Origin: Acidobacteriota bacterium | GTDB taxonomy: Bacteria; Acidobacteriota; UBA4820; DSQY01 | DNA length: 64,000 nucleotides | Direction: 5' to 3' | Assembly (NCBI GenBank): GCA_049967655.1 | Contig: JBMFSH010000006.1 | Span: 32,001 to 96,000, forward strand | Part shown: positions 1-64,000 of the stretch, piece by piece | Layout: each line of letters opens with the position of its first letter | Numbering within the stretch: the stretch's first letter is position 1 | Program-made: the position numbers and the translations under genes | Notes under the pieces: generated by a model | Database searches by the model: none | What the model was told of the DNA's origin: nothing | Seen by the model: the letters and a program-made list of their open reading frames with translations, nothing else

Positions 1-605
1 CCAAGACCGGAGCCTCCCCCAAGACCTCCTACACGAACCTCACCGTGACCATCCCCGGCGTGGTCGGCATCGACATCGAGACCGACCTGACGTGGGACTT
101 CGGCTCCTACCCGGCGGGTAAAATCAGCTCCCCTTCGCCGAACAACCTCTTCCCGCCCCCGCCCTTCAATACGGCCGCCGCCTACTGGACGCCGACGGCG
201 GCCACGACGACCTCCGGTGCGCCCGCCCCCGCTCCCACCTGGACGGCCCCTGCCGGCACCACCGGCGCGGCCGCCATCTGGATGGCCGTTTTCTGCAACA
301 TCAACACCGGCACTTTGACCTTCACCTCCACCTTGGGGAGCTGGAGTGCATCGGATCCCTTTAGCGGAACGGTGTCCGTCCAGGAGGCTGGGGATACGAG
401 CAACAACGCCTTCGGCATCGGCGGAACGTCTTGGGCTTCGCTCTCTTCTACGGCGACTTCACTGACCAAGGGCACGGCGACAGCCACCTTCAACTGGACC
501 CGCGCCGACCAGCTCTTCCAGCTCTATACGAACAACGTCGGGACGGCGACCTTCGTGCCCGGCACCTATACCAACACGGTGACCATCTCCATCGCCAAGG
601 GGTAA
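1..605 (+). CDS. Pilin-like secreted subunit 1 (5'-truncated; probable major subunit)
   Basis: Frame open from position 3 (KTGASPKTSYTNLTVTIPGVVGIDIETDLTWDFG...). Thr/Ser/Gly-rich beta protein. C-terminus PGTYTNTVTISIAKG resembles the GxYxxTV(T) last strand of Csu/SCPU/WxL-like subunits. Paralogous to 663-1358 and 7124-7807. Confidence 0.65.
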   Translation, partial: KTGASPKTSYTNLTVTIPGVVGIDIETDLTWDFGSYPAGKISSPSPNNLFPPPPFNTAAAYWTPTAATTTSGAPAPAPTWTAPAGTTGAAAIWMAVFCNINTGTLTFTSTLGSWSASDPFSGTVSVQEAGDTSNNAFGIGGTSWASLSSTATSLTKGTATATFNWTRADQLFQLYTNNVGTATFVPGTYTNTVTISIAKG

Positions 606-989
606 CGTTCATCTTCCCCCCGCCCGCGTCTCCGGGCGCGGGCGGGGGCCACGGGGGTTTGGGTGACGAGGCTTTCGGGCGTGGTAGCAGGGCTGGTTTT
701 CACGGGGGCGGTGGGGACGGCGCTCTTCGCCGCCGGCGGCGGACTGCGGACCGGCAGCTCCCCTCAGAGCTCGAAGACGACCCTCACCGTGACCATCCCC
801 GGCGTGGTCGGCATCGACATCGAGACCGACCTGACGTGGGACTTCGGCTCCTACCCGGCGGGTAAAATCAGCTCCCCTTCGCCGAACAACCTCTTCCCGC
901 CCCCGCCCTTCAATACGGCCGCCGCCTACTGGACGCCGACGGCGGCCACGACGACCTCCGGTGCGCCCGCCCCCGCTCCCACCTGGACG
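38..989 (+). repeat. Perfect 208-bp direct repeat: 38-245 = 782-989
   Basis: Read base by base; offset 744, first mismatch at 246/990. Near-identity continues to about 302/1046. Confidence 0.95.
617..648 (+). promoter_or_regulatory. GC-rich 14-bp stem-loop (c-UCCG-g tetraloop) after subunit 1
   Basis: CCCCCGCCCGCGTC-TCCG-GGCGCGGGCGGGGG with no U-tract; candidate mRNA stabiliser or attenuator. Confidence 0.6.
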
Positions 990-1358
990 CCCCCTTCCGG
1001 AGACGCCGGCGCGGCCGCCATCTGGATGGCCCTCTTCTGCAACATCGCCGGAGGAGCCAACGTCACGCTCACTGCCCAACTGGCGACGTGGCAGGGAGGC
1101 ACGCCCTTCGGGGGAGCCAATCCGGCTGTAGTTCAAACCCACCGGGACAGCCAAAACAACCCCAAGAAGGTGGGGAGGGGCAACTGGACCACGCTCAAGA
1201 ACGGCACAAACCTCAACCTCGGGCGCGGGAGCCTGGCCAAGAGCTTCCCCTGGACACGGGCCGACCAGCGCTTCTGGCTTTACACAACCAAGGTCTCGGC
1301 GTGCACCTTCAATCCCGGCACCTATACCAACACCGTGACGATCACCCTGAGCAAGTAG
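663..1358 (+). CDS. Pilin-like secreted subunit 2
   Basis: Signal peptide ending LFA|AGG; shares TLTVTIPG..WDFG, FCN, WTRAD and PGTYTNTVTITLSK motifs with subunit 1. Confidence 0.7.
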   Translation: MTRLSGVVAGLVFTGAVGTALFAAGGGLRTGSSPQSSKTTLTVTIPGVVGIDIETDLTWDFGSYPAGKISSPSPNNLFPPPPFNTAAAYWTPTAATTTSGAPAPAPTWTPPSGDAGAAAIWMALFCNIAGGANVTLTAQLATWQGGTPFGGANPAVVQTHRDSQNNPKKVGRGNWTTLKNGTNLNLGRGSLAKSFPWTRADQRFWLYTTKVSACTFNPGTYTNTVTITLSK

Positions 1359-1398
1359 GCGGAGTTTCGAATCGGGCACAAAGCCCGGCGAGGTGACC

Positions 1399-2352
1399 AT
1401 GAGAGGCGACGTGACCCTTCGAGCGGCGATCCTGGCGGCACTGGCCCTTTGTTCCGTGCCCGCCCTCGCCGTGGGCCTGCTGGCCAGCCCCGTCCAGCTC
1501 GGCCTCGTGGGCCGGCCGGGGCAGACCGTGAGCGGCGTGGTGCAGGTGAGCGCCTCCAACAACCAGGACACCCCCATCCGCGTCACCTTCGGCAACTTCA
1601 CAAAGGACGAGGAGGGACGGCTGGTGGAGCTGGCGGAGGGAGCGGAGCAGCCGCGGAGCTGCCTGGCCTGGCTGAGCGCCAGCCAGCTCACCTTCACGGC
1701 CCCGGCCCAGGGGCGGGCCTCGATCCAGGTGTCGGCCCAGATCCCCGAGGGGGTCTCGGGCAGCTACTGGGCCTTCGTGGCCTTCTCGGCCCCCCCTCCC
1801 CCCCGCAACGGGGGGGGGACGAGCCTGCTCTTCATGCCGCGCGTGATCATCCCCGTCATCGTCTCGGTGGAGGGAACCCTGGCCCCCAAGGTCCAGTTTC
1901 AAGCCACCACGGCCCGCTACGACCCCGTGCTCGGGGGCGTGGAGGCCAAGGCCATCCTCGTGAACACGGGCAACGCGGCGGTGCTCATCAACGGGGCCTT
2001 CGCGCTGGAGCAGCAGGGCCCCGGCGACACCTCGCCCAACGAGGTCGGCGAAAAGGAGGTGGGGCCGCTCACCTCCCTGCCGGGCACGCGCCTCGTGGCC
2101 AAGGGGCTGATCCCGTGGAGCGGGCCCTGGACGGGGCTACAGGTCCACTCCTACCTGCGCTACGGCCCCGAGCCCGACCAGGCGGCCGAGTCCGTGACCA
2201 GCATCGCCGACCTGCCCGCCGGAGCGGCTTCGGGCCGCCTCGCCCCTGAGGCGCCCATGCCGCCGGCCGCCAGCCAAACGCCGCCGGCCGCCGGCCAGGC
2301 CCCTCCGCCCCAGGCGCCCGCCGCGCCGTCGAAGGAGGGCGGAAAGCCATGA
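1399..2352 (+). CDS. Periplasmic pilus chaperone-like protein (PapD-like/DUF916-like two-Ig-domain)
   Basis: Signal peptide; SPVQL..PGQTVSG..V, RSCLAWL, P...GSYWA, VNTGNA motifs; Pro/Ala-rich tail. Confidence 0.6.
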   Translation: MRGDVTLRAAILAALALCSVPALAVGLLASPVQLGLVGRPGQTVSGVVQVSASNNQDTPIRVTFGNFTKDEEGRLVELAEGAEQPRSCLAWLSASQLTFTAPAQGRASIQVSAQIPEGVSGSYWAFVAFSAPPPPRNGGGTSLLFMPRVIIPVIVSVEGTLAPKVQFQATTARYDPVLGGVEAKAILVNTGNAAVLINGAFALEQQGPGDTSPNEVGEKEVGPLTSLPGTRLVAKGLIPWSGPWTGLQVHSYLRYGPEPDQAAESVTSIADLPAGAASGRLAPEAPMPPAASQTPPAAGQAPPPQAPAAPSKEGGKP

Positions 2353-3293
2353 AGCGCCGGGCCGCGGTCTTCGCCTTGTCGGTGCTCCTGCTCGCTCCCG
2401 CCGCGCTGAAGGCGGGAACGGGCGGCGCCACCCTCACGGTGACCACCGCCGCCGCGACTTTCGGGCCCCTCGATCCCTCCCTGCCCACCGCCGGCGCCCC
2501 CGTACTGCTGACGGCGCTCGTGAGCGCGGGCGAGGCCTGGAGCGTCTCCCTGCTCTACACGCCCGGCCTCTCGGCCCCGGCCAGCCTGGCCCGCCTGCGG
2601 CGCGCCCAGGCGGTGACCTCGGGCGGCGCCCTGCCGCTTCAGGTGAACGGACCGGGCGGTAGCTGGCAGCCCCTGCCGCCCGGCACGGCCGTGCCGGTGG
2701 CCTCCGGCGGCGCCACGGGGGGCCAAGCCCTTCCCCTCACCCTCATGCTCCAGGCCCAGCCCACCTTCGACCTGCCCGCCGGCGACTACGCGGGCACCCT
2801 CACCTTTCTGCTCAACGGCGCACCCGTCCAACCGACCGTGAGCCTCACGGCCCAGGTGCCTCCCGTGGCCCAGCTCAGCCCCGATCCGCGTCCCTTCACT
2901 CTCACGCGCCCGCCGGACCCGGCCCGCCCCTCGACCATCCCCTTCGAGCCGAGGCTCTACCGCATCCTGAGCAACGTCCCGTGGCAGCTCACGGCCACCC
3001 TCAAGGGCCCGCTCCAGCAGCCGGGCAGCCCTCTCGCGCTCGTCCCCGCCTCCTTCGCCTGGCAGCCGCCCTCGGGACCGGCCCAGCCCCTCCTTCCGAA
3101 CCAGCCCCTCACCGTCGCCTCGGGCCCCATGACCGGCCAGGCGGGGCAGACGGTGAGCCTCACCTTCACCTATACCGTCACGGGCCTCGTGGTGGCCGGC
3201 GACTACCAGGGGGAGATCGCGGTGGAGCTCAACCCCCTCGCCGCCTCGCCACCGGCCGCGTTCAAAAGGAAAAGCCATGCCCAGCATCCCTAA
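2349..3293 (+). CDS. Two-domain pilin-like (minor/linker) subunit
   Basis: Signal peptide; two tandem domains ending AGDYAGTLTF and AGDYQGEIAV; SNVPWQL motif; ATGA coupling to the chaperone. Confidence 0.55.
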   Translation: MKRRAAVFALSVLLLAPAALKAGTGGATLTVTTAAATFGPLDPSLPTAGAPVLLTALVSAGEAWSVSLLYTPGLSAPASLARLRRAQAVTSGGALPLQVNGPGGSWQPLPPGTAVPVASGGATGGQALPLTLMLQAQPTFDLPAGDYAGTLTFLLNGAPVQPTVSLTAQVPPVAQLSPDPRPFTLTRPPDPARPSTIPFEPRLYRILSNVPWQLTATLKGPLQQPGSPLALVPASFAWQPPSGPAQPLLPNQPLTVASGPMTGQAGQTVSLTFTYTVTGLVVAGDYQGEIAVELNPLAASPPAAFKRKSHAQHP

Positions 3294-5814
3294 CTCCCGG
3301 GTGGGCGGCAGGAGCCGCTCCCCTCTCCTCTCCCGAACGGCGCTCGCCCTCGCCTGCGCGGCGCTCCCGCTCCTCGCCGCCCTCCCCGCGGCAGGACAGG
3401 CGTGCTACCAGTCGGTGGTGCTGGGCGGGAATTCGACCGTCAGCTACAGCGCCGGCTTCGCCGTCACTGGGTCGCCGCTCTCCAACCTCAATGCCCTCGA
3501 CGGAAACTATTACCAAGCCACGAGCCTGGTGGAGACGACCAGCACCCCCTCCTTCAAGCCCATGGTCGAGAGCTGGATCGAGACCGGCTACGATACGAGC
3601 GGCAGACTCCCCCAAGTGGGGCCCGACTACTATGGCGGCGTTTTCGTTAACCCCACCAACAGCGCCATCACCGTGAGCCAAGTGGCCATAGACGGCTCCA
3701 CCACGAACCCTGCCAGCCGGCCAGCCTTCGGAGCCATCGTCGCTACCGTGGCGCCCAGCACAGGAAGCTGGAGCGCGGTGAGCACTACCCTCCTCCAGTG
3801 GACGGGCAGCCTGGTCGTTCCTCCGCACGGCGCGCAGGAATTCATCGTCCTGGCCCGCCCGAACCGCGGAAACTACACCAGCCAAACGGACGTGACGCTC
3901 AAGTTCACCGTCACCACCACGACGGGAGGGCCCTACACGGCTAGCATCCACCAGATCCAGGTCAACATCACCACGTGGGCGGCGAGCACGGTGGTCGGGT
4001 TTGATCTCACGGGCAGCAGCACCTTCACACCGCGGGCCTTCGTCTCCGGAGCGGTGGCGGGCGTTGCCCAGACCTTTTCTATTCGCGTGGCCCAGACCGA
4101 TGACAGCAACGAACACAATGAGGATAGTGCTGCTTCTGGACTGCAAGTGACCGTCACCATCCCAGCGGGGTGGTCGAACGTCTCCGTGCCCACACTGACG
4201 AAGTCTTGGTGGAATAACCCCACCATCGTCCAACCGACGGCCACGTCGAGCGGGTCCGTCAGCGCCACGACGAAGAGGGTCCTCTCGACGGGTAGTAGCA
4301 CCCCCGCCAACTCCTTCGTGATTCAGGCCACGCCCCCGAGCGCCACCGATACGACGAACCTCACGGGGCTCTATACCTTCGCCATGACCCTCAACGGCGG
4401 TGCCCAAGGAGACAATTCGCCTATCCAAGGCACAACCCAGGGGATCGTCCAGGTGAGCAACGCGGTGGACGTCCGCTTCCTCTCGCCCGCCTTCACCCTT
4501 TCGAGCCCGTTGCGCCAGCTCGCACTTCGAACGGACTTCAACGTGCTGAGCGGGGCGGAGACGGAGGCGGTGGCCGTTCAAGTCTACAACGTCGCGACCG
4601 CATCCTGGCAACTCCTCTCCACCGTGACGCCTGGAGCCACCAACACCACGGTGACCTACTCCTTCGGAGCCAATTTCAGCTCCTATTTGAACAGCTCCAA
4701 CCAGATGTTGGTACGTTACTTAGTGACGGCCCCGTCGCCCTGGCAACGCGTACGGATCGATGACCTCCTCTGGACGGTGGTCCTGGGCTTCACCGTGGAC
4801 AACTCGGTGGGCAGCGACTCAAACAGCGGCGACGTGGCCCACCCGCTGGCCACCATCGGCGCGGCCCTGAGCCGCCTCACCTCGCCCTCCCAGGCCGTCT
4901 ACGTGCAGGTGGGCAACAGCCAGAGCGGCACCCCCTACACCGCCAACCTCGTGGTGAGCGGCGCCTCCGCCGGGGGCACGCAGACCTGCCCCACGCTCAT
5001 CCAGGGGGTGGCCAACGGCAGCGGCCAGCTCCCCCTCATCCAGGGGGCCAACCCCGCTTCCGACGTGGGCTTCGACGTGGGCGGGGGGGGAGCCAACTAC
5101 GTCACCGTGGACGGCTTCCAGATTCAGAACACGCAGGTGGCCCTCTACGCCGAGCAGGGGGCTACAGGCATCACCTTCTCCCACTGCCTCGTGAGCGTTC
5201 CCGCCTCGGGTTACGGCATTCTCTTCTACGCCAACAGCGGAGCCACGGCCAAGAACAACAAGATCGACGGAAACAACAACTCGACCTTCTACGGGATCTA
5301 CGACTACGCTGGGGTGGGGACCCTTCTGGACGGCAACGTGGTGCGGCGGATGAAGAACGCCGAAGCGCTCTTCTGCACGGGCTCCTCGGGCCTCGTCCTT
5401 AGGCGCAACATCTGCCTCCAGAGCTACATGGGCATCCACCTGGCCCAGCCTGCCGGCACCGTGACGGTCTCCAACAACGACTGCGACAGCAACGCGTACC
5501 TCGGCATCTACGCCGAGCAGGTGGGCGGCACCGTCGTTTCCACCGACAACATCCTCACCTCCAACGGCGTGGGCTGGGGCTGGGACGGAAGCGGCTCGAT
5601 CGTCTCGGACTACGACGACGTCTGGAACAACAAGTCCAACTACGCCTTCCACGGGACGGTGGCCGCCGGCTCCCACAGCATCAGCGCCAACCCCCTCTTC
5701 GTGCAGGTCACCGATTGGACCCAGCCCACCTTCTACCAGCTCGGGAGCGGGAGCCCTTGCATCGGCACGGGGAACAACGTCTGCTGCGGCACCAGCATGG
5801 GAGCGGTCCAATGA
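3277..5814 (+). CDS. Large secreted adhesin-like protein with right-handed beta-helix (pectin-lyase-like) C-terminal domain
   Basis: Signal peptide; Ser/Thr-rich beta region; VDNSVGSDSNSGDVAHPLATIGAAL (DUF1565-type start of a beta-helix); parallel beta-helix repeats; SISANPLFV...YQLGSGSPCIGTG..MGA terminal motif. Confidence 0.75.
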   Translation: MPSIPNSRVGGRSRSPLLSRTALALACAALPLLAALPAAGQACYQSVVLGGNSTVSYSAGFAVTGSPLSNLNALDGNYYQATSLVETTSTPSFKPMVESWIETGYDTSGRLPQVGPDYYGGVFVNPTNSAITVSQVAIDGSTTNPASRPAFGAIVATVAPSTGSWSAVSTTLLQWTGSLVVPPHGAQEFIVLARPNRGNYTSQTDVTLKFTVTTTTGGPYTASIHQIQVNITTWAASTVVGFDLTGSSTFTPRAFVSGAVAGVAQTFSIRVAQTDDSNEHNEDSAASGLQVTVTIPAGWSNVSVPTLTKSWWNNPTIVQPTATSSGSVSATTKRVLSTGSSTPANSFVIQATPPSATDTTNLTGLYTFAMTLNGGAQGDNSPIQGTTQGIVQVSNAVDVRFLSPAFTLSSPLRQLALRTDFNVLSGAETEAVAVQVYNVATASWQLLSTVTPGATNTTVTYSFGANFSSYLNSSNQMLVRYLVTAPSPWQRVRIDDLLWTVVLGFTVDNSVGSDSNSGDVAHPLATIGAALSRLTSPSQAVYVQVGNSQSGTPYTANLVVSGASAGGTQTCPTLIQGVANGSGQLPLIQGANPASDVGFDVGGGGANYVTVDGFQIQNTQVALYAEQGATGITFSHCLVSVPASGYGILFYANSGATAKNNKIDGNNNSTFYGIYDYAGVGTLLDGNVVRRMKNAEALFCTGSSGLVLRRNICLQSYMGIHLAQPAGTVTVSNNDCDSNAYLGIYAEQVGGTVVSTDNILTSNGVGWGWDGSGSIVSDYDDVWNNKSNYAFHGTVAAGSHSISANPLFVQVTDWTQPTFYQLGSGSPCIGTGNNVCCGTSMGAVQ

Positions 5815-5831
5815 GTCGCGGGAGGTGGTTC

Positions 5832-6755
5832 ATGAACAGCGGTCGTTCCGTGGGGAAGGCGGCTCTCGCCGTGATCGTTCTGGCCCTCCCCCTGCCTTTC
5901 CTCGCCCAGCAGGCCGGATTGAACGAGGGTTTCGCCAGCTGGCCCCCACAGGGTTGGACCCTGACGGCCGCTACGGCCTGCGGGGGCTGGCAGAGCTCAT
6001 CGAGCTTGGGACTCCCCAACTACACGGGGGGGAGCGGGCCGTGCGCCATGGCGTCGAGCGCCGCTTGCGATGCCGGAGCGGACCTCTCCCTCATCAGCCC
6101 CGCCATCGCCATTGCACCGGGCGCGGCGGCGCCGACGCTGACCTTCAAACAGGACCTCTTCCTGGGCACCTACGGCAGTGACAGCGCCGAGGTGGACGTG
6201 AGCGGCGACGGCGGCCAGAGCTGGACCAGCGTGGCCTACTTCACGGGCACGGGGGGCGTCCGGGGCCCCGACATCCAGAGCATCGACCTCAGCCCCTATA
6301 TGGGGAGCACCATCCAGATCCGTTTCCACTACATGGCAGGCGGACCCGATTGGTGGTGGCAGGTGGATGACGTGGTGGTGACCGGCGGCGGCAGCCCTCC
6401 TCCTCCACCCCCGCCGCCCACCACCTACAACCTCTATTTCCAAGATGATTTTGGCCGTTCCTCCTTGTGCGCCGACAGCTCCACCGGCGCCTGGAGCTAC
6501 ACGGTGCTGAAGGGCAACGGGGCCGGGAGCAGCTTCGCGGGCCAGGGAAGCATCATCCAGGGCAACGGCTTCCTTCAGATTCGTTCACTGCCCGGAGCTT
6601 CCGCCCTCACCCTCATCGACTACACCACGGCGCATCGAGCCACGGCCACCTTCGTGAACCGTTCCAACGCCATCGCCTCCAGCCTGTACGACTCGAACAC
6701 CCAGGACGACGGTCCCCCCGCTTGCGGATCGGGGGCCAATTCGGTTCACGGCTAA
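5832..6755 (+). CDS. Secreted protein: jelly-roll (MAM/cleaved-adhesin/InhA-like) domain + poly-Pro linker + C-terminal beta domain
   Basis: GGAGGT RBS; NEGF..WPPQGWT, LISPAI, VDVSGDGGQSWT, IQIRFHY, WWWQVDDV motifs; PPPPPPPP linker. Confidence 0.7.
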   Translation: MNSGRSVGKAALAVIVLALPLPFLAQQAGLNEGFASWPPQGWTLTAATACGGWQSSSSLGLPNYTGGSGPCAMASSAACDAGADLSLISPAIAIAPGAAAPTLTFKQDLFLGTYGSDSAEVDVSGDGGQSWTSVAYFTGTGGVRGPDIQSIDLSPYMGSTIQIRFHYMAGGPDWWWQVDDVVVTGGGSPPPPPPPPTTYNLYFQDDFGRSSLCADSSTGAWSYTVLKGNGAGSSFAGQGSIIQGNGFLQIRSLPGASALTLIDYTTAHRATATFVNRSNAIASSLYDSNTQDDGPPACGSGANSVHG

Positions 6756-6780
6756 CCAAGAAACCAGAAGAACGATGGAG

Positions 6781-6813
6781 AAGGCGGACGCTCTCAAGGG
6801 GCGTCCGCCTTTT
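6781..6813 (+). terminator. Rho-independent terminator of the fibre operon
   Basis: AAGGCGGACGC-loop-GCGTCCGCCTTTT. Confidence 0.8.
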
Positions 6814-7027
6814 GCTGGCCTGAACTTCCCTCTCCGGCCTTCCTCCTGTCCACTGCCTGCCCGCCCTCCCTTCCTGCCTGCTCGCCGAGTCAGCTCCTTC
6901 GCGAACTCTTCTCAATCTCAAAAGTGAGACCGCCCTCCCGCTCACTTCTCACATCCTAGACAATTGTGGGTTCACTCCAATTGGACTTTTTTCCATATTT
7001 TGCATACGAGTAACGCGATATTGTTCA

Positions 7028-7118
7028 CTCTCCGCCGACAAGGCATGGGAGTTGCCTTAAGAGAAGCGGCGCCCTTCTTCCAAAGGCGTCGCTTGCCGGC
7101 ACTTGGTCGGCTGGAGGG
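7028..7118 (+). promoter_or_regulatory. Candidate structured 5' leader sequestering the RBS of subunit 3
   Basis: 7028-7039 pairs with 7106-7118 (includes GGAGGG); two internal hairpins. Confidence 0.4.
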
Positions 7119-7123
7119 AAACG

Positions 7124-7807
7124 ATGAGCGACCGAAGAAAGAGGACCTACACCGCCGGCTTGGCGTTGCTTTTTGTCAGCTGCACCTTCGGTCTCTTTGC
7201 CGCTGGCGGACTGAGCACATCTCCCGACCGGGCGCACAGCTCCACCACCCTCACCGTGACGATCCCTGGAATCGTCGCAGTGGATGTGGAGGGCGAGCTC
7301 GCCTTCGATCTGGGCTCCGCCGGTTCCAATCGGAGCGAGCGGCAAGCCCAAGGGGGAGAGGTCAGAAACGTCTTCCCCCCTCCACCGAACTATCACGGTC
7401 CCCTCGTCTTCGACGCTTCGAACACGCGCATCGAATCGGCCCTGGCCGCCGCGCCGCCCGCTTCCGGAAGCCTCGCCGTGGCGATCTTCTGCAACAAGGA
7501 GCACGGAAACCTCCAAATCCAGGCCGCCGTGGGCCCCACCTGGTCCCCGGCAAGCGGCCCGGGATTCCCCACCAGCGCCATCCGAATCCGGCAGAGCTCG
7601 GAAAACAACCCGTACGGCGTGGGCGGAGCGCAACCCGTCCACCTCTCCAGCGCGTTGACCCCCCTGAGTCTGGGCACCCTACCCAACCGCTTCGCGTGGA
7701 CCCGTATGGACCTGCACTTTGACATCGAACTGCCCGATGCCTCCAAGGTGCTGCCCCGTCCCGGTACCTACACTACGGTCATCACGCTGACGGTGACCAA
7801 GTCTTAG
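7124..7807 (+). CDS. Pilin-like secreted subunit 3 (divergent paralog)
   Basis: GGAGGG RBS; LFA|AGG signal; TLTVTIPGIVAVDVEGELAFDLG, FPPPP, FCN, WTRMD and PGTYTTVITLTVTKS motifs. Confidence 0.7.
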   Translation: MSDRRKRTYTAGLALLFVSCTFGLFAAGGLSTSPDRAHSSTTLTVTIPGIVAVDVEGELAFDLGSAGSNRSERQAQGGEVRNVFPPPPNYHGPLVFDASNTRIESALAAAPPASGSLAVAIFCNKEHGNLQIQAAVGPTWSPASGPGFPTSAIRIRQSSENNPYGVGGAQPVHLSSALTPLSLGTLPNRFAWTRMDLHFDIELPDASKVLPRPGTYTTVITLTVTKS

Positions 7808-7986
7808 GGCGGCCATCGAAGGAGGGATTCCCGGTTTCGAGGGGCACCCCTAGCCTCCAAGCGAGGGGCGGTGCGCATGGATAACCTTACCGCGATCCAA
7901 GATCGTAAAGGTGGGTGTCACCTGACTTCGGGATGGCGGGCGGATTGGGCGGTGAAGAGCGATAGGAGCGGACCGGTGCGCTATCG

Positions 7987-10900
7987 TCAACCCTTTCCTT
8001 CCAACATCCTGGCCAGCTCCGCCGCGGGCATGGGGCGGGCACAGTGGAAGCCCTGCACGGCGTCACAGCCGATGCCGGCCAGGAAGTGGAGCTGCTCGGC
8101 CGTCTCCACCCCTTCGGCCACGACCGAGAGGTGCAAGCCATGAGAGAGGTTGATGATGGCCTGCACGATGGCGACGTCACGGAGGTCCAGCGGTAGCTCC
8201 CTGACGAAAGCCTGCGGTATCTTCAGCAAGCGGATGGGAAGCTGCTTCAAGTACATGAGGGAGGAGTAGCCAGAGCCGAAGTCGTCGATGGCGATGGCGA
8301 CCCCCATCTCATCGAGCTGGTTGAGAATGCGCATGGTGCTCGCCAGGTCCCACATGGCCGTGGCCTCCGTGATTTCGAGTACGAGCTGTGAAGAGGGCAG
8401 TTCCGTCTCTTCGAGAATCGCATGGACCAGGGCAGCCGACCCCGGCTTCAGAAACTGGCGTGCCGAGAGGTTGACGGAGACGGGAACCTGGAGGAAGCCG
8501 GCGTCGTTCCAGGCTCGGCGTTGGGTGCACGCGGTCCTGAGCATCCACTGGTCGATGGAGAGAATGAGGTCGCTCTCCTCGGCCACCTCGATGAAGCTCC
8601 CTGGCAAGACGAGCTCCCCTTCCTCTTGCCGCCATCGCACGAGGGCCTCCACGCCGAGGACGCGCTCGCTCGTGCTCGCCTGGATGATCTGGTAGAAGGC
8701 CTCCAGCTCACCCCTCTCCAGCGCGCGGCGCAGCCTCTGCCTCAAATCCGCCCGCTCTGAGACCATCCGGCTCATGCTCTCGGTGAAAAATTCCACGGTG
8801 GCCCCGCCGTAGCGCTTGGCTCTCCCCATGGCAATGTCGGCGCAGCGCAGGAGCGCCTCGGGAGTGGGGCCATCTTCGGGGTAGAAACTGACTCCAGCGG
8901 AGAAGCCGAGGTGATAGTCCTGGGAAGCTACCCGGATAGGCGGACGGAACGTTTCGGTGAGAAGGCGTAAGTAGGCATCCACCCCCTTGCATCGCTCCTC
9001 TCCCGCCAACACGAGGACGAATTCATCGCTCCCTAAGCGGGAAGCCTCGCTGTTCGGCAGGCGGATCAGGCGGCGCGCCGTTTCCCGCAGCAGTTCGTCC
9101 CCCACCTCTTGGCCGACCGTATCGTTGATTTCTTTGAAACGGTCCAGACCCAGCAGGATGACCGCGAGTCTCTCCCGGCCACGGGCGCAGTTATCCAGAT
9201 GCTTGGAGAGGCGGTCCTGGAGGAGCAGGCGGTTGGGGAGGCCCGTAAGACCATCGTAGTGGGCGAGGTAGGCGAGCTGTTCCTCGGCCTGTTTGCGGTC
9301 CGTGATGTCGAAGGCCATCACCACGACGGCGTTCTGTCCGCCGTAGGGGATCTCGCTGGCAGTGAAATCCATCCAGCGGGGCTGGCCAGCTTTGGTGACG
9401 ATCTTGAATTCGTAGTGGGAGGGAACGCTCTCCCCCTTCTGGCGCGCCATGCCCCGCTGCCGGACCAACTCGCGATGGTCAGGGTGAACGAGCTCCCAGA
9501 AGCGAAGCCGCAGGAACTCTTCACGGCTGTAGCCGGTCATCGCCAGAGCGGCGGGATTGCCATAGAGGATCCGTTCGCCCTGGTAGATGAGGATCCCGGC
9601 GGCGCTCGCCTCGGTAAGCATGCGGAACTTGTGCTCACTATTTCGAAGGGCCTCTTCTCCACGCATGCGTTCGATGGCCATGGCAACCTGGCTCGCCACG
9701 AGCGTGAGGGACTCCTGGTGTCTCGGTTCGAATCGAACCTCGTCGCCGTAGGAATAAACGCCCATGACACCGAGCAATCGGTCTTTCAGGCGAAGGGGCA
9801 CTCCCAGCCATGCGGTACAGTTGAGGACGCCGGCAGCCACCTCGTCCGAAGCGGCCAGATCACGAAGCCTCGAAGCGTCTGCCAGCAAGGGCTTCCGGTG
9901 ATCGAAAACCCACCGTTCGGGCCCATGATCCGGTGCGGCGCAGGGTGTATCTTCGGACCGCTCATCTGCCCGGTAGGCGTAGGCAAGGCCTGCCGTTTCC
10001 TGTCGCTCCAGGACCACGAAAAAATTGCGCGCCGGGACCAAGTGCTGCAAAGCCTCGTGAACTGCGGGCAGGAATCGGTCGAGCGAATCCGCGGAGAGGG
10101 AGGCCTGGGCAATGGCGTAGAGCGCCGACTGGAGCCGTTCACTGCGCCGGCGCTCGGTGATGTCCACCAAGGTGACGACCCCGGCTGGCTTCCCGTTCAT
10201 GTGTGCCCTGGCCAGGGTGCAATCCACCCATCGGCGCTGGCCGTGCTTGGTGATGATCTGCAAATCGAAGCGTCGGGGAGCGAACTCGCCGGCGAGGCAA
10301 GCCCGGCCCAGCTCGCGGACCTGGCCGCGAAAGCGCGGATGGACTCCTTCCCAGAAAAACATGGCTTGGAGCTCCTCGAAGCTGGCTTCCGCGATCTCCA
10401 AGGCGGAGGAGTTAGCGTAGACGAAACGGTCCTCCTGAAAGACGAGGATACCGGCGGCGCTCGTCTCCGCGAGGGTCTTGAAGCGGGCCTCGCTCTCTCG
10501 CACCTCCTCCTCCGCCTGCTTCAGGGCCGTGATGTCGATCATGCTTCCCTCTAAAACCGGCTCCTCATAGCGGGGATCGTCGACGAGGGTGACGTTTTCG
10601 AGAATCCAGGCTGGCGAGCCATCCAACCGCCGACACAGCCACTGGAGATTGGTGATCTCTCCCATCTCGCGAAGCTGGGCGAGGTAAGCCTCGCGGTCTT
10701 CCGAACGGGGAAAGATCTCTTCAGCGGAATGGCGCATCATCTCCTCGACTGAAGCCGCTCCGAAGATTGAGGCCAAGCGCTCGTTGCACTCCAGGATCCT
10801 TCCGTCTTGGGCGGTTCGGAAAACCCCAGCCACGTTTCGTTCGAAGAGCAGGCGGAAGCGTTCCTCCCGTTCCCGAAAGGCCCTCTCTGCCTGCTCCCTT

Positions 10901-12228
10901 TTCTGGCGCTCGGCGAAAGCAGTGAGAGCGTATTCCAGATCGCCCGCCAGTTCTGCGAGCAAGGCCCTCTCCTCGGATTCGAAGGTGTGCCCTTGGCTGG
11001 CGTACACGGTCAAGGCGCCTCGGAGGTCGCCCCCCTGGCGCAGCGGGAGAATAGCCACGAGCCCGAGACCGCAGGCGCGTACCGGCTCCCGCCAGGGCTC
11101 GTACAGGGGATCGGATTGCGCGTTGTGAATGGTGACGATGGGTTCCTGCAGGCGGGAAAGGACGGCCTCGATCACGGGGCACTGAAAATCGCCCCCGTGG
11201 ACGAGAGCGCAGAAGCCGGATGCCGCACCGTTCTGAAAGCCCGCCACCCAGCGTCCGCTCCCTGGCTCCCGGAGCAGGGCGCATGCGAGGGGATACCCGC
11301 CCTCCGCCGTCAGGATGCGGCAAGTCTCGCTCAGCACGGCCCGGTCGCTCTCCGCCCGCACCAGCATCTGGTTGATCGCGGAGAGGGTGCGGTAGAGTCG
11401 GTTTTGCTGTGCGAGTCTGGCCTCTGCGAGCTTGCGCTCGCTGATGTCCCAGACCGAATCGATGAGGGCCGGCTTCCCCCTGAAAAGGGTTCTCCCCACG
11501 CTGAGATCGATCCAGCGCTCCTGCCCGTCCTTCCGAAGGATCTTGAACTCGTAGCGGTGGGGCGGATCGGCCCCGCGAAGGCGCGAGGCCGTGCGCGAAC
11601 CCACGAGCTCCCTGAAATCGGGATGGACCACCTGCAGGAAATGCATGGAGAGTAGTTCTTCCCTGGTGTAGCCCGTGAGCGCCTCCGCGGCCCGGTTGAC
11701 CTCCACGAAGTGCTGGTCCTGGAGAATGAAGATGGTCGCGGCCGCTCCGTCCACCAATGCATGGAAATGGGCCTCCAACTCGTGGAAGCGCTCCTCGGCC
11801 TGTTTCCGCTCCGAGATGTCCCGCGCGACGACAATCCAGGATTGCGCCCTGTTAAACGTCAGAGGGCGGACGGCCATTTCGGCCGGGAAGGGACCCCTCT
11901 GCCGGTGGAGCTGAACGGTTTCAAACACCGGAATATCGGTATTGGGGCTTGAGCGGAAGCGCTCTTCTACGAAGGCAGCCGTTCCTTTGGCCTGCAGATC
12001 GGCCAGAGAAAGGCTCCTCAGCTCCTTTTCCTTCCAGCCGTACATGCTTTCAGCGGCCCGGTTGGCCTCCAGGATGCGCCCCTTGGCGTCCGTCAGCAGG
12101 ACGGCGTCCCGGCCAACCTCCCAAAGGGACAGGAGAAAAGCCGGTCTAACCCCAGGCCCTTTGCCGGAGGCGCTTCGGTTGAGGCGGTCCCGGCCAGCCT
12201 TGGAGTGACGCGTGCGCTGCTCATCCAT
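7987..12228 (-). CDS. Multi-PAS/GAF sensor GGDEF-EAL protein (probable c-di-GMP phosphodiesterase)
   Basis: Five PAS/PAC domains (DISERK/DITERR ends) and two GAF domains; degenerate GSDEF; EAL, DDFGSGYSS and AEGVE intact. Confidence 0.9.
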   Translation of the reverse strand: MDEQRTRHSKAGRDRLNRSASGKGPGVRPAFLLSLWEVGRDAVLLTDAKGRILEANRAAESMYGWKEKELRSLSLADLQAKGTAAFVEERFRSSPNTDIPVFETVQLHRQRGPFPAEMAVRPLTFNRAQSWIVVARDISERKQAEERFHELEAHFHALVDGAAATIFILQDQHFVEVNRAAEALTGYTREELLSMHFLQVVHPDFRELVGSRTASRLRGADPPHRYEFKILRKDGQERWIDLSVGRTLFRGKPALIDSVWDISERKLAEARLAQQNRLYRTLSAINQMLVRAESDRAVLSETCRILTAEGGYPLACALLREPGSGRWVAGFQNGAASGFCALVHGGDFQCPVIEAVLSRLQEPIVTIHNAQSDPLYEPWREPVRACGLGLVAILPLRQGGDLRGALTVYASQGHTFESEERALLAELAGDLEYALTAFAERQKREQAERAFREREERFRLLFERNVAGVFRTAQDGRILECNERLASIFGAASVEEMMRHSAEEIFPRSEDREAYLAQLREMGEITNLQWLCRRLDGSPAWILENVTLVDDPRYEEPVLEGSMIDITALKQAEEEVRESEARFKTLAETSAAGILVFQEDRFVYANSSALEIAEASFEELQAMFFWEGVHPRFRGQVRELGRACLAGEFAPRRFDLQIITKHGQRRWVDCTLARAHMNGKPAGVVTLVDITERRRSERLQSALYAIAQASLSADSLDRFLPAVHEALQHLVPARNFFVVLERQETAGLAYAYRADERSEDTPCAAPDHGPERWVFDHRKPLLADASRLRDLAASDEVAAGVLNCTAWLGVPLRLKDRLLGVMGVYSYGDEVRFEPRHQESLTLVASQVAMAIERMRGEEALRNSEHKFRMLTEASAAGILIYQGERILYGNPAALAMTGYSREEFLRLRFWELVHPDHRELVRQRGMARQKGESVPSHYEFKIVTKAGQPRWMDFTASEIPYGGQNAVVVMAFDITDRKQAEEQLAYLAHYDGLTGLPNRLLLQDRLSKHLDNCARGRERLAVILLGLDRFKEINDTVGQEVGDELLRETARRLIRLPNSEASRLGSDEFVLVLAGEERCKGVDAYLRLLTETFRPPIRVASQDYHLGFSAGVSFYPEDGPTPEALLRCADIAMGRAKRYGGATVEFFTESMSRMVSERADLRQRLRRALERGELEAFYQIIQASTSERVLGVEALVRWRQEEGELVLPGSFIEVAEESDLILSIDQWMLRTACTQRRAWNDAGFLQVPVSVNLSARQFLKPGSAALVHAILEETELPSSQLVLEITEATAMWDLASTMRILNQLDEMGVAIAIDDFGSGYSSLMYLKQLPIRLLKIPQAFVRELPLDLRDVAIVQAIINLSHGLHLSVVAEGVETAEQLHFLAGIGCDAVQGFHCARPMPAAELARMLEGKG

Positions 12229-12875
12229 CCGCGGCCTCCATCGGGCGCCCGGAAAGCCCTGGGAATGCGTCGTTATTACCCTGCTCCGCTAGCCCCTGTG
12301 CTCTTTCCATTCTCGATCGGCCTCAAGCAAGTCTCGTGTCCGATACCGCAAAAGTCAACAGGCCCTGCACCTCTGAGTGATTCCATCCTAGCACCTTTTA
12401 GCCCATCTTCCGCCATGGCCTGGCGCAAAGGCGTACCTCCACGCCGCGCTTCGCCTGGTGGTGGGTGAAGAGGCCGAGGTAGCCCGGGGCGGTGGGGGGA
12501 AGGCTCGTGCGGTGAGGTTGCGGTGCGCGGCACAGGAATGCGCCGTTGTTGCACGAACCGGCGCTCATCACCAAACCGGCGGCCGGGGCGACGCCAGGGG
12601 GCTGGCCTGATGAGGGAATTCCTGTCGGACTCGCATGGAGGTCCAGGCAACTGGGTGGAGGCGGGAGAGAGGAAGGGTGGTGATGTCTTCAAAACCGTAA
12701 TGGGGTTGCCTACTGTCGGACACGCCTATGGCTTGACTTTACCCGAGCCCAGGGCCGCGCTGCGGCCCTGGGCGCCCGGACCTCCCGCTGAGCCCGAGAG
12801 GCTCCTTGGGCCAGCCCCTTTCTTCCAAGCCTACTGCGCCCAACCGGCCAGCGTTTCTCGGCCACCTGCGCAGGC

Positions 12876-13856
12876 TTACCAGTTGAGCACGTATCCAAAG
12901 AGCAGCGGCGCCACGATGGTCGCGTCCGATTCGATGACGAACTTTGGCGTTTCCTTTCCCAGTTTGCCCCAGGTGATCTTCTCGTTGGGCACGGCCCCGG
13001 AATAGGACCCGTACGAGGTCGTGGAATCGCTGATCTGGCAGAAGTAGGCCCAGAGCGGCACGTCCTCACGGCGGAGGTCCTGGTGGAGCATGGGAACCAC
13101 GCAGATCGGAAAATCGCCGGAGATCCCTCCCCCGATTTGAAAGAAACCGATGCCCGCCCCGGGACGTGCGTTCGCGAGGTACCATTCCGCCAAGGCAACC
13201 ATGGACTCCACGCCGGTTCTCACCGTATGAATGTTCCTCAAATCACCCGCCATGCAGTGCGCGGCGTACATGTTGCCTAAGGTCGAATCCTCCCACCCGG
13301 GAACGAATAGGGGCAGGTTTCGCTCGGAAGCGGCCATCAACCAACTATCCTTGGGATCGATCTGGTAGGAGTCCCGGAGGGTACCCTCGCGGAGAATCTT
13401 ATAAAAGAACTCATGGGGAAAGAAACGTTCCTTCCGCCGTTCAGCCTGGGTCCACTCGCGCAGAACCGCACCCTCGATCCGCCGCATGGCCTCCTCTTCG
13501 GGGATGCAGGTGTCCGTCACCCGGTTCAGGTGGTCTTCCAGGAGGCTCTGCTCGTCTTCGGGCGTGAGGTCCCGGTAGTGAGGAACCCGGACGTAGTGAT
13601 CGTGGGCCACCAGGTTGAACACGTCCTCCTCCAGGTTGGCCCCCGTGCAGCAGATGGCGTGGACCTTCTCCTGCCGGATCATTTCGGCCAAAGAGAGGCC
13701 CAGCTCGGCGGTGCTCATGGCCCCCCCGAGGGTCACCAGCATCTTGCCCCCCCTCGCCAGGTGGGCCTCGTACGCCCTCGCGGCGTCCATCAGCGCTGCA
13801 GCGTTGAAGTGCCTGAAATGGTGGAGCAGATACTCAGAAATCGGTCCTCTACCCAT
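12876..13856 (-). CDS. Deoxyhypusine synthase-like protein (homospermidine synthesis type)
   Basis: GAMSTAELG, CTGANLEED, NRVTDTCIPEE and SYSGAVPNEKITWGK motifs. Confidence 0.9.
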   Translation of the reverse strand: MGRGPISEYLLHHFRHFNAAALMDAARAYEAHLARGGKMLVTLGGAMSTAELGLSLAEMIRQEKVHAICCTGANLEEDVFNLVAHDHYVRVPHYRDLTPEDEQSLLEDHLNRVTDTCIPEEEAMRRIEGAVLREWTQAERRKERFFPHEFFYKILREGTLRDSYQIDPKDSWLMAASERNLPLFVPGWEDSTLGNMYAAHCMAGDLRNIHTVRTGVESMVALAEWYLANARPGAGIGFFQIGGGISGDFPICVVPMLHQDLRREDVPLWAYFCQISDSTTSYGSYSGAVPNEKITWGKLGKETPKFVIESDATIVAPLLFGYVLNW

Positions 13857-14004
13857 GCTTTCTCTCCTCGTCGCGGGCCGCGCGTCCAGGAATCGCCCTC
13901 CGGCCACGGTCGGCCAGATCAGCGCGGCACATCATTATAGCCACGGCCTCCCCCTTTCGGAGCTCCCATCTGGCCGCCTCACAACGAGCTCCTTTTGAGA
14001 AGGT

Positions 14005-14052
14005 GCCCAATGAGTTGTATTGACACCGTCGGATAGCCGCATTATATTGTGG
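14005..14052 (+). promoter_or_regulatory. Sigma70 promoter (TTGACA-17-TATATT, 14020-14048) overlapped by tandem NrdR-like boxes (14005-14020, 14037-14052)
   Basis: gcccaatgagttgtat and ccgcattatattgtgg versus consensus acaCwAtATaTwGtgt; 32-bp spacing; upstream of nrdD. Confidence 0.7.
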
Positions 14053-14054
14053 CC

Positions 14055-14228
14055 GTCTCCGGTGCGCCCCTGGGCGCCGAAGAGGGAATCCGGTGTGAAG
14101 CCGGAACTGCCCCGCAGCGGTGAGCGGGAACGAAAGCCGCCAGGATGCACTGGCTCCCGAAGCTGGGAAGCGGCGGCCAGTAGGCGGGGGAAACCCCTGG
14201 CCCGCAAGTCCGAAGACCTGCCGGAGGC
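14055..14228 (+). ncRNA. Cobalamin (B12) riboswitch
   Basis: AAGAGGGAATCCGGTGTGAAGCCGGAACTGCCCCGCAGCGGTGA ... CACTGG ... GGGAAG ... B12 box AAGTCCGAAGACCTGCC. Confidence 0.93.
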
Positions 14229-14399
14229 TCGCGATACAGTCGCGAGTCAGGGCCGAAGCCTCCGCGGGGAGGCGAAAGGCGCCGGGCATGGTCCCCTCCG
14301 ATCCCGCCCGCTTCCTTTCTACCCCCTCGCAGGTTTGACCGGTTGTAGTCGTATTGGCTGACAGGAACGGGCATCCGCTTCGAGTGGAGGGAGCAGCGC

Positions 14400-14798
14400 A
14401 TGGGAGACGCGATCGAAACGAGATTCGTCGAGATGGTCTTTCCGAACCAAGTCAATCATTACGGGACGCTCTTTGGTGGCCACGCCCTTCATCTCATGGA
14501 CATGGCCGCCTTCATCGCCGCATCCCGCCACACTCGAAAAACGGTTGTGACAGTGGCTACGGAGAGGGTGGAATTCCGCGCGCCGGTCCATCAAGGCCAG
14601 CTCTTGGATGTGTCCGCCACCGTCGTCTCGGAGGGTCAAACGTCGGTCACGGTCGAGGTTCTCCTCCACTCCGAAGACCTCCTGAGCGGCGACCGCTTCC
14701 TGTGCACGCAAGGGCGCTTTGTCCTTGTGGCCGTGGATGAAAAGGGGCGGCCGGTATCCTTTGGCTCGGGCAAGCGCGGCGCGGAGGAGCGTCCATGA
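14400..14798 (+). CDS. Acyl-CoA thioesterase (HotDog, YciA-like)
   Basis: VFPNQVNHYGTLFGGHALHLMD, VVTV and FVLVAVDEKGRP motifs. Confidence 0.88.
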   Translation: MGDAIETRFVEMVFPNQVNHYGTLFGGHALHLMDMAAFIAASRHTRKTVVTVATERVEFRAPVHQGQLLDVSATVVSEGQTSVTVEVLLHSEDLLSGDRFLCTQGRFVLVAVDEKGRPVSFGSGKRGAEERP

Positions 14799-16819
14799 GA
14801 CCAGCCCTGGACTTTGTCCTCAAGCGCGATGGAACCCGCGCGCCCTTTGATCGCGCCAAGATCTTTTCCGCCCTTCAGAAAGCGGGCGCGGCCACGGGCG
14901 AATTCGGCGCCGACGAGGCCAGCCTCCTCCTTGCCCAGGTCCTCAAGGTCCTCGCCTACCGGTTCTCCACCCAGCCGCCGCACATCGAGCAGATCCAGGA
15001 CGTGGTCGAACAGGCGCTCATCAGCGCGAACCACCTCAAGACGGCGCGCGCCTACATCGTGTATCGAGAACAGCACGCCAGGCTCCGTGAGGACCATAGA
15101 ACGGTGGTCGAAGTGGGGAGCTCGATCAACGAATACCTCGAACAGCAGGACTGGAGGGTCAACGCCAACGCCAACCAGGGATACTCGCTGGGCGGCCTCA
15201 TTCTGAACGTCTCGGGCAAGGTGGTCGCCAACTACTGGCTCTCCCACGTCTACCCCCCCGAGGTGGGCGCAGCCCACCGCGAGGGAGACCTCCACATCCA
15301 CGACCTTGACATGCTGGCCGGCTACTGCGCCGGGTGGTCCCTGAGGATGCTGCTCACGGAGGGCCTCAACGGAGTGCCCGGCAAGGTCGAGGCAGGCCCC
15401 CCCCAGCACCTGTCGAGCGCCGTGGGGCAGATCGTCAACTTCCTGGGCACCCTTCAGAACGAGTGGGCCGGAGCGCAGGCGCTCTCCTCCTTCGATACCT
15501 ATCTGGCCCCCTTCATCCGCAAGGACGGCATGGCCTACGACGAAGTCCGACAGTGCATCCAGGAGATGGTCTACAACCTGAACGTGCCGTCGCGCTGGGG
15601 GACGCAGACGCCCTTCACCAACCTGACCTTCGATTGGACCTGCCCCGAGGATCTTCGGCGGCAGATCCCGGTCATCGGCGGGCGCGAAATGCCGTTCGTC
15701 TACGGCGACCTCCAGCGCGAAATGGATATGATCAACAGGGCATACATCGACGTCATGACCGCCGGCGATGCTAAAGGGCGGGTCTTCACCTTCCCCATTC
15801 CGACCTACAACATCACGTCCGACTTCCCGTGGGACTCCGAAAACGCGGCGCTCCTCTTCGAGATGACGGCGAAGTACGGACTGCCCTACTTCCAGAACTT
15901 CCTGAACTCGGACCTCAAGCCGAACATGATCCGGTCCATGTGCTGCCGCTTGCAGCTGGATCTTCGCGAACTGCTCAAGCGGGGCAACGGCCTCTTCGGC
16001 AGCGCCGAGCAGACGGGCAGCGTGGGCGTGGTGACGGTCAATTGCGCCAGGCTGGGCTATCTCCACCGAGGGGACGAGGCGAGGCTCCTGGCACAGCTCA
16101 ACCACCTCCTCGACCTTGGAAAGACCAGTCTGGAGATAAAGAGAAAGGTGATCCAACGCCACATGGACGCAGGGCTCTTTCCGTACACCAAGCGATACCT
16201 CGGCACCCTGCGAAACCACTTTTCGACGCTGGGGGTCAACGGCATCAACGAGATGGTCCGCAACTTCTCGGGCGATGCGGAGGATATCACGACGGCTGCG
16301 GGCCGGGCTCTGGCTCTGCGCTTCCTCGACCAGGTGCGGGCCCGCATCATGGAGTATCAGAAGGAGACCGGCCACCTCTACAACCTGGAAGCCACCCCTG
16401 CCGAGGGGACGACCTATCGCTTCGCGAAGGAGGACAGGAAGAGGTTCCCCGGCATCCTGCAAGCGGGTACCCCGCAAATGCCCTACTACACCAACTCCTC
16501 CCAGTTGCCGGTGGGCTTCACCGACGATCCCTTCGAAGCCCTGGCCCTCCAGGAGGAATTTCAAAAGAGGTACACCGGCGGCACCGTGCTTCATCTTTTC
16601 ATGGGCGAGCGGCTATCCAGCGGCAAGAGCTGCAAGACTCTCGTACGGAGGGCCTTGGAGCGCTTCAGGATCCCCTATATCACCGTCACGCCCACCTTTT
16701 CCATCTGCCCTCGCCACGGCTACCTGGCCGGAGAGTTCGAGTTCTGTCCCAAGTGCGACGAATTGGCCCTCGCCTCGAGGCGGGGCATGACGACCCCATC
16801 GAAAGGAGATCCGGCATGA
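14795..16819 (+). CDS. nrdD: Class III anaerobic ribonucleoside-triphosphate reductase, large part (ATP-cone; lacks Gly-radical tail)
   Basis: KRDG ATP-cone, HIHDL..YC, RSMCCRL, EATPAEG, YTGGTVLH and CPRH..CPKC motifs. Confidence 0.95.
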   Translation: MRPALDFVLKRDGTRAPFDRAKIFSALQKAGAATGEFGADEASLLLAQVLKVLAYRFSTQPPHIEQIQDVVEQALISANHLKTARAYIVYREQHARLREDHRTVVEVGSSINEYLEQQDWRVNANANQGYSLGGLILNVSGKVVANYWLSHVYPPEVGAAHREGDLHIHDLDMLAGYCAGWSLRMLLTEGLNGVPGKVEAGPPQHLSSAVGQIVNFLGTLQNEWAGAQALSSFDTYLAPFIRKDGMAYDEVRQCIQEMVYNLNVPSRWGTQTPFTNLTFDWTCPEDLRRQIPVIGGREMPFVYGDLQREMDMINRAYIDVMTAGDAKGRVFTFPIPTYNITSDFPWDSENAALLFEMTAKYGLPYFQNFLNSDLKPNMIRSMCCRLQLDLRELLKRGNGLFGSAEQTGSVGVVTVNCARLGYLHRGDEARLLAQLNHLLDLGKTSLEIKRKVIQRHMDAGLFPYTKRYLGTLRNHFSTLGVNGINEMVRNFSGDAEDITTAAGRALALRFLDQVRARIMEYQKETGHLYNLEATPAEGTTYRFAKEDRKRFPGILQAGTPQMPYYTNSSQLPVGFTDDPFEALALQEEFQKRYTGGTVLHLFMGERLSSGKSCKTLVRRALERFRIPYITVTPTFSICPRHGYLAGEFEFCPKCDELALASRRGMTTPSKGDPA

Positions 16820-17004
16820 CTGAGAAGACGGCAAACAGGGCGAACGACCGGGGAGAAGAACTCAGGGAAGAGGAGCGCCAGCGGTGTGAAATCTGGACGC
16901 GGGTCATGGGCTACCACCGACCGGTCTCCTCCTTCAACATCGGAAAGAAGGGTGAGTTCTACGAACGGCGGCCCTTCAAGGAGCCGACGGAAGAGCGCTC
17001 CTGA
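16816..17004 (+). CDS. Stand-alone NrdD glycyl-radical domain (split nrdD)
   Basis: MTEK...CEIWTRVMGYHRPVSSFNIGKKGEF; AGGAG RBS and ATGA overlap with the nrdD stop. Confidence 0.9.
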   Translation: MTEKTANRANDRGEELREEERQRCEIWTRVMGYHRPVSSFNIGKKGEFYERRPFKEPTEERS

Positions 17005-17005
17005 C

Positions 17006-17764
17006 ATGCCCGCGTGCGGGCTCCGTCTGGGCGGGATGACCCCCTTCTCCAGCATCGACTATCCGGGCGCCCTGTCGGCAGTGGTCTTCTGCCAGGGGTG
17101 CCCATGGCGCTGCCCTTACTGCCATAATCCCCACCTTCTCTCCTCCGCCACGCGCGGGGCCATAGACTGGAAGGAGGTGGAGCGGTTTCTGGCCAGCCGG
17201 CGCGGCCTGCTCGATGCGGTGGTCTTCAGCGGCGGCGAGCCGACGATGCAAGAGGAGCTCCTTCCCGCCCTCCTCGCGGCTAAGGCCATGGGCTTCTCGG
17301 TCGGGTTACACACGGGAGGTGCCTTTCCGCATCTTCTCGCGCAGGCGCTTCCTCACGTGGATTGGGTGGGCATGGACGCGAAAGCCCCCTTCGAGCGTTA
17401 CGAGGCCGTGACGGGCGTGCCAGGAAGCGGCCTCGCAGCGCGAGAAAGCCTGCGTAACATCCTGGCGAGCGGGTTGGCCTACGAGGTGCGGACGACCCTC
17501 TGCTGGCCAACCCTTTCTCCAGAAGACCTCGTGGTGCTGGGGGACGAACTGGCTGCCCTCGGTGTGCGCGTCTACTCGCTCCAGAGCTGCCGTTCAGGGA
17601 AACCGCACCCAGCGCCCCGTGGCTCCGACGATAACCTTTTCCGGTTTGCGGAGGCCGCGTCCAGAGTGGGCGGCCTCTTTCCCCTCTTTTCCTGGCCAGG
17701 CGACGATCGTGTGCGCTCTCCTGTGGTCCCACCGAGAAAGGGAGCCAGCGCGCGGGAGATTTGA
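17006..17764 (+). CDS. nrdG: Class III RNR activating radical SAM enzyme
   Basis: IDYPG..CQGCPWRCPYCHNP and VVFSGGEPT motifs. Confidence 0.92.
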   Translation: MPACGLRLGGMTPFSSIDYPGALSAVVFCQGCPWRCPYCHNPHLLSSATRGAIDWKEVERFLASRRGLLDAVVFSGGEPTMQEELLPALLAAKAMGFSVGLHTGGAFPHLLAQALPHVDWVGMDAKAPFERYEAVTGVPGSGLAARESLRNILASGLAYEVRTTLCWPTLSPEDLVVLGDELAALGVRVYSLQSCRSGKPHPAPRGSDDNLFRFAEAASRVGGLFPLFSWPGDDRVRSPVVPPRKGASAREI

Positions 17765-18048
17765 CCCACGGTGTTCACGGGGACGCTGGGATGTGAGCCG
17801 CCGAGGGTCCCAAATTCCGCGATGGAAACGCGGGTGCCTCCGACTACCGCTCGGGTTCACCGGGGAAAGGCGTTGTCTCCTGGACGGGGAGGGCCATGGC
17901 CTTGCCGCCCCGAACCGCGAGCTAAGCCCGACGGTTCGGGAGATTGCCTTGCGGGGCCCCGCTCCCCGGGCCAAACCCGTGGAGCCTCACCCCACCCTTG
18001 GTGTCTCGCCCTTATCGACCACCTGTCGGGAACTCTGGCCTCGAATGG

Positions 18049-19449
18049 CTAGAACTCACTGTGGAGGCGAAGCCCGTACACGGTCACGGGGCCGCGTGAC
18101 GAATTGGCTCCCGGGTTGGCGTACCGCTGCACCTCCAGCGAGAGGGCGAGATGGGGGCAGAACGCCCACGAGTAGTAGGTGTCTACCACCCGCTCGGGGG
18201 CATACGCCAGGCGGCCATCACCGAGCTCGAAGCCGAGTCCTCCCGCGGCGAGATAGGCCCGGTGGCCCCCGCTCAGCCCGTTCACGGCGCAACCCATTCC
18301 TACGTGGTCCGCGGGCCGCCCCCACCGGGTTCCATCAGCGGAAAGCCCCGCCGAGAGCGTTCGGTCCACCTCCGTGAAGGCCCAAGTCTCCGTCTTCCCG
18401 TTGTTCCAGCCGGCCCTCATGAAGAGGCCGGCGTGGTCGCTGATGGCCTGTTCAAAGTTGAGCCCGAGCCCCCACTTCGTGCGCCCAGCCTCCCGTGTGG
18501 CCGTGACGTCCGGAGAGGCGGGGTCGCGAAGGAGCGCTTCACGGTAGCTGCCCATGCGGGCGTGGTTATCGTAGACCAGAAAGCGGATGGCCCCATCGCG
18601 CCCGGCCAGCCGTTGCCGGTGCTCCAGTTCGATGGCGTCACCGTGGGCGTGGGAAATCCTGTGGTCCAGACTCATGCCGTTGGCTTCGGCCGGCTCCATG
18701 AAGCTCCCGAGGCGCACGGCCCACCGGTCCCAAGCCAATTCGAGCACGAGGCCCCACGTATACCCGCGGGTATCGGCCGGATAATCCCACGCGGTATTAG
18801 CCCAGAGGCTCCAGTTGTTGAACTGCGTCCTGGGATCGCCGGCGTAGCGGTTCCGGTCGAAGAAGTCGGTCACCGAAAACTTGCCGGCGGTGAGCACGAG
18901 CCGCCGCGACGGGATCCATCCGGCGATCTGGTTCTGATCGTCCTCCACGCTCTCCATCCGCCCTCCCAAGGACCAGTTCTGGCGGAGATAGGCCCGCGCC
19001 ACGTAGCCCTTGAGCGAAGAGGAGGAGACGCGGTAGGTCTCGCCGTTGGGCGGGGAGAGGAGACCGTAGACACCGCTCAGGCCGCTGCCGGCCGTAGCTT
19101 CCAGATCAAGGTACCCATCGGCTCCTTTCCAAAGGCGGTGGCCCGCGAAGAGGGTGGTTGAAAGGGAGCCGCGGGTCTCTTTGCGGCTCTGGAAGCTGTT
19201 GGCCCCTTCGTAGGGTGATGGAAACGCCCCGTGGCCAAGGAGGTTGTAGGTGAGCTGCCAGTGCAGAGAGCCTTCTGCCTGGGCATCGCAGAGACTATTC
19301 AAGACAGCCGCAGAGGGTGGGGGAACACTCTGCGCCCTCAGGGAAGCGGCCGCCAGCAGGAACCCTGCCGCGGCGAGCCACCAGCAATATCGCCGAGGAG
19401 CCTGAACTGCCCTCCTGCCGCACTGATCACGCCTATCCCTTCGAACCAT
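18049..19449 (-). CDS. OprB-family outer-membrane porin (MnoP-like, high-affinity Mn2+ porin type)
   Basis: Signal peptide; GKFSVTDFFDRNRYAGDPRTQF and AWDYPADTRGYTWG motifs; C-terminal LRLHSEF. Confidence 0.8.
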   Translation of the reverse strand: MVRRDRRDQCGRRAVQAPRRYCWWLAAAGFLLAAASLRAQSVPPPSAAVLNSLCDAQAEGSLHWQLTYNLLGHGAFPSPYEGANSFQSRKETRGSLSTTLFAGHRLWKGADGYLDLEATAGSGLSGVYGLLSPPNGETYRVSSSSLKGYVARAYLRQNWSLGGRMESVEDDQNQIAGWIPSRRLVLTAGKFSVTDFFDRNRYAGDPRTQFNNWSLWANTAWDYPADTRGYTWGLVLELAWDRWAVRLGSFMEPAEANGMSLDHRISHAHGDAIELEHRQRLAGRDGAIRFLVYDNHARMGSYREALLRDPASPDVTATREAGRTKWGLGLNFEQAISDHAGLFMRAGWNNGKTETWAFTEVDRTLSAGLSADGTRWGRPADHVGMGCAVNGLSGGHRAYLAAGGLGFELGDGRLAYAPERVVDTYYSWAFCPHLALSLEVQRYANPGANSSRGPVTVYGLRLHSEF

Positions 19450-19479
19450 GACCTCTTCTCCCCATGGTGGCCATCGCTT

Positions 19480-19758
19480 CTATCGGTTATCGGGTGCCGG
19501 CGCGCTCTTTCCGTCACGCATCAACGGCCCCACCTGAAAAACCTTCACTTCTTGGGCCAGGCCCTGACAGCCCTTCTGAAGTGGGCACCTGCTGCACGCA
19601 CTGGTGCATCCTTCGGGGGACGGTGCGAGAAGCCCGCGTCTTTCGAGGTCCGCCAGCATGGCTGCCACCAGTTCCCGGCTTACACCCATGGCCTCGGCCA
19701 AGTCTCCCTCCGTATGAAGTCCGCCTTTCTTAAGAAGATTCAGCAACTGTGTCAGCAC
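19480..19758 (-). CDS. feoC: FeoC-like winged-helix protein with Cys cluster
   Basis: HTH LAEAMGVSRELVAAMLADLERRG + CTSACSRCP..C; GTG start overlaps the feoB stop. Confidence 0.75.
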   Translation of the reverse strand: MLTQLLNLLKKGGLHTEGDLAEAMGVSRELVAAMLADLERRGLLAPSPEGCTSACSRCPLQKGCQGLAQEVKVFQVGPLMRDGKSAPAPDNR

Positions 19759-21812
19759 CAGAGTGCTCCCAGGCGAAACACAACGATCCCCGCCAGAATG
19801 GAGAGAGCTAGCAGCAAGAGAATGCTCACGAACGCCCACCGCCAACCTGCCTCCTGCTTGGTGGCCGCTACGGTGGAAACGCAGGGCAGAAAGGTCATTT
19901 GGACGACCAGAAACGCAAGAGCGGCCTGAGGGGTCATGGCGGAGGCCACGAGATGACCGAGCCCGGCCCGGTCATCCCCGGCAGCAAAGAGGACTCCCAA
20001 GGTCGCCACGGAGTTCTCTTTGGCAATGAAGCTCGTGAGCAGCGACACCAGTAGCCGCCAATCCCCCAGCCCCATCCACCGTCCGAACGGCACGAGCCAG
20101 CGTCCAAAGTCCGCTAGCAGGCTGTGGTTCATACCGGGTCCGGGATAGGCGCTGAGAGCCCAGACCACGGCCGAGACCGCCACGATGACGGTACCAGCCT
20201 TTTTGAGAAACCCTTGGATGTTGTTCCACACGAAGAGGCCGATGGTGCGAAGGTTCGGGGCGTGGTAAAGAGGCATTTCCATGATGAAGGCGCCGCGATG
20301 GCCCTTGAAGGCGAACCGGTTGAGGAGGACACCCAAAAAGACGAGCAGAAGCAAGTTTCCCGCCACGAGAGCCGTCATCACCCATGCCGCCGTTCGGGGG
20401 AAGAACACGGGGGCCAGGAAGGCCACCACCGAAAGCCGGGCTGTGCAGGGCACGAGGGGCACCAGGAGCAGGGTCAAGAGCCGGGAGCGGCGGTCCTCGA
20501 TGATTCGGGTTCCCAGGACCGCGGGAATGTTGCAGCCGAAGCCGAGGAAGAGGGGCATGAAAGACTTTCCGTGGAGCCCAAGGCGATGCATGAAACGGTC
20601 CATGACGTAGGCCATGCGGGCCATGTACCCAACATCCTCCAGGAAGCCGAGAAGAGCGAAGAATACGAGTAGGATGGGCAGGAAGGTGATGACCATCCCG
20701 GCACCGCCAATGAGCCCGTCTGTGACGAACCCAGAAAGCCACCGGGGAGCGCTCAACAGGAGCCCTCCCACCCACGGTGCCAACGTCCCCAGCATCCAGT
20801 GATCCAGCAAGTTGACCATGGGAGTGGCGATGGTGTAGGTCAGCCAGAAGGTGGCGGCGAGAATGGAAAACAGGATCCCCACGCCCCACAGGGGATGGGT
20901 GGCGAAGCGGTCGATGCGGTCCGTTATGGTAATGACGCCGGCCTTCGGGCGGGTGAGAGCAGCCCTAGCCATGCGGGCAATCCACTCGTAGCGGCCACCC
21001 GCAATATCAATGTAGGCATCCTCGTGGGCCATGAGGAGGGGGTGGATGCGCTGCCAAGCCCCGGGGGCCTTTTCTTGAACCATCCGGCTCAGCTCCGCAT
21101 CGCCCTCCAAGACTTTCATGGCCACGTAAGCGGGGGAATAAGGATCGGGAAGCTGGCCCTCGAGGGCCTCCTCGATGGCTTTCAGGATGGGACGATGGGC
21201 CTCTCGAATGGAGGGCATCTGCGGCGCAAACCGGTCTGGGTGGCGCGCCAACTCCAGGGCCACGGCAAGAAGCTCCAAGAGCCCTTCGTTCTTGGATGCC
21301 ACCAAGGGAATAACGGGCAGATGCAGGGCTGCCGACAGGACATTCGGCTCCACCTTGATCCCCTGGGCTTCGGCCACATCGAGCATGTTGAGCCCCACCA
21401 CGATGGGCCTGTCCAGGAGCAGCAGCTCGGCCACAAGGTAGAGGTTTCGCTCCAGCGCTGAGGCGTTCAGAAGCGCCACGACCACATCGGGTCGCTCCTT
21501 CAGGATGTAGTCCCGGGCTATTCGCTCTTCCTCCGAGTTAGCCGTGAGGCTGTAGGTACCGGGCAGATCTACAAGGCGGATGCGTTCTCCCTGAAAAGAA
21601 CATTCGCCCGTCTTCTGTTCCACCGTCTTGCCGGGCCAGTTCCCCACGTGCTGGCTCAGCCCCGTCAAGCGGTTGAAGACGGTCGACTTGCCTACGTTGG
21701 GCTGACCCGCCAGCGCAAGGGTGACGGCCGGTTTCGCGGCCGGCCCTCTCTCGGCTCCTCGAGCCGCTTGCCGGCCGCCGCTCGGCCGCTCGCCTCCGCA
21801 ATGGCCCTGCAT
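19752..21812 (-). CDS. feoB: Ferrous iron transporter B
   Basis: GQPNVGKS, VGNWPGKT, DLPG, NMLD, GFGCNIPA, PCTARL and FIMEMPLY motifs. Confidence 0.96.
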   Translation of the reverse strand: MQGHCGGERPSGGRQAARGAERGPAAKPAVTLALAGQPNVGKSTVFNRLTGLSQHVGNWPGKTVEQKTGECSFQGERIRLVDLPGTYSLTANSEEERIARDYILKERPDVVVALLNASALERNLYLVAELLLLDRPIVVGLNMLDVAEAQGIKVEPNVLSAALHLPVIPLVASKNEGLLELLAVALELARHPDRFAPQMPSIREAHRPILKAIEEALEGQLPDPYSPAYVAMKVLEGDAELSRMVQEKAPGAWQRIHPLLMAHEDAYIDIAGGRYEWIARMARAALTRPKAGVITITDRIDRFATHPLWGVGILFSILAATFWLTYTIATPMVNLLDHWMLGTLAPWVGGLLLSAPRWLSGFVTDGLIGGAGMVITFLPILLVFFALLGFLEDVGYMARMAYVMDRFMHRLGLHGKSFMPLFLGFGCNIPAVLGTRIIEDRRSRLLTLLLVPLVPCTARLSVVAFLAPVFFPRTAAWVMTALVAGNLLLLVFLGVLLNRFAFKGHRGAFIMEMPLYHAPNLRTIGLFVWNNIQGFLKKAGTVIVAVSAVVWALSAYPGPGMNHSLLADFGRWLVPFGRWMGLGDWRLLVSLLTSFIAKENSVATLGVLFAAGDDRAGLGHLVASAMTPQAALAFLVVQMTFLPCVSTVAATKQEAGWRWAFVSILLLLALSILAGIVVFRLGALWC

Positions 21813-22048
21813 CAGGCCTCCCTGGGCTCCACGAGGACCTTGACCGCCTGGCCGCGCCCCAGAGCGATGCGGGTGTCCCGCACAGAGACGATGAGCGGCC
21901 CCCGCCCGTAGTTCTGCAAGACCTCGACCATCGCTCCCACCGTGAGCCCAAGTCCTGCCAGTTTTTGGGTAAGGCCCCTCCCCCCTAAAAGGCGCTGGAC
22001 CGTACCTCTGGACCCCGGTGGGAAGGCGGTCAAAGGCCGCGTGTTCAT
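21812..22048 (-). CDS. feoA: Ferrous iron transport protein A
   Basis: KLAGLGLTVGA..GPLIVSVRDTRIALGRGQA; coupled to both neighbours. Confidence 0.9.
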   Translation of the reverse strand: MNTRPLTAFPPGSRGTVQRLLGGRGLTQKLAGLGLTVGAMVEVLQNYGRGPLIVSVRDTRIALGRGQAVKVLVEPREA

Positions 22049-22608
22049 GGGGCTTCCTTTCCATGGATCATGGTTCTCTTGCTGCGGGTGCTTACAACAG
22101 TTCGGCCGGCATCGGCCGCCACGGCGGGCACCGCGCACGTTTCGCACTCGGGGTACTGCCCTCGATGGGGGCAGGCGAAACCGGTTCCGGCGACCCAGAG
22201 AGGGGCGCCGCGTGGGCAGCGGCCCAGATAGTCGGCGAAGGCGCAAAAGCGCTCGATGACCGTCGCCGACAGAACGTGTTCCATTCGGCAGGCGGCCGCC
22301 TCGGCGCTCTCCTCACCCAGGAGCAGGACTGCCGTCAGGAATCGCTTGAGAACACGGTGGCGGCGCGCCACCTCTCCCGCGATCCGCTTGCCCGAGGGGG
22401 TCAGCGTCACCGTTCCGTATGGCTTGTAACAGACTAGGCGTTTCTCCTTCAGGATGCGCAGAGCCCCGGTGACCGATGGCTTGGATACCGAGAGCCGGCT
22501 GGAAATATGGCTGACGCGTGCCATTCCCGTTTCTCGCTCCAAGGCCAGGATCGCCTCCAGGTAATCTTCCAGGCTTTCTCCAAGTCCCAGCCCTGTCCTC
22601 TCGGTCAT
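22045..22608 (-). CDS. DtxR/MntR-family metal-dependent repressor
   Basis: SLEDYLEAI, VSKPSVT, RRHRVLKRFL and ACRMEHVLS motifs; Cys-rich tail. Confidence 0.92.
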   Translation of the reverse strand: MTERTGLGLGESLEDYLEAILALERETGMARVSHISSRLSVSKPSVTGALRILKEKRLVCYKPYGTVTLTPSGKRIAGEVARRHRVLKRFLTAVLLLGEESAEAAACRMEHVLSATVIERFCAFADYLGRCPRGAPLWVAGTGFACPHRGQYPECETCAVPAVAADAGRTVVSTRSKRTMIHGKEAP

Positions 22609-22633
22609 GGCCGCCTCCTTGTTCAGGTATCCT

Positions 22634-22662
22634 AATATAGTTAGGAGATACTAACTCGTCAA
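22634..22662 (-). promoter_or_regulatory. Promoter TTGACG-17-TATATT with DtxR-type palindrome AGTTAG-N6-CTAACT (22639-22656) in the spacer
   Basis: Read directly; TTAG..CTAA core as in DtxR/MntR operators. Confidence 0.7.
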
Positions 22663-22772
22663 GTGCGATGAGCCGGAGGAACGGCACGGGGCGAGTGTAG
22701 GGAACTCCTCCGGGACCACCTGGGGCTGTGGCGCGCTGCATCAAGCAAGGAGATAAGGAGGTAATTCAGGCC

Positions 22773-22809
22773 CGCTCATTGGGTGCGCTCATTGGGTCGC
22801 TCATTGGGT
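22773..22809 (+). repeat. Three tandem copies of CGCTCATTGGGT
   Basis: 22773-22784, 22786-22797, 22798-22809. Confidence 0.9.
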
Positions 22810-22813
22810 GCGT

Positions 22814-22873
22814 TTGCTTTCCTTCGCGGCGGACACTATAATAATGATGATAGCGATAATGATAATTGTTACC
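22814..22873 (+). promoter_or_regulatory. Promoter TTGCTT-17-TATAAT followed by a Fur-type box GATAATGATAATTGTTACC (22855-22873)
   Basis: 16/19 match to GATAATGATAATCATTATC; upstream of the Fur-family gene. Confidence 0.75.
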
Positions 22874-22890
22874 ATCATTGCGAGACCTTG

Positions 22891-23343
22891 ATGAGGTTCC
22901 CATCGGTGCCGAGGCCTTTTCAATACCGAGATTCCATCTTGGCCCTTTTGAAGGACAACCCGATCCACCCCACCGTGGACTGGATCCACGCTCAGCTCCG
23001 GCGGGGCCACCCGAGGGTGAGTCTGGCCACAGTGTACCGAACTCTCAAGACCCTCGTGGCGGATGGCACGCTGTGCGAGCTGCCCTTTGGGACAAGTGAG
23101 AGCCGGTTCGGGTTAACGCTAGAGCAGAAGCACTACCACTTCATCTGCGAACAATGCCACAAGATCTACGATCTTCCGACGCGCCCCAGAATGACTCTTG
23201 AACAATCCGTTCAGGCGGAGACGGGCCACCAGGTCCGCCGGCACACCATTGAATTTTACGGTATGTGCCGGGAGTGCGCCGAGGAACCAGCCTCGGTACC
23301 CTCCTCGCAAAGTACGCCGAAGCGAAAGGAGAAGACCCAATGA
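22891..23343 (+). CDS. Fur/PerR-family regulator
   Basis: HPT, VSLATVYRTL, HYHFICEQC and FYGMCREC motifs. Confidence 0.9.
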   Translation: MRFPSVPRPFQYRDSILALLKDNPIHPTVDWIHAQLRRGHPRVSLATVYRTLKTLVADGTLCELPFGTSESRFGLTLEQKHYHFICEQCHKIYDLPTRPRMTLEQSVQAETGHQVRRHTIEFYGMCRECAEEPASVPSSQSTPKRKEKTQ

Positions 23344-23762
23344 AACTCACCAAGAAGGCTCTGCTTAAGGAATTGAACAAGGACTTGGAATGGGAATACG
23401 CCGCCGCCATCCAGTACGTCCAGCACGCGGCCCTCATCACCGGCCCCGAGTACGAAAGCATCACGAAGGAAATCCTTGTCCACAGTCAGGAGGAGATGCA
23501 ACACGCCGTCTCCCTGTCTGATCAGATCGCGTTCCTGGGAGGAATTCCAACGGTGGATGTGGAGCGCCGGGATGTCTCCTCCGACAGCAAAAAGATGCTC
23601 GAACAGGACCTTTGGGGAGAGGATAACGCCATCACTCGCTACAAGGAGCGGATCGGGCAAGCCGAAGCCCTCAAAGAGTACGGTTTGAGGCGGGCTCTCG
23701 AGGACATTCTCCTCATGGAAGAGGAGCACAAGCGCGATCTGCTCACCGTATTGCGCAAATAA
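23340..23762 (+). CDS. Ferritin-like (bacterioferritin/DPS-like) protein
   Basis: EY.AAIQY, EEMQHA, E..AI.RY and EEEH di-iron motifs. Confidence 0.88.
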   Translation: MKLTKKALLKELNKDLEWEYAAAIQYVQHAALITGPEYESITKEILVHSQEEMQHAVSLSDQIAFLGGIPTVDVERRDVSSDSKKMLEQDLWGEDNAITRYKERIGQAEALKEYGLRRALEDILLMEEEHKRDLLTVLRK

Positions 23763-23938
23763 CAGCGGTTGCCACGTGCAAGAGAGCCACTCATGCGGCA
23801 GCAGAGCTGACGTGAGGAAGGTGAAACGCCCTACGGAGATTGTCCCCGCAACGTTATGTCGCGGCATGCGTTTCGTCCCTTCCCTCCACCCTCCACGCTT
23901 CGCTCTCCTCGCGAAAATGGCCATTCCGATTTCCCGAT

Positions 23939-24110
23939 GGCTTGGAGACGGGCGCCAGGCGCGGTGAGATCCTGGGGCTCCGCTGGGCGGACGTGGAACC
24001 CGCCAGCAGGGTAGCCGCCCTCGACGGAACCCTGGCCAAGGCCCAGAGAACCCGCCACATCTTCCTGAACGAGAGCGTCGTCGCGGTCCTGGACACCCTC
24101 AAGTCGCGGA
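23939..24110 (+). pseudogene. Tyrosine recombinase/integrase remnant
   Basis: LETGARRGEILGLRWADV...K..RTRHIFLN (box I region); no N-terminus and no HxxR/Tyr; about 80 bp from the tRNA 3' end. Confidence 0.8.
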
Positions 24111-24190
24111 AAAGTTGCAATGCGAAAGCGGCCCCTTGCGAGGCCGCCTCTGAAGCTTCTTCTAACTCTATGGAAATTAAGGGATAATTC

Positions 24191-24267
24191 TGGTCGGGAC
24201 GACTGGATTTGAACCAGCGACCCCTTGCACCCCAAGCAAGTGCGCTACCAGGCTGCGCCACGTCCCG
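24191..24267 (-). tRNA. tRNA-Pro (GGG)
   Basis: CGGGACGTGGCGCAGCCTGGTAGCGCACTTGCTTGGGGTGCAAGGGGTCGCTGGTTCAAATCCAGTCGTCCCGACCA; cloverleaf with encoded CCA. Confidence 0.97.
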
Positions 24268-24326
24268 ACCGGCCGACTCGGGGCCGAAGCTCCAAACCGG
24301 CACGGGATTTATACCACGGGGGCGCG

Positions 24327-24734
24327 TCACCTGTCAAAAGGGGAAGGGCGGCTCAACAAGGAGCTCAGCCGGGAGAGCCCCTCCCGAAGCCGGCCCAGCA
24401 CCTCTCCCGGCTCGCGCTGCTGAAGGGCCTCTCCCCTGACCTTGCGGGTCGACGAGAGAAAGTCCCGCGCTCCGCGGAGCGTGAACTTCTTCTCGTAGAG
24501 AAGCTCCTTGATCTGCAGAACGGCCTCGATGTCCCGCCTCCTGTAGAGCCGATGTCCCGATTGGGTCTTGTTGGGGCTCAACTGGGGGAACTGCTTCTCC
24601 CAGAACCTCAGGACGTGTGAGGGAACGCCGGTAATGTCGCAGACCTCGCCGATCTTGTAGTAGAGCTTCTGCGGGACCTGCTCCAAGGAGAAACGGGGCC
24701 CGGCCTCGCTTCTTTTTCTGGCCGCATTTTTCAT
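24327..24734 (-). CDS. MerR-family HTH regulator
   Basis: KLYYKIGEV..HVLRFWEKQFPQLSP.K..GHRLY; typical IHF-MerR-tRNA-Pro synteny. Confidence 0.9.
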   Translation of the reverse strand: MKNAARKRSEAGPRFSLEQVPQKLYYKIGEVCDITGVPSHVLRFWEKQFPQLSPNKTQSGHRLYRRRDIEAVLQIKELLYEKKFTLRGARDFLSSTRKVRGEALQQREPGEVLGRLREGLSRLSSLLSRPSPFDR

Positions 24735-25009
24735 GGATTCTTTCCGCCTGGCCACTTTCGCGACGGCACGAAGACGACGGTCTTGCGCGAGGGTATTCGC
24801 ACCGGGGTCCCCTTTCCCATGTCCCGCCCCATCCGCGCCTTCCTCTCGACCACCTTGAAGGTGCCGAAACCCGAAATGACCAGCCTCCCCGTTTCCGAGA
24901 GCCCGGAGGTCATCCCCTGAATGACCTCTTCGACCAGCACTTGGGCCGCCTGGTAGGTGATGCCGCCATGGGCCATGTAGACCCGCCTGGCCAGTTCCGC
25001 GCGCGTCAT
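24731..25009 (-). CDS. HU/IHF-family DNA-binding protein
   Basis: MTRAEL, ISGFGTFKV, RKARMGR and VVFVPS motifs. Confidence 0.9.
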   Translation of the reverse strand: MTRAELARRVYMAHGGITYQAAQVLVEEVIQGMTSGLSETGRLVISGFGTFKVVERKARMGRDMGKGTPVRIPSRKTVVFVPSRKWPGGKNP

Positions 25010-25156
25010 AACGCCTCCCTTGTGCAGATTATATACCACAACCCCCTCACTTTCAATGAAAAAGGCTTCGCCGCCACGGGGCGCAAGCAAAGTGGTCGCA
25101 GTAGCCGTGAACAGAGAATCCAGCCACTGGTAACGGGCGGCTCCATCGAGGATGAA

Positions 25157-25945
25157 TCACATTGGAACGGTGTGATTGAGCGGTCCTTTTCCCTTGCCAA
25201 TCTGGAAGGGGTGCTGCATGGCCTTGGCGAGGTACTTCTTCGCGCGATCAATCGCCTCGCCCATCACGATCCCGCGCGTGAGCAGAGCACAGATCACGGC
25301 GGAGAAGGTCGTGCCCAGGCCCAGGGTGTTTCTGGACGGCAGGCGGACCGCGTCGAAGATGTGATCGTTGGTCCCGTCGTACCAGAGATCCATGGCCCTG
25401 GGTCCTTCGAAGCCACCTCCCGTGATGATCACGTGCCTTGCTCCCTTGCCGTGAAGAAGGCGGGCGGCCTCCTTGGCGGAAGGGACGTCCCTTACGGAAA
25501 TTCCGGAGAGGATTTCGGCCTCGCGGCGGTTCGGCGTCAAAACGTGCGCAAGGGGCAGGACCTTCTCGATCAACAGCGGCACCCCCGACGGTTCCAGCAG
25601 GGGCTCGCCGGTGGCTGCGTACAAGACGGGATCCACCACGATCAAGCCCTTCAGCCCGAATGCTTCCAGCAAACTCGCCACGATCTGCACGTTGGCCGCC
25701 GTGGCCAGCACGCCCACTTTCACGGCCTGCACGGAGATATCGCTCACGACCGCTTCGATCTGCTGGCCGACGATCTCCATCGGCACCGGGTGCAGAGCCT
25801 GGATACCCAGCGTGTTCTGGGCGGCTATGGCGGTGACGACGGCCGTCCCGTAGACCCGGAAGGCTTGAAAGGTCTTGAGGTCTGCCGGGACGCCCGTGGC
25901 CCCAGAGGCATCGAAAGCCGAGATGCTGAGCACGGTCTTGTTCAT
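25157..25945 (-). CDS. thiD: Hydroxymethylpyrimidine/phosphomethylpyrimidine kinase
   Basis: ADLKTF, AQNT, VVDPV, TPNRREA and GPLNH motifs. Confidence 0.88.
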   Translation of the reverse strand: MNKTVLSISAFDASGATGVPADLKTFQAFRVYGTAVVTAIAAQNTLGIQALHPVPMEIVGQQIEAVVSDISVQAVKVGVLATAANVQIVASLLEAFGLKGLIVVDPVLYAATGEPLLEPSGVPLLIEKVLPLAHVLTPNRREAEILSGISVRDVPSAKEAARLLHGKGARHVIITGGGFEGPRAMDLWYDGTNDHIFDAVRLPSRNTLGLGTTFSAVICALLTRGIVMGEAIDRAKKYLAKAMQHPFQIGKGKGPLNHTVPM

Positions 25946-26079
25946 TGCCCCTCTTCCTCCTGCCAGGCGGGGAGATTATATACCCTGCACCGGGGGGGGT
26001 AAAATGCCCTCCCTCGTGGGGAAGGCTCGTTTAGTCTGGGGCCAGCCATGAGCCCCGCCCTTCCCCGGGTGGAGGGGTC

Positions 26080-26109
26080 TTGACAGGGGGGGGGCGGCGG
26101 GTGTAGAGT
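26080..26109 (+). promoter_or_regulatory. Promoter TTGACA-18-TAGAGT with a G9 tract in the spacer
   Basis: TTGACA GGGGGGGGG CGGCGGGTG TAGAGT upstream of the lipoprotein gene. Confidence 0.6.
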
Positions 26110-26289
26110 TCATGGCCGTGAGAATCCCCCGAACATACGGGGGGGCAGGGTGTGAGAACTTATGTTCTTGTGCGCTCCCGAGGTCGACCCAGAGAATCCA
26201 GCCCCCCGGCGCGAAATGAGCCTACAAGTTTCGGCATAAGATGGCTTATGCCGGTAGTCCGGTTTTTGCTTGGAAAGGAGAGAAGGAAA

Positions 26290-26916
26290 ATGAGAAAGCT
26301 CACCGCTAGCCTCCTGGTTCTGGCCCTTGCTGCGCTGGTTGCCTGCGCCAAGCCGCCGCAGCAGCAGATCGACGCCGCCAAGGCCGCCCTCCAGGCCGCC
26401 AAGGCCGCCCAGGCCGACGTTTACGCCCCCGACGCCCTCAAGGCCGCCGAGGACAAGGCTGCCGCCCTGGACACTGAACTCGCCGCTCAGCAGAGCAAGT
26501 TCTTCAAGAGCTACAAGGTGGCCACCCAGCTGACCACCGAGTTGCAGCAGCTGGCCGACACGGCCAAGCAGGACGCCATCGCCGGCAAGGCGAAGGCCAA
26601 GGCCGATGCTGAAGCTTCCATCACCGCCGCCGACGCTTCCGTCACCGCCGCACGCGAAGCCCTGAAGACCGCCCCCAAGGGCAAGGGCTCCAAGGCTGAT
26701 CTTGAAGCCATGACCAAGGACGTCGACGATGCCGCCGCGGCCATCGAGACCGCCAAGTCCGACGCCACCGCCGAGAAGTACATGGAAGCCAAGACCACGG
26801 CCGACAGCGCCAAGGCTAAGGCCGACAACGTCGTCCAGCAGGTCGAGCAGGCCAAGGCACTGAAAAAGAGCAGCATCCCTGCTCACAAGGCCCCGGCCCA
26901 CAAGGGAAAGAAGTAA
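26290..26916 (+). CDS. Ala/Lys-rich coiled-coil lipoprotein (DUF4398-like)
   Basis: Lipobox LVAC; helical heptads; strongly biased codons; ends ...PAHKGKK. Confidence 0.8.
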   Translation: MRKLTASLLVLALAALVACAKPPQQQIDAAKAALQAAKAAQADVYAPDALKAAEDKAAALDTELAAQQSKFFKSYKVATQLTTELQQLADTAKQDAIAGKAKAKADAEASITAADASVTAAREALKTAPKGKGSKADLEAMTKDVDDAAAAIETAKSDATAEKYMEAKTTADSAKAKADNVVQQVEQAKALKKSSIPAHKAPAHKGKK

Positions 26917-26932
26917 CCGTTTTCCCGCGAAG

Positions 26933-26965
26933 AAAAAGGGGGCGGCGTTGCCGCCCCCTTTTTTT
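26933..26965 (+). terminator. Rho-independent terminator
   Basis: AAAAAGGGGGCGGC-GTT-GCCGCCCCCTTTTTTT. Confidence 0.9.
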
Positions 26966-26976
26966 GGGGATCTGGT

Positions 26977-28128
26977 GTGAAGAAGCGGAAAACGACCCGT
27001 AGAATCATCCTGTTGATCATCCTGTGCGCCATCATCTGGTCCGCTTCGGAGTGGCTGGTCCCTCTCCTGGACGGGAGCCAATCCCCGCCCCTGGACCCCA
27101 CGGGGAAGGGAGCCGAGACCCTCCTCTTCGCCGCCCGGCGGGAGGGCGCCGAGCAGCTCTATCCGCAGCGATTTATGGCGTGCCAGGACGCTCTTAAGGA
27201 GGCACGCTTCGAAACCAACCTCCAGCTGGCTTCCCAGTGGGGGACCAGAGATTTCGTCCGGCCCCAGCGCCTCCTGGACGAAGCCCAGGCCCAAGCCTTC
27301 GGTCTTTGGAAGGACGCCGTTGAGCACAGGCGCGAGGTGAGACCGGAGGCGGAGGCCATGATCGCCAGGGCCGACGACTCGCTTCAAAGAAGCGAGGAGG
27401 TGGCCGACCTCAGCCGCCAGGACTATTACACGCGAGGGCACCTGGCCACGGCATTCATGCTGCTTCACCAAGCCCAGTCCTACTATGGCGCTGGCCAGTA
27501 CGACAGGGCCCTCTCCGCCGCAAGCAGCTCTCTGGAGAACAGCAGCAGGGCCCTCAGCCGGTCTCGCGAATACCTGGAGCGCTTCGATGACCCCCACCAT
27601 CTTCGGCTGTGGGAGTTGTGGATCCGCGAGGCGGTCGCCTCATCGAGGAGCACCGGGATTGCCTTCGTGGTGATCAAGGAGAAACACAGGCTGGATGTCT
27701 ACAAGAACGGCCGTCTCGCCCAGTCGTTCCCCGTCGATCTCGGTGCCAATTCCGTGAGCCAGAAGGAGAGGGCCGGAGACAGAGCCACTCCCGAGGGGCT
27801 GTACCGCATCATCCGAAAGAAGGGCCGGGGGGCCACCAAGTACGGGCTCGCGCTCCTCCTCAACTACCCGAACGAAGAGGACCGCCGGCGGTTCGCCGAG
27901 ATGAAGGCCCGTGGGCAGTTGACGCGCCGCACTGGCATCGGTGGCCTCATCGAGATACACGGAACGGGGGGCAGGGGCTATGATTGGACCGACGGATGCA
28001 TAGCCCCGAATGACGAGAACATGGAAAGGCTGTATCATGAGGCGGTGATCGGGACGGTGGTGGCCATCGTGGGCAGCGACGGCAGCGGAGGCCCGATCCG
28101 ATCGGCTCTGATGGAAACGAGGCGATGA
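26977..28128 (+). CDS. L,D-transpeptidase (YkuD) with N-terminal helical domain
   Basis: GDRATPEG, LLNYPN and IEIHG...WTDGCIA motifs. Confidence 0.88.
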   Translation: MKKRKTTRRIILLIILCAIIWSASEWLVPLLDGSQSPPLDPTGKGAETLLFAARREGAEQLYPQRFMACQDALKEARFETNLQLASQWGTRDFVRPQRLLDEAQAQAFGLWKDAVEHRREVRPEAEAMIARADDSLQRSEEVADLSRQDYYTRGHLATAFMLLHQAQSYYGAGQYDRALSAASSSLENSSRALSRSREYLERFDDPHHLRLWELWIREAVASSRSTGIAFVVIKEKHRLDVYKNGRLAQSFPVDLGANSVSQKERAGDRATPEGLYRIIRKKGRGATKYGLALLLNYPNEEDRRRFAEMKARGQLTRRTGIGGLIEIHGTGGRGYDWTDGCIAPNDENMERLYHEAVIGTVVAIVGSDGSGGPIRSALMETRR

Positions 28129-28859
28129 GCGACAACGACACCGATCACTCTTCTCCCCTTTTGCGCGGCATCGAATCGACCAAGAAGGAGCACGCGAGGC
28201 GTGTCCGCCGCACCGTCCTGGTCCTCCTCATCGGCACCGGTCTGCTTTGCGCGGCCGTCGTCCTCTTCGTGCTGTCGACGGGATACGGCTACGCGGACCT
28301 GAATGCGGCCTACATCTCCCGGCACAGCATGGAGGTGCCTCAGACGGGGCCGGTACTGCCCGAGAAGATCCTGGATATGGCCGAAAAGAAACTGGACCAA
28401 GTGAGGCCCAAGGGCATTTTCGTGGTGGTGGACCACATTCGCAACCACCTCTACCTGCGCGACGGAGACAAGGTCATCCTCGATGCCCTCTGCTCGGCCG
28501 GAGCTGGAACTTTGCTGACCGATCCGAAATCGGACCGCCACTGGGTATTCGACACACCCGTGGGCCGTTTCTTCGTCCGGGACAAGCGCAAGGATCCCAC
28601 TTGGACGGCGCCCGATTGGGACTACATCGAATCGGGCGAACCCTTTCCCAAGAACTATGCGGACCGAGTGCAGGAGGGGATGCTGGGTGAGTACGCCCTG
28701 GATTTGGGCGGAGGACCGTCGGGCTACATGATCCATGGCACGCTCTACACCCGCCTCCTGGGACGCAATGTGAGCCACGGGTGCGTAAGGGTCGGGCGGG
28801 ACGACCTCCGCATCATCTGGCAGAAGGTGCCCGTCGGGGCCACGGTGTTCATGTACTGA
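28125..28859 (+). CDS. L,D-transpeptidase (YkuD), membrane-anchored
   Basis: FDTPVG, P.W..PDW and YMIHGT...VSHGCVR motifs. Confidence 0.92.
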   Translation: MSDNDTDHSSPLLRGIESTKKEHARRVRRTVLVLLIGTGLLCAAVVLFVLSTGYGYADLNAAYISRHSMEVPQTGPVLPEKILDMAEKKLDQVRPKGIFVVVDHIRNHLYLRDGDKVILDALCSAGAGTLLTDPKSDRHWVFDTPVGRFFVRDKRKDPTWTAPDWDYIESGEPFPKNYADRVQEGMLGEYALDLGGGPSGYMIHGTLYTRLLGRNVSHGCVRVGRDDLRIIWQKVPVGATVFMY

Positions 28860-29542
28860 TGAAAAAACGACTGCTTTCTCTCGCATTCCTGGCGATCTCC
28901 GTGGTTGCCCTGGCCGGGGTCGTTCGGGTGCTGGCCCAGGCCGAGCCTTCGCAGGAGCCCCTGCCCCTCCGCGCCGCCCTGGCCGAACAGGAGGCCAGGC
29001 TGGCCACCTCGAACACCTTCTACCTCGAACTGGATCTCTCCCATCCTGCCATCAAGCTCTGCCATTCGGGAGTGGCCCTTGCTACCTATCCGATCGACTC
29101 CCTCAAGGTGGGGTATCCACGCATCTTCTTCTTCCCCCGGATGCATGAGGGGAAATGGATCGGCGAAATCTGGACCGGGGGCCACCTCATACCCCCGAAG
29201 ATCATCAACCGGATCCGCATCACGCCGGGAAGCGTGCCTTCGGCTGAAATCGCGGTTCCCGCCTTGATTCCGCCGACCATGTCCGATCTGATCCCCGTTC
29301 CACCCGTCTACACCATCGTTTTCGACGGCGGGAGAGTCATCCGCGTAACTCTGGTCGGAAAGATCACCGGAGCCGTCGGCCAGCCTGACAAGGAGCGGGG
29401 TTGGTGGGCGGACTTCTTGGCGGGTCTGGGCGTCCGGAGGGCGGACTCACTCCGCATCAGCGCCAGCATGCCGGCCAACGACGGGGCCGCCCTCTTCCGG
29501 TCCTTTCCCGACAAGCCTCCAGAACTCCTGATCCTACCGTAG
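28859..29542 (+). CDS. Degenerate YkuD-like protein without catalytic His/Cys
   Basis: Signal/TM segment; FYLELDLS...IKL.HSGV.L..YPI start resembles YkuD; no HG..GC; TGATG coupling. Confidence 0.5.
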   Translation: MKKRLLSLAFLAISVVALAGVVRVLAQAEPSQEPLPLRAALAEQEARLATSNTFYLELDLSHPAIKLCHSGVALATYPIDSLKVGYPRIFFFPRMHEGKWIGEIWTGGHLIPPKIINRIRITPGSVPSAEIAVPALIPPTMSDLIPVPPVYTIVFDGGRVIRVTLVGKITGAVGQPDKERGWWADFLAGLGVRRADSLRISASMPANDGAALFRSFPDKPPELLILP

Positions 29543-30328
29543 GCCCCGGAGCTCAAAGAGGCGAGTCCAAACGGCCGGCTCGACCTGGTTCGGCCTGGCC
29601 AGGCGATCGACCTCCACGCGTTCCAGGATCGCCGGCCAGCTTTCCACCGCATAACCCAGCGAGCGTCCCACCGCGCCCATGGCCTTCCGAGGCGAGGCGA
29701 AGGCCATCCGCAAGAAGGACCAGAAGCGCTCCTGCTCGTTCGGAGGAAGGCTTGCCCGCTCCTTCGGATCGAAGCGGCAGACGGCGGAGATCACCTTCGG
29801 GCAAGGCCTGAAGGCGCCTGGGGGGACCGAGAACAGCAGGCGGCGTTTCCACCAGCCGTCCGTCCAGACGGCGAGGGGGCCGTATCCCTCCCCTCCCGCG
29901 CTCGCACAGAACTTCCAGGCCACCTCCCGCTGGAGCATGACCACGGCGGAAGCCACTTCGCCCGGGCGCGAGAGGATTCTCCGCAAGATCTCCGTCCCCG
30001 CGTTGTAGGGAAGGTTGCCCACCACCAGCCACCTTGCGCCGCTCCCCGCCAGCTTCGGCAGGTCGAGCTCGCGTGCGTCCCCAAGCACTACGCGGAGGTC
30101 GGGCCGCTCTCGCGCGAGGGCCGCCGCCAGCTCCCGGTCCACCTCCACGGCCCACGTGGGAAGGTGCAGGTCGAGGAGACCCGACGTGAGCGCGCCGCCT
30201 CCCGGCCCGATCTCGAGGAGGGCGGTGGCCGAAGTGGAGGCCTCCCTCGCGGCCCCAAGGATTCGCTGAATCCAGACGGAATCCACGAGGAAATGCTGGC
30301 CCAGCGACTTCTTCGCCCGCGCGAGCAT
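29534..30328 (-). CDS. rsmA: 16S rRNA m6,2A dimethyltransferase
   Basis: KKSLGQHFL, LEIGPG, VGNLPYN and MLQREVA motifs. Confidence 0.93.
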   Translation of the reverse strand: MLARAKKSLGQHFLVDSVWIQRILGAAREASTSATALLEIGPGGGALTSGLLDLHLPTWAVEVDRELAAALARERPDLRVVLGDARELDLPKLAGSGARWLVVGNLPYNAGTEILRRILSRPGEVASAVVMLQREVAWKFCASAGGEGYGPLAVWTDGWWKRRLLFSVPPGAFRPCPKVISAVCRFDPKERASLPPNEQERFWSFLRMAFASPRKAMGAVGRSLGYAVESWPAILERVEVDRLARPNQVEPAVWTRLFELRGLR

Positions 30329-30337
30329 GGGCCCGGA

Positions 30338-30940
30338 TCACGCGCCGTGGCGCAGGCGCTCCAGCGCCATGAAGATCTCACGGCCCACCCAGGCGTCCGT
30401 GGCGGCGTAGGAGATCTGGGCGGGGGCGAGTTCCGGCCTGCTCCAGTCCGACATCTTGGCCCGCTTGGAAACGCGGAATCCCAGCAGGCTCGCCGCGAGT
30501 CCCTTCAGGCCGTTGGCGGGGACCCCCGCCTCCGATGATAGTGTGGCGAGATCCACGAATCCCCTCGGTTCGAAGGTGTAGACCTCCTGGAGCTTCCGGA
30601 CATCGTAACCGGGCGCCACGCCCACCTTCAGGACGGCCGGATCGGACAGCAGGGCCAGCACCGGCCCCAGCCGATGGAGCCTCAGGAGCTGGAAGAGATA
30701 GGCTTCGGTGCCGCTGGAGAGCTGGAGGATGGCGGGAGGGTTGACCTGCCCCTTCGCAAAGGAGGGCTTGGTCTCCGTGTCGAAGCCCAGCACTCGTTCG
30801 CGGCCGAGCCGCTCGGCCGCGGAGCCCACCTGGGCGTCCGAATGGACCAGGTAGATGCTCCCCTCGAAACGCCGGATGGGGAGTGCGTTGATCGTCTCGG
30901 CCGTCCATTCCTGCCTGGGATCCGGTGCGGCGCCGTCCAA
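30338..30940 (-). CDS. 3'-5' exonuclease (DEDDy, RNase D/WRN-like)
   Basis: LGFDTETKP, SDW and YAATDAW motifs. Confidence 0.9.
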   Translation of the reverse strand: MDGAAPDPRQEWTAETINALPIRRFEGSIYLVHSDAQVGSAAERLGRERVLGFDTETKPSFAKGQVNPPAILQLSSGTEAYLFQLLRLHRLGPVLALLSDPAVLKVGVAPGYDVRKLQEVYTFEPRGFVDLATLSSEAGVPANGLKGLAASLLGFRVSKRAKMSDWSRPELAPAQISYAATDAWVGREIFMALERLRHGA

Positions 30941-31064
30941 CTCCGCCTCCTGCCTGCTCTCCCGGAATCACTGCGGGATTGATAGTGTAGCACGCCCGCT
31001 CTCCCCCTGGGCCACCTCTCGAACGGCTCCAGTGTTATAGTGATCACAACCAAGGAGGCACGCC

Positions 31065-31271
31065 ATGAACGAGAAGGTGTTCAAGAAGATTCGCGTCGTG
31101 GGCTGCAGCCCGGAGAGCTACCAGAAGGCCGTGGAATCGGCCGTGGTGAAGGCCGGGGCGTCGGTGCACGGTATGGCCTGGTTCGAGGTGGTGGAATTGC
31201 GCGGGGCCATCCAGGACGGCAAGACCTCCGAATGGCAAGCCACCGTGGAGATCGCATTCAAGGTGGAGTAA
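31065..31271 (+). CDS. Dodecin (flavin-binding)
   Basis: VFKKIRVVGCSPES..WFEVVELRG..WQATVEIAFKVE. Confidence 0.92.
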   Translation: MNEKVFKKIRVVGCSPESYQKAVESAVVKAGASVHGMAWFEVVELRGAIQDGKTSEWQATVEIAFKVE

Positions 31272-31439
31272 GGCTGGGGCTGAACCAGGACCAGGCTCCC
31301 GATCCGGAGGATCGTGGAAGAGGCACAGCGTTGTCGTGCCGGTATCTCGGTGCACTCGTCGGAAAGCCCCCACGCCACCGGCGGGACCCTCCTGATCCTT
31401 CAGAGACTTCCCGCGCCGGCCCGTAGAGTTCCTCCGCGC

Positions 31440-31588
31440 CACTCCACCAGAAACGGTCCAGGTCCACGGCGCCGTTCCGGAAGAGCACCCCTTCCGCCTG
31501 GAGCAAGGCCTGCTGGAGGTTGGTCTCTCCGTCGGCCTCCGAAAGAGGAGAGATCCGGCCTCGGACGTTGAGAACCCGGTGCCAGGGC
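31440..31588 (-). pseudogene. C-terminal remnant of an alkyltransferase-like (ATL/MGMT) gene
   Basis: PWHRVLNVRGRIS...QQALLQAEGVLF..GAVDLDRFWW; N-terminal half missing. Confidence 0.75.
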
Positions 31589-31765
31589 GCTGATGAGGCG
31601 GTCGTTCGTCCCGCAGCAGCCGCCCAGGAGGTTGAGCCCCCACCGTCGCCGGAGGCCCAGCGTCTGCGCGGCGAGGGACTAGGGCGAGTCGGAGGCCTCC
31701 AGAACGGGGCTTTCTCCCAGCCCTTCGGGGGCCGTGTCCGAGCCCTTGGCCTGCAGGCCAAGCCA
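31580..31765 (-). pseudogene. C-terminal remnant of a homocysteine S-methyltransferase-family gene
   Basis: GLQAKGSDTAPEGL...DSP*SLAAQTLGLRRRWGLNLLGGCCGTNDRLISALA; in-frame TAG at 31679-31681. Confidence 0.7.
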
Positions 31766-31839
31766 TGGCTGGACGAGCCATCCAGGCCAGAGGCCCTCGC
31801 GAAGCGGCCAGCGGGCACGAAGGGCTCGCAACGCTCGAT

Positions 31840-33183
31840 TCATGATGGACCTCTCCTGGAGTTCAAGAGGCGCCCGGGGGCCGTGGCGCGGCGGAAGGAG
31901 GGCATGAGGAAGAGGACGGCGGCGATCCGGCCGAAGAGGAGGGCCCCCGCGGCGGCCGTGGCCCCCACCAGCCCGGCCGTTCGGATACCCACGAAGAGCG
32001 CGAGCGCGATGCTGGCCACCTCCAGGGCGGTGGCGAAACTGACGGGCCGCGTGTTGCGGGCCGATACCAGCATGCCGTGCTGAAAGGAGAGGAGCACGGA
32101 GAAGGCGGGCATGATCGCCATGATGCGGGTGGGCACGACCGCCACGCTCGCCAGGGCCGGCGAGAGCCCCGAGAGCCCCCGCAGCCAGAGGTGCAAGAGG
32201 GGGCTGAAGGCGATGACCGCCAGCCCTCCCGCGGCCGCCGCCGCCAGGGCGCTGGCGAAGCGTCGCAGCGGACGGTACCCCTCACGCTGGGGCCCGGCGA
32301 GGGCGATGCTCACGTCCTGGAAGGCCAGCCCGAGGCTTCGGAAGATGAACACGAGGGCGTTGACCACCGGGAGCACGGCCAGGGACTCGATGCCCAGGCG
32401 GCTGGAGGGCATGAAGAAGGTGACGAGCGGGTTGACCCCCATGCTCAGGATGGAGGTGAGGGCCAAGGGGGTATAGAAGTGCCAGATGTAGCGGTAGCTG
32501 AGCGGCTCCGGCCCCGCACCGCCGGAAGCCGTCCCCTTCATCGCCCGAAGGAGCCGCTGCGCCATCAGCCGGCTGGAAACCGCCTCCACTACGACCCCCG
32601 CCGACAAGGAGGCGGCGCCCACCACGGCGCCGGGCGCGTGCCAGCCGAGGGAGAGCAGGAGCGCGACGCCCCCCATGGAGACCACGCGAAGAACGGTGCC
32701 GTAGGCCACCCGCCGTGCGAGGCCGTTCCGGACGAGGATGCCCTGATAGAAGCGGCGGTATCCGATGGATGCGGGCCAGGGCAGGAGGAGCAGGCACGCC
32801 AGGTGGGTCAACCCCACGAGGTTCTCGGGAAGTCCCATCAGCCCGCCGGCCACGCGCTCGAAAAGCGGAGGCCAAAGGCTCACGGCCATGATGGACGTCA
32901 GGGCCGCGTTCAGGGAGAAGACGAAATTCCTCAGCTTCAGGTAGCAGGCCCAGTCCTCGGCGAGCGCCGTGGAGGTGCTCATGACGAGGAGGATGGGCGA
33001 TTCCACGAGGAGGGCCACGGCGTAGGCCACGCCGTAAGCGGCCAGGTTAAGGGTGGGGGACGGCAAGCGGGCGATGACCGCGGCGAGGAAGGGTCCCTCC
33101 ACCGACATCATCAGCCACGTCCCGGCCAGAGGCGCCCAGAAGGCCAGAATGCGCCGCTGCGTCAGACTGGATTCGCCAGCCAC
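31840..33183 (-). CDS. MATE/ANKH-like multi-pass transporter
   Basis: About 12 TM segments in two repeats; FWAPLA..., LAAYGVAY...ESP motifs. Confidence 0.7.
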   Translation of the reverse strand: MAGESSLTQRRILAFWAPLAGTWLMMSVEGPFLAAVIARLPSPTLNLAAYGVAYAVALLVESPILLVMSTSTALAEDWACYLKLRNFVFSLNAALTSIMAVSLWPPLFERVAGGLMGLPENLVGLTHLACLLLLPWPASIGYRRFYQGILVRNGLARRVAYGTVLRVVSMGGVALLLSLGWHAPGAVVGAASLSAGVVVEAVSSRLMAQRLLRAMKGTASGGAGPEPLSYRYIWHFYTPLALTSILSMGVNPLVTFFMPSSRLGIESLAVLPVVNALVFIFRSLGLAFQDVSIALAGPQREGYRPLRRFASALAAAAAGGLAVIAFSPLLHLWLRGLSGLSPALASVAVVPTRIMAIMPAFSVLLSFQHGMLVSARNTRPVSFATALEVASIALALFVGIRTAGLVGATAAAGALLFGRIAAVLFLMPSFRRATAPGRLLNSRRGPS

Positions 33184-33353
33184 GGTCCCCTCCCCGGCGC
33201 GGCGTCCCTCCGCCCGGGGATGTCGCGGATCTCACCTTAGCCCGTCCGCGACTCCCGGGGCAAGACCGATCAGGACCCCCTCGCACTGAGGGGGTCCGCC
33301 AGACGTCCGGCACCTCGCCGGGCACTCCTGGGGCGTGATCGGACCGGTTCGGT

Positions 33354-33626
33354 TCAGCCCTCTACGGCCTCGTCCTTCTTGAGCTTTCGCTGGTACGCGC
33401 TCTTGCCTTCGGCGTAGGCCTCCTTGATGGCCTGCCTCTGAAGGTCGGCGATCTCCTTGGCGTGGTCCAGCTCCTCCGCCGCCTTCTCCTTGGCCCGCCT
33501 GAGGCCCTCGGCCAGCTTCTTTCTCGTCTCGGTCCCCGAGGCGGGGGCCAGGAGGAGCGCGGCGACTCCACCCGCCACGGCGCCCACTAGAAACGCCACC
33601 AGAACGTTAGATGTCTCTTTCTTCAT
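33354..33626 (-). CDS. YtxH-like protein
   Basis: FLVGAVAGGVAALLLAPASGTETR. Confidence 0.85.
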   Translation of the reverse strand: MKKETSNVLVAFLVGAVAGGVAALLLAPASGTETRKKLAEGLRRAKEKAAEELDHAKEIADLQRQAIKEAYAEGKSAYQRKLKKDEAVEG

Positions 33627-34053
33627 CGGAATCCTCCTTGTCATCATGCCCATCGTGATCCGTGCCCAGGAGAAGACTCTCCAGGGTTTTGCGCAATCCC
33701 GTAACGAGGGCCGCGAGATACCGCACGGGGGCCAAGACCGTGGCCACCTGGGCCACCGTAGCCTGGGCCACGTCGCGCACGGAGCTCGACACCGCGGCCA
33801 GGTCCTTCACCACCCCTTCGCTGCCCTCCACCACGCGGCGGGCCGCCGCCAAGGTGCCGTCAGCGCTCTCCAGGACCCGCTCGATCCTGGGCGCGATCCC
33901 TTCGGCCCGCGAGGCCAGCCTGCGCCAGTCGTCGAGGAGGAGGGAGAGCTTCCGAAGCACGGCCAGGAAATAGGCCAGCACCCCGAGGCACACGAGCCCG
34001 AGTACGAAGAGAAACACATCCCGCAACGAGAAGGTGATGGTCATGGCGCTCAC
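33607..34053 (-). CDS. DUF948-like membrane-anchored coiled-coil protein
   Basis: N-terminal TM plus coiled coil; adjacent to YtxH. Confidence 0.6.
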   Translation of the reverse strand: MSAMTITFSLRDVFLFVLGLVCLGVLAYFLAVLRKLSLLLDDWRRLASRAEGIAPRIERVLESADGTLAAARRVVEGSEGVVKDLAAVSSSVRDVAQATVAQVATVLAPVRYLAALVTGLRKTLESLLLGTDHDGHDDKEDSDEERDI

Positions 34054-34226
34054 CGTGCTTTCCCCCGTTCAGAAAAGGCCACGGCCCGTCCGGGCCTGGC
34101 CGAATGCCATACTCTGGCTACTCATAGGTTCATGATAGCCTCCCGCGAGGGTTCGTGCAAACGGACCGTTTGGAACTGGCTCGGGCTTCCAATCCGGGGA
34201 GGTTGGGAGATGAGGCCCAAGAGAAC

Positions 34227-34277
34227 CCCGCCCGGCGGGCCTCCGGCCTCGATCCAGTGGAGGTCCTGAGGGAGGTG
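34227..34277 (+). pseudogene. C-terminal scar of a MacB/FtsX-type ABC permease
   Basis: PARRASGLDPVEVLRE matches the PARRAxxLDPVEALR terminal motif. Confidence 0.5.
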
Positions 34278-34487
34278 AGGGCGGGGCCCCGCGGAGGACT
34301 GCGCATCGGTAAACCCCTGAAGGGGGGCATCATCACCTTCCCGGGTGCTTTGCGCCCCCCACCGGCGGGGAGGGTGCAAGGGGGTGACATTTCTCGCCGG
34401 ACGCGGTAAGGTTCCAACGTTGGGGTGCGGGGTCCCGGGGGTCCGGTGCCGTTGGTGCGCAAGCCCCGAGAAGGAGCGCGTTGCGCC

Positions 34488-34979
34488 ATGTCCGAACCCA
34501 TGAAGATCGCCCAGGATTGCGTGGTCACCATCGACTACATCCTCACCGACGACGCCGGCGCCGTCATCGACAGCAGCTCGGACGGCGAGCCCCTCACCTA
34601 CCTCCACGGCCACTCCCAGATCATCCCCGGCCTCGAAAAGGCGCTCGAGGGGAAGGTCAAGGGCGAGAAACACCAGATGCACGTCCCAGCCGCCGAAGGT
34701 TACGGCGACCACGACCCCGAGAAGGTCTTCACCGAGCCGCGCGACCGCTTCGACTTCGAGGTGGAGCCAGGCCAGATCCTCCAGGCCCACAGCGAGGACG
34801 GCGAGACCCTCACCTTCCAGGTCGTCGAGGTCAGCGACCAGGGGGTGAAGCTCGACGGAAACCATCCCTTGGCCGGAAAGAACCTCAACTTCGACGTGAC
34901 CGTCATCGAGGTCCGCGCCGCCGCCGCCGAGGAGCTGGAGCACGGCCACGCCCACTCGGGCGACGGCCACCACCACTGA
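34488..34979 (+). CDS. slyD: FKBP-type PPIase SlyD
   Basis: YLHGHSQIIPGLE and DGNHPLAGKNL motifs; His-rich tail. Confidence 0.93.
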   Translation: MSEPMKIAQDCVVTIDYILTDDAGAVIDSSSDGEPLTYLHGHSQIIPGLEKALEGKVKGEKHQMHVPAAEGYGDHDPEKVFTEPRDRFDFEVEPGQILQAHSEDGETLTFQVVEVSDQGVKLDGNHPLAGKNLNFDVTVIEVRAAAAEELEHGHAHSGDGHHH

Positions 34980-34990
34980 GGGAGCCCGCG

Positions 34991-35785
34991 ATGAGCGCCC
35001 AGCCCTTGCGCATCCCCTTCTACCAGGTGGACGCCTTCACGAGCCGCCTTTTCGGGGGCAACCCGGCGGGCGTCTGCCTGCTGGAGAGCTGGCTCCCCGC
35101 GGAGGTCATGCAGGCCGTCGCCGCCGAGAACAACCTCTCGGAGACGGCCTTCCTCGTGAAGGAGGGCGACGCCTGGGGCCTGCGCTGGTTCACCCCCGAG
35201 GTGGAGGTGGACCTGTGCGGCCATGCCACCCTGGCGAGCGGCTTCGTGTTGCTGAAGGTCCTGCGCGAGGCGGCGGGCACGGTGCGCTTCTCCACCCAGA
35301 GCGGCCCCCTCGCCGTGAAGGAGGAGGGGGACCTCCTCTCCATGGACTTCCCCTCCCGGCCGGGCGAGCCCTGCCAGGCTCCCCCGCGCCTCCTGGAGGG
35401 GATCGGCCTCGCCGCCGCGGAGGTGAGGCGCTCGCGGGACTACCTGGTGGTGGTGGAGAGCGAGGAGCAGGTCCGGGGGCTGAAGCCCGACATGGCCATG
35501 CTCGCGGGCCTGGAGGCCCTGGGGATCATTCTGACGGCCCCGGGACGCACCTGCGACTTCGTCTCGCGCTTTTTCGCCCCCGGTGCCGGCGTCCCGGAGG
35601 ACCCGGTTACCGGCTCGGCCCACTGCACCCTCGTCCCCTACTGGTCCCGCCGCCTGGGGAAGAAGCGGCTGCACGCCCTCCAGGTCTCCGCCCGAGGCGG
35701 CGAGCTCTTCTGTGAAGACCGCGGCGAGAGGGTCTCCATCGCAGGAACCGCCGCCCTCTACCTCCAGGGCCACATCCTGCTCTGA
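34991..35785 (+). CDS. PhzF-family isomerase
   Basis: QVDAFT..GGNPA, NLSETAF, LCGHATLA and EDPVTGSAH motifs. Confidence 0.93.
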   Translation: MSAQPLRIPFYQVDAFTSRLFGGNPAGVCLLESWLPAEVMQAVAAENNLSETAFLVKEGDAWGLRWFTPEVEVDLCGHATLASGFVLLKVLREAAGTVRFSTQSGPLAVKEEGDLLSMDFPSRPGEPCQAPPRLLEGIGLAAAEVRRSRDYLVVVESEEQVRGLKPDMAMLAGLEALGIILTAPGRTCDFVSRFFAPGAGVPEDPVTGSAHCTLVPYWSRRLGKKRLHALQVSARGGELFCEDRGERVSIAGTAALYLQGHILL

Positions 35786-35876
35786 AGCCGAAGGGCGCAG
35801 GGGGTTGACCAACCGCGCCCTGGAGAGCGCTCCTACAGCGGCGGCCCCCCGGCGGGATTGTAGAAACAGCCCCTCC

Positions 35877-37508
35877 CTACAAGATGAAGTCTGTGGAGAT
35901 GAAGTTGGAGTGGTGATCCCGCACGATATCCTCCACGATGGCCTTGTTCGGCTCCGTGGTCTTGGCCGCCACGAGGGTCCGGATGGAGAAGACCCTCAGC
36001 GCGTCCGACACGGAGAGCGTCCCCTCCGCCGAATCCTTCCTTCCGCAGAAGGGGAAGGTGTCCGGCCCCCGCTGGCACTGGCTGTTGATGTTCACGCGGC
36101 AGACCTGGTTCACCAGCGGATCCACCAGCCTCCCGATGACCTCCGGGTCGCTGCCGAACAGGCTGACTTGCTGGCCGTAGTTCGAGTCGATGACGTAGCG
36201 GATGGGCCTCTCGATGTCGTCGAAGGCGGCCACCGGGATGATCGGCCCGAACTGCTCCTCGTGATAGACGCGCATGGTCTCGTTCACCGGGTAGAGCACG
36301 GCGGGATGGAAGAAGGTGCCCGCCACGGCGCCGCCTCCGGGGTTCATCACCTTGGCCCCCTTGGCCTCGGCGTCCTCCACCAGTTCGCGGAGGTAGCGCG
36401 TCTTGTCCACTTCGGGCATGGGCGTCACCCTGACCCCCTCCTCCCAGGGCATTCCCATCTTGAGATCCGTCACGGCGCGGGAGAGCTTGTCCAGGAAGAC
36501 GCCCGCGATCTCCGAGTGCACCCAAAACATCTTGAGGGCCGTGCAGCGCTGGCCGTTGTAAGAGAGGGCGCCGAGAACGCACTCGGGGACGGTGAGCTCC
36601 AGGTCGGCGTCCCTGAGGATGATGGCAGCGTTCTTCGCCTCAAGCCCCAGCACGCTCCGAAGCCGGTGGGGCTTGGGGTGCTGCTTCTTCAGCAGGTCCG
36701 CCGCCCGGCTGGAGCCGATGAAGGCCAGCACGTCCACCTTCCCCGTGCCCATCAGGGGATGGACCACCTGCTGACCGCGCCCGAAGACCGTGTTCACGAC
36801 GCCCCGGGGGAAGGAGTCCCGGAAGGCCTCCAGCAGAGGGAAGTGCAGCAGGACTCCCAGGCGCGGCGGCTTGAAGATCACCGCATTTCCCATGATGAGG
36901 GCCGGGATGAGCGTGGTGAAGGTCTCGTTGAGGGGGTAGTTGTGCGGCCCCATGCAGAGCACCACGCCCAGGGGACCGCGGCGGATCTGGCCGATGATCC
37001 CCTTCTGGATCACGAAGCGGGAGGAGACCCGGTCCAGCTCCTTGAGGGCGTCCACCGTGTCGCGAATGTACTCGACCGTGCGGTCGAACTCGTTGGCGGC
37101 GTCCGCGTGTGTCTTGGCGATCTCCCACATGAGGAGCTTCACCACCTCGTCCCGCTTCTCACGCATTCGGAAGGTGAACTCCTCCACATACTTGATACGC
37201 TGGCGCACGGACATGGTGGGCCAGAGGCCTCGCCCGTGGTCGTAAGCGCGCACGGCCGCCTCCAGCGCCTCCAGCGAGGTCGCTTCGTCCATGAGCGGGT
37301 AGCGCCCCAGCAGCTTCTGGTCCAGCGCCTCGCCGTCCCGAATGCATACCGGCGAGAGGACGTCCCGCATCGGGCCCTCCCAACGGCGCAGCTCGCCGTC
37401 CACCAGGTACCGGTCGCACACCACGGGGCCATCCAGGCTGAACTCCGCGGGCACCTCGCCAGCGGTCGGGAACATCCGCCGGATTTTCTCTTCGAATTCC
37501 ATGACCAT
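35877..37508 (-). CDS. gapN: NADP-dependent non-phosphorylating glyceraldehyde-3-phosphate dehydrogenase (ALDH family)
   Basis: NYPLNET, LGLEAKNA, NGQRCTALK, EEQFGP and QRGPDTFPF.GRKDSA motifs. Confidence 0.85.
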   Translation of the reverse strand: MVMEFEEKIRRMFPTAGEVPAEFSLDGPVVCDRYLVDGELRRWEGPMRDVLSPVCIRDGEALDQKLLGRYPLMDEATSLEALEAAVRAYDHGRGLWPTMSVRQRIKYVEEFTFRMREKRDEVVKLLMWEIAKTHADAANEFDRTVEYIRDTVDALKELDRVSSRFVIQKGIIGQIRRGPLGVVLCMGPHNYPLNETFTTLIPALIMGNAVIFKPPRLGVLLHFPLLEAFRDSFPRGVVNTVFGRGQQVVHPLMGTGKVDVLAFIGSSRAADLLKKQHPKPHRLRSVLGLEAKNAAIILRDADLELTVPECVLGALSYNGQRCTALKMFWVHSEIAGVFLDKLSRAVTDLKMGMPWEEGVRVTPMPEVDKTRYLRELVEDAEAKGAKVMNPGGGAVAGTFFHPAVLYPVNETMRVYHEEQFGPIIPVAAFDDIERPIRYVIDSNYGQQVSLFGSDPEVIGRLVDPLVNQVCRVNINSQCQRGPDTFPFCGRKDSAEGTLSVSDALRVFSIRTLVAAKTTEPNKAIVEDIVRDHHSNFISTDFIL

Positions 37509-37836
37509 GGACCTCCTTTCGGGCTGTCAGTCCCCTTCCCTATCGTCCTCTACCATAGAGCATCCTCGCACCCGCTTCCACCCGGCCCCCGTTCAGAGCC
37601 CTTTCGTTTCATCCGGCATCCTCCCCGCACGGCCCGCCGCGCTGAGGGTTCCGGTCCCGCGGGATAGGCCGCGCGGTGATCGTCCCGTTACCAATTTGTT
37701 ACAGGATGTCTCATGAAGGTTCCAAACCAAGGGGGCGCCCGCTTCCGAGGAGAGCGGAGATGGATTGAATCCAAGACGGCTTTCTCTCTTCAAGCTGATG
37801 ATCATTCCTTCCCCACGGTCCCGGTCCGCGACGACT

Positions 37837-37852
37837 TGGCAGGGCTCTTGCT
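37837..37852 (+). promoter_or_regulatory. Sigma54 -24/-12 promoter candidate
   Basis: TGGCAGGGCTCTTGCT (GG-N10-GC), about 35 bp before the GGDEF-EAL gene. Confidence 0.6.
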
Positions 37853-37887
37853 GGCTAGCAACTATTTCGCGTTGTTGGAGGTGTGAG

Positions 37888-39969
37888 GTGGTGCCCAGGC
37901 GCAAGGCCCCGGATTCGAAGGCCCGCGATGAAGGCGGCTTCGCCCGCCTGGTCGTGGAGCGCTTCCCTCTCTCCGCCGTGGTGCTCGACGAGGAGGGTCT
38001 CATCCTCTACGCCTCCCCCGGCTCGGAACGCCTGTTCGGGCACACGGCGGATGAGCTGCTGGGCCGGCGCTTCACCGATTTCCTGCCGCCGGAGGACATC
38101 CTGGAGTGGATCCGCGTAACCGCCGAGGGCGTCGCCGGCAGGTGCATCCGCCACCGGATCGTGGCGGCGGACCGCAAGTGGATCGAGATCGAGTCCACCC
38201 CCGCGGAAGCCGGCCCAGGCCAAGCGCCCGCGCACGTCCTGGTCTTTTCGAGGGAGGCCCGACCGTCGGTAGCAGCGCCCGGCGAGGGTCCGCAGTGGCT
38301 GCTGAGCGCCATCGAGCAGCTCGAAGAGTCGGTCCTGATCACCGACCTGGAGGGCACCATCGAATACGTCAACGCCGCCTTCGAGCGGGTGACGGGCTAC
38401 ACGCGGCAGGAGGTCATCGGCAAAACCCCCAGGATTCTAAAGTCGGGCCACCACGATGAGGCCATATACGACAAGCTCTGGAAGACCCTTCAGGCCGGCG
38501 AATCTTACCGAGGCGTGATGATCAACCGGAGAAAGGATGGCACGATCTACCACGAGGAGAAGACCATTTCCCCCGTGCGCGACCGCTCGGGCGCCATCCA
38601 CCATTTCTTGGCCACGGGAGTGGATGTCACCCAGAGACGGATGGCCGAGGAGCAGCTCCAGCACGACGCCCTCCACGATCCCCTCACGGGGCTTCCTAAC
38701 CGAACGCTCTTTTTAGATCGGCTGGGGCTGGCCATGGCAAGAGCCCAGCGCTACGCGGAGTACCGGTTCGGCATCCTTTTCGTGGACCTGGACCGGTTCA
38801 AGCTCATCAACGACAGCATGGGGCACCTCTCGGGCGACGAACTCCTGATGGAGGTCTCCAGCCGCCTAGTTCGCTGCTTGCGGTCCTCGGACACGGTGGC
38901 CCGGCTGGGAGGCGACGAGTTCGCCGTGCTGCTGGACAACATCCCCAACGTGGAGACGGCCGTGCACTTCGCCGAGCGGATCCATGAACAGATCGCCGAG
39001 CCCTGTCGGCTGAGCGGGCACGAGGTGTACAGCAGCGGGAGCATCGGCGTCGCCTTCTGGGCGCCCCACTACGAGAGGCCCGACGAGATGATCCGCGACG
39101 CGGACACGGCCATGTACGAGGCCAAGCGCCAAGGGCGGGGCTGCCACGCGGTCTTTGACCACGCCATGCGCACGAAGGTTTTGCGGCTGCTCGAGGTGGA
39201 GACGGACCTCCGCCAGGCGGTGGCGGACAAGCGCCTGGCCATGTTCTACCAGCCCATCGTGGACCTGGGGTCGGGGGACCTGGTCGGCTTCGAGGCGCTC
39301 CTGAGGTGGCGCCACCCGGAGCACGGGGTGGTGACCCCGGGCCACTTCCTGGAGGTGGCCGAGGAGAACGGCCTGATCCTGCCCATCGGGCAGTTCACCA
39401 TCCGGGAGGCGGCCCGGCACCTGCGGCTCTTGCAGGACCAGCGCCGCGGGGAGCCGCCCCTGGTCATGTGCATCAACCTCTCCACCTCGCAGTTCGCCCA
39501 GCGGGACCTTGCGGAGCAACTCCGCCAGGCCGCCTCCGAATTCCGGCTCGATCCGAGCTGGCTACGGCTGGAGATCACCGAGAGCACGCTCCTCCACCAC
39601 AGCCACGTGGCGGACGCCACCCTCTCGCAGCTCAAGGCGCACAACCTGCGCCTCTGCGTCGACGACTTCGGGACGGGCTACGCCTCGCTGAGCAACCTCC
39701 GCCGCTACCCCATCGACGCCGTGAAGATCGACCACTCTTTCGTTGGCACCATGTGCGAGGACGAAGGCAACCGCGATTTCGTCCGGACCACCATCACCTT
39801 GGCGAAGACGCTCAAGATGCAGGCGGTGGCCGTTGGCATCGAGAGGCCGGACCAGATCGACATGCTACGCTCCATGGGATGCCCGTACGGGCAGGGCTAC
39901 TACTTCGCCCGACCCATGGAGGAGGAGGACTCGGTGGCGTTCCTACAGTCCCTCCCCGGCCCTAACTAG
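37888..39969 (+). CDS. PAS-PAS-GGDEF-EAL protein (probable diguanylate cyclase)
   Basis: RSSD I-site plus intact GGDEF; EAL domain has AVGIE instead of AEGxE; start codon approximate. Confidence 0.9.
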   Translation: MVPRRKAPDSKARDEGGFARLVVERFPLSAVVLDEEGLILYASPGSERLFGHTADELLGRRFTDFLPPEDILEWIRVTAEGVAGRCIRHRIVAADRKWIEIESTPAEAGPGQAPAHVLVFSREARPSVAAPGEGPQWLLSAIEQLEESVLITDLEGTIEYVNAAFERVTGYTRQEVIGKTPRILKSGHHDEAIYDKLWKTLQAGESYRGVMINRRKDGTIYHEEKTISPVRDRSGAIHHFLATGVDVTQRRMAEEQLQHDALHDPLTGLPNRTLFLDRLGLAMARAQRYAEYRFGILFVDLDRFKLINDSMGHLSGDELLMEVSSRLVRCLRSSDTVARLGGDEFAVLLDNIPNVETAVHFAERIHEQIAEPCRLSGHEVYSSGSIGVAFWAPHYERPDEMIRDADTAMYEAKRQGRGCHAVFDHAMRTKVLRLLEVETDLRQAVADKRLAMFYQPIVDLGSGDLVGFEALLRWRHPEHGVVTPGHFLEVAEENGLILPIGQFTIREAARHLRLLQDQRRGEPPLVMCINLSTSQFAQRDLAEQLRQAASEFRLDPSWLRLEITESTLLHHSHVADATLSQLKAHNLRLCVDDFGTGYASLSNLRRYPIDAVKIDHSFVGTMCEDEGNRDFVRTTITLAKTLKMQAVAVGIERPDQIDMLRSMGCPYGQGYYFARPMEEEDSVAFLQSLPGPN

Positions 39970-40024
39970 AGCGGAAACGGCCTCGCGCCAGCGGCGAGCC
40001 GCGCTCCGCCCAGCCCTGCTGCCA

Positions 40025-42739
40025 TCACATCGGCGCCCCCTCGGGGCTCACGAGTGCAGGCTCCGGAAACCCGGCCGCCTTGAGCTGCGGCAGGACCGCC
40101 GCCTTATCGCCCACCAGCACCACCAGAAGCTTGCTCCAGTCGAAGAGGCCCGAGGCCGCGGTCGCATTGATGCCGGAGAGATCCAGGCGGTCCAGCGCCG
40201 CGATCTCCCGACCCACCGAATCCAGGGGACGGCCGTCGGCAATGATCTCCCCGAGGGTCTCCGACAGGTCCGAAGCGGTGGCCGCCGAGCTCACACGGTC
40301 GAAGCGGACAGTCCGGGCGGCCTTCGTGAGCTCATCGGCGGTGACGTCGCCCGAGGCGATGGCGTCGAACTCGCGCTTGAACTCCGCCAGCGCCGCCCCC
40401 GTCACGGCGGTCTGAACCGACGACGAGGCTCCCAGCATGAACTGGTCGGCCTCCCGCCACAGGCTGCTGCGAGCGCCATAGGAGTAGCCGTGCTTCTCGC
40501 GGATGTTCTGCATGAGGCGGCTCGTGAAGGCGCCTCCGAAGAGGGTGTTGAGGCTGTCCCTCAGCGCCTCTCCATCGGCCCCGGCGGAGGCCGCCACCGG
40601 GCGCATCATGGTGAGAACCGTTTGAGGTGCCCCGGGGCGGTCCACCAGCACGAGCCTCCCGGATGGCGGTTGGATCAGCGGCTCCGGAGGGGAGGGGAGT
40701 TCCTCGGCCGGTGGTCGCCAGCCACCGAGGCGCTGGTCTAGGGCCGCCCTGAGCGCTTCGGGATGGAAGTCTCCGACGAAAACGAGGCTCGCGCCGGAGG
40801 CACGAAGCAGGCGCGGCAGGTACTCTCTCACGTCTTTCAGCTCGATGGCCCGCACCGTCGCCGCGTAGCCCGCCCTGGGGCGCCCGCGGGGGTCGTCCCT
40901 GCCGAAGATGATGGCCCGCGACGCCATGACGGCCACGACCTCGGGCCGTTCCACCCTGGATCGGATGCCGGCTAGCGCGAGCTCCTTCTCCCGCGAGAAG
41001 TCCTTCTCCGAGAGCGCGGGCCGGAGCACCACGTCGGCGAAGAGATCGAGCGTGGGAGCGAGTTTCGAGGAGAGTCCGTCGACCCTCACGGTGAAGGCGT
41101 GCCAGCTGCTCCCCGCTTCGATGGACGCCCCGAGCGAGGCGGCCGCCTCGGCAAAGCCCTCGGCGTCCAGGGAGCCCGCGCCGTCGGCCAGGAGGGACGC
41201 GGTGAGTGCTGCGAGGCCGGCTTTCTCCTTGGGAACGAGCCTCTCCCCGCCGTTCACCACGAGCAACCCCGAGAAGAGCCCGGTCCCTGGGCGGCTCACC
41301 ACGTAGAGCTTCATCCCGTTGGCGAGGGTCATGGCCTCAGGCACCGGGGGATGGACCGGGGCGGGAAGGAAATCGGCCGGGCGCCGGGAGAGGTCCGCGC
41401 CGGAGCTCGCCGCCCCCCCTGGCAGGATGCGCAGGTCCAGCCTGCCCTCCCCGAACACCTTGCAGGCCCAGCTCTTCATCGAATCGGCGCTGGCGGAGGT
41501 GGTGGCGGCTAGGTCGCGCCGGAAGCCGTCGGGATCGCCGAAGGCGTGGTAGTAGGCGTTGAGCATGTCCGCCCGCTCCTGCAGCTCCTCCACCCTCCGC
41601 AGAAAGTGCGACTCCGCCGAGGCCTTCACCCGCTCCAGCTCGGCCCGGGTCGGTCCCTCCCGTTTGTAGCGATCCAGCTCCTCCAGGACGGTCCTTTTGA
41701 TCCGCTCCAGGTCGGCCCCTTCGGCGGCCCGAACCTGCACCGTGAACTCCGAGCCCAAATCTCTGGAGTGTTGGTAAACCGCCACGCTCTGCGCGGTCCG
41801 GTCCTGGAGAACCAGCCGCTGGTAGAGGCGGCCGGCGTTGTCGGCCGACAGGACGGCTGCCGTCAGGTTCATCTCGGCGTCGCCGGGATCGAAGGCCCTC
41901 GGCGAAGGCCAGACCAGCCAGAGCATGGGGTAGCGGACCTCGTCCGTGGCCATGCGACGGATCTCCCGGTCCAGCACCACGGGGGCCGCCGAGCGGTGTT
42001 CGGGGAGCGGCTGGGCCGGTACGGCGCCGAAGGTCTCCGCGATGATCCTCTTCGCGGCCGCCCGCTCGAAGTCTCCGGCCACGACCAGGCTGGCGTTTCC
42101 GGGGACGTAATAGGTGGCAAAGAACTCCTTGACGTCTTTCAAGGTGGCCGCCTCCAGGTCCTCGTGGCTCCCGATGACCGGGTGGCGGTAGGGGTGGCCC
42201 TCGGGGTAGAGGGCCTCAGGGATCATGAGCCACGCCTTGGCGTACGGCTGGTTCTCGTAGCTCTGCCGGCGTTCGTTGCGGACCACGCTGCGCTGGAGAT
42301 CCAGCTTCTCCTGGGTCATGGCCTTGCCCAGGCCCTCCATGCGGTCCGCCTCCAGCCAGAGAAGAGTCGGAAGCAGAGTGCTCGGGCCCCAGCTGTAGTA
42401 ATTGGTGCGGTCCTCGGCGGTGGAGGCGTTATTGGCCCCGCCCCCGCCCTCCATGATCCGGTCGAACTGGCCCCGCGGCACCCGATCGGTACCCATGAAC
42501 ATGAGGTGCTCGAAGAGGTGGGCGAAGCCCGTCCGGCCCTTCACCTCGTCTTTGGCCCCCACGGCGTACCATAGGTTGACGGCCACCTGAGGCAGGCGGT
42601 GATCCTCATGGAGGATGACCGTGAGGCCGTTGGGCAGCGTGTAGGTCTCCGCCGGAACGTCCTGGGACCGGACCGGCCGGGCGATCCCCAGAGCCACCAT
42701 CACCAAGCCCGCGCAGAACAACCCGAGGTGCTTCCGCAT
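40025..42739 (-). CDS. M16 zinc peptidase (PqqL-like)
   Basis: Signal peptide; GFAHLFEHLMF and NAST..DRTNY motifs; two M16 modules. Confidence 0.93.
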   Translation of the reverse strand: MRKHLGLFCAGLVMVALGIARPVRSQDVPAETYTLPNGLTVILHEDHRLPQVAVNLWYAVGAKDEVKGRTGFAHLFEHLMFMGTDRVPRGQFDRIMEGGGGANNASTAEDRTNYYSWGPSTLLPTLLWLEADRMEGLGKAMTQEKLDLQRSVVRNERRQSYENQPYAKAWLMIPEALYPEGHPYRHPVIGSHEDLEAATLKDVKEFFATYYVPGNASLVVAGDFERAAAKRIIAETFGAVPAQPLPEHRSAAPVVLDREIRRMATDEVRYPMLWLVWPSPRAFDPGDAEMNLTAAVLSADNAGRLYQRLVLQDRTAQSVAVYQHSRDLGSEFTVQVRAAEGADLERIKRTVLEELDRYKREGPTRAELERVKASAESHFLRRVEELQERADMLNAYYHAFGDPDGFRRDLAATTSASADSMKSWACKVFGEGRLDLRILPGGAASSGADLSRRPADFLPAPVHPPVPEAMTLANGMKLYVVSRPGTGLFSGLLVVNGGERLVPKEKAGLAALTASLLADGAGSLDAEGFAEAAASLGASIEAGSSWHAFTVRVDGLSSKLAPTLDLFADVVLRPALSEKDFSREKELALAGIRSRVERPEVVAVMASRAIIFGRDDPRGRPRAGYAATVRAIELKDVREYLPRLLRASGASLVFVGDFHPEALRAALDQRLGGWRPPAEELPSPPEPLIQPPSGRLVLVDRPGAPQTVLTMMRPVAASAGADGEALRDSLNTLFGGAFTSRLMQNIREKHGYSYGARSSLWREADQFMLGASSSVQTAVTGAALAEFKREFDAIASGDVTADELTKAARTVRFDRVSSAATASDLSETLGEIIADGRPLDSVGREIAALDRLDLSGINATAASGLFDWSKLLVVLVGDKAAVLPQLKAAGFPEPALVSPEGAPM

Positions 42740-42999
42740 CTTCCCCTCCTCCCCTATCGGCATGATGGGCATTCCCCCGTTCCCTTAGCCCCGGGCCAGG
42801 ACCAACCGCCCAGGAAGGCGCGGCGATCCCGTGCGGGGCCGTCCCCCCACAGGCTTCATACGGGACCGCGGCGCGCCGGGTTTATCGCGCCCTCTCCCTC
42901 CAGCTCCTCCGCCCTCAGCAGACCGTGGGTGTCGTGGGACAGGAAATTCAAAGGCCGCCCGCGTCCCAGCGCGAGCGGCCTTTGAAGGTGGTGACGTCG

Positions 43000-44097
43000 T
43001 CAGCCGTTCTTCCGCACGAACTCTTCCATAAAGGAGACGAGGGTTTCGATCTGGGGCACGGTGACGGCGTTGTACATGGAGACGCGGATGCCGCCCAGGT
43101 CGCGGTAGCCCTTGAGGCCCACCATGCCGTTCTGCTTGGCCTCGGTGATGAACTTCGCCGTGAGCTCCTCGGTGGGGAGGAAGAAGTCCACGTTCATGGC
43201 GGAGCGGTCCTCCTTGACGGTTACCCACGGCCTGTAGAACCCCGAGTGCCGGTCGATGCACCCGTAGAGGAGCTCGGCCTTCTTGAGGTTGTTCTTGTAG
43301 ATGACGGCCAGTCCGCCGATCTCCTTGTTGTAGGCGAGGACGTTTCGGAGGATGTAGATGGAGAAACAGGGCGGCGTATTGAAGAGGCTGTTTTTCTCAG
43401 CGTGGATCTTGTAGCGGAGCATGGTGGGAAGCTTGTCGCTGCACATCTCTAGAAAATCGTCCCGGATGAGCGCCAGCACCAGCCCGGAGGGACCGAGGTT
43501 CTTCTGGGCTCCGGCGTAGATGAAGCCGAAGGGCTTCACGTCGAAGGGACGCCACATCATGTCCGAGGACATATCGGCCGCCAGAGGAATGCCGCCGGTC
43601 TCGGGAAACGTCTTCCACTGGGTGCCGTAGATGGTGTTGTTCGAACAGAAGTGGACGTAGGCCGCGTCGGGGTTGACCTTGATCTCCTCGGGACGCGGTA
43701 GGCGGCAGAACTTCTCGCTCTCCGTGGAGGCGATGCAGCGGGCGTTATCCCCGGCTACGATGACGGCCTCCTTGTAGGCCTTCTTGGCCCAGGAGCCGGT
43801 AACGATGTAGTCCGCTTTGCGCCCCGAGTGGAGGATGTTCATGGGCAGCATGGCGAACTGCATGTTGCCCCCGCCCTGGAGGAAGAGGACCTTGTAATTG
43901 TCGGGGACGTTGAGGAGCTCCTTGACGAGAGCGATGGCCTCGTTATGCACCGCGTCGTACTCCTTGGCGCGGTGGGAGATCTCCATCACCGACATGCCCG
44001 TGCCTTCGAAGTCCAGCATCTCCGCCTGGGCCCGTTCGAGGGCCGGAAGCGGCAGGCCCGCAGGACCAGCGTAGAAATTGATCACCCGTTTGGCCAT
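43000..44097 (-). CDS. serC: Phosphoserine aminotransferase
   Basis: NFYAGPA, MEISHR, DMSS, GAQKNLGP and NTPP motifs. Confidence 0.96.
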   Translation of the reverse strand: MAKRVINFYAGPAGLPLPALERAQAEMLDFEGTGMSVMEISHRAKEYDAVHNEAIALVKELLNVPDNYKVLFLQGGGNMQFAMLPMNILHSGRKADYIVTGSWAKKAYKEAVIVAGDNARCIASTESEKFCRLPRPEEIKVNPDAAYVHFCSNNTIYGTQWKTFPETGGIPLAADMSSDMMWRPFDVKPFGFIYAGAQKNLGPSGLVLALIRDDFLEMCSDKLPTMLRYKIHAEKNSLFNTPPCFSIYILRNVLAYNKEIGGLAVIYKNNLKKAELLYGCIDRHSGFYRPWVTVKEDRSAMNVDFFLPTEELTAKFITEAKQNGMVGLKGYRDLGGIRVSMYNAVTVPQIETLVSFMEEFVRKNG

Positions 44098-44179
44098 GCA
44101 TTTCTCCTTCGGGAAGTCGAACCGGTCGGCCGTGGGGCAAGGATTTTTCCGCTCGCCGCCGGGCCGCTGTCTCGTCTGT

Positions 44180-45052
44180 TCACCTTCTCTTTTCCAAAAT
44201 CTCCACGACGATGTCGCCGATCCTCAGCAGGTTCTCTTTCGACGAAGCCCCGATGTGAGGTGTCATCAGAACGTTCGGGGCGGAGAGGAGCGGGCTGGAG
44301 GGATCGGGCGGATCCGAAGCCCAGACGTCCGTGCCGTACGCGCGCACCTTGCCCGACCGGAGGGCTTCGGCCAGGTCCTCCTCGACCACGACCTTGCCTC
44401 GGCTCGTGTTGATGAGGATCACCCCGTCTTTCATCTTGGCGAAGGCCGCCTTGTTCAACATGCCACGGGTTTGATCCGTCAGCGGCGTGTGGATGCTGAG
44501 GTAGTCGGCCTCCTTTAGCACGTCGTCCATGGAGGGCTTGAGCTGGGCGAAGTCGTGGTTCAGCACGAAGGGATCGTAAGCGATGATCTTCATGCCGAAG
44601 GCCTTCGCGCGCTTGGCCACCTCCGTACCGATAAGGCCGATACCCAGCAGGCCCAGGGTCTTCTCGAAGAGCTCGGTGCGCTTGAGCTCCTTCTTGAGCC
44701 ACTTCCCCTCCTTCATGGAGGTGTGGGCCTCCACGAGGCGGTTGGGGATGGCAAGCATGAGGGCCATGGCGAGCTCGGCCACCGCCACGGAGGAGGCTTG
44801 AGGCGTGTTCCTGACCTCGATCCCCTTCGCCTTGCAGGCCTCCTTGTCGATGTTGTCGGTGCCCACACCGCCCCGGATCACGAGCTTCAGGCGTGGCGCC
44901 GCCTCGATCACCTCCCGGGTGACCTTGGTCTTGCTCCGGACGAGCAGAACTTCGGCTTCGCCGAGCTTTCCCATGTCCTCGTACACCTCCCCGAAAGCGG
45001 CGAGCCGCTTGGGCAGGGATGCATCGAACGCATCTGCAATCAGGATCTTCAT
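44180..45052 (-). CDS. serA: D-3-phosphoglycerate dehydrogenase (short form)
   Basis: [23 protein letters not shown] and TPHIGASS motifs; serC context. Confidence 0.8.
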
Positions 45053-45069
45053 TTCCGACCCTCCTTGAA

Positions 45070-45217
45070 ACCACGGAAGCACAGAGACACCGAGAGAGGC
45101 CTTCTCTCTTCCACCTTCCACAGTTTTTCGACCCAGCTAGTTGCCAATGCCCTGTTGACGCACCGCCCAATTTTTCAAACCACAGTTTTTTCCTCTGTGC
45201 CTCAGAGCCTCCGTGGT
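45070..45217. repeat. Imperfect 25-bp inverted repeat (REP/MITE-like)
   Basis: ACCACGGAAGCACAGAGACACCGAG (45070-45094) versus the reverse complement of 45193-45217; 20/25 match. Confidence 0.7.
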
Positions 45218-45222
45218 ATTCA

Positions 45223-46461
45223 TTAGTCCTCGATAAGCCGCACGAGGAGTCCGCTACGCAGCTTGGGCTCGAACCAGGTGGACTTGGGCGGCATGACCTG
45301 GCCGGCGTCCGCCACGCCCATGAGCTGGGTCAGGGAGGTCGGATAGAGGGTGAAGGCCACCGCCCAACCCTCCTTCACCCGCTTCTCCAGCTCGGCGGTC
45401 CCGCGGATGCCGCCCACGAAATCGATGCGCTTGTCGGTCCGAGGATCGTCGATGCCGAGGACCGGGCCCAGCAGATTGTCTTGCAAGATGGAAACGTCCA
45501 GCCCCCTCACCGGGTCCTCGGCGGGAAAGGTCCCCGGCTTGGCCGTCAGGCGGTACCACTTTCCACCGAGAAACATGCCGAACTGCCTCGCCGCCGACGG
45601 TTTCGGGGCAGGCGCCGGAGCCACCTCGAAGGCCGCCTGAACCTTCTCGAGGAACGCTTCGGGAGTGAGACCATTTAAATCCTTCACCACCCGGTTGTAG
45701 TCCATGATCTGGAGTTGGTCGTGGGGGAAGACCGCGGCCATGAAGTATTCGAAGGGCTCCTCGCCGGTGTGGGTGGCGCTCTTGGCCCTCAGGGCCTGCC
45801 CCGTGCGCACCGCAGCCGCAGTCCGGTGGTGGCCGTCGGCGACGTACAGGGCGGGCACCTCCCCGAAGAGCCGCGTGAGGTCGCTCATATCGTCCTGGTC
45901 GGCCACCACCCAGACCGTGTGGCCGATGCCGTCCTCCGTCACGATATCGTAGACGGGATCACAGGAGCGGACCCGGTCCACGATCTCGTCGATCTCCTTC
46001 CGAGCCCGGTAGGCCAGGAAGACGGGCTCCGCGTTGGCGTTCTGTTCGGAGACGTGGCGGGTGCGGTCGTCCTCCTTGTCCTTGCGCGTGAACTCGTGGC
46101 GCTTGATGAGCCCCTCCTCGTACTCCCTCACCGAGCAGAGGCACACCAAACCCGCCTGAACGTGCGCGCCCATCCGCTGCTGGTAGACGTAATAGCAGGG
46201 TTGGGCCTCCTTGATGAGGACGCCGTCCGCGATGTAGCGCAGCAGGTTCTCTCTGCCCTTGGCGTAAACCCTGTCGTCGTAGAGCGGCACGGAGAGGTCC
46301 AAGTCGATTTCGGGTTTTCCCACGTGCAGGAAGGTGTAAGGGTTGCCCTTCGCCAGCTCCCTGGCCTCCTCGGAACTGATAACGTCGTAGGGAAAGCTCG
46401 CCACCCGTGCGGCGAGGTCCGGCTCAGGACGATAGGCGCGAAACGGCTTGATCTTCGACAT
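45223..46461 (-). CDS. DUF1015-family protein
   Basis: PYDVI, HEFT..KEDDR, YVADGHHR and MPPKSTWFEPKLRSGL motifs. Confidence 0.93.
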   Translation of the reverse strand: MSKIKPFRAYRPEPDLAARVASFPYDVISSEEARELAKGNPYTFLHVGKPEIDLDLSVPLYDDRVYAKGRENLLRYIADGVLIKEAQPCYYVYQQRMGAHVQAGLVCLCSVREYEEGLIKRHEFTRKDKEDDRTRHVSEQNANAEPVFLAYRARKEIDEIVDRVRSCDPVYDIVTEDGIGHTVWVVADQDDMSDLTRLFGEVPALYVADGHHRTAAAVRTGQALRAKSATHTGEEPFEYFMAAVFPHDQLQIMDYNRVVKDLNGLTPEAFLEKVQAAFEVAPAPAPKPSAARQFGMFLGGKWYRLTAKPGTFPAEDPVRGLDVSILQDNLLGPVLGIDDPRTDKRIDFVGGIRGTAELEKRVKEGWAVAFTLYPTSLTQLMGVADAGQVMPPKSTWFEPKLRSGLLVRLIED

Positions 46462-46819
46462 GTTGCCCCCTTCTCGAGATGAGACTTTTACCGGATGCTC
46501 TCGCCCCCTCCCCGCCCCCGTGAGATGGCCTAGAGTTCAGCATAGTGCAAGGCGCAGGCGCATTCAACACGGCTGGGGCCACGGCTGGGGCCGCTTCGGC
46601 CCATCCTCTTGTCGCGGGCGGCCTGACAGAAGCCGCAGCCAGCCATCCGAGCCTCTCAGCGCACGGGGCCGACCGATCGGCCCGGGCCGGACGGCCCGCT
46701 GGGCCATTTGGCTCATCCGGGACGCACCGCGGCGGATGGCTCTGTTCCACCGCCCTTCCGGGGGGGTGCTATAATGCCGCCTCGCGGACATCCGCCCGCG
46801 ATTCCTGAAGGAGCAGCTC

Positions 46820-47728
46820 ATGTCCATGCTTGCCGTGAGAAGGTCCGTGGCCAACGCCATCCCTGGCCGGCTGGTTCGGGTATTCGCCTCCCCCTACGTA
46901 TCCGGGGATTCGATGGAAAAGGGACTGCGCGCGGCCGACGAACTTCACCAAATGAAGGGGATCGACTCCACGATGGACGTGCTGGGCGAGGCCGAAAAGA
47001 CCGAGGCCAAGGTCCGACACGCCGTGGACCTCTACCTGAAGACTCTCGCCGCCCTGAAAGAGAGGCCCTACTGCACCATATCAGTGAAACCGGGCCATTT
47101 CGGTTATTACGTGAGTCCCGACCTCTGCCGCCGCAACATCGAAGAGATGGCCGCCGCCTGCCAGAAGGCGGGCCGTGGCCTGACCATCGACATGGAGGAT
47201 ACGGACCTCACCGACTTCACTCTCCAGCTCTACAGGGAGCTCAAGCCCAAGTACCCCATCCTGGGGACGGTCCTCCAAGCCCGCCTCTACCGCACCCTCG
47301 ACGACATCGACAGCCTCGATGGCCTGCAGGCCCATATCCGCGCCTGCATCGGCATCTACAACGTCCCCGAACCGCTGGCGACCCAAAATCGTCGGGAGAT
47401 GAAGGAAAACCTTCTTCGGGTGATCCGCAAGCTGTTCGAGCGCGGCCACTACGTCTGCATCGCCACCCACGACGTGGAGACCATCGGCAAGGCCAGGGGC
47501 ATCATCGCCGAGATGAAGATCCCCAGGGAGCGGTACGAATTCCAGATGCTCCTCGGCGTACCGCGGGAAAAGGTCCAGCGCCAGCTCGTGGCCGACGGAG
47601 AAAAGGTACGACTCTACGTTCCCTTCGCGGTGGACTGGGACGACGCCATCGCCTATCTCAGGCGGCGCATGGTGGAAAGCCCCTCCATGACCGCCCTGGT
47701 TCTGAAAAATATCGTCAAGCGGGGCTGA
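46820..47728 (+). CDS. Monofunctional proline dehydrogenase
   Basis: DVLGE, IDMED, LQARL.RT, IATHD, FQMLLGV and YVPF..YLRRRMVE motifs. Confidence 0.9.
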   Translation: MSMLAVRRSVANAIPGRLVRVFASPYVSGDSMEKGLRAADELHQMKGIDSTMDVLGEAEKTEAKVRHAVDLYLKTLAALKERPYCTISVKPGHFGYYVSPDLCRRNIEEMAAACQKAGRGLTIDMEDTDLTDFTLQLYRELKPKYPILGTVLQARLYRTLDDIDSLDGLQAHIRACIGIYNVPEPLATQNRREMKENLLRVIRKLFERGHYVCIATHDVETIGKARGIIAEMKIPRERYEFQMLLGVPREKVQRQLVADGEKVRLYVPFAVDWDDAIAYLRRRMVESPSMTALVLKNIVKRG

Positions 47729-48139
47729 GGGGATCTCCGCCGGTGAGCCCCCGTCGGACTCTCGCGCGGCCGTGGGTTGCCCGTTCGCCCTTGGGGGCGA
47801 GGGCCCTGGGCCGACACTTGACCTTTGAGCAACAGGGACCTATCTTCTGGACAGATGAAGCGTTGGTGACCGATCGCGGGGAAGACGGGCTCTGCCCGCC
47901 GGACCTCGTGGAGAGCATAGAGACGAGCGGGACGGGTGAGGTTCGGTGAGGAAAGGCCCGCATCGTTCGTTGACCCTTCCTTACATCCATTTCCCCTCTT
48001 CACTCTAAGGGCCCGATCGGGCCCGCTTCTTTTAGCGGGTGGCGGTTCCGGCGTGATAGACTTCACTCGTGCGGGGGCGGCATCCGCACACCCTATGGGC
48101 ACGGGCGCACGAAGCGCCCTCCACGAAAGGAGTCCAGCC

Positions 48140-49342
48140 ATGGCCCACGACCTCGCCCCCAAAGAGATCATCGCCGAGAAACTCAATCAGGCGGCGCGGA
48201 AGCTAAAGGAGCAAGCCATTGACCTGTGGGTGACCTTCGTCCAGGAGACGAGCGCCGGGGTGGAGCGGGTCTTCTCCTACGTTTCTCCAAGCCACCTGAC
48301 CTGGGAGAGCGTGATCGCCGTGACCCCCGCTGGCGAACGGTTCGTCATCTGCGGCAAGTTCGACCAACAGGACTTCGAGGAGTCCGGCCTCTTCACCGAG
48401 GTCTACACCTACGTGGAGGATTTCAAGGAGCCCTTCGGGCGCCTTCTCCAGCGGGTGAGGCCCGGCAAGGTCGCCCTCAACTTCTCGTTCAACGACCCCA
48501 CGGCGGACGGCATCACCCACGGCAAGTTCGTCTTTCTTCACGGACTCCTCAAGAAAATGGTTCCCACCGCGGAGGTTGTCTCGGCCGAGGCGGTGGTCCT
48601 CTCGCTCATCTCCAGCAAGAGCCCCATCGAGCGCTCCGCCATCCAAGAGGGAGTGGATCTCACCGTTAAGATCTTTGAAGAGATCGACGCTTTCCTCAGA
48701 CCCGGCCTCACGGAGAAAGAGATCTACGGCTTCATCCAGGAGCGTTTCGCCGCCCATGGAGTCACCCCGAGCTTCCAGACCCTCGTCTTCGCGGGCGACC
48801 GCGGGGCTGGATCGGGCCACGGAAGCGCCACGGAGAACGCGGTGCAGCCGGGCGACCTGGTGCACGTGGACATGGGCGTCTTCGTCCGGGGCTACGCCTC
48901 CGACATGCAGCGCACCTGGTATGTCCTGAAGGCGGGCGAAGACCGCGCGCCCGAGCCCGCTCAGAAGGGATTTGACACCATCGTCCGCTCCATCGAGGCC
49001 TCGGGTAAGGCCCTCAAGCCGGGCGGCCAGGGCATCGAGCTCGACACCATCGCCCGAAAAGTGATCACCGATGCCGGCTATCCCGCGTATCCCCACGCCC
49101 TGGGCCACCAGATCGGCCGCCACGTCCACGACGGCGGAGCGCTCCTGGGCCCGGCCTGGGCCCGCTACCGGAACACCCCCTTCCTGGTTTTAGAGGAGGG
49201 GCAGATCTTCACCCTGGAACCCTCGTTAACCGTTCCAGGCTTTGGAGCGGTGGGTATCGAGGAGGACGTGATCGTCACGCCGGAGGGTGCCCGCTACATG
49301 GCACCGCCCCAGCGCACACTCTGGCTCGTGAGAGGGAAGTAA
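48140..49342 (+). CDS. Xaa-Pro aminopeptidase (M24B)
   Basis: DMG..YASD.QRT, HALGHQIG..HD, TLEP and GIEED motifs. Confidence 0.9.
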   Translation: MAHDLAPKEIIAEKLNQAARKLKEQAIDLWVTFVQETSAGVERVFSYVSPSHLTWESVIAVTPAGERFVICGKFDQQDFEESGLFTEVYTYVEDFKEPFGRLLQRVRPGKVALNFSFNDPTADGITHGKFVFLHGLLKKMVPTAEVVSAEAVVLSLISSKSPIERSAIQEGVDLTVKIFEEIDAFLRPGLTEKEIYGFIQERFAAHGVTPSFQTLVFAGDRGAGSGHGSATENAVQPGDLVHVDMGVFVRGYASDMQRTWYVLKAGEDRAPEPAQKGFDTIVRSIEASGKALKPGGQGIELDTIARKVITDAGYPAYPHALGHQIGRHVHDGGALLGPAWARYRNTPFLVLEEGQIFTLEPSLTVPGFGAVGIEEDVIVTPEGARYMAPPQRTLWLVRGK

Positions 49343-49400
49343 CTTTCTGCCGGACTGGAGCGGCCAAGCCAGTTGCCCTGTACCCGAGGAGGACCCCGCC

Positions 49401-49937
49401 ATGAGGCCGAGAGCTACCCTTCTGATGGCCGCCGCCCTCTCATCGCTGCTGTTGGCGGCCTGCGGCCCCAGCAAGGAGGAGGTGGCCGCGCGCGAGGCCG
49501 CCCGAAAGGCGGCGGACCTGGCCGCCTTTCAGGCGCGCATCAAAGCCATGGAGGAGGCCTCCAAGCCTCCCGTCCTCACGGCCCGAGACGCCGTGGTCAA
49601 AGGCCCCGAGGGGCTTCAGTACGTGGAGATGAAGGTGGGGACGGGCAGGGAGGCCGCGGACGGATGCACCGTCACGGTCGATTTCATCGGCTGGGTGGAC
49701 GGCGTCAAGATCGACAGCTCCTCGGACAGGGGCAAACCCTTCTCCTTCGTGCTCGGCTCTAGCACCGTTATCCCGGGGTGGAACGTCGGCATTCTGGGCA
49801 TGCGAGAGGGGGGTACCCGCCTCCTGATCATCCCACCCGGGCTGGCCTACGGGAGGCAGGGCAAACCGGGATTCGTGGGACCCGACAAGACACTTTGGTA
49901 CCGGATCGAACTGCGGAAGGTCTACCCGCCGCTGTGA
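49401..49937 (+). CDS. FKBP-type PPIase lipoprotein
   Basis: Lipobox LAAC; DSS.DRG.PF, VIPGW and IIPP.LAYG motifs. Confidence 0.9.
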   Translation: MRPRATLLMAAALSSLLLAACGPSKEEVAAREAARKAADLAAFQARIKAMEEASKPPVLTARDAVVKGPEGLQYVEMKVGTGREAADGCTVTVDFIGWVDGVKIDSSSDRGKPFSFVLGSSTVIPGWNVGILGMREGGTRLLIIPPGLAYGRQGKPGFVGPDKTLWYRIELRKVYPPL

Positions 49938-50063
49938 GCCCTCCTGCAATAGGGCATCGGCGGGTGGCGTTCTTACGGGTGTGTTGAATCGAGTCGGCGG
50001 ACCAGTCGAGGCGTGGGGCAATGGAACCAGCACCGGGCGGGGTGCCTTTTCTGGGAGGGTCAC

Positions 50064-50504
50064 ATGGACACCGTCAAGCGGATCTTAGAAGAGAAGGGTG
50101 CGGAGGTTTTTTCCGTCTCCCCGGAGACCACGGTCATGGATGCCGCCCGTCTGATGTCGGAGCACCGCATCGGCGCCGTGCTGGTCATGGCCTCGGGCCA
50201 CGTCCGCGGGATCTTCAGCGAAAGGGACCTCTTGCAGAGGGTTCTCCTGAGGGGCAGCAATTCCGAGTCCCTGCCCGTGAGCGAGGTGATGTCCACGGAC
50301 ATGGTGTATGTGACGCCCGACACACCGGTGCGCGAGGCCATGGCCGTCATGACCGAGCGCCGCTGCCGTCACCTTCCCGTGATGGATGAGGGGCGCCTCT
50401 GCGGCATGATCTCCATCGGGGACTGTACCCGCTGGGTCTCACGCGACCAGGACTTCACCATCCGTCACCTGACCGACTACATCGCCAACAAGTATCCGGG
50501 GTAG
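50064..50504 (+). CDS. CBS-domain protein
   Basis: GIFSERD, RHLPV and GMISIGD motifs. Confidence 0.9.
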   Translation: MDTVKRILEEKGAEVFSVSPETTVMDAARLMSEHRIGAVLVMASGHVRGIFSERDLLQRVLLRGSNSESLPVSEVMSTDMVYVTPDTPVREAMAVMTERRCRHLPVMDEGRLCGMISIGDCTRWVSRDQDFTIRHLTDYIANKYPG

Positions 50505-50640
50505 GGTGGAAGTGAGGAAGTGAGGAAGTGAGGAGGGAGAGACACCGGAGGGCCGGCCACCGCCCCTGAGATTGGGTTCCTCCGCTCTTCTTCCGCGTAT
50601 CGCTTTCCTGTCTCCCCGTCCCTCTGTTTCCAGCTTTTCC

Positions 50641-50870
50641 CTATCCCTTCAGCACCGTCAGCGACCGTGTCTTGGCCGCCACCTTGGCAAGGCCTGAGGC
50701 CCACCGCCTCCATGAGGGCCTCAATGTCCTTGTGGGCCTATGGGCCTCCTCCTTGATCGTGTGAGGGTTCTCGGAGACAAGGGTGATGCCCTCCATGGCC
50801 CTCCGGAACTCGTCGTCGGAAATCTGGCTTCGCCTGAGAATCCTGCCGTTGCGGCGATTCGCTTTGCCGG
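50641..50870 (-). pseudogene. rtcB: C-terminal remnant of RtcB RNA ligase
   Basis: TIKEEA / frameshift AHKDIEALMEAV / frameshift GLAKVAAKTRSLTVLKG*. Confidence 0.7.
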
Positions 50871-50933
50871 CCGCCGTTGTCATCTCGAAAATCCCGTCCC
50901 CATAGGGACGGGAGGAAAAACGCTCTGCCCACC

Positions 50934-51956
50934 TCAGTAGCTGTGGGCGTCCAGTCTCACCTTGCCCCTAAAAACCCAGTAGATGCTCGCGGTATAGGCA
51001 AGAACCAGGGGCACTCCGATGCAGGCGATGATGAGCATAATCCCGAGCGTCTTCTGGGAGGAGGCCGCGTTGTAAAGCGTCAGGCTGTTGGCGGGGTTGG
51101 GGTTGGAGAAGACGATGTTCGGGAAGAGACCCACGCCGAAGAGCGCCATGAGGGCCGCCATGGAGGCGCAGGAGGAGAGGAAGGCCCGCAGGTCCCGGCC
51201 GTGGTAGATCTCACGGGGGATGTTGGCGATGGCCAGAATGTTGAGAACGGGCAGCAGGAAGAAGATGGGGTGGGTCTTGATGGTCTCGGTCATGTGGGGC
51301 ACGTAGAGCAGCGTCGTGAAGGTCGTGAGGGCGTAGCAGATAATGAAGAAGATGATCGCGTTGTTCACCCAGCCGCGCACCTTGTTGTGCATGGCCCCCT
51401 CCGTCTTCAGGACCATGTAGATCGAGCCGTGCATCGTGAAGAGGGCGAGGGTCGTCACGCCCACGAGCAGAGGATAGGGGCGGAGCAGCCCGAGAAAGGT
51501 GCCCGCGAATTCATAGTGGGCGTCCAGCGGCACGCCCCAGGCGATGTTGCCCAGGGCAGCGCCGAGCAGGAGGCTCGACAGAATGCTGGATACCGAAAAG
51601 CTGACGTCCCACATCTGGCGCCACCAGGCGTGCTCCTGCTTGCTCCGGAACTCGATGGCCACGGCCCTGAAGATCAGCCCCACCAGGAGGAGCACCAGCG
51701 CGAGATAGAAGCCCGAGAAGACGGTGGCATATACCATGGGGAAGGCCGCGAAGAGGGCGCCGCCGCCCGTGACCAGCCAGACCTCGTTGCCGTCCCAGAC
51801 GGGGCCGATGGCGTTGATCATGGTGCGGCGCTCCTCGTCCGTGTGGGTCAGGAGGTGGAGAGCGCCCACCCCGAGATCGAATCCGTCCAGCACGGCGTAG
51901 CCCGTGAGCAGGACCCCCACCAGCAGAAACCAGATCACGTTCAGGTCGATGTTCAT
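50934..51956 (-). CDS. cydB: Cytochrome bd oxidase subunit II
   Basis: LDGFDLGVG and GPVWDGNEVWL motifs. Confidence 0.96.
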   Translation of the reverse strand: MNIDLNVIWFLLVGVLLTGYAVLDGFDLGVGALHLLTHTDEERRTMINAIGPVWDGNEVWLVTGGGALFAAFPMVYATVFSGFYLALVLLLVGLIFRAVAIEFRSKQEHAWWRQMWDVSFSVSSILSSLLLGAALGNIAWGVPLDAHYEFAGTFLGLLRPYPLLVGVTTLALFTMHGSIYMVLKTEGAMHNKVRGWVNNAIIFFIICYALTTFTTLLYVPHMTETIKTHPIFFLLPVLNILAIANIPREIYHGRDLRAFLSSCASMAALMALFGVGLFPNIVFSNPNPANSLTLYNAASSQKTLGIMLIIACIGVPLVLAYTASIYWVFRGKVRLDAHSY

Positions 51957-53305
51957 GCCCTGTGTCCCTCCCCGATCACGTCCGCGTCCACCGGACCTGC
52001 CTTGATCTTATGATCCAGAAGATAGATGAACAGCGCGAAGAGCAGGATGTAAACGAAGGTGAAGAGGATGAGGGAGGTCAGCGTCTCCCCCGCCGTCACC
52101 ACGGGCGACAGTGCATCCTTCGTCCGGAGCAGCCCGTAGACGATCCACGGCTGGCGCCCCACCTCAGCGGACACCCAGCCGAGCTGGTTCGCCAGTTCAG
52201 GGAGCACCACGGCCACCACCAGGATCTTGAGGAACCACCCCTTCTCGAAGAGGGTCTTTCGCCACCAGAAAAAGACGCCGAGCGCGCTGATGAGGATGAG
52301 CGCCATGCCGATGCCCACCATGGCGTGGTAGGTCTGGAAGACGATGTTGACGGGAGGGCGGTCCTCCGGCTTGAAGGCGTCGAGCCCCGTCACCGGTTTG
52401 CTGGCGTCGCCGTAGACCAGCCAGCTCAACATGCCGGGCAGGGCCACCGAGAAGTCCACCTTCTGGCCCGATTCATTGACCCAGCCGAAGAGGCTGAGGG
52501 GCGCGCGGGGTTCGGCGGCCGGGAAGATCCCCTCGTAGGCCGCCAGCTTGGCGGGCTGGTAGTGGGCCACCAGCCTCGCGCTCGTGTCGCCCGTGACGAG
52601 CTGGAGGAGGGAGGCGACCAGCGCGATCACCAGGGCGATTTTCATGGAGGCCTTGGCCAAGTCCATATGGCGCTTCTTCAACAGGTAGAAGGCGCTCACG
52701 CTGATGACGAGGAAGGCGCCCGTCTGAAAGGCCGCCACGAGCACGTGGCTCAAGCGGTCCACGGTGGAGGGGTTGAAGACGACCTGCCAGAAATCGGTCA
52801 CCTCCGCCCGCGTCCCGGCGGCCGTCTGGACGATGTGGAATCCCGCCGGCGTCTGCTGCCAGGAGTTGGCTACGATGATCCAGAGGGCGCTGAAGATGGA
52901 GCCGAGCGACACCATGACGGTGGAGAAGAAGTGCATCTTCGGACTCACCCGATCCCATCCGAAGAGCAGGATCGCCAGGAATCCCGATTCCAGGAAGAAG
53001 GCGAAGATTCCCTCCGCCGCCAGGGCGCTACCGAAGACGTCGCCCACGTACCGGGAGTAGGCGGCCCAGTTCGTGCCGAACTGAAACTCCATCACGATGC
53101 CGGAGGCCACGCCGATGGCGAAGATCAGGCCGAAGACGCGGACCCAGAAGCGGGTCATCGCGTGGTAGACCGGACGGCGCGTCTTCAGGTACATCCCCTC
53201 CATGACCACCAGGATCAGCCCCAGGCCGATGGTGAGCGGAGGGAAGATGTAATGGAACGCGATCGTCCAAGCGAATTGGAGTCGTCCCAGGGTCAAGACA
53301 TCCAT
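51953..53305 (-). CDS. cydA: Cytochrome bd oxidase subunit I
   Basis: [25 protein letters not shown] and EVGRQPW motifs. Confidence 0.96.
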
Positions 53306-53314
53306 CCAGACCTC

Positions 53315-53824
53315 CTATGTGATCTTCTGACCTTTACCCGATCGGGCCGACCCGATCTTCTCCACGGGCTTTCGCCCACTCCTCATGGGGCCGTGCTCTC
53401 CGCCGCCTCGCTGATTTCGAATGCTGGCCGCAAGGGCATCGAACCGGACGCCGTCCAGGTACTGGGAGAGGTGTTGGGTGGCACCGGCCCAGGACGCTTG
53501 CACGGGGCAGAGTTCGGCCAGCGGGCATGCATTAGCCTGCGTCAGGCAGCTGTTCATGGCGATGGGACCTTCCATCGCCTCGATCACCTCCCCGAGCGAC
53601 ACCCGCGACGGCGGCCTGGCCAGCGTGACGCCGCCCTTGTTGCCCCGAACGGTGATGAGGATGCCCGCCGCCGAAAGCCGGCTCACGATGCGTCGGATGA
53701 AGGCGGGCGGGATGAGCCGGCTGGCGGCGATCTCGCGCGCCGTCACACGGGCACCCTCCTCCAGCGAGGCCAGGTGCAACACGATACGCGCCGCGTAGTC
53801 CGTCTGCCGACCGATGACGATCAT
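53315..53824 (-). CDS. Rrf2-family regulator (three-Cys Fe-S type)
   Basis: DYAAR..L, RG..GG..LAR and C...C...C motifs. Confidence 0.9.
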   Translation of the reverse strand: MIVIGRQTDYAARIVLHLASLEEGARVTAREIAASRLIPPAFIRRIVSRLSAAGILITVRGNKGGVTLARPPSRVSLGEVIEAMEGPIAMNSCLTQANACPLAELCPVQASWAGATQHLSQYLDGVRFDALAASIRNQRGGGEHGPMRSGRKPVEKIGSARSGKGQKIT

Positions 53825-53848
53825 GAATCCACCCTGGTGCGAGATAAT

Positions 53849-53877
53849 AATGTTACACCATGAGTCTCATTTGTCAA
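53849..53877 (-). promoter_or_regulatory. Promoter TTGACA-16-TAACAT with imperfect palindrome AATGAGAC-N7-GTAACATT (candidate Rrf2 operator)
   Basis: Read directly upstream of rrf2-cydAB. Confidence 0.5.
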
Positions 53878-54080
53878 GTCCCCCTTGGATGGAAGGTAGC
53901 GGTGGAAGGTAGCGGGAGGAGGATGGAAGGAAGATCGGGTGGCTGAAAGGGCCCGGATGGCTGCGGCGGTCGCCGGGCGCCAAAGGCCGGGGGTCGATGC
54001 GGGGCACGCCCCCCCATGCTTCCATGGTACACTCGCCTTCCCCCGGCCGAGGGCCGGAAGACGCGAATGGAGTCTATCTC

Positions 54081-54608
54081 ATGAATCTTCGTTTTCTCCT
54101 GTTCTCGCTTCTCCTCTTTTTGCCCGCCACCTCCATCCTGCTTTGCTCCGCCGTGATTTCGCAGGAGAGCCTCCCCCCGGCCATCCGAAGCGAGCTGGAT
54201 CAGGCCTACCCGGGGTGGCAGCCAGCGACGGTATCACCTGACGTGGAGGAGCTCTTCCAGGCCGTCCGGCCGCACGCGCAGCGCTGGCTGATTCAGGGAG
54301 ACTTCACCGGCGAAGGCCACCAGGATGTCGCGGTTCAAATTATCGTCCCCTTCGAGGGGCACGAGGTCCGCGTCGTATCAGCCTTTCTGCAACGCCCGGG
54401 TGGCTACAAACGGGTGGAGCTGGAACGGGGCCAAGTCAACCCCAATATCTACCTTTGGCTTCTGAAACGAGGCCATCGGGATGTGCAGGCGCACACGGGC
54501 CGGCTCTTCACCTTTCCCCGTGACGCCATCGGCGTGGAGAGCACGGGGCCAAGCGTGGCCTATCTCTTCGAGAAGGGCTCTTTCAAGAGGATATGGCTCG
54601 GCATCTGA
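54081..54608 (+). CDS. Secreted hypothetical protein with an FG-GAP-like motif
   Basis: Signal peptide; GDFTGEGHQDVAV motif. Confidence 0.65.
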   Translation: MNLRFLLFSLLLFLPATSILLCSAVISQESLPPAIRSELDQAYPGWQPATVSPDVEELFQAVRPHAQRWLIQGDFTGEGHQDVAVQIIVPFEGHEVRVVSAFLQRPGGYKRVELERGQVNPNIYLWLLKRGHRDVQAHTGRLFTFPRDAIGVESTGPSVAYLFEKGSFKRIWLGI

Positions 54609-54659
54609 GGGGCTGTGCGCTTCGGATTCAGGCGCTACAGATGCCGCGGGCCAAGCGCC

Positions 54660-56912
54660 CTACTTTCCCGCCGCCGTCTCCCGCGGCACGATTTCCGAGA
54701 AATCCGCCACCCGGTCGAAGAGGGCCACGAGCCGCTGGAGGAGCGCCAGCCGGTTCCGCTGGAGGGCGCTCTTCGCGGGGTCTTTCCCCTCGGGATCGCA
54801 CATCACCAGCACATCGTCGAAGAAGCGGTCCACCGCGGGGCGAAGCCTGGCCAATTCGAGAAGGCCCCCTCCGTAGAGCGAGATCGCAAATCGCTCTTCA
54901 GCCCCATCTTTAACGGCCTCATAGGCCGAGAAGAGCGCCCGCTCGGCGGCCCCCTCCTTGTCCGATTCGGGGAGAAAAAGACGCGGGTCCAAAGGAGACT
55001 CCGGCATCCCCCTAAGAATATTCTTGGCCCGCTTGAAGGCCACGGCGAGGTGGTCGAAATCTTCCGGGGCACCGTTGCGTACTCCGTGGAACTGCTTCAA
55101 CTTCAGATCGAGCAGCCAGGGGTCGAAGCGATCGCGAGTACCGGCGGCCAACACGGCGTTGATTTCGTCGTAGGGGAAGCCTGAACCCCGGCCTCCCGCC
55201 AAGGCGCGCAGCGCCGCTTGGTGGGCGGAGTGGTCCAGGACCGATGGTGGCTCTTCGAGCACGTCTACCCTTCTTCCCTGCTCCCACAGGAAGCGCAGGC
55301 GTCCTTCTAGGAACTCCATGAGCCCGTCTGGAATGGGACCGAGAGAGGCAAGGAGCGCCCGGAGATCGAAGGAGACGGAATCAGGATGATCCACGAGGAT
55401 GCGCATCACACCCATGCCCGCTCGGCGCAGGGCGAAGGGATCTTTGGAACCTGTGGGAGCCTGGCCGATCCTGAACATCTCGACCAGGCTGTCCAGCTTG
55501 TCCGCGAGCGCCACGCAGGCGCCGACCGCCCCCCGCGGAAGGTCATCCTCCATAAAGAGGGGCCGGTAGTGGTCATAGATGGCATCGGCCACCGTCTGGG
55601 GGCGCCCCTGCGCCGCCGCATAGATACCGCCCGCGACGCCCTGGAGGCTCGTGAACTCCTTTTCCTGGACCAGCAGGGAGGCCAGGTCGCACTTGCAGTG
55701 TTTGGCGGCCCAGGCCGCCTCCTCGGCGTTCGCGCCGAAAAGGGCCGCAAGCCTGCGGGCCAGGGATTCCATCCGTAGCGCCTTATCGTAGTAGCTGCCT
55801 AGCTGGGGATGAAAGACGATCCCCTTCAGCGCCTCCAGCCTCTCCTCCAGCGGCACCTTGAGGTCCTGCTCGTAGAAGAAGCGGGCGTCCGAGAGGCGCG
55901 AGCGGGAGACGTTTTCCAGGCCCCTCCGGATGAAGCCCTTGGGATCGTCGGGGCCGTCCATGACGGATAGGAAATGCGGCGACACTGCATCTCCGGCCCC
56001 GCGCACCACGAAGAAGTTCTGGTGCTCCCGGAGGCAGGTCACCAAGATCTCCGAGGGAAGGGCAAGATACTCGGGTGGTATGCCGCCCGCGAGAACGGTG
56101 GGGAACTCGCACAGGTAGACCAGCTTCTGCAGGAGCTCGGGGTCGCCGTGCACGTGGCCGCCGAGGGCGGAGGCGTGCCGGCTAAGCTCCTCCTCGATCT
56201 TCCGTTTTCGGTCGGCCGGATCGGCCAGGACGCGCTCCCCCCGAAGCGCCTGAAAGTAAGCCTGGGCCGACGGGATCTCGACCTCCGCCGCCCCGTGAAT
56301 TCGGTGGCCGCGGCTCGTTCGCCCGGACGTCACGCCCTTGATGGAGAGGGGCACGACCTGGTCATCGAGGAGCGCCGCGACCCAGCGGACGGGCCGCACG
56401 AAGGTCTGGCTCCCGCTCCCCCAGCGCATGGCCTTGGCGAGGTGGAGGGCATCCACCGCACCTGGGACGACCTCGGCGAGGAGCTCCTCGGTGGGCCTGC
56501 CCTTGACCGTGCGCTCGAAGCCCACGCAGAGTCCCTTGGGGCCCTGGACCTCCCGGCAGTCGGCCAGATCCACGCCCTGCTTGCGGGCGAAGCCCTCGGC
56601 GGCCTTAGTCCACTTCCCGCCGGCATCCCGCGCCACGGCCATGGCTGGGCCCACCACCGTCTCCCGCCGGTCGGGCTGGCGGACGGGCAGGCCCGGAAGA
56701 AGGAAGCCGATGCGGCGCGGCGCGGCGATCATCCTGCCGCCCGCTAGGCGCTCGAAGGGATTGCGACCCGGGTCCGCGACGAGATCGCCGCCCGTCCAGA
56801 GACTCGAAGCCCCGAGCGCTTCTATGACGCGGCCGGCCAGGCTCCAGGCCAGCTCGCGGATCATCCCCGCGGGGATCTCCTCGGTGCCGATCTCCAGAAG
56901 GAAGTCAGCCAC
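54660..56912 (-). CDS. glyS: Glycyl-tRNA synthetase beta subunit
   Basis: [34 protein letters not shown] and FFDDV.V motifs. Confidence 0.95.
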
Positions 56913-57774
56913 GGGCCACCTCCTGTGCGGGCTCGAACTGCTTCACGTAGGCCGCGGCGCAGGCGCAGGCCAGGCGGCGCACCCGCTTGATGTAGTCGGC
57001 GCGGGCCGCCACCGAGATGGCCCCCCGCGCGTCCAGGATGTTGAAGGCATGGCTCGCCTTCAAGCAGAAGTCATAGGCTGGGAGGTAGAGCGCCTTCTCT
57101 ACCAGGCGCCGGCTCTCGGCCTCGTACTGCTCGAACCAAGCGGCCGTCAGGTCGGTCCTGGCCTCCTCGAAGTCGTAGACGGAGAACTGGCGCTCCGCCT
57201 CCCTCCGCATGTCCCCATAGCTGAAATGCTCGTTCCACGGGATGTCGTAGACGTTCCCGATGCCGTTGAGGAACATGCAGAGCCGCTCGATGCCGTAGGT
57301 GATCTCCACCGTGATGGGCTTGAGCTCGAAGCCTCCCGCCTGCTGGAAGTAGGTGAACTGGGTGATTTCCGTGCCGTCCAGCATGACCTGCCAGCCCACG
57401 CCCCAGGCGCCGAGCGTGGGGGCCTCCCAGTTGTCCTCCTCGAACTTCAGGTCGTGCTCTCTCAGCACGATGCCGAAGGACTCCAAGCTCCGCAGGTAGC
57501 GCTCCTGGATGTCGTCGGGGCTGGGCTTCATGATGACCTGGAACTGGTGGTGCTTCTCCACGCGCTGGGGATTCTCGCCGTAGCGCCCGTCCCGCGGCCG
57601 ACGGCACGGCTCCACGTAGGCGCTCGCGTAGGGCTGCGGCCCCAGCACGCGGAGGAAGGTCTCGGGGTTCATGGTCCCGGCCCCCTTCTCCAGGTCGTAC
57701 GGCTCGGCGATGAGGCAGCCCTCACCGGCCCAGAAGTGCTTCATCCTCTCGATGAGTTCCTGCATGCTGACCAT
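56905..57774 (-). CDS. glyQ: Glycyl-tRNA synthetase alpha subunit
   Basis: [28 protein letters not shown] and TYGIERL motifs. Confidence 0.96.
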
Positions 57775-57829
57775 GGTCGTCTCCGCTTCCTTCCCGCGGT
57801 CCTGTCCCGTGGATCCCGCCGGCCAAGGC

Positions 57830-58591
57830 TCAAGGCCCTGCCGCGCCCCCGAGGCCCGCGAGCGCCGGCCAGGTGGCCAACGGCCGTCCCAGATAGGCGG
57901 CGAGCGCCCAATATACCATACCCGACAGGGCCGAGAGGGCCTCCCGCGGGAACTCCCGCCGGGCCAGCGAGGCCAGGGGCGACCGGAAGACCGCCTCCAG
58001 AAGGGAAGCCATGGGGCCCGTAAGAGCGCGTCCCTCGGCCGGCCGCTGCTGTTGGCAGCGGGGGCAGCGCCACTCCCCGGCCCCGAGGTCCAGCAGGAGC
58101 GGGTAGCCCTGGGCACCGCAGGCCACGCACCCCTCCGGCCTCGGAAACACCCCGTGCAGCCGGAGGAGCCAGGCGGAGAAGTAGACCCAGGCCAGCAGGG
58201 GCGGCGCTCCAGCCCGCAGCCCCGCCAGCACGGCGCCCAGCAGCCGGTAGCTCTCCTCCTCCGCGGCATGGGCCGGCAGGGCGCGCTCCAGGGTCTCGCC
58301 CATGCCCATGAGCACGGCCGCCTCGGGCCAGCGGCCGTGGAGGTCCAGCGAGCCCTCCAGCAGCTCGGCCGACCTGAGGGCTCCCAGTTCGCGCCCCTCC
58401 CTCAGCACCACCTCCACGCGCACCCGGCTCAGCGGCTCAAGGGCGCCGCGGAAGGGGGAGGCGGTTCGTCTGGCCCCCTTGGCCACGGCCCGCACGACCC
58501 CCTCCTCCCGCGTGAAGAGGGTGACGATCCAGGAGGACTCGGTGAGAGGATGCCGCAGGAGGATGAAGGCCTCGGAAGTCACAAGGGGCAT
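57830..58591 (-). CDS. recO: DNA repair protein RecO
   Basis: LFTREEG...AKGARR and CxxC...CxxC motifs; recO-glyQS synteny. Confidence 0.9.
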
Positions 58592-58603
58592 GAGACGGAG
58601 CAC

Positions 58604-59938
58604 TTACCCGGGCGGGTGCGGTGGAGGTTGGGCTTCTCCCTGTTGGTTCAGGGCCAGTCCCACCACGAAGAAGATGAGGGTCGCCACCTCGGCGTCCCCC
58701 ACGTTGAATTCGAAGAAGCCTCCCACGAGGATCGCCGTCAGGGCCGCCATGGCCCCATACCGCAAGACGGGGTCCGGCTGGGCAGCAATCCTTCGGAAAG
58801 CCGCCACCACGAAGGCGAAAAAGAGTATCAGCCCCAGAAGCCCCGACTGAATAGCGATCATAAGGTAGATGTTGTGGGCGTGGCTCACGGTCTGGAAACC
58901 GATATGGGTGGGGTAATGGATGAAGTGGGCGTAGGGCGCCTTGTAGGGGCCGGCGGTCTCCTTGTAAATGCCGGGCCCCCATCCGATGAGGGGTCTGTCC
59001 TGCCACATGTGGAAGCCCGAAATCCACAAGTAGATGCGTTCGGCAACGCTGGGGTTCCTCAGATTCCAGGCGTCGGCCAGGCGCTCTCGAACCTCAGGAG
59101 GCCCAGCCAAGAGCGTTACGACTCCTCCTAGCAATACCACCGCCACCACTGCCAACACCGCCTTTTTCCCCTTCCTCCAGAATAGAACAGCCAAGGCCGG
59201 CAAGGCCGCCACAAAGTAGGTGCGCGCCAGGCTGAAAAAGAGGCCCAGCGCCGAGAACCCAGCGGCCATCCACCAGAACCAGGAGATCCGGAAAGAGGAC
59301 AAGAGCGAACCCAAGATGGACCTTCCCCTTCCCTCCGCGGAAACCGGGTTCTTGAAGCCCGAAGACGGCCTGATCGGGTCCTGCGGCGCGGCTTCTCCTC
59401 CGACTTCCACCCCTTCAGCTCCGTTTCCGTAGAGGGCCCTGGCCCCGAAGAGGCAGAGGCAGACCGTGATGACCCCGGCGTAAGTCAGATGGGTACTGAA
59501 ATACGCATAGGCGTTAACCTGGCCGAAGGGTACGGGTTGGGACAGGAGATGATGGTGAAAGTCGGTTCCCAAAAAGAATTCCGCTGCGGCCATGGGCACC
59601 GTCAGCAGGGCACCAGCGGCCAGGAAGTCGAGGTAGCAGCGGAAGTGTCTGCGCACCGCCCACGGGAGAGAGGCCCCCACGAAGAGGGCCGACCAGGACC
59701 AGTGGTTGAGCACACCTACAAGGGCGTCGTAGCGTAGGGGGCTGAAGAGCGCCGAGAGAACATTGGCCGCCAGGTAGGCGATCAAAAGCCACTCAGGCGT
59801 TGTGGGCCGCCACCGGCCGCGGACCATCCGCCAGAGAAAGAAGAGGCTTAGCCCTCCCTGCCCCGCGTTGATGGCCGCCAAACTTAGGCAGGAGGCGGCT
59901 CCGAGAAGATAGAAAAAGAAGAGCTCAAGGGCTATCAC
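58604..59938 (-). CDS. O-antigen ligase (Wzy_C) family protein
   Basis: Multi-TM; ERIYLW, P.IGWGPG and HAHNIYL motifs. Confidence 0.88.
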   Translation of the reverse strand: MIALELFFFYLLGAASCLSLAAINAGQGGLSLFFLWRMVRGRWRPTTPEWLLIAYLAANVLSALFSPLRYDALVGVLNHWSWSALFVGASLPWAVRRHFRCYLDFLAAGALLTVPMAAAEFFLGTDFHHHLLSQPVPFGQVNAYAYFSTHLTYAGVITVCLCLFGARALYGNGAEGVEVGGEAAPQDPIRPSSGFKNPVSAEGRGRSILGSLLSSFRISWFWWMAAGFSALGLFFSLARTYFVAALPALAVLFWRKGKKAVLAVVAVVLLGGVVTLLAGPPEVRERLADAWNLRNPSVAERIYLWISGFHMWQDRPLIGWGPGIYKETAGPYKAPYAHFIHYPTHIGFQTVSHAHNIYLMIAIQSGLLGLILFFAFVVAAFRRIAAQPDPVLRYGAMAALTAILVGGFFEFNVGDAEVATLIFFVVGLALNQQGEAQPPPHPPG

Positions 59939-61067
59939 GAAAGGCCTCGTAGCGGGTCACGACGAACTCCTTCATCTCGCGGACGTACCGCTCGGCGTTG
60001 AAGCGCGCGGCGTTGGCGGTCATGGCGCGGGTCTGGAAGAGGTGCTGTTTGCGATCAAACTCGGCCATGGCCTGGGCCAGCGATTCGGCCGAGGGCTCCG
60101 CGAAGAACAGTCCGGTGGCCGCTCCGAAATCGCCGCCATCGGGCGGGACCACCGTCTCCAGCGCGCCGCCCCTGGCGTAGGCGATCACCGGCGTCCCCGC
60201 CGCCTGTGCCTCCACGGGTGCGATGCCGAAATCCTCCTCGCCGCAGAAGAGCAGGGCCCTGGCTTGGGCCAACTCCTCAGCCACGGCCGCGTCCGGCAGA
60301 CGCCCCAGAAAGGAGACGGTGGGGCCGGCCAGCCGCTTCAGCCGCTCCATCTCGGGCCCGTCGCCCACCACTCGGAGCGGCAGCCCCAGCCGCGTGCAGG
60401 CCACCACGGCGAGATCCGTCCTCTTGTACGGCACCATGCGCCCCACGACGAGGAAGGCCTCCCTCCGCTTCTCCGCGGGAGAGAAGCGCTCCACCTCCAC
60501 GGGCGGATAGATCACCGTCGCCTCCCTGTCGTAAATCCTGCGGATGCGGCGCGCCACGTTCCGCGAGTTGGCCGCATAGGCATCCGCCCTCCTCCCCGCC
60601 AGGGCGTCCCACTGGCGGATGTAGTGGAGCACGGCCCGGGCGGCCCACGACCGGGCACCTGTCGTTAGACCGCTCAGGCGGAGGTATGGTTTATACAGAT
60701 CCCAGGCGTAGCGCATCGGCGTGTGGCAATAGCAGAGATGGAGGGCGTCGGAGCGCACCAGGGCCCCATGGGCCACGCTGTGCGAGAAGGAGAGGACCAC
60801 CTCCGCCTCGTCCAGATCGAGCTGCTCGACGGCGAACGGGAAGAGGGCCAGGAACGTGCGGTAGCGATTTCGAAAAAGCGGCCGGTTCAGGAAGGTGGTG
60901 TGGATGATGCGGTCCCCGATGACCGAGTTCTCGAACTGTCTGGGGTCATAGAAGAGCGTGTGGACGGGGGCCTCCGGGAACAGGGTGCAGAGGAGTTCCA
61001 GACAGCGCTCGGCCCCGCCGTAATCCACCAGCCAGTCCTGGACGAAGGCGATCTTCGGCTCAGCCAA
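59925..61067 (-). CDS. Glycosyltransferase family 4
   Basis: DWL..GGAER, YCHTPMRYAWD and EDFGIAPVEAQA motifs; TTG start inferred. Confidence 0.9.
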   Translation of the reverse strand: MAEPKIAFVQDWLVDYGGAERCLELLCTLFPEAPVHTLFYDPRQFENSVIGDRIIHTTFLNRPLFRNRYRTFLALFPFAVEQLDLDEAEVVLSFSHSVAHGALVRSDALHLCYCHTPMRYAWDLYKPYLRLSGLTTGARSWAARAVLHYIRQWDALAGRRADAYAANSRNVARRIRRIYDREATVIYPPVEVERFSPAEKRREAFLVVGRMVPYKRTDLAVVACTRLGLPLRVVGDGPEMERLKRLAGPTVSFLGRLPDAAVAEELAQARALLFCGEEDFGIAPVEAQAAGTPVIAYARGGALETVVPPDGGDFGAATGLFFAEPSAESLAQAMAEFDRKQHLFQTRAMTANAARFNAERYVREMKEFVVTRYEAFRDSP

Positions 61068-62196
61068 GGGCGAACTCCACGATCTCCCGAAGGCGGTGCT
61101 CCGGGTTGAAGAGCGCCTCCACCCGGGCCCGTCCGGCCTCTCCCATCCGCGCCCGGAGCGCCGGGTCCGCCAGCAGGGGCTCCACGGCACGGCGAAGGGC
61201 AGCGGCGTCCTTCTCCGCGTGGAAGCCGGTGACCCCGTGCTCCACGATCTCCGGCAGTCCGCCGCTCCGCGTGACCACCACCGGGAGGGTGCGGGCCATG
61301 CCCTCCACGGCCACCAGACCGAAGGGTTCCTCCCAGAGGGACGGTACCACCAAGACGTCCAGGGCGTCCAGGAAGGCCATGGATTCGACCATTCGCCCGG
61401 TGATGACCACCCTCGAAGGCTCCGCGGCGGCCGCCGCCGCCCGCACCCGCGTCTCCTCGGCGGGGTCCTCGAAGTCGGCCGCCCCGGCCACGAGGAGCTT
61501 GAGGCGCGGATAGGCCGGCAGCAAGGGAAGGAGGGCCTCCAGGAAGAGGCGCTGGCCCTTGGTCCGAGAGATGCGTCCCAGGACACCCACCGCCAGATCG
61601 TGCGGCAGGAGCCCGAAGCTCTGCCTGGCCGCGGCCCGCTCCGGGGGCTCCTTCAGAAACCGCGGGCTCACCCAGTAGAAGATGGTCCTGCCCTTGTCTC
61701 CGCAAACGACCCGGAAGGGGGCGGCCACCGCCGAGGAGCAGAAGACCACGCGGCGCACCTCGGGCCGCCGGAAGCACCAGCTCAAGAGCCGGTGCTCCAG
61801 CCCCCGCTCGAAGATGAGGTGGAGGCCGCAGGTCACGGGCGTCCCGGTGTGCCGCGCGGCCAGCACGGCGGGGAGGAAGGTCCTGGGCGCGTTGGCGTAG
61901 ATCAGGTCGGCCGGGTCGGCTTCCAGAAACCGCCGCAGCATCTTCGCCGCCCGTCGGGCATGGATCGGATAGGCGAGCTTCTCCGAGATCGGCTTTCGGC
62001 CGGGTGTCATGTCGGGAATGGGAAGGGGCCGCACGGGAAATCCCGCCGCCTCTAGGCTCTCCGACGCCGTGCCCCGCCCCGGAAGAAACACCGTGACCCG
62101 ATGGCCGGCCAGGCGGAAGGCCTCGGCCAAGTCCATCAGGATGCGCTGCCCGCCGCCGAGACCCGCGTACTGGTCCAGCAAGATCACGTGAGCCAT
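61060..62196 (-). CDS. Glycosyltransferase family 4
   Basis: GGGQ, GRI..KGQ and EPFGLVAVEGMA motifs. Confidence 0.9.
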   Translation of the reverse strand: MAHVILLDQYAGLGGGQRILMDLAEAFRLAGHRVTVFLPGRGTASESLEAAGFPVRPLPIPDMTPGRKPISEKLAYPIHARRAAKMLRRFLEADPADLIYANAPRTFLPAVLAARHTGTPVTCGLHLIFERGLEHRLLSWCFRRPEVRRVVFCSSAVAAPFRVVCGDKGRTIFYWVSPRFLKEPPERAAARQSFGLLPHDLAVGVLGRISRTKGQRLFLEALLPLLPAYPRLKLLVAGAADFEDPAEETRVRAAAAAAEPSRVVITGRMVESMAFLDALDVLVVPSLWEEPFGLVAVEGMARTLPVVVTRSGGLPEIVEHGVTGFHAEKDAAALRRAVEPLLADPALRARMGEAGRARVEALFNPEHRLREIVEFALG

Positions 62197-62384
62197 GGGT
62201 CCCAGGATACCCTGGTGGTAAGGCTCAGGGCAAGCACCAGGTGAGTACGGTGGAGAGTGGAGGGCGGAGGGCCTGGGCCGCTGCCTCTCCATTCCGAACG
62301 GCGGTTCCCATCGCGCCGGATGTCAGGGAACCAATCGGCCCCTTTCCGGTCTGATGAGCCAGGTCAGGAGAAAGGAGGTGGCCC

Positions 62385-63086
62385 GTGTTCGAAACCGTCC
62401 TGGAGAGACCGAAGGGAGCCGCGACGAGGGGGATGAAGGCGCTGCCGGCGGCGGTCATGGTCCATTTGGCGCTGGCCGCCGCGCTTCTGCTCGCCGCCCT
62501 CTTGGCGCCCATCCACCTTGAGCCGCCGCCCTTCCGGTTGACGGGAGTCATCATCCCCGTGACGCTCGCGTCCGTAGGGAGCGCCAAGGCGCCCGCCGAG
62601 CGGCCGGCGATCCGCAAACCGGCCACCGAACCCCATGGGCTCACCGCCCCCACCGAAGTCCCCAAGGGACTGTCCAAGGGCCGGCCGGCCTCGGAAGAAA
62701 CACCCGCCGAGGCGGGGCCGGGCATCCCCGGCGGAGTGCCCGTCGAGCTTCTGGGGCAGGGCGGCCCTCCCGCCACGGCGCAACCTCAAGCCCCCAAGAT
62801 CCTGCCCGCCTGGGCCGTCACGGCGCCGCACCTAGTGCGCCAGGTTACCCCGGCCTATCCGGAGGCCGCTCGGGCCATGGGCCTGACGGGCAAGGTCCTG
62901 CTGCAGATCGTCGTGAACCAGGAGGGACGGGTGGTGAGCGTGGAGGTCATGCAGGCGAGCAACCCTATCTTCGTCGATTCCGCCGTCGCAGCCGTCCGAC
63001 AATGGCAGTACAGCCACCCCATCGACGCCGGAGGCCAGTCCGTCGCCTGCTACGTCACCGTGCTGGTGAGCTTCGCCATGGAGTGA
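62385..63086 (+). CDS. TonB-family energy transducer
   Basis: N-terminal TM with His; Pro-rich linker; P.YPEAAR..G.V..G.V and AVRQW motifs. Confidence 0.88.
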   Translation: MFETVLERPKGAATRGMKALPAAVMVHLALAAALLLAALLAPIHLEPPPFRLTGVIIPVTLASVGSAKAPAERPAIRKPATEPHGLTAPTEVPKGLSKGRPASEETPAEAGPGIPGGVPVELLGQGGPPATAQPQAPKILPAWAVTAPHLVRQVTPAYPEAARAMGLTGKVLLQIVVNQEGRVVSVEVMQASNPIFVDSAVAAVRQWQYSHPIDAGGQSVACYVTVLVSFAME

Positions 63087-63317
63087 GAGGGGCCTGCCGC
63101 TGGGACTCTCAGCGATGACAAAACGAGAACGCCGTTCTCGATTTGCACAGAACTTCGTACCCCCCCCCGCAAGGGCCTTACTCTTGAGAAACCAATGGGT
63201 TGCTAACCATGACAGGCAAGAAGAGAGGACAGGACGTAACCTCCGTACACGTTGCCCTATTTGATCGTCGCCTTGCCAACCATTGATTTTCCTGGCAATT
63301 TCATGCACCCTCGCATC

Positions 63318-63333
63318 TGGAATGTATTTTGCT
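63318..63333 (+). promoter_or_regulatory. Sigma54 -24/-12 promoter candidate
   Basis: TGGAATGTATTTTGCT (GG-N10-GC) in an AT-rich intergenic region. Confidence 0.5.
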
Positions 63334-63395
63334 AAACCACTTCATGGAGTCGGGGCAGGGGAAAAATCTTGGCCAAAAAGCAAAGGAGGTAGCCC

Positions 63396-63593
63396 ATGAA
63401 GCAGAAACTCTCTCTTGTGGCCATCGCTTTGGGACTGTTCATAGCGGTGCTGACTCTTTTCTCGCTGCGTACTCAGGCGGCCCAGACTACCAGGTGCTGG
63501 CCTGGGTACATCTCCGATTTCCAATATACCTGTAGTCCGGAGGCTAGCTTGAATTGCACCGGCTGTTCGGTCGTCATCACGAAAACGCCATAA
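63396..63593 (+). CDS. Small secreted four-Cys peptide (65 aa)
   Basis: AAGGAGGT RBS; Sec signal ending TQA; mature AQTTRCWPGYISDFQYTCSPEASLNCTGCSVVITKTP. Confidence 0.75.
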   Translation: MKQKLSLVAIALGLFIAVLTLFSLRTQAAQTTRCWPGYISDFQYTCSPEASLNCTGCSVVITKTP

Positions 63594-63673
63594 GGCTTCC
63601 CTCAAGCTTACCAAACGGAACTGGCCGCGCAGGAACGCCCCCCCGGGCTCCCCACCTTGCGCGGAGGAATCTC

Positions 63674-64000
63674 ATGAAGCGGAACGGTTGGATTGGCGCC
63701 GGACTATTCCTTATGGTCTTATTCTTCGGGGGGCGGATCGTGGCCGGAGCCTCAGCACAGGCCCCTCCCAAGGTTTGTTCTCTGTCCCGCGTAAGCTGGC
63801 CTTTTCTTCCGAGGGACGTGGAGGGGCTCGCGGTAGATGCGGGGAACACCCTTTGGTGCCTGGACCGCAGCGGGGCGCGTATCTTGGTGGCTTCAGCGGA
63901 GGGAAAACTCCTTCATACCGTCGGTTCACCTGGCATCAACGAAGGGGAACTGCAGGACCCCCTCACCCTCAGCCTGGAACCGAACAGCCGCCGGGCCGCC
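63674..64000 (+). CDS. Secreted NHL-repeat beta-propeller protein (3'-truncated)
   Basis: GGAGG RBS; signal peptide; GLAVDAGNTLWCLD..RI...GKLLHTVGSPGINEGELQDP; frame open to the window end. Confidence 0.75.
   Translation, partial: MKRNGWIGAGLFLMVLFFGGRIVAGASAQAPPKVCSLSRVSWPFLPRDVEGLAVDAGNTLWCLDRSGARILVASAEGKLLHTVGSPGINEGELQDPLTLSLEPNSRRAA

Follow-up and report, generated by a model that had tools for sequence, protein, structure and literature searches.

The seven genes in the first 7,807 nucleotides of the DNA analysed here (the window, 64,000 nt of an Acidobacteriota bacterium contig) raise the question of how a chaperone-assisted surface fibre could be assembled with no usher in view. The initial annotation had described a same-strand cluster of exported proteins and suggested that its fibre may form without a classical usher. 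The cluster is borne out by seven ORFs in 1-7807 (Table 1). That no usher is encoded in this interval is literally true, but it is an effect of the window edge: a gene for an usher-like pore protein lies just upstream, its stop codon 3 nt from the ATG of subunit 1. The pore gene is located directly 5′ of the first subunit gene in 9/9 related loci with the same subunit type, and a gene encoding a barrel with C-terminal domains adjoins the chaperone gene in 11 of the 14 distant loci fetched. With such a gene directly upstream and its position conserved, assembly without an usher is not upheld. The locus is very probably a pilus operon of a divergent chaperone-usher kind: the chaperone is predicted to complete the subunit folds, donor-strand exchange would then chain the subunits, and the upstream barrel, predicted with 26 strands and no plug, would assemble and export a hair-like, adhesive fibre, a route known from E. 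coli pili. It likely belongs to a branch of this pathway that is divergent and lacks the plug, being neither usher-less nor an ordinary archaic pilus, and that we did not find described in the literature searched.

Sequence libraries give little indication of this. Pfam and NCBIfam scans name only a beta-helix, a weak GH114-associated domain and a choice-of-anchor J domain, together with weak SdrD_B/CarboxypepD_reg matches on the pore protein, and PDB sequence searches with profiles of the pore, chaperone and subunits returned no usher, chaperone or pilin among their matches. The initial annotation had noted no sortase/LPxTG or type IV prepilin motif in 1-7807; LPxTG, lipobox and prepilin motifs are absent from 8/8 proteins checked, and no sortase was found in this 99.3%-complete genome.

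Table 1. Genes of the locus; positions are those of the window unless a contig is named.
Feature	Position	Strand	Remarks
Usher-like pore gene, 902 aa	contig JBMFSH010000006.1 29207-31915	+	wholly upstream of the window, its end 85 nt from window position 1
Subunit 1, 228 aa in full	1-605	+	open at left window edge; ATG at contig position 31919
Subunit 2, 231 aa	663-1358	+	shares 61% identity with subunit 1
Two-domain periplasmic chaperone, 319 aa, Pro-rich tail	1393-2352	+	
Two-domain subunit, 314 aa	2349-3293	+	internal repeat, 42% over 57 aa
Exported protein, 845 aa, C-terminal beta-helix	3277-5814	+	Pfam Beta_helix E 1e-10 at residues 646-775
Exported accessory protein, 314 aa	5811-6755	+	choice-of-anchor J domain above its cut-off
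Subunit 3, 227 aa from ATG at 7124	7124-7807	+	divergent paralogue after a gap of ~350 nt

The model of the pore protein (mean pLDDT 80.5) includes an N-terminal domain (~48-153), 26 strands (178-672) and two transthyretin-like C-terminal domains (~700-883); the strand count is that of long amphipathic strands with alternating short and long turns in the secondary structure of the model, not of wall membership read from coordinates. The order of N-terminal domain, barrel, CTD1 and CTD2 is that of FimD and PapC (PMC11459180, PMC4356140), and the β5-6 hairpin and β13-14 helix are also shared, the latter as a helix between strands 13 and 14. PapC is reported to carry its plug between β6 and β7, a hairpin formed by β5-6 and a helix at β13-14 (PMC4356140). 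In contrast, the modelled pore protein has no β6-β7 plug: a 3-residue turn occupies the site, the longest inter-strand gap is 17 residues, which leaves no plug-sized insert, and a plug profile did not match the barrel. It also has two extra strands after the helix; in a strand-count survey, Fim/Usher barrels are reported at 16 and 24 strands only (10.64898/2026.03.07.710327). The β5-6 motif, in which GD...G precedes a short turn and then F[AGT]G, is found in 14/15 family barrels (11 by pattern and three by eye, the remaining one lacking that region), and in 8/14 canonical ushers the same GD...G is followed by a different, plug-type sequence. The model predicts a plug-less pore wider than known ushers.

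Is this barrel an usher by descent? Profile comparisons were run in pieces, since a global HHalign over the full protein placed the first half wrongly on FimD, and against a canonical profile from which one of the 12 canonical usher loci (L067) was left out because it gave no ORF. The C-terminal domains matched 14 canonical ushers at 95-97%, although they are a common fold whose best sequence matches are SdrD/NOMO-type repeats, and strands 11-14 with the helix loop matched the same ushers at 69.5%. Barrel against barrel, the profile score was 42.7, compared to 29.4 at most for 50 block-shuffled controls and 17.7 for the reversed sequence. Neither strands 1-6 nor the N-terminal domain matched the usher profile, and the register of strands 5-6 therefore rests on the short motif and the strand count. 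The N-terminal domain is unrelated to that of FimD and PapC, with no profile or Pfam match to a PapC_N-type domain, and distant members swap it (Cu_amine_oxidN1) or lack it. In a Foldseek search with the pore model, ranks 1-12 were all FimD/PapC, with E from 4e-19 to 3e-10 against 4e-10 for the first non-usher, and with TM-scores to FimD of only ~0.3. Rigid-body alignment (VIA-align) did not single out ushers: porins and MtrB (MtrB Z 14.1, rmsd 7.9, 422 aligned) ranked above the PapC pore, which came 44th (Z 11.3, rmsd 5.6, 356 aligned), and a second look retrieved no usher among the top 50. The high rank of generic barrels, and the absence of a profile match for the N-terminal domain, the plug and strands 1-6, would fit an unrelated 26-strand pore that became fused to SdrD-like domains and took on its role by convergence. 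We regard this as improbable given the usher domain order, a hairpin motif and a helix loop that fall, as they do in PapC, at strands 5-6 and 13-14 respectively, a barrel match which beats all 50 shuffles, and a partner chaperone homologous to archaic chaperones.

The chaperone of the window itself has no Pfam match. Its profile aligned by HHalign with one built from four archaic PapD-type chaperones of the same phylum, a fifth being left out, at 98.6% (E 1e-15); against the FimC/YadV chaperone pair there was no match (3.4%). The sequence GSYW stands at the place of ktYR in the archaic profile, so that the invariant carboxylate-binding Arg, at its presumed position, is probably replaced.

A complex of the chaperone with subunit 1 was predicted with a score of 0.87, the best of three controls scoring 0.00; this value is reached by 116/157 solved complexes and by 2/215 mismatched pairs, and may stem from resemblance to chaperone-pilin pairs of known structure. 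At least 97% of the contacts are common to the runs, and the partner pLDDT is at least 88. The subunit reaches a pLDDT of 86 with an unrelated partner too, and pLDDT is therefore no evidence of chaperone-dependent folding. In the predicted complex the chaperone binds subunit 1 by donor-strand complementation, in a parallel register (119/197, 121/199, 123/201, 125/203), with the N-terminal strand of the subunit outside the interface, in which mature subunit residues 1-22 are not named. The predicted donor strand of the chaperone is 140-154, with L145, F147, P149 and V151 as likely donor residues. Chaperone-usher and WxL chaperones are both described as pairing in parallel with the last strand (10.64898/2026.10.17.759780).

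Three paralogous subunits had been recognised, and their pairwise identities are 61, 36 and 35%. Subunits 1 and 2 also share an identical 208-nt block (38-245 = 782-989), and a divergent distal subunit like subunit 3 recurs in the related loci L006, L007, L014 and L016. The motifs attributed to the subunits hold in part: xLTVTIPG, FCN, WTRxD and FPPPP are present in 3/3, while only subunit 2 has the terminal motif in its exact form, subunits 1 and 3 each being one position off. Similarly, the Cys of FCN is not strictly the single conserved one, with a second Cys in subunit 2 and FSN in 3/28 family rows. The reported absence of a Csu-type disulfide pair stands, there being a single core Cys and no conserved pilin Cys pair; many relatives have a Cys pair around the Pro-rich insert, which is absent from all three copies of this genome. 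The subunits matched no Pfam, NCBIfam or PDB sequence, including SCPU (PF05229), for which HHalign against 17 SCPU rows gave 2.5%. Modelled as a single chain, the subunit is poorly predicted (pLDDT 50), and fold searches with this low-confidence model gave nothing clear. In the modelled complex, residues 24-45 of subunit 1, which is likely the major pilin, are predicted as a free N-terminal donor strand and 215-228 as the C-terminal acceptor strand. The two-domain subunit has no obvious N-terminal donor strand by eye and its profile matches those of single-domain subunits from distant loci (93%) and, weakly, SCPU (28%); by analogy with two-domain archaic tip proteins, it is likely a tip or initiator subunit.

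Archaic (sigma) Csu/CupE pili, as described in PMC4654587, share with this locus a homologous chaperone, donor-strand complementation (predicted here), a two-domain subunit in the operon and, in the subunits, a short N-terminal strand of alternating pattern that immediately precedes the first core strand. They differ from it in that the pore here is predicted with 26 strands and no plug, the subunits have neither an SCPU match nor a Cys pair but carry a Pro-rich insert and a conserved terminal Lys, and the locus includes an extra 845-aa beta-helix protein. The initial annotation had held that a canonical usher directly upstream together with Csu-family hits would identify an ordinary archaic pilus; an usher-like pore is indeed found upstream, but it is not recognised by PF00577, and there is no Csu/SCPU match. 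An archaic operon of the Csu type simply missed by the libraries, for which the closeness of the chaperone to archaic chaperones and a Csu-like subunit layout (by eye) might speak, is largely refuted and very improbable. PF00577, the Pfam Usher model, matched 0/27 close and 0/9 distant barrels and had no match in this genome, although it finds 13/401 genomes of the phylum, and the missing plug, the 26 strands and the lack of an SCPU match and of a conserved pilin disulfide pair also argue against it. The broader proposal of a chaperone-assisted fibre system of donor-strand type, distinct from Csu and lacking a sortase, is supported by the chaperone homology, the predicted complex and the SCPU and sortase negatives.

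The WxL/Elr pilus of Enterococcus also uses chaperone-guided donor-strand exchange (predicted and inferred here); it is reported to have a membrane-anchored chaperone, a sortase and no usher, and to be confined to Bacillota (10.64898/2026.10.17.759780). By such a route, or that of Pam pili, chaperone and subunits would polymerise without a pore and the barrel gene would be a passenger. A few observations lean this way: WxLIP_PGBD is matched weakly by 3/11 chaperones scanned, these three being distant ones (E 4e-5 to 2e-3, below cut-off), the named Atlas clusters nearest to the subunit are those of SCPU, with 15% of members, and WxL, with 56%, and chaperones occur without a nearby barrel in two loci (L043 and L044). 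Acidobacteriota, to which the relatives belong, possess an outer membrane. The absence of a sortase, the conserved position of the barrel gene 3 nt from subunit 1, and a chaperone with a Pro-rich tail at its end and, by eye, no membrane anchor, in contrast to the Pam chaperones and to 96.7% of those of WxL systems, make pore-free polymerisation highly unlikely; no window protein matched WxL or WxLIP.

The products of some atypical chaperone-usher operons are not pili, for example the Myxococcus spore coat (PMC13734109). The machine encoded here might likewise make a short tip-only or non-fibrillar structure, such as a coat layer or a stalk that displays the 845-aa protein. That protein, likely an adhesin or cargo, is kept in 8/8 complete close loci yet has no detected pilin-like domain and no match to six subunit profiles, and a wider pore would suit bulky cargo. 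Such a product is nevertheless unlikely: all three subunits keep the alternating N-terminal strand, which the predicted interface leaves free in subunit 1 and which would permit open-ended chains, and distant loci retain several subunits with no detectable homologue of the 845-aa protein. The 314-aa accessory protein, with a choice-of-anchor J jelly-roll at 37-190, a poly-Pro linker and a second domain, is variable among relatives.

In the chaperone-usher reading that we prefer, all parts would be exported by Sec, as judged from signal peptides recognised by eye. The chaperone strand 140-154 is predicted to lie parallel to the last strand of the subunit, beside its first core strand, and residues 24-45 of another subunit would then displace it in the preceding one. 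The two C-terminal pore domains, by homology with FimD CTD1/2, would hold the last chaperone-subunit pair. The two-domain subunit may start the fibre at its tip, with the 845-aa protein as putative adhesive cargo. Our guess is that the conserved loops 259-270, 298-313 and 416-432 most likely constrict the plug-less pore at rest, or that a subunit keeps it filled.

The plug-less type is present in at least 13/401 sampled genomes of the phylum and PF00577 matches in 13/401; the distant loci with a barrel gene beside the chaperone gene are probably all from Acidobacteriota. Our literature search, mostly of abstracts, found no natural usher described as plug-less or as having 26 strands, though an earlier mention is possible, and the portions available of PMC4390875, PMC4827864, PMC10629564, PMC13734109, PMC13278184 and 10.1101/2025.10.22.684050 do not describe such a pore family. 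We lean towards viewing these systems as an undescribed class of chaperone-usher machines, with a 26-strand plug-less usher invisible to Pfam, about as common as the canonical usher in the sampled genomes and probably spread across many diderm phyla. This class would have new modes of gating and subunit recruitment, its cargo may include bulky multi-domain proteins like the 845-aa one, and it may preserve a pre-plug state, with a chaperone that stands between the archaic and WxL types. The usher plug is reported to seal a very large resting pore and to aid subunit recruitment (PMC3960871); a naturally plug-free family would reveal an alternative way of sealing the outer membrane and test the real role of the plug. 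Because PF00577 misses plug-less pores, pili are undercounted in surveys of environmental bacteria.

The plug-less system is also a candidate producer of the orphan donor-strand fibrils seen in environmental cryo-EM. The TLP-1a/b fibrils (PMC11494351) resemble it in having donor-strand Ig-like subunits, which are of unknown origin. TLP-1 (9IKJ/9IKK) had no sequence match from the subunit family and is absent from 50 fold-search rows of the low-confidence subunit model. The fibre of the present locus is predicted from genes and models.

A terminator scan of the locus gave chance-level results only. A promoter scan found two weak sites where 0.4 were expected, one of them ~60 nt 5′ of the pore gene.

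The putative fibre system at the left edge of the window (32001-96000 of contig C6) probably works like a chaperone-usher pilus. The seven reading frames proposed in the initial annotation were confirmed at their stated positions, all on one strand (see table), and the idea that they encode a fibre stands. Assembly without an usher, also proposed there, falls: a 902-aa pore gene lies directly upstream of the window on the same strand, with only 3 nt between its stop codon and the start of the subunit 1 gene. This gene directly precedes the first subunit gene in all nine related loci with this subunit type, loci which are kin rather than independent. Retrieval of upstream sequence, as the annotation suggested, yielded the pore gene. 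The suggested usher search of the genome (99.3% complete) gave no PF00577 match, nor did those for sortase and PapD_N, with positive controls for all three. An SCPU search of the genome was also negative; its own controls were silent, yet the same model was positive in 10/10 other genomes, picked because they bear ushers. LPxTG, lipobox and prepilin motifs were not found (0/8 proteins examined). The subunit motifs (TLTVTIPG, FCN, WTRxD and C-terminal PGTYT...K) are common to all three subunits, with small deviations from the form first described.

Features of the fibre locus, its pore protein and related loci
Feature	Location	Strand	Basis
Pore gene	L002 (upstream locus):7207-9915
Subunits 1, 2, 3	window 1-605, 663-1358, 7124-7807	+
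Chaperone	window 1393-2352	+
Two-domain subunit	window 2349-3293	+
845-aa protein	window 3277-5814	+
Choice-of-anchor J protein	window 5811-6755	+
Small N-terminal beta domain	pore protein, before strand 1		AlphaFold2 model
26 long strands	pore protein 178-672		AlphaFold2 model
Short helix	pore protein 427-430		AlphaFold2 model
Two small beta domains	pore protein 700-883		AlphaFold2 model
Second, more distant chaperone	L008:11869-13194
Second, more distant chaperone	L017:20175-20543
Second, more distant chaperone	L042:13923-14756
Second, more distant chaperone	L044:7714-8529

Pfam gave only weak SdrD_B and CarboxypepD_reg matches, at the C-terminus of the pore protein. In an AlphaFold2 model built from 27 sequences (mean pLDDT 80.5), the helix divides the 26 strands into two sets of 13. 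FimD has five domains and a barrel of 24 strands (PMC11459180); the modelled pore has two strands more than such a barrel. Short and long turns alternate for the most part in the model, a pattern like that of an outer-membrane barrel whose two ends are periplasmic, and the longest inter-strand gap is 17 residues. A GD...RG motif ends strand 5 and starts strand 6, and is followed by a 3-residue turn and strand 7. VIA-align rows for TonB-dependent receptors begin at residues 77-115 of the model, against the receptors' N-terminal parts. The N-terminal domain may lie at the lumen in the model, a hint for which confidence is low at 77-85.

Structural searches with the pore model point in two directions. 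In Foldseek, chains of FimD and PapC fill ranks 1-12, with E-values from 4e-19 to 3e-10, the first non-usher appears at E 4e-10, and TM-scores are only about 0.3. VIA-align with the same model does not favour ushers: the PapC pore comes at rank 44 (Z 11.3, rmsd 5.6, 356 aligned), outranked by porins as well as by the barrel of MtrB (Z 14.1, rmsd 7.9, 422 aligned), and no usher is among the top 50 of a second look. The pore was also compared piecewise, using FimD domain boundaries that are partly our assumption, with a profile of 14 canonical ushers, three of them from E. coli (FimD, HtrE and EcpC) and 11 of them PF00577-positive proteins of Acidobacteriota. The match reached 95-97% for its C-terminal domains and 69.5% for strands 11-14 taken together with the helix loop; none was obtained for the N-terminal domain, for strands 1-6 or for the plug. 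The barrel scored 42.7 against the usher profile, the maximum of 50 block shuffles being 29.4. In PapC the plug separates β6 from β7, β5-6 form a hairpin, and a helix lies at β13-14 (PMC4356140). The helix of the pore model likewise follows strand 13; the plug site is the 3-residue turn. Of 15 family barrels examined, 14 have a short turn after the strand 5-6 motif, and plug-type sequence follows it in 8 of the 14 canonical ushers. We read the pore as a plug-less homologue of ushers with an additional hairpin; that its barrel is homologous to theirs is likely, not proven. Membership of the PF00577 usher family and of the SCPU/Csu class was rejected by the defining features of each. No description of a natural plug-less or 26-strand usher was found in the literature searched, mostly without subscription papers, and the point of interest is the plug-less pore and how such a pore is closed.

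The chaperone profile (29 rows) matched four archaic chaperones of Acidobacteriota (HHalign 98.6%) and did not match the FimC/YadV pair. Among 11 distant family chaperones scanned, three had a weak WxLIP_PGBD match and one a weak PapD_N match. The predicted complex of chaperone and subunit 1 scored 0.87, a mark attained by 116/157 solved complexes and 2/215 mismatched pairs; the best of three controls scored 0.00. Likeness to solved complexes may be a source of the high score. At least 97% of contacts agree between runs, with partner pLDDT of at least 88. Chaperone residues 140-154 are predicted to run parallel to the last strand of subunit 1 and to contact its first core strand, a modelled geometry which is that of donor-strand complementation as in chaperone-usher and Elr pili; residues 1-22 of the mature subunit are not named in this interface. 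Beside an unrelated protein, subunit 1 was predicted to fold with equal confidence.

The subunits matched nothing in any library searched. Their nearest Atlas clusters (0.96) are unnamed, with Deinococcota, Melainabacteria and Omnitrophota as commonest phyla; SCPU and WxL clusters scored 0.93 and 0.91, and HHalign of the subunit profile against 17 SCPU pilins gave 2.5%. An identical block of 208 nt occurs in the genes of subunits 1 and 2 (window 38-245 and 782-989). The orthologous pair at locus L014 has at most 45 nt exactly in common and is 76-77% like the block, which suggests recent gene conversion or assembly collapse. The 314-aa two-domain subunit is an internal duplicate, one half of which matches single-domain subunits of distant loci (93%); it would fit the tip position because it has no obvious donor strand. 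The 845-aa protein is kept in all eight complete close loci (its own included) and no pilin-like part was found in it. Of the seven other close loci that are complete, four have a match to the choice-of-anchor J protein, in most cases over its first domain. Converging on the cluster end, window 7987-12228 (-) encodes a 1413-aa multi-PAS/GAF protein with, by eye, apparent GGDEF and EAL domains, through which c-di-GMP control of the pilus is possible.

The named relatives belong to Acidobacteriota. The close form is patchy, since the subunit profile is found in 4/401 genomes of this phylum and 0/3 of the same genus; the chaperone profile is found in 18/401 (one unpublished and set aside). A barrel+CTD gene adjoins the chaperone in 11 of 14 stretches around further chaperone matches, usually with small subunit-like genes; two of the others have no barrel gene and one is cut by a contig edge. 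None of nine distant barrels scanned matched PF00577. The plug-less type occurs in at least 13/401 genomes (counting only the host genome, genome G056 and the 11 barrel+CTD stretches) and PF00577 matched 13/401, G056 being in both sets. Atlas look-alikes of the barrel, in clusters with Pseudomonadota, Omnitrophota, Bacteroidota, Synergistota and Thermodesulfobacteriota among the commonest phyla, are leads only.

The pore family exchanges its ends between loci. Cu_amine_oxidN1 forms the N-terminal domain in L053 and L055 and, weakly, in L056, whose pore ends in a SPOR domain; pores of L046, L047 and L052 (about 660-680 aa) lack an N-terminal domain altogether. At L049:5070-7250 (-) the barrel frame is only 547 aa, the part bearing the strand 5-6 motif is missing, and the frame may be split or mis-started. 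Most second chaperones adjoin a short subunit-like gene or a pair of them; none has its own pore gene close by, and they may use the pore of the main operon. Some 20 kb of contig C75 of G056, at about 94000-114700 (L042, L061, L083, L087, L092, L112), hold both kinds of system: the plug-less operon with another related chaperone, and an archaic operon that is canonical and complete, having SCPU subunits, a PapD_N chaperone and a PF00577 usher. This is a natural side-by-side comparison of the two.

Follow-up and report, generated by a model that had tools for sequence, protein, structure and literature searches.

A four-gene cassette in the window analysed here, a 64,000-nucleotide stretch of DNA from an Acidobacteriota bacterium, probably encodes a counterpart, evolved independently, of the Braun lipoprotein (Lpp) of Escherichia coli, one that uses an internal lysine instead of a terminal one. 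The cassette comprises genes for a lipoprotein (LP), a hydrolase-type YkuD enzyme (E1), a YkuD enzyme of the transpeptidase type (E2) and a protein of YkuD fold that lacks catalytic residues (X4). We base this reading on the predicted docking on E2 of an LP loop carrying an invariant lysine, Lys132. The mechanism that on balance seems probable is that LP is a rod anchored by lipid in the outer membrane and that E2 attaches a peptidoglycan stem to the Lys132 side chain, giving a covalent tether like that of Braun lipoprotein from an unrelated protein. The features of the locus are as follows.

26080..26109, forward strand: candidate sigma-70-like promoter (TTGACA-18-TAGAGT) ahead of the LP gene, matching the consensus at 10 of 12 positions
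26290..26916, forward strand: LP, a DUF4398-like rod lipoprotein of 208 aa, with predicted lipidated Cys19 and two predicted stacked three-helix bundles
26674..26688, forward strand: PKGKG hairpin loop, LP residues 129-133, with Lys132 (codon 26683-26685), marked out by conservation and by the predicted E2 interface
26938..26965, forward strand: hairpin resembling an intrinsic terminator between LP and the enzyme genes, with a 9-bp G+C stem and a 7-T run
26977..28128, forward strand: E1, consisting of an N-terminal hydrophobic anchor, a rod like that of LP but lacking its PxGK loop (residues 33-193), and a YkuD domain of the hydrolase class
28125..28859, forward strand: E2, a transmembrane-anchored transpeptidase-class YkuD enzyme (His204, Cys220, Arg222) and predicted partner of LP
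28859..29542, forward strand: X4, an exported YkuD-fold protein without the catalytic His/Cys (pseudo-enzyme)

An earlier note on this DNA had proposed that the four genes form a dedicated module of transpeptidase-type enzyme, hydrolase-type enzyme and dead paralogue, and the gene order, held across loci, bears this out. Loci were anchored on E2, because the LP alignment gave no seedable stretch for the locus search. The order LP-E1-E2 is kept in 73 of 80 loci, the remaining seven being cut upstream by contig ends, and X4 turned up in 64 of these 73. Among 41 genomes, 26 have the complete set of four genes, and 24 of the 26 have them on a single contig in the same order. In a survey of 301 genomes of the phylum, counted by hand with strong-match cut-offs of E<1e-39 (LP) and E<=1e-47 (E2), E2 is present in all 77 genomes with a strong LP match, and a strong LP in 77 of the 79 with a strong E2, so that about a quarter of the Acidobacteriota genomes sampled (77/301) have the cassette. 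Other carriers are Nitrospirota, Nitrospinota, Desulfobacterota-type and Gemmatimonadota records. Reduced loci contain LP and E2 alone (L123-L128), and E1 was not found in any of five genomes with such minimal loci (completeness 95-99%). Adjacency alone proves nothing, since lpp of E. coli adjoins ldtE, which encodes a 3-3 cross-linker (excerpt of PMC12729407). Lpp was not found in this genome (99% complete) by Pfam search, and a literature search (main texts, few of them from subscription journals) returned no description of the cassette.

LP carries the lipobox LVA-C19 and has a mature part of 190 residues ending in PAHKAPAHKGKK, as expected from the lipobox protein of about 190 residues described earlier. 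The lipobox Cys is found in 72/72 cassette copies and in all 147 ungapped rows of an alignment of diverse homologues. The lack of homology to Lpp also holds, with no match to Pfam LPP (PF04728) and a BLASTP E value of 0.43 against E. coli Lpp. LP had further been read as a coiled coil forming a longer tether, and we reject this on the fold model (monomer prediction, pLDDT 91.9), in which five helices fold back into a two-tier bundle. The predicted rod measures about 8 nm and its longest helix about 7.5 nm, similar to the distance of about 85 Å between outer membrane and peptidoglycan in E. coli (excerpt of PMC12729407); a tether made of LP is predicted to be no longer than that of Lpp.

The predicted rod is of DUF4398 type. 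Against Pfam PF14346 LP scores 17.3 bits (E 0.007), under the gathering cut-off of 27.9, and 26 of 72 family members match this model at E<=0.01. The top structural match, between LP residues 20-120 and 4fm3 (DUF4398 protein PA2901 of P. aeruginosa; rmsd 3.0, 93 aligned residues, 27% identity), has a Z of 11.5, below the value of about 13 advised for helical bundles. Searches of the PDB by sequence gave no match under E 0.015, and Foldseek none at E<=1e-3 (best BB0323, E 0.18). Unlike PA2901, LP has an added second three-helix tier, which bears the PxGK loop. The listings of the literature search showed no function for either DUF4398 or PA2901.

Lys132 lies in this loop. Of 150 aligned diverse LP representatives, 149 have Lys at this position and none has Arg; among 72 aligned cassette copies it is the sole invariant Lys (72/72). 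Lys70, Lys100, Lys104, Lys170 and the tail tolerate Arg across the 150 representatives. None of the 33 distant homologues that lack an adjacent YkuD gene has PxGK, a contrast that is confounded because these are also more divergent and partly close kin. Four strong LP paralogues without adjacent enzymes retain PxGK, and their genomes have E2 elsewhere.

Both E1 and E2 match Pfam YkuD (PF03734; E 1e-18 and 2e-17) and have complete active sites (His328 and Cys341 in E1; His204 and Cys220 in E2), as the earlier note had stated. Arg occupies Cys+2 in 80/80 E2 proteins, and this residue sorts the transpeptidase from the hydrolase class of YkuD enzymes (excerpt of PMC8263019). Scores of 46, 37 and 37 bits against the NCBIfam equivalogs of LdtA/B/C/E are below the cut-offs (583, 517 and 480). 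E1 and E2 are the only Pfam YkuD matches in the genome, so E2 may serve as the general L,D-transpeptidase here. The complex of E2 with LP was predicted with a score of 0.65, the best control reaching 0.08; in a calibration on other alignments, 116 of 157 solved complexes scored this high, as did 2 of 215 mismatched pairs. The runs agreed in at least 80% of contacts, with a partner pLDDT of at least 89, and the two best gave 68-71 confident contacts. The predicted interface includes LP residues 129-138, 140-141, 144 and 184-197 and His204, Cys220 and Arg222 of E2, while tail residues 198-208 of LP are not part of it. The 25 best contacts listed do not include the pair Lys132-Cys220, although both residues are in the predicted interface. 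The loop, not the tail, is thus predicted to dock on the active-site face of E2, and the evidence points to Lys132, not the terminal Lys, as the proposed acyl acceptor.

An invariant lysine at an active site would be expected of a regulator no less than of a substrate. LP could bind E2 non-covalently, as activator, inhibitor or positioning arm, its loop lysine mimicking the acceptor while E2 makes ordinary 3-3 cross-links, which we consider unlikely. The predicted interface is broad and stable, with its best contacts on the helices flanking the loop; no other YkuD enzyme of the Arg type was found in the genome; and the lipoproteins LpoA and LpoB, which activate peptidoglycan synthases, are a precedent. 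However, the strict preference for Lys over Arg at position 132 is better explained by the need for a primary amine. A terminator-like hairpin follows LP in 23/73 loci, compared with 0/73 for E1 and 1/72 for E2. This suggests that LP is produced in larger amounts than the enzymes, which suits a structural substrate. The terminator earlier ascribed to LP is supported by the folding of the 62-nt stretch 26915-26976 (z = -5.1; 0/200 shuffles equally stable); the hairpin is absent from the list of a consensus terminator scan.

The chemistry at Lys132 could also operate with LP in the inner membrane, tethering that membrane to the wall as does OutB of Dickeya (excerpt of PMC12274547), an arrangement that appears quite improbable. 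E2 is transmembrane-anchored, and the anchor of E1, which precedes an LP-like rod, alternates between a lipobox (23/69 by a strict pattern) and a plain hydrophobic segment, which would fit an inner membrane location. With LP and E1 on identical rods in that membrane, the LP tip and the E1 catalytic domain would stand at equal height. In E. coli, Asp after the lipidated Cys retains lipoproteins in the inner membrane. The residue after Cys19 is Ala, which argues against retention, with the proviso that the E. coli rule may not apply here, and the genome has two LolA-family genes.

Attachment through the C-terminal lysine, as in Lpp, was the version put forward in the earlier note and now looks very unlikely. 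Lys is the last residue in 47/73 cassette copies and is among the last five in 69/73, and in the models the tail and the loop would share one end of the rod. Arg is last in 23/73, however, and conservation of the terminal Lys fails, which is the first half of what the earlier note had named as refuting its version: besides the 47/73 it is last in 70/120 sequence homologues and 42/150 diverse representatives, and 53/150 have no Lys within the last five residues. At the minimal loci L124-L127 LP ends in RQR or RRRR, and basic tails are also found on homologues without enzymes (final Arg/Lys in 17 of 27 ends listed, counted by eye). Together with the position of the tail outside the confident E2-LP interface, this led us to reject the terminal Lys as acceptor. 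The repeat tail PAHK is confined to the genus of this bacterium among the homologues aligned.

E1 combines a rod with an enzyme. Its N-terminal domain is homologous to LP (HHalign probability 98.1, E 1e-13, 160 columns), and PxGK occurs in 2 of 77 E1 rod regions; a word-based homologue search with the rod returned two proteins. The helical part also gave a weak NCBIfam match, to XopF2 (12.6 bits against 600, E 0.043), which was dismissed as helical composition. Cys+2 is Ala in this E1, and across 77 copies it is Ala (59), Ser (17) or Gly (1), never Arg. The signature GDxxTPEG/YPN/IHG..WTxGC noted earlier is present, with both GDxxTPEG and IHG..TxGC in 72/77 orthologues. The likeness to the detaching DpaA/LdtF subgroup stands at the level of class and not of family: judged by its residues E1 is in the DpaA/Csd6/Pgp2 hydrolase class, and with a score of 22.6 bits, far under the NF040599 cut-off of 365, it is not DpaA itself, so detachment is one option among several for its role. 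The equivalent of DpaA Lys83 is Lys in 73/77 and that of Tyr109 is Tyr or Phe in 71/77, whereas the DpaA cleft residues Tyr131 (0/77), Lys130 and Gln86 (1/77) are as a set not shared. In L,D-carboxypeptidases a Trp of the D-Ala pocket stands two residues before the catalytic His (PMC10653827). At this position (Csd6 Trp158, DpaA Met133), mapped through the DpaA alignment and PMC10653827, E1 has Glu in 74/77 and Trp in none. It is least probable of all that E2 links Lys132 to an acceptor outside the sacculus, or that LP is only the scaffold of a stem-editing complex with E1 as L,D-carboxypeptidase: the closest solved relatives of E1 include the carboxypeptidases Pgp2 and Csd6, and DpaA-like proteins may have other roles in species without Lpp (excerpt of PMC8263019), but E1 has that Glu in place of the Trp and was not found in the five genomes that keep LP and E2.

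The earlier note had also assigned the fourth gene to the L,D-transpeptidase family without His/Cys, and structure alone upholds this. No sequence match of X4 to YkuD was found with Pfam, NCBIfam, PDB profiles or HHalign. Every Foldseek match listed for its model is a YkuD protein (best E 4e-3, none <=1e-3), and the best 20 VIA-align rows are YkuD with modest scores (best Z 6.9, rmsd 3.7, 110 aligned), the best unrelated structure reaching Z 2.3. The HG..GC motif is missing in 68 of 69 orthologue ORFs. A word-based homologue search returned two proteins. The nearest named cluster in the ESM Atlas scored 0.79, which is a lead only.

In the proposed covalent mechanism, LP would be lipid-anchored in the outer membrane, and its conserved surface residues Asp137, Asp144 and Ala188 would be recognised by the invariant HGTLYxR segment of E2. 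Cys220 would form an acyl-enzyme with a tetrapeptide stem and transfer the stem to Lys132, with the basic LP tail adding electrostatic contact only. E1 would be accessory, cleaving the link or trimming stems, and its loop-less copy of the rod may set the distance of the catalytic domain from its own membrane. X4 would be a non-catalytic accessory subunit, and the hairpin may make LP more abundant than the enzymes. A fuller version, which seems less likely than not, would be a self-sufficient and widespread covalent tether of the envelope beyond the Gammaproteobacteria, in which the transpeptidase reads a folded surface and ligates a hairpin lysine, a releasing enzyme sits on a duplicate of the rod, and a dead YkuD paralogue regulates the pair. 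Tether and editor would then share a molecular ruler fixing the position of the wall between the membranes. A covalent tether would not be obligatory, as three OmpA/Pal-type domains score above cut-off in this genome.

This arrangement resembles Lpp with its attaching enzymes LdtA/B/C and its releasing enzyme DpaA/LdtF/YafK in having a lipid-anchored helical rod, a lysine acceptor (proposed for LP) and both Arg-type and Arg-less YkuD enzymes. It differs in that the LP monomer model is a folded-back five-helix bundle and not a single-helix trimer, and in that the proposed acceptor is in an internal loop and not at the C-terminus. Unlike in the Lpp system, the enzymes are encoded within the cassette, the hydrolase bears a copy of the substrate rod and there is an extra dead YkuD-fold protein. 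Fusion to this rod also separates E1 from DpaA, Csd6 and Pgp2, as does its lack of Tyr131 and the carboxypeptidase Trp; shared with them are the absence of Arg at Cys+2 and the Lys83 and Tyr109 equivalents. Peptidoglycan links through non-terminal lysines, as proposed for LP, have precedents in Coxiella burnetii LimB, at Lys21 (excerpts of PMC12729407 and PMC12274547), and Legionella Lpg1810 (excerpt of PMC11841132). In these excerpts LimB is Coxiella-specific, with its enzyme given as unknown, and Lpg1810 is a fatty acid transporter, whereas the proposed LP site sits at the tip of a hairpin, the family spans several phyla and a candidate enzyme is encoded alongside. Dickeya dadantii OutB is likewise a membrane-anchored protein that an Ldt binds covalently to peptidoglycan, but through an Lpp-like C-terminal Lys and the Lpp-attaching enzymes of its host (excerpt of PMC12729407).

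Lpp is described as confined to a subclade of the Gammaproteobacteria (excerpt of bioRxiv 10.1101/2021.05.31.446380), and other known covalent tethers as found in few Proteobacteria, for some with the enzyme unknown (excerpt of PMC12729407). If our reading is correct, the cassette would supply substrate, residue, attaching enzyme and candidate releasing enzyme for a tether in roughly one in four of the Acidobacteriota genomes sampled, as well as in other phyla. It would also give a first function to DUF4398-type lipoproteins, and an example of a YkuD enzyme that chooses a folded protein loop.

One of three metatranscriptome runs contained two contigs 95-96% alike to the locus, at 26137-26749 (depth 87) and 28022-28205 (depth 26); the share of words was 0.05, contigs cannot rank genes and the uncovered parts are not informative. 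The first contig begins at 26137, a weak hint for the promoter candidate, as contigs cannot show a start. The codon bias of LP, earlier called strong, is moderate only: its codon adaptation ranks at percentile 77 among 2173 crudely called genes (88 for the mature part), with the other three cassette genes at 31-51 and tuf at 99.6.

The cassette is flanked by thiD and rsmA/ksgA homologues, both on the opposite strand, and comprises the following features:

26080-26109: promoter-like site
26290-26916, plus strand: LP, lipobox lipoprotein, 208 aa
26977-28128, plus strand: E1, putative hydrolase-class YkuD enzyme, 383 aa
28125-28859, plus strand: E2, transpeptidase-class YkuD enzyme, 244 aa
28859-29542, plus strand: X4, YkuD-fold protein without catalytic residues, 227 aa

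Stop and start codons overlap along E1, E2 and X4, and the LP/E1 gap holds a hairpin with a T-run (z -5.1), in agreement with the earlier note, which had given LP its own terminator. Of 73 related loci, 23 have such a hairpin 3' of LP, and 13 of these 23 are close kin; it lies 3' of E1 in 0 of 73 and 3' of E2 in 1 of 72. The strong codon bias claimed for LP is not borne out, its codon use being moderately ribosomal-like: among 2173 crudely called genes LP ranks at the 77th percentile and its mature part at the 88th, with neighbouring genes at 31-51.

Upstream, 19752-23762 is a candidate iron/manganese cluster, whose minus strand has what we take to be FeoB-, FeoA- and DtxR/MntR-like genes and whose plus strand has presumed Fur-like and ferritin-like ones. 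A short frame at 23840-24330, presumably resembling a tyrosine integrase C-terminus, adjoins tRNA-gene-like sequence and is possibly an integration-site remnant; at 24327-25090 (minus strand) lie a presumed HU/IHF-like gene and then a MerR-like regulator.

The four genes form a real, conserved and undescribed module; full-text searches of the accessible literature yielded no account of the cassette or of DUF4398 (PF14346) function. In three top-ranked, related and partly overlapping sets, which are not independent samples, all four genes occur in 26 of 41 genomes (collinear on a single contig in 24); at 64 of the best 80 loci fetched from an E2-anchored scan with at least 581 relatives (nine others have LP-E1-E2 without detected X4, and seven meet an upstream contig end); and, counting by hand in 301 phylum genomes, a strong LP match is found in 77, all 77 with E2, and a strong E2 match in 79, 77 of them with strong LP. 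The dedicated lipoprotein and YkuD-type module proposed earlier is upheld. The closest titled relative, labelled Acidobacteria, has 94% E2 identity, and titles among the 80 loci include Thermoanaerobaculia, Aminicenantes, Vicinamibacterales, Terriglobia, Nitrospirae, Nitrospinota, Deltaproteobacteria, Gemmatimonadota, Eisenbacteria and Gammaproteobacteria. LP directly adjoins E2 in six loci (L123-L128; L-numbers denote related loci from other genomes), and an E1 profile search in five genomes of this LP+E2 type matched only LP itself and no E1; the cassette core is therefore LP plus E2. The 'uncultured Eubacteriales' records L067, L087, L095, L099, L107 and L120 carry the diderm-type cassette, with sequences like Aminicenantes-titled ones, and may be mislabelled.

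E1 and E2, the only Pfam YkuD matches in the host genome, have complete active sites, as had been noticed before. E2 is transpeptidase-type (His204/Cys220): all 80 copies carry Arg at Cys+2, a position filled by Ala, Ser or Gly in each of the 77 E1 copies. This Arg goes with transpeptidases, and its lack with DpaA and carboxypeptidases (PMC8263019). The nearest solved structures are L,D-transpeptidases for E2 and DpaA, Pgp2 and Csd6 for E1. Mapping on DpaA, with residue roles from PMC10653827, shows that E1 retains equivalents of Lys83 and Tyr109, lacks Tyr131 and carries Glu at the site of the carboxypeptidase Trp; it scores far under the DpaA cut-off. Judged by sequence, E1 is a hydrolase-class enzyme of a separate subgroup, with a candidate substrate only. 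Its N-terminal domain is an LP paralogue (160 columns, probability 98.1, E 1e-13), a rod without the loop (PxGK in only 2 of 77). By a strict pattern, at least 23 of 69 E1 copies (L056-L120) open with a lipobox, in loci titled Nitrospirae, Aminicenantes and Deltaproteobacteria; other copies, the one in the window among them, open with a hydrophobic segment that has no Cys. The anchor thus appears swapped on the same rod. X4 indeed lacks the catalytic motif, and its YkuD fold is recognised by structure only.

The PxGK loop of LP is present in 73 of 73 cassette copies, and its Lys132 is the sole invariant LP lysine (72 of 72). Among 150 aligned diverse representatives position 132 is Lys in 149, Glu in 1 and Arg in 0; adjoining position 130 is freely variable, and the other conserved lysines tolerate Arg. 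This Lys-not-Arg invariance suggests amine chemistry over charge. Internal-Lys acceptors have precedents in LimB and Lpg1810 (PMC12729407, PMC12274547 and PMC11841132). We lean towards a mechanism in which Cys220 of E2 would take a tetrapeptide stem and hand it to Lys132 of outer-membrane-anchored LP, while E1 would release or trim and X4 assist. Weaker LP matches outside cassettes (33 fetched of ~55) showed PxGK in 0 of 33 and a YkuD neighbour within ~3 kb in 0 of 33, some loci being cut short; of the 27 C-termini listed, 17 nevertheless finish in Arg or Lys. However, these homologues are more divergent overall, and PxGK is kept in four strong LP copies outside the cassette (L129-L132), which have no adjoining enzyme genes and whose genomes encode E2 elsewhere; these copies may be extra substrates. 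Three minimal LP+E2 loci (L125-L127), in whose genomes E1 was not found, have a PRRGK insertion variant, one residue longer with the Lys kept, and all-Arg tails. Cassette-bearing genomes at L133 and L136-L139 have a second LP paralogue with a degenerate loop (e.g. Arg for Lys).

The modelled complex of the E2 catalytic domain and LP scored 0.65 (best control 0.08). Of 157 solved complexes 116 attain that score, as do 2 of 215 mismatched pairs, though these figures hold only roughly for the alignments used; runs gave at least 80% contact agreement and partner pLDDT of at least 89. The interface comprises His204, Thr206-Leu211, Cys220 and Arg222 of E2 and 129-138, 140-141, 144, 184, 188, 191-192 and 194-197 of LP, covering six of eight LP invariant positions or a direct neighbour (Ala128 counts through its neighbour). 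Top contacts join E2 Leu207, Tyr208 and Arg210 with LP Asp137, Ala140 and Ala188. A Lys132-Cys220 contact is absent from the 25 pairs listed. E. coli lpp adjoins ldtE, yet the ldtE product does not attach Lpp (PMC12729407), a caution on adjacency. LP could instead regulate a 3-3 cross-linker non-covalently, which we consider unlikely beside the conservation of Lys132.

In the AlphaFold2 model (pLDDT 91.9) LP has helices at 24-39, 47-68, 76-126, 134-160 and 164-195, forming two stacked three-helix bundles with one common helix of ~7.5 nm; the first tier matches the P. aeruginosa DUF4398 protein PA2901 (Z 11.5, rmsd 3.0, 93 aligned). The order of the helices would put both the C-terminus and the 129-133 loop at the rod end away from the lipid. 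The E. coli OM-PG distance is ~85 Å (PMC12729407), and the predicted LP span is therefore close to this, not beyond it as the longer tether of the earlier note required. Its non-homology to Lpp stands, comparison giving no homology. LP belongs to a large family, in which E<=1e-30 and 50% identity give 309 clusters. The cassette resembles the Lpp/LdtA-C/DpaA system in operation, but LP is not an Lpp-family member. Lpp, confined to some Gammaproteobacteria according to 10.1101/2021.05.31.446380, was not found in the 99% complete host genome. Mur ligases are encoded there, as are two LolA genes, and three OmpA-type domains exceed the cut-off. Although E1 carries such a rod on a hydrophobic segment, LP as an inner-membrane tether is improbable given the LolA genes.

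The terminal Lys, supposed earlier to be the point of attachment, proved not to be conserved: it is the last residue in 47 of 73 cassette copies (Arg in 23), 70 of 120 homologues and 42 of 150 diverse representatives. Among the latter, Lys is missing from the last five residues in 53 (a few maybe truncated). The PAHK repeat of the tail was seen in the host's own genus only. Tail residues 198-208 are not named in the E2-LP interface, which does not disprove contact; joining through the terminal Lys is very improbable, and some other chemistry is scarcely to be expected.

Distant LP-like rods with further C-terminal domains fused occur at L134, L135, L142, L143 and L162; the domain in L143 is one we take to resemble the TonB C-terminal domain.
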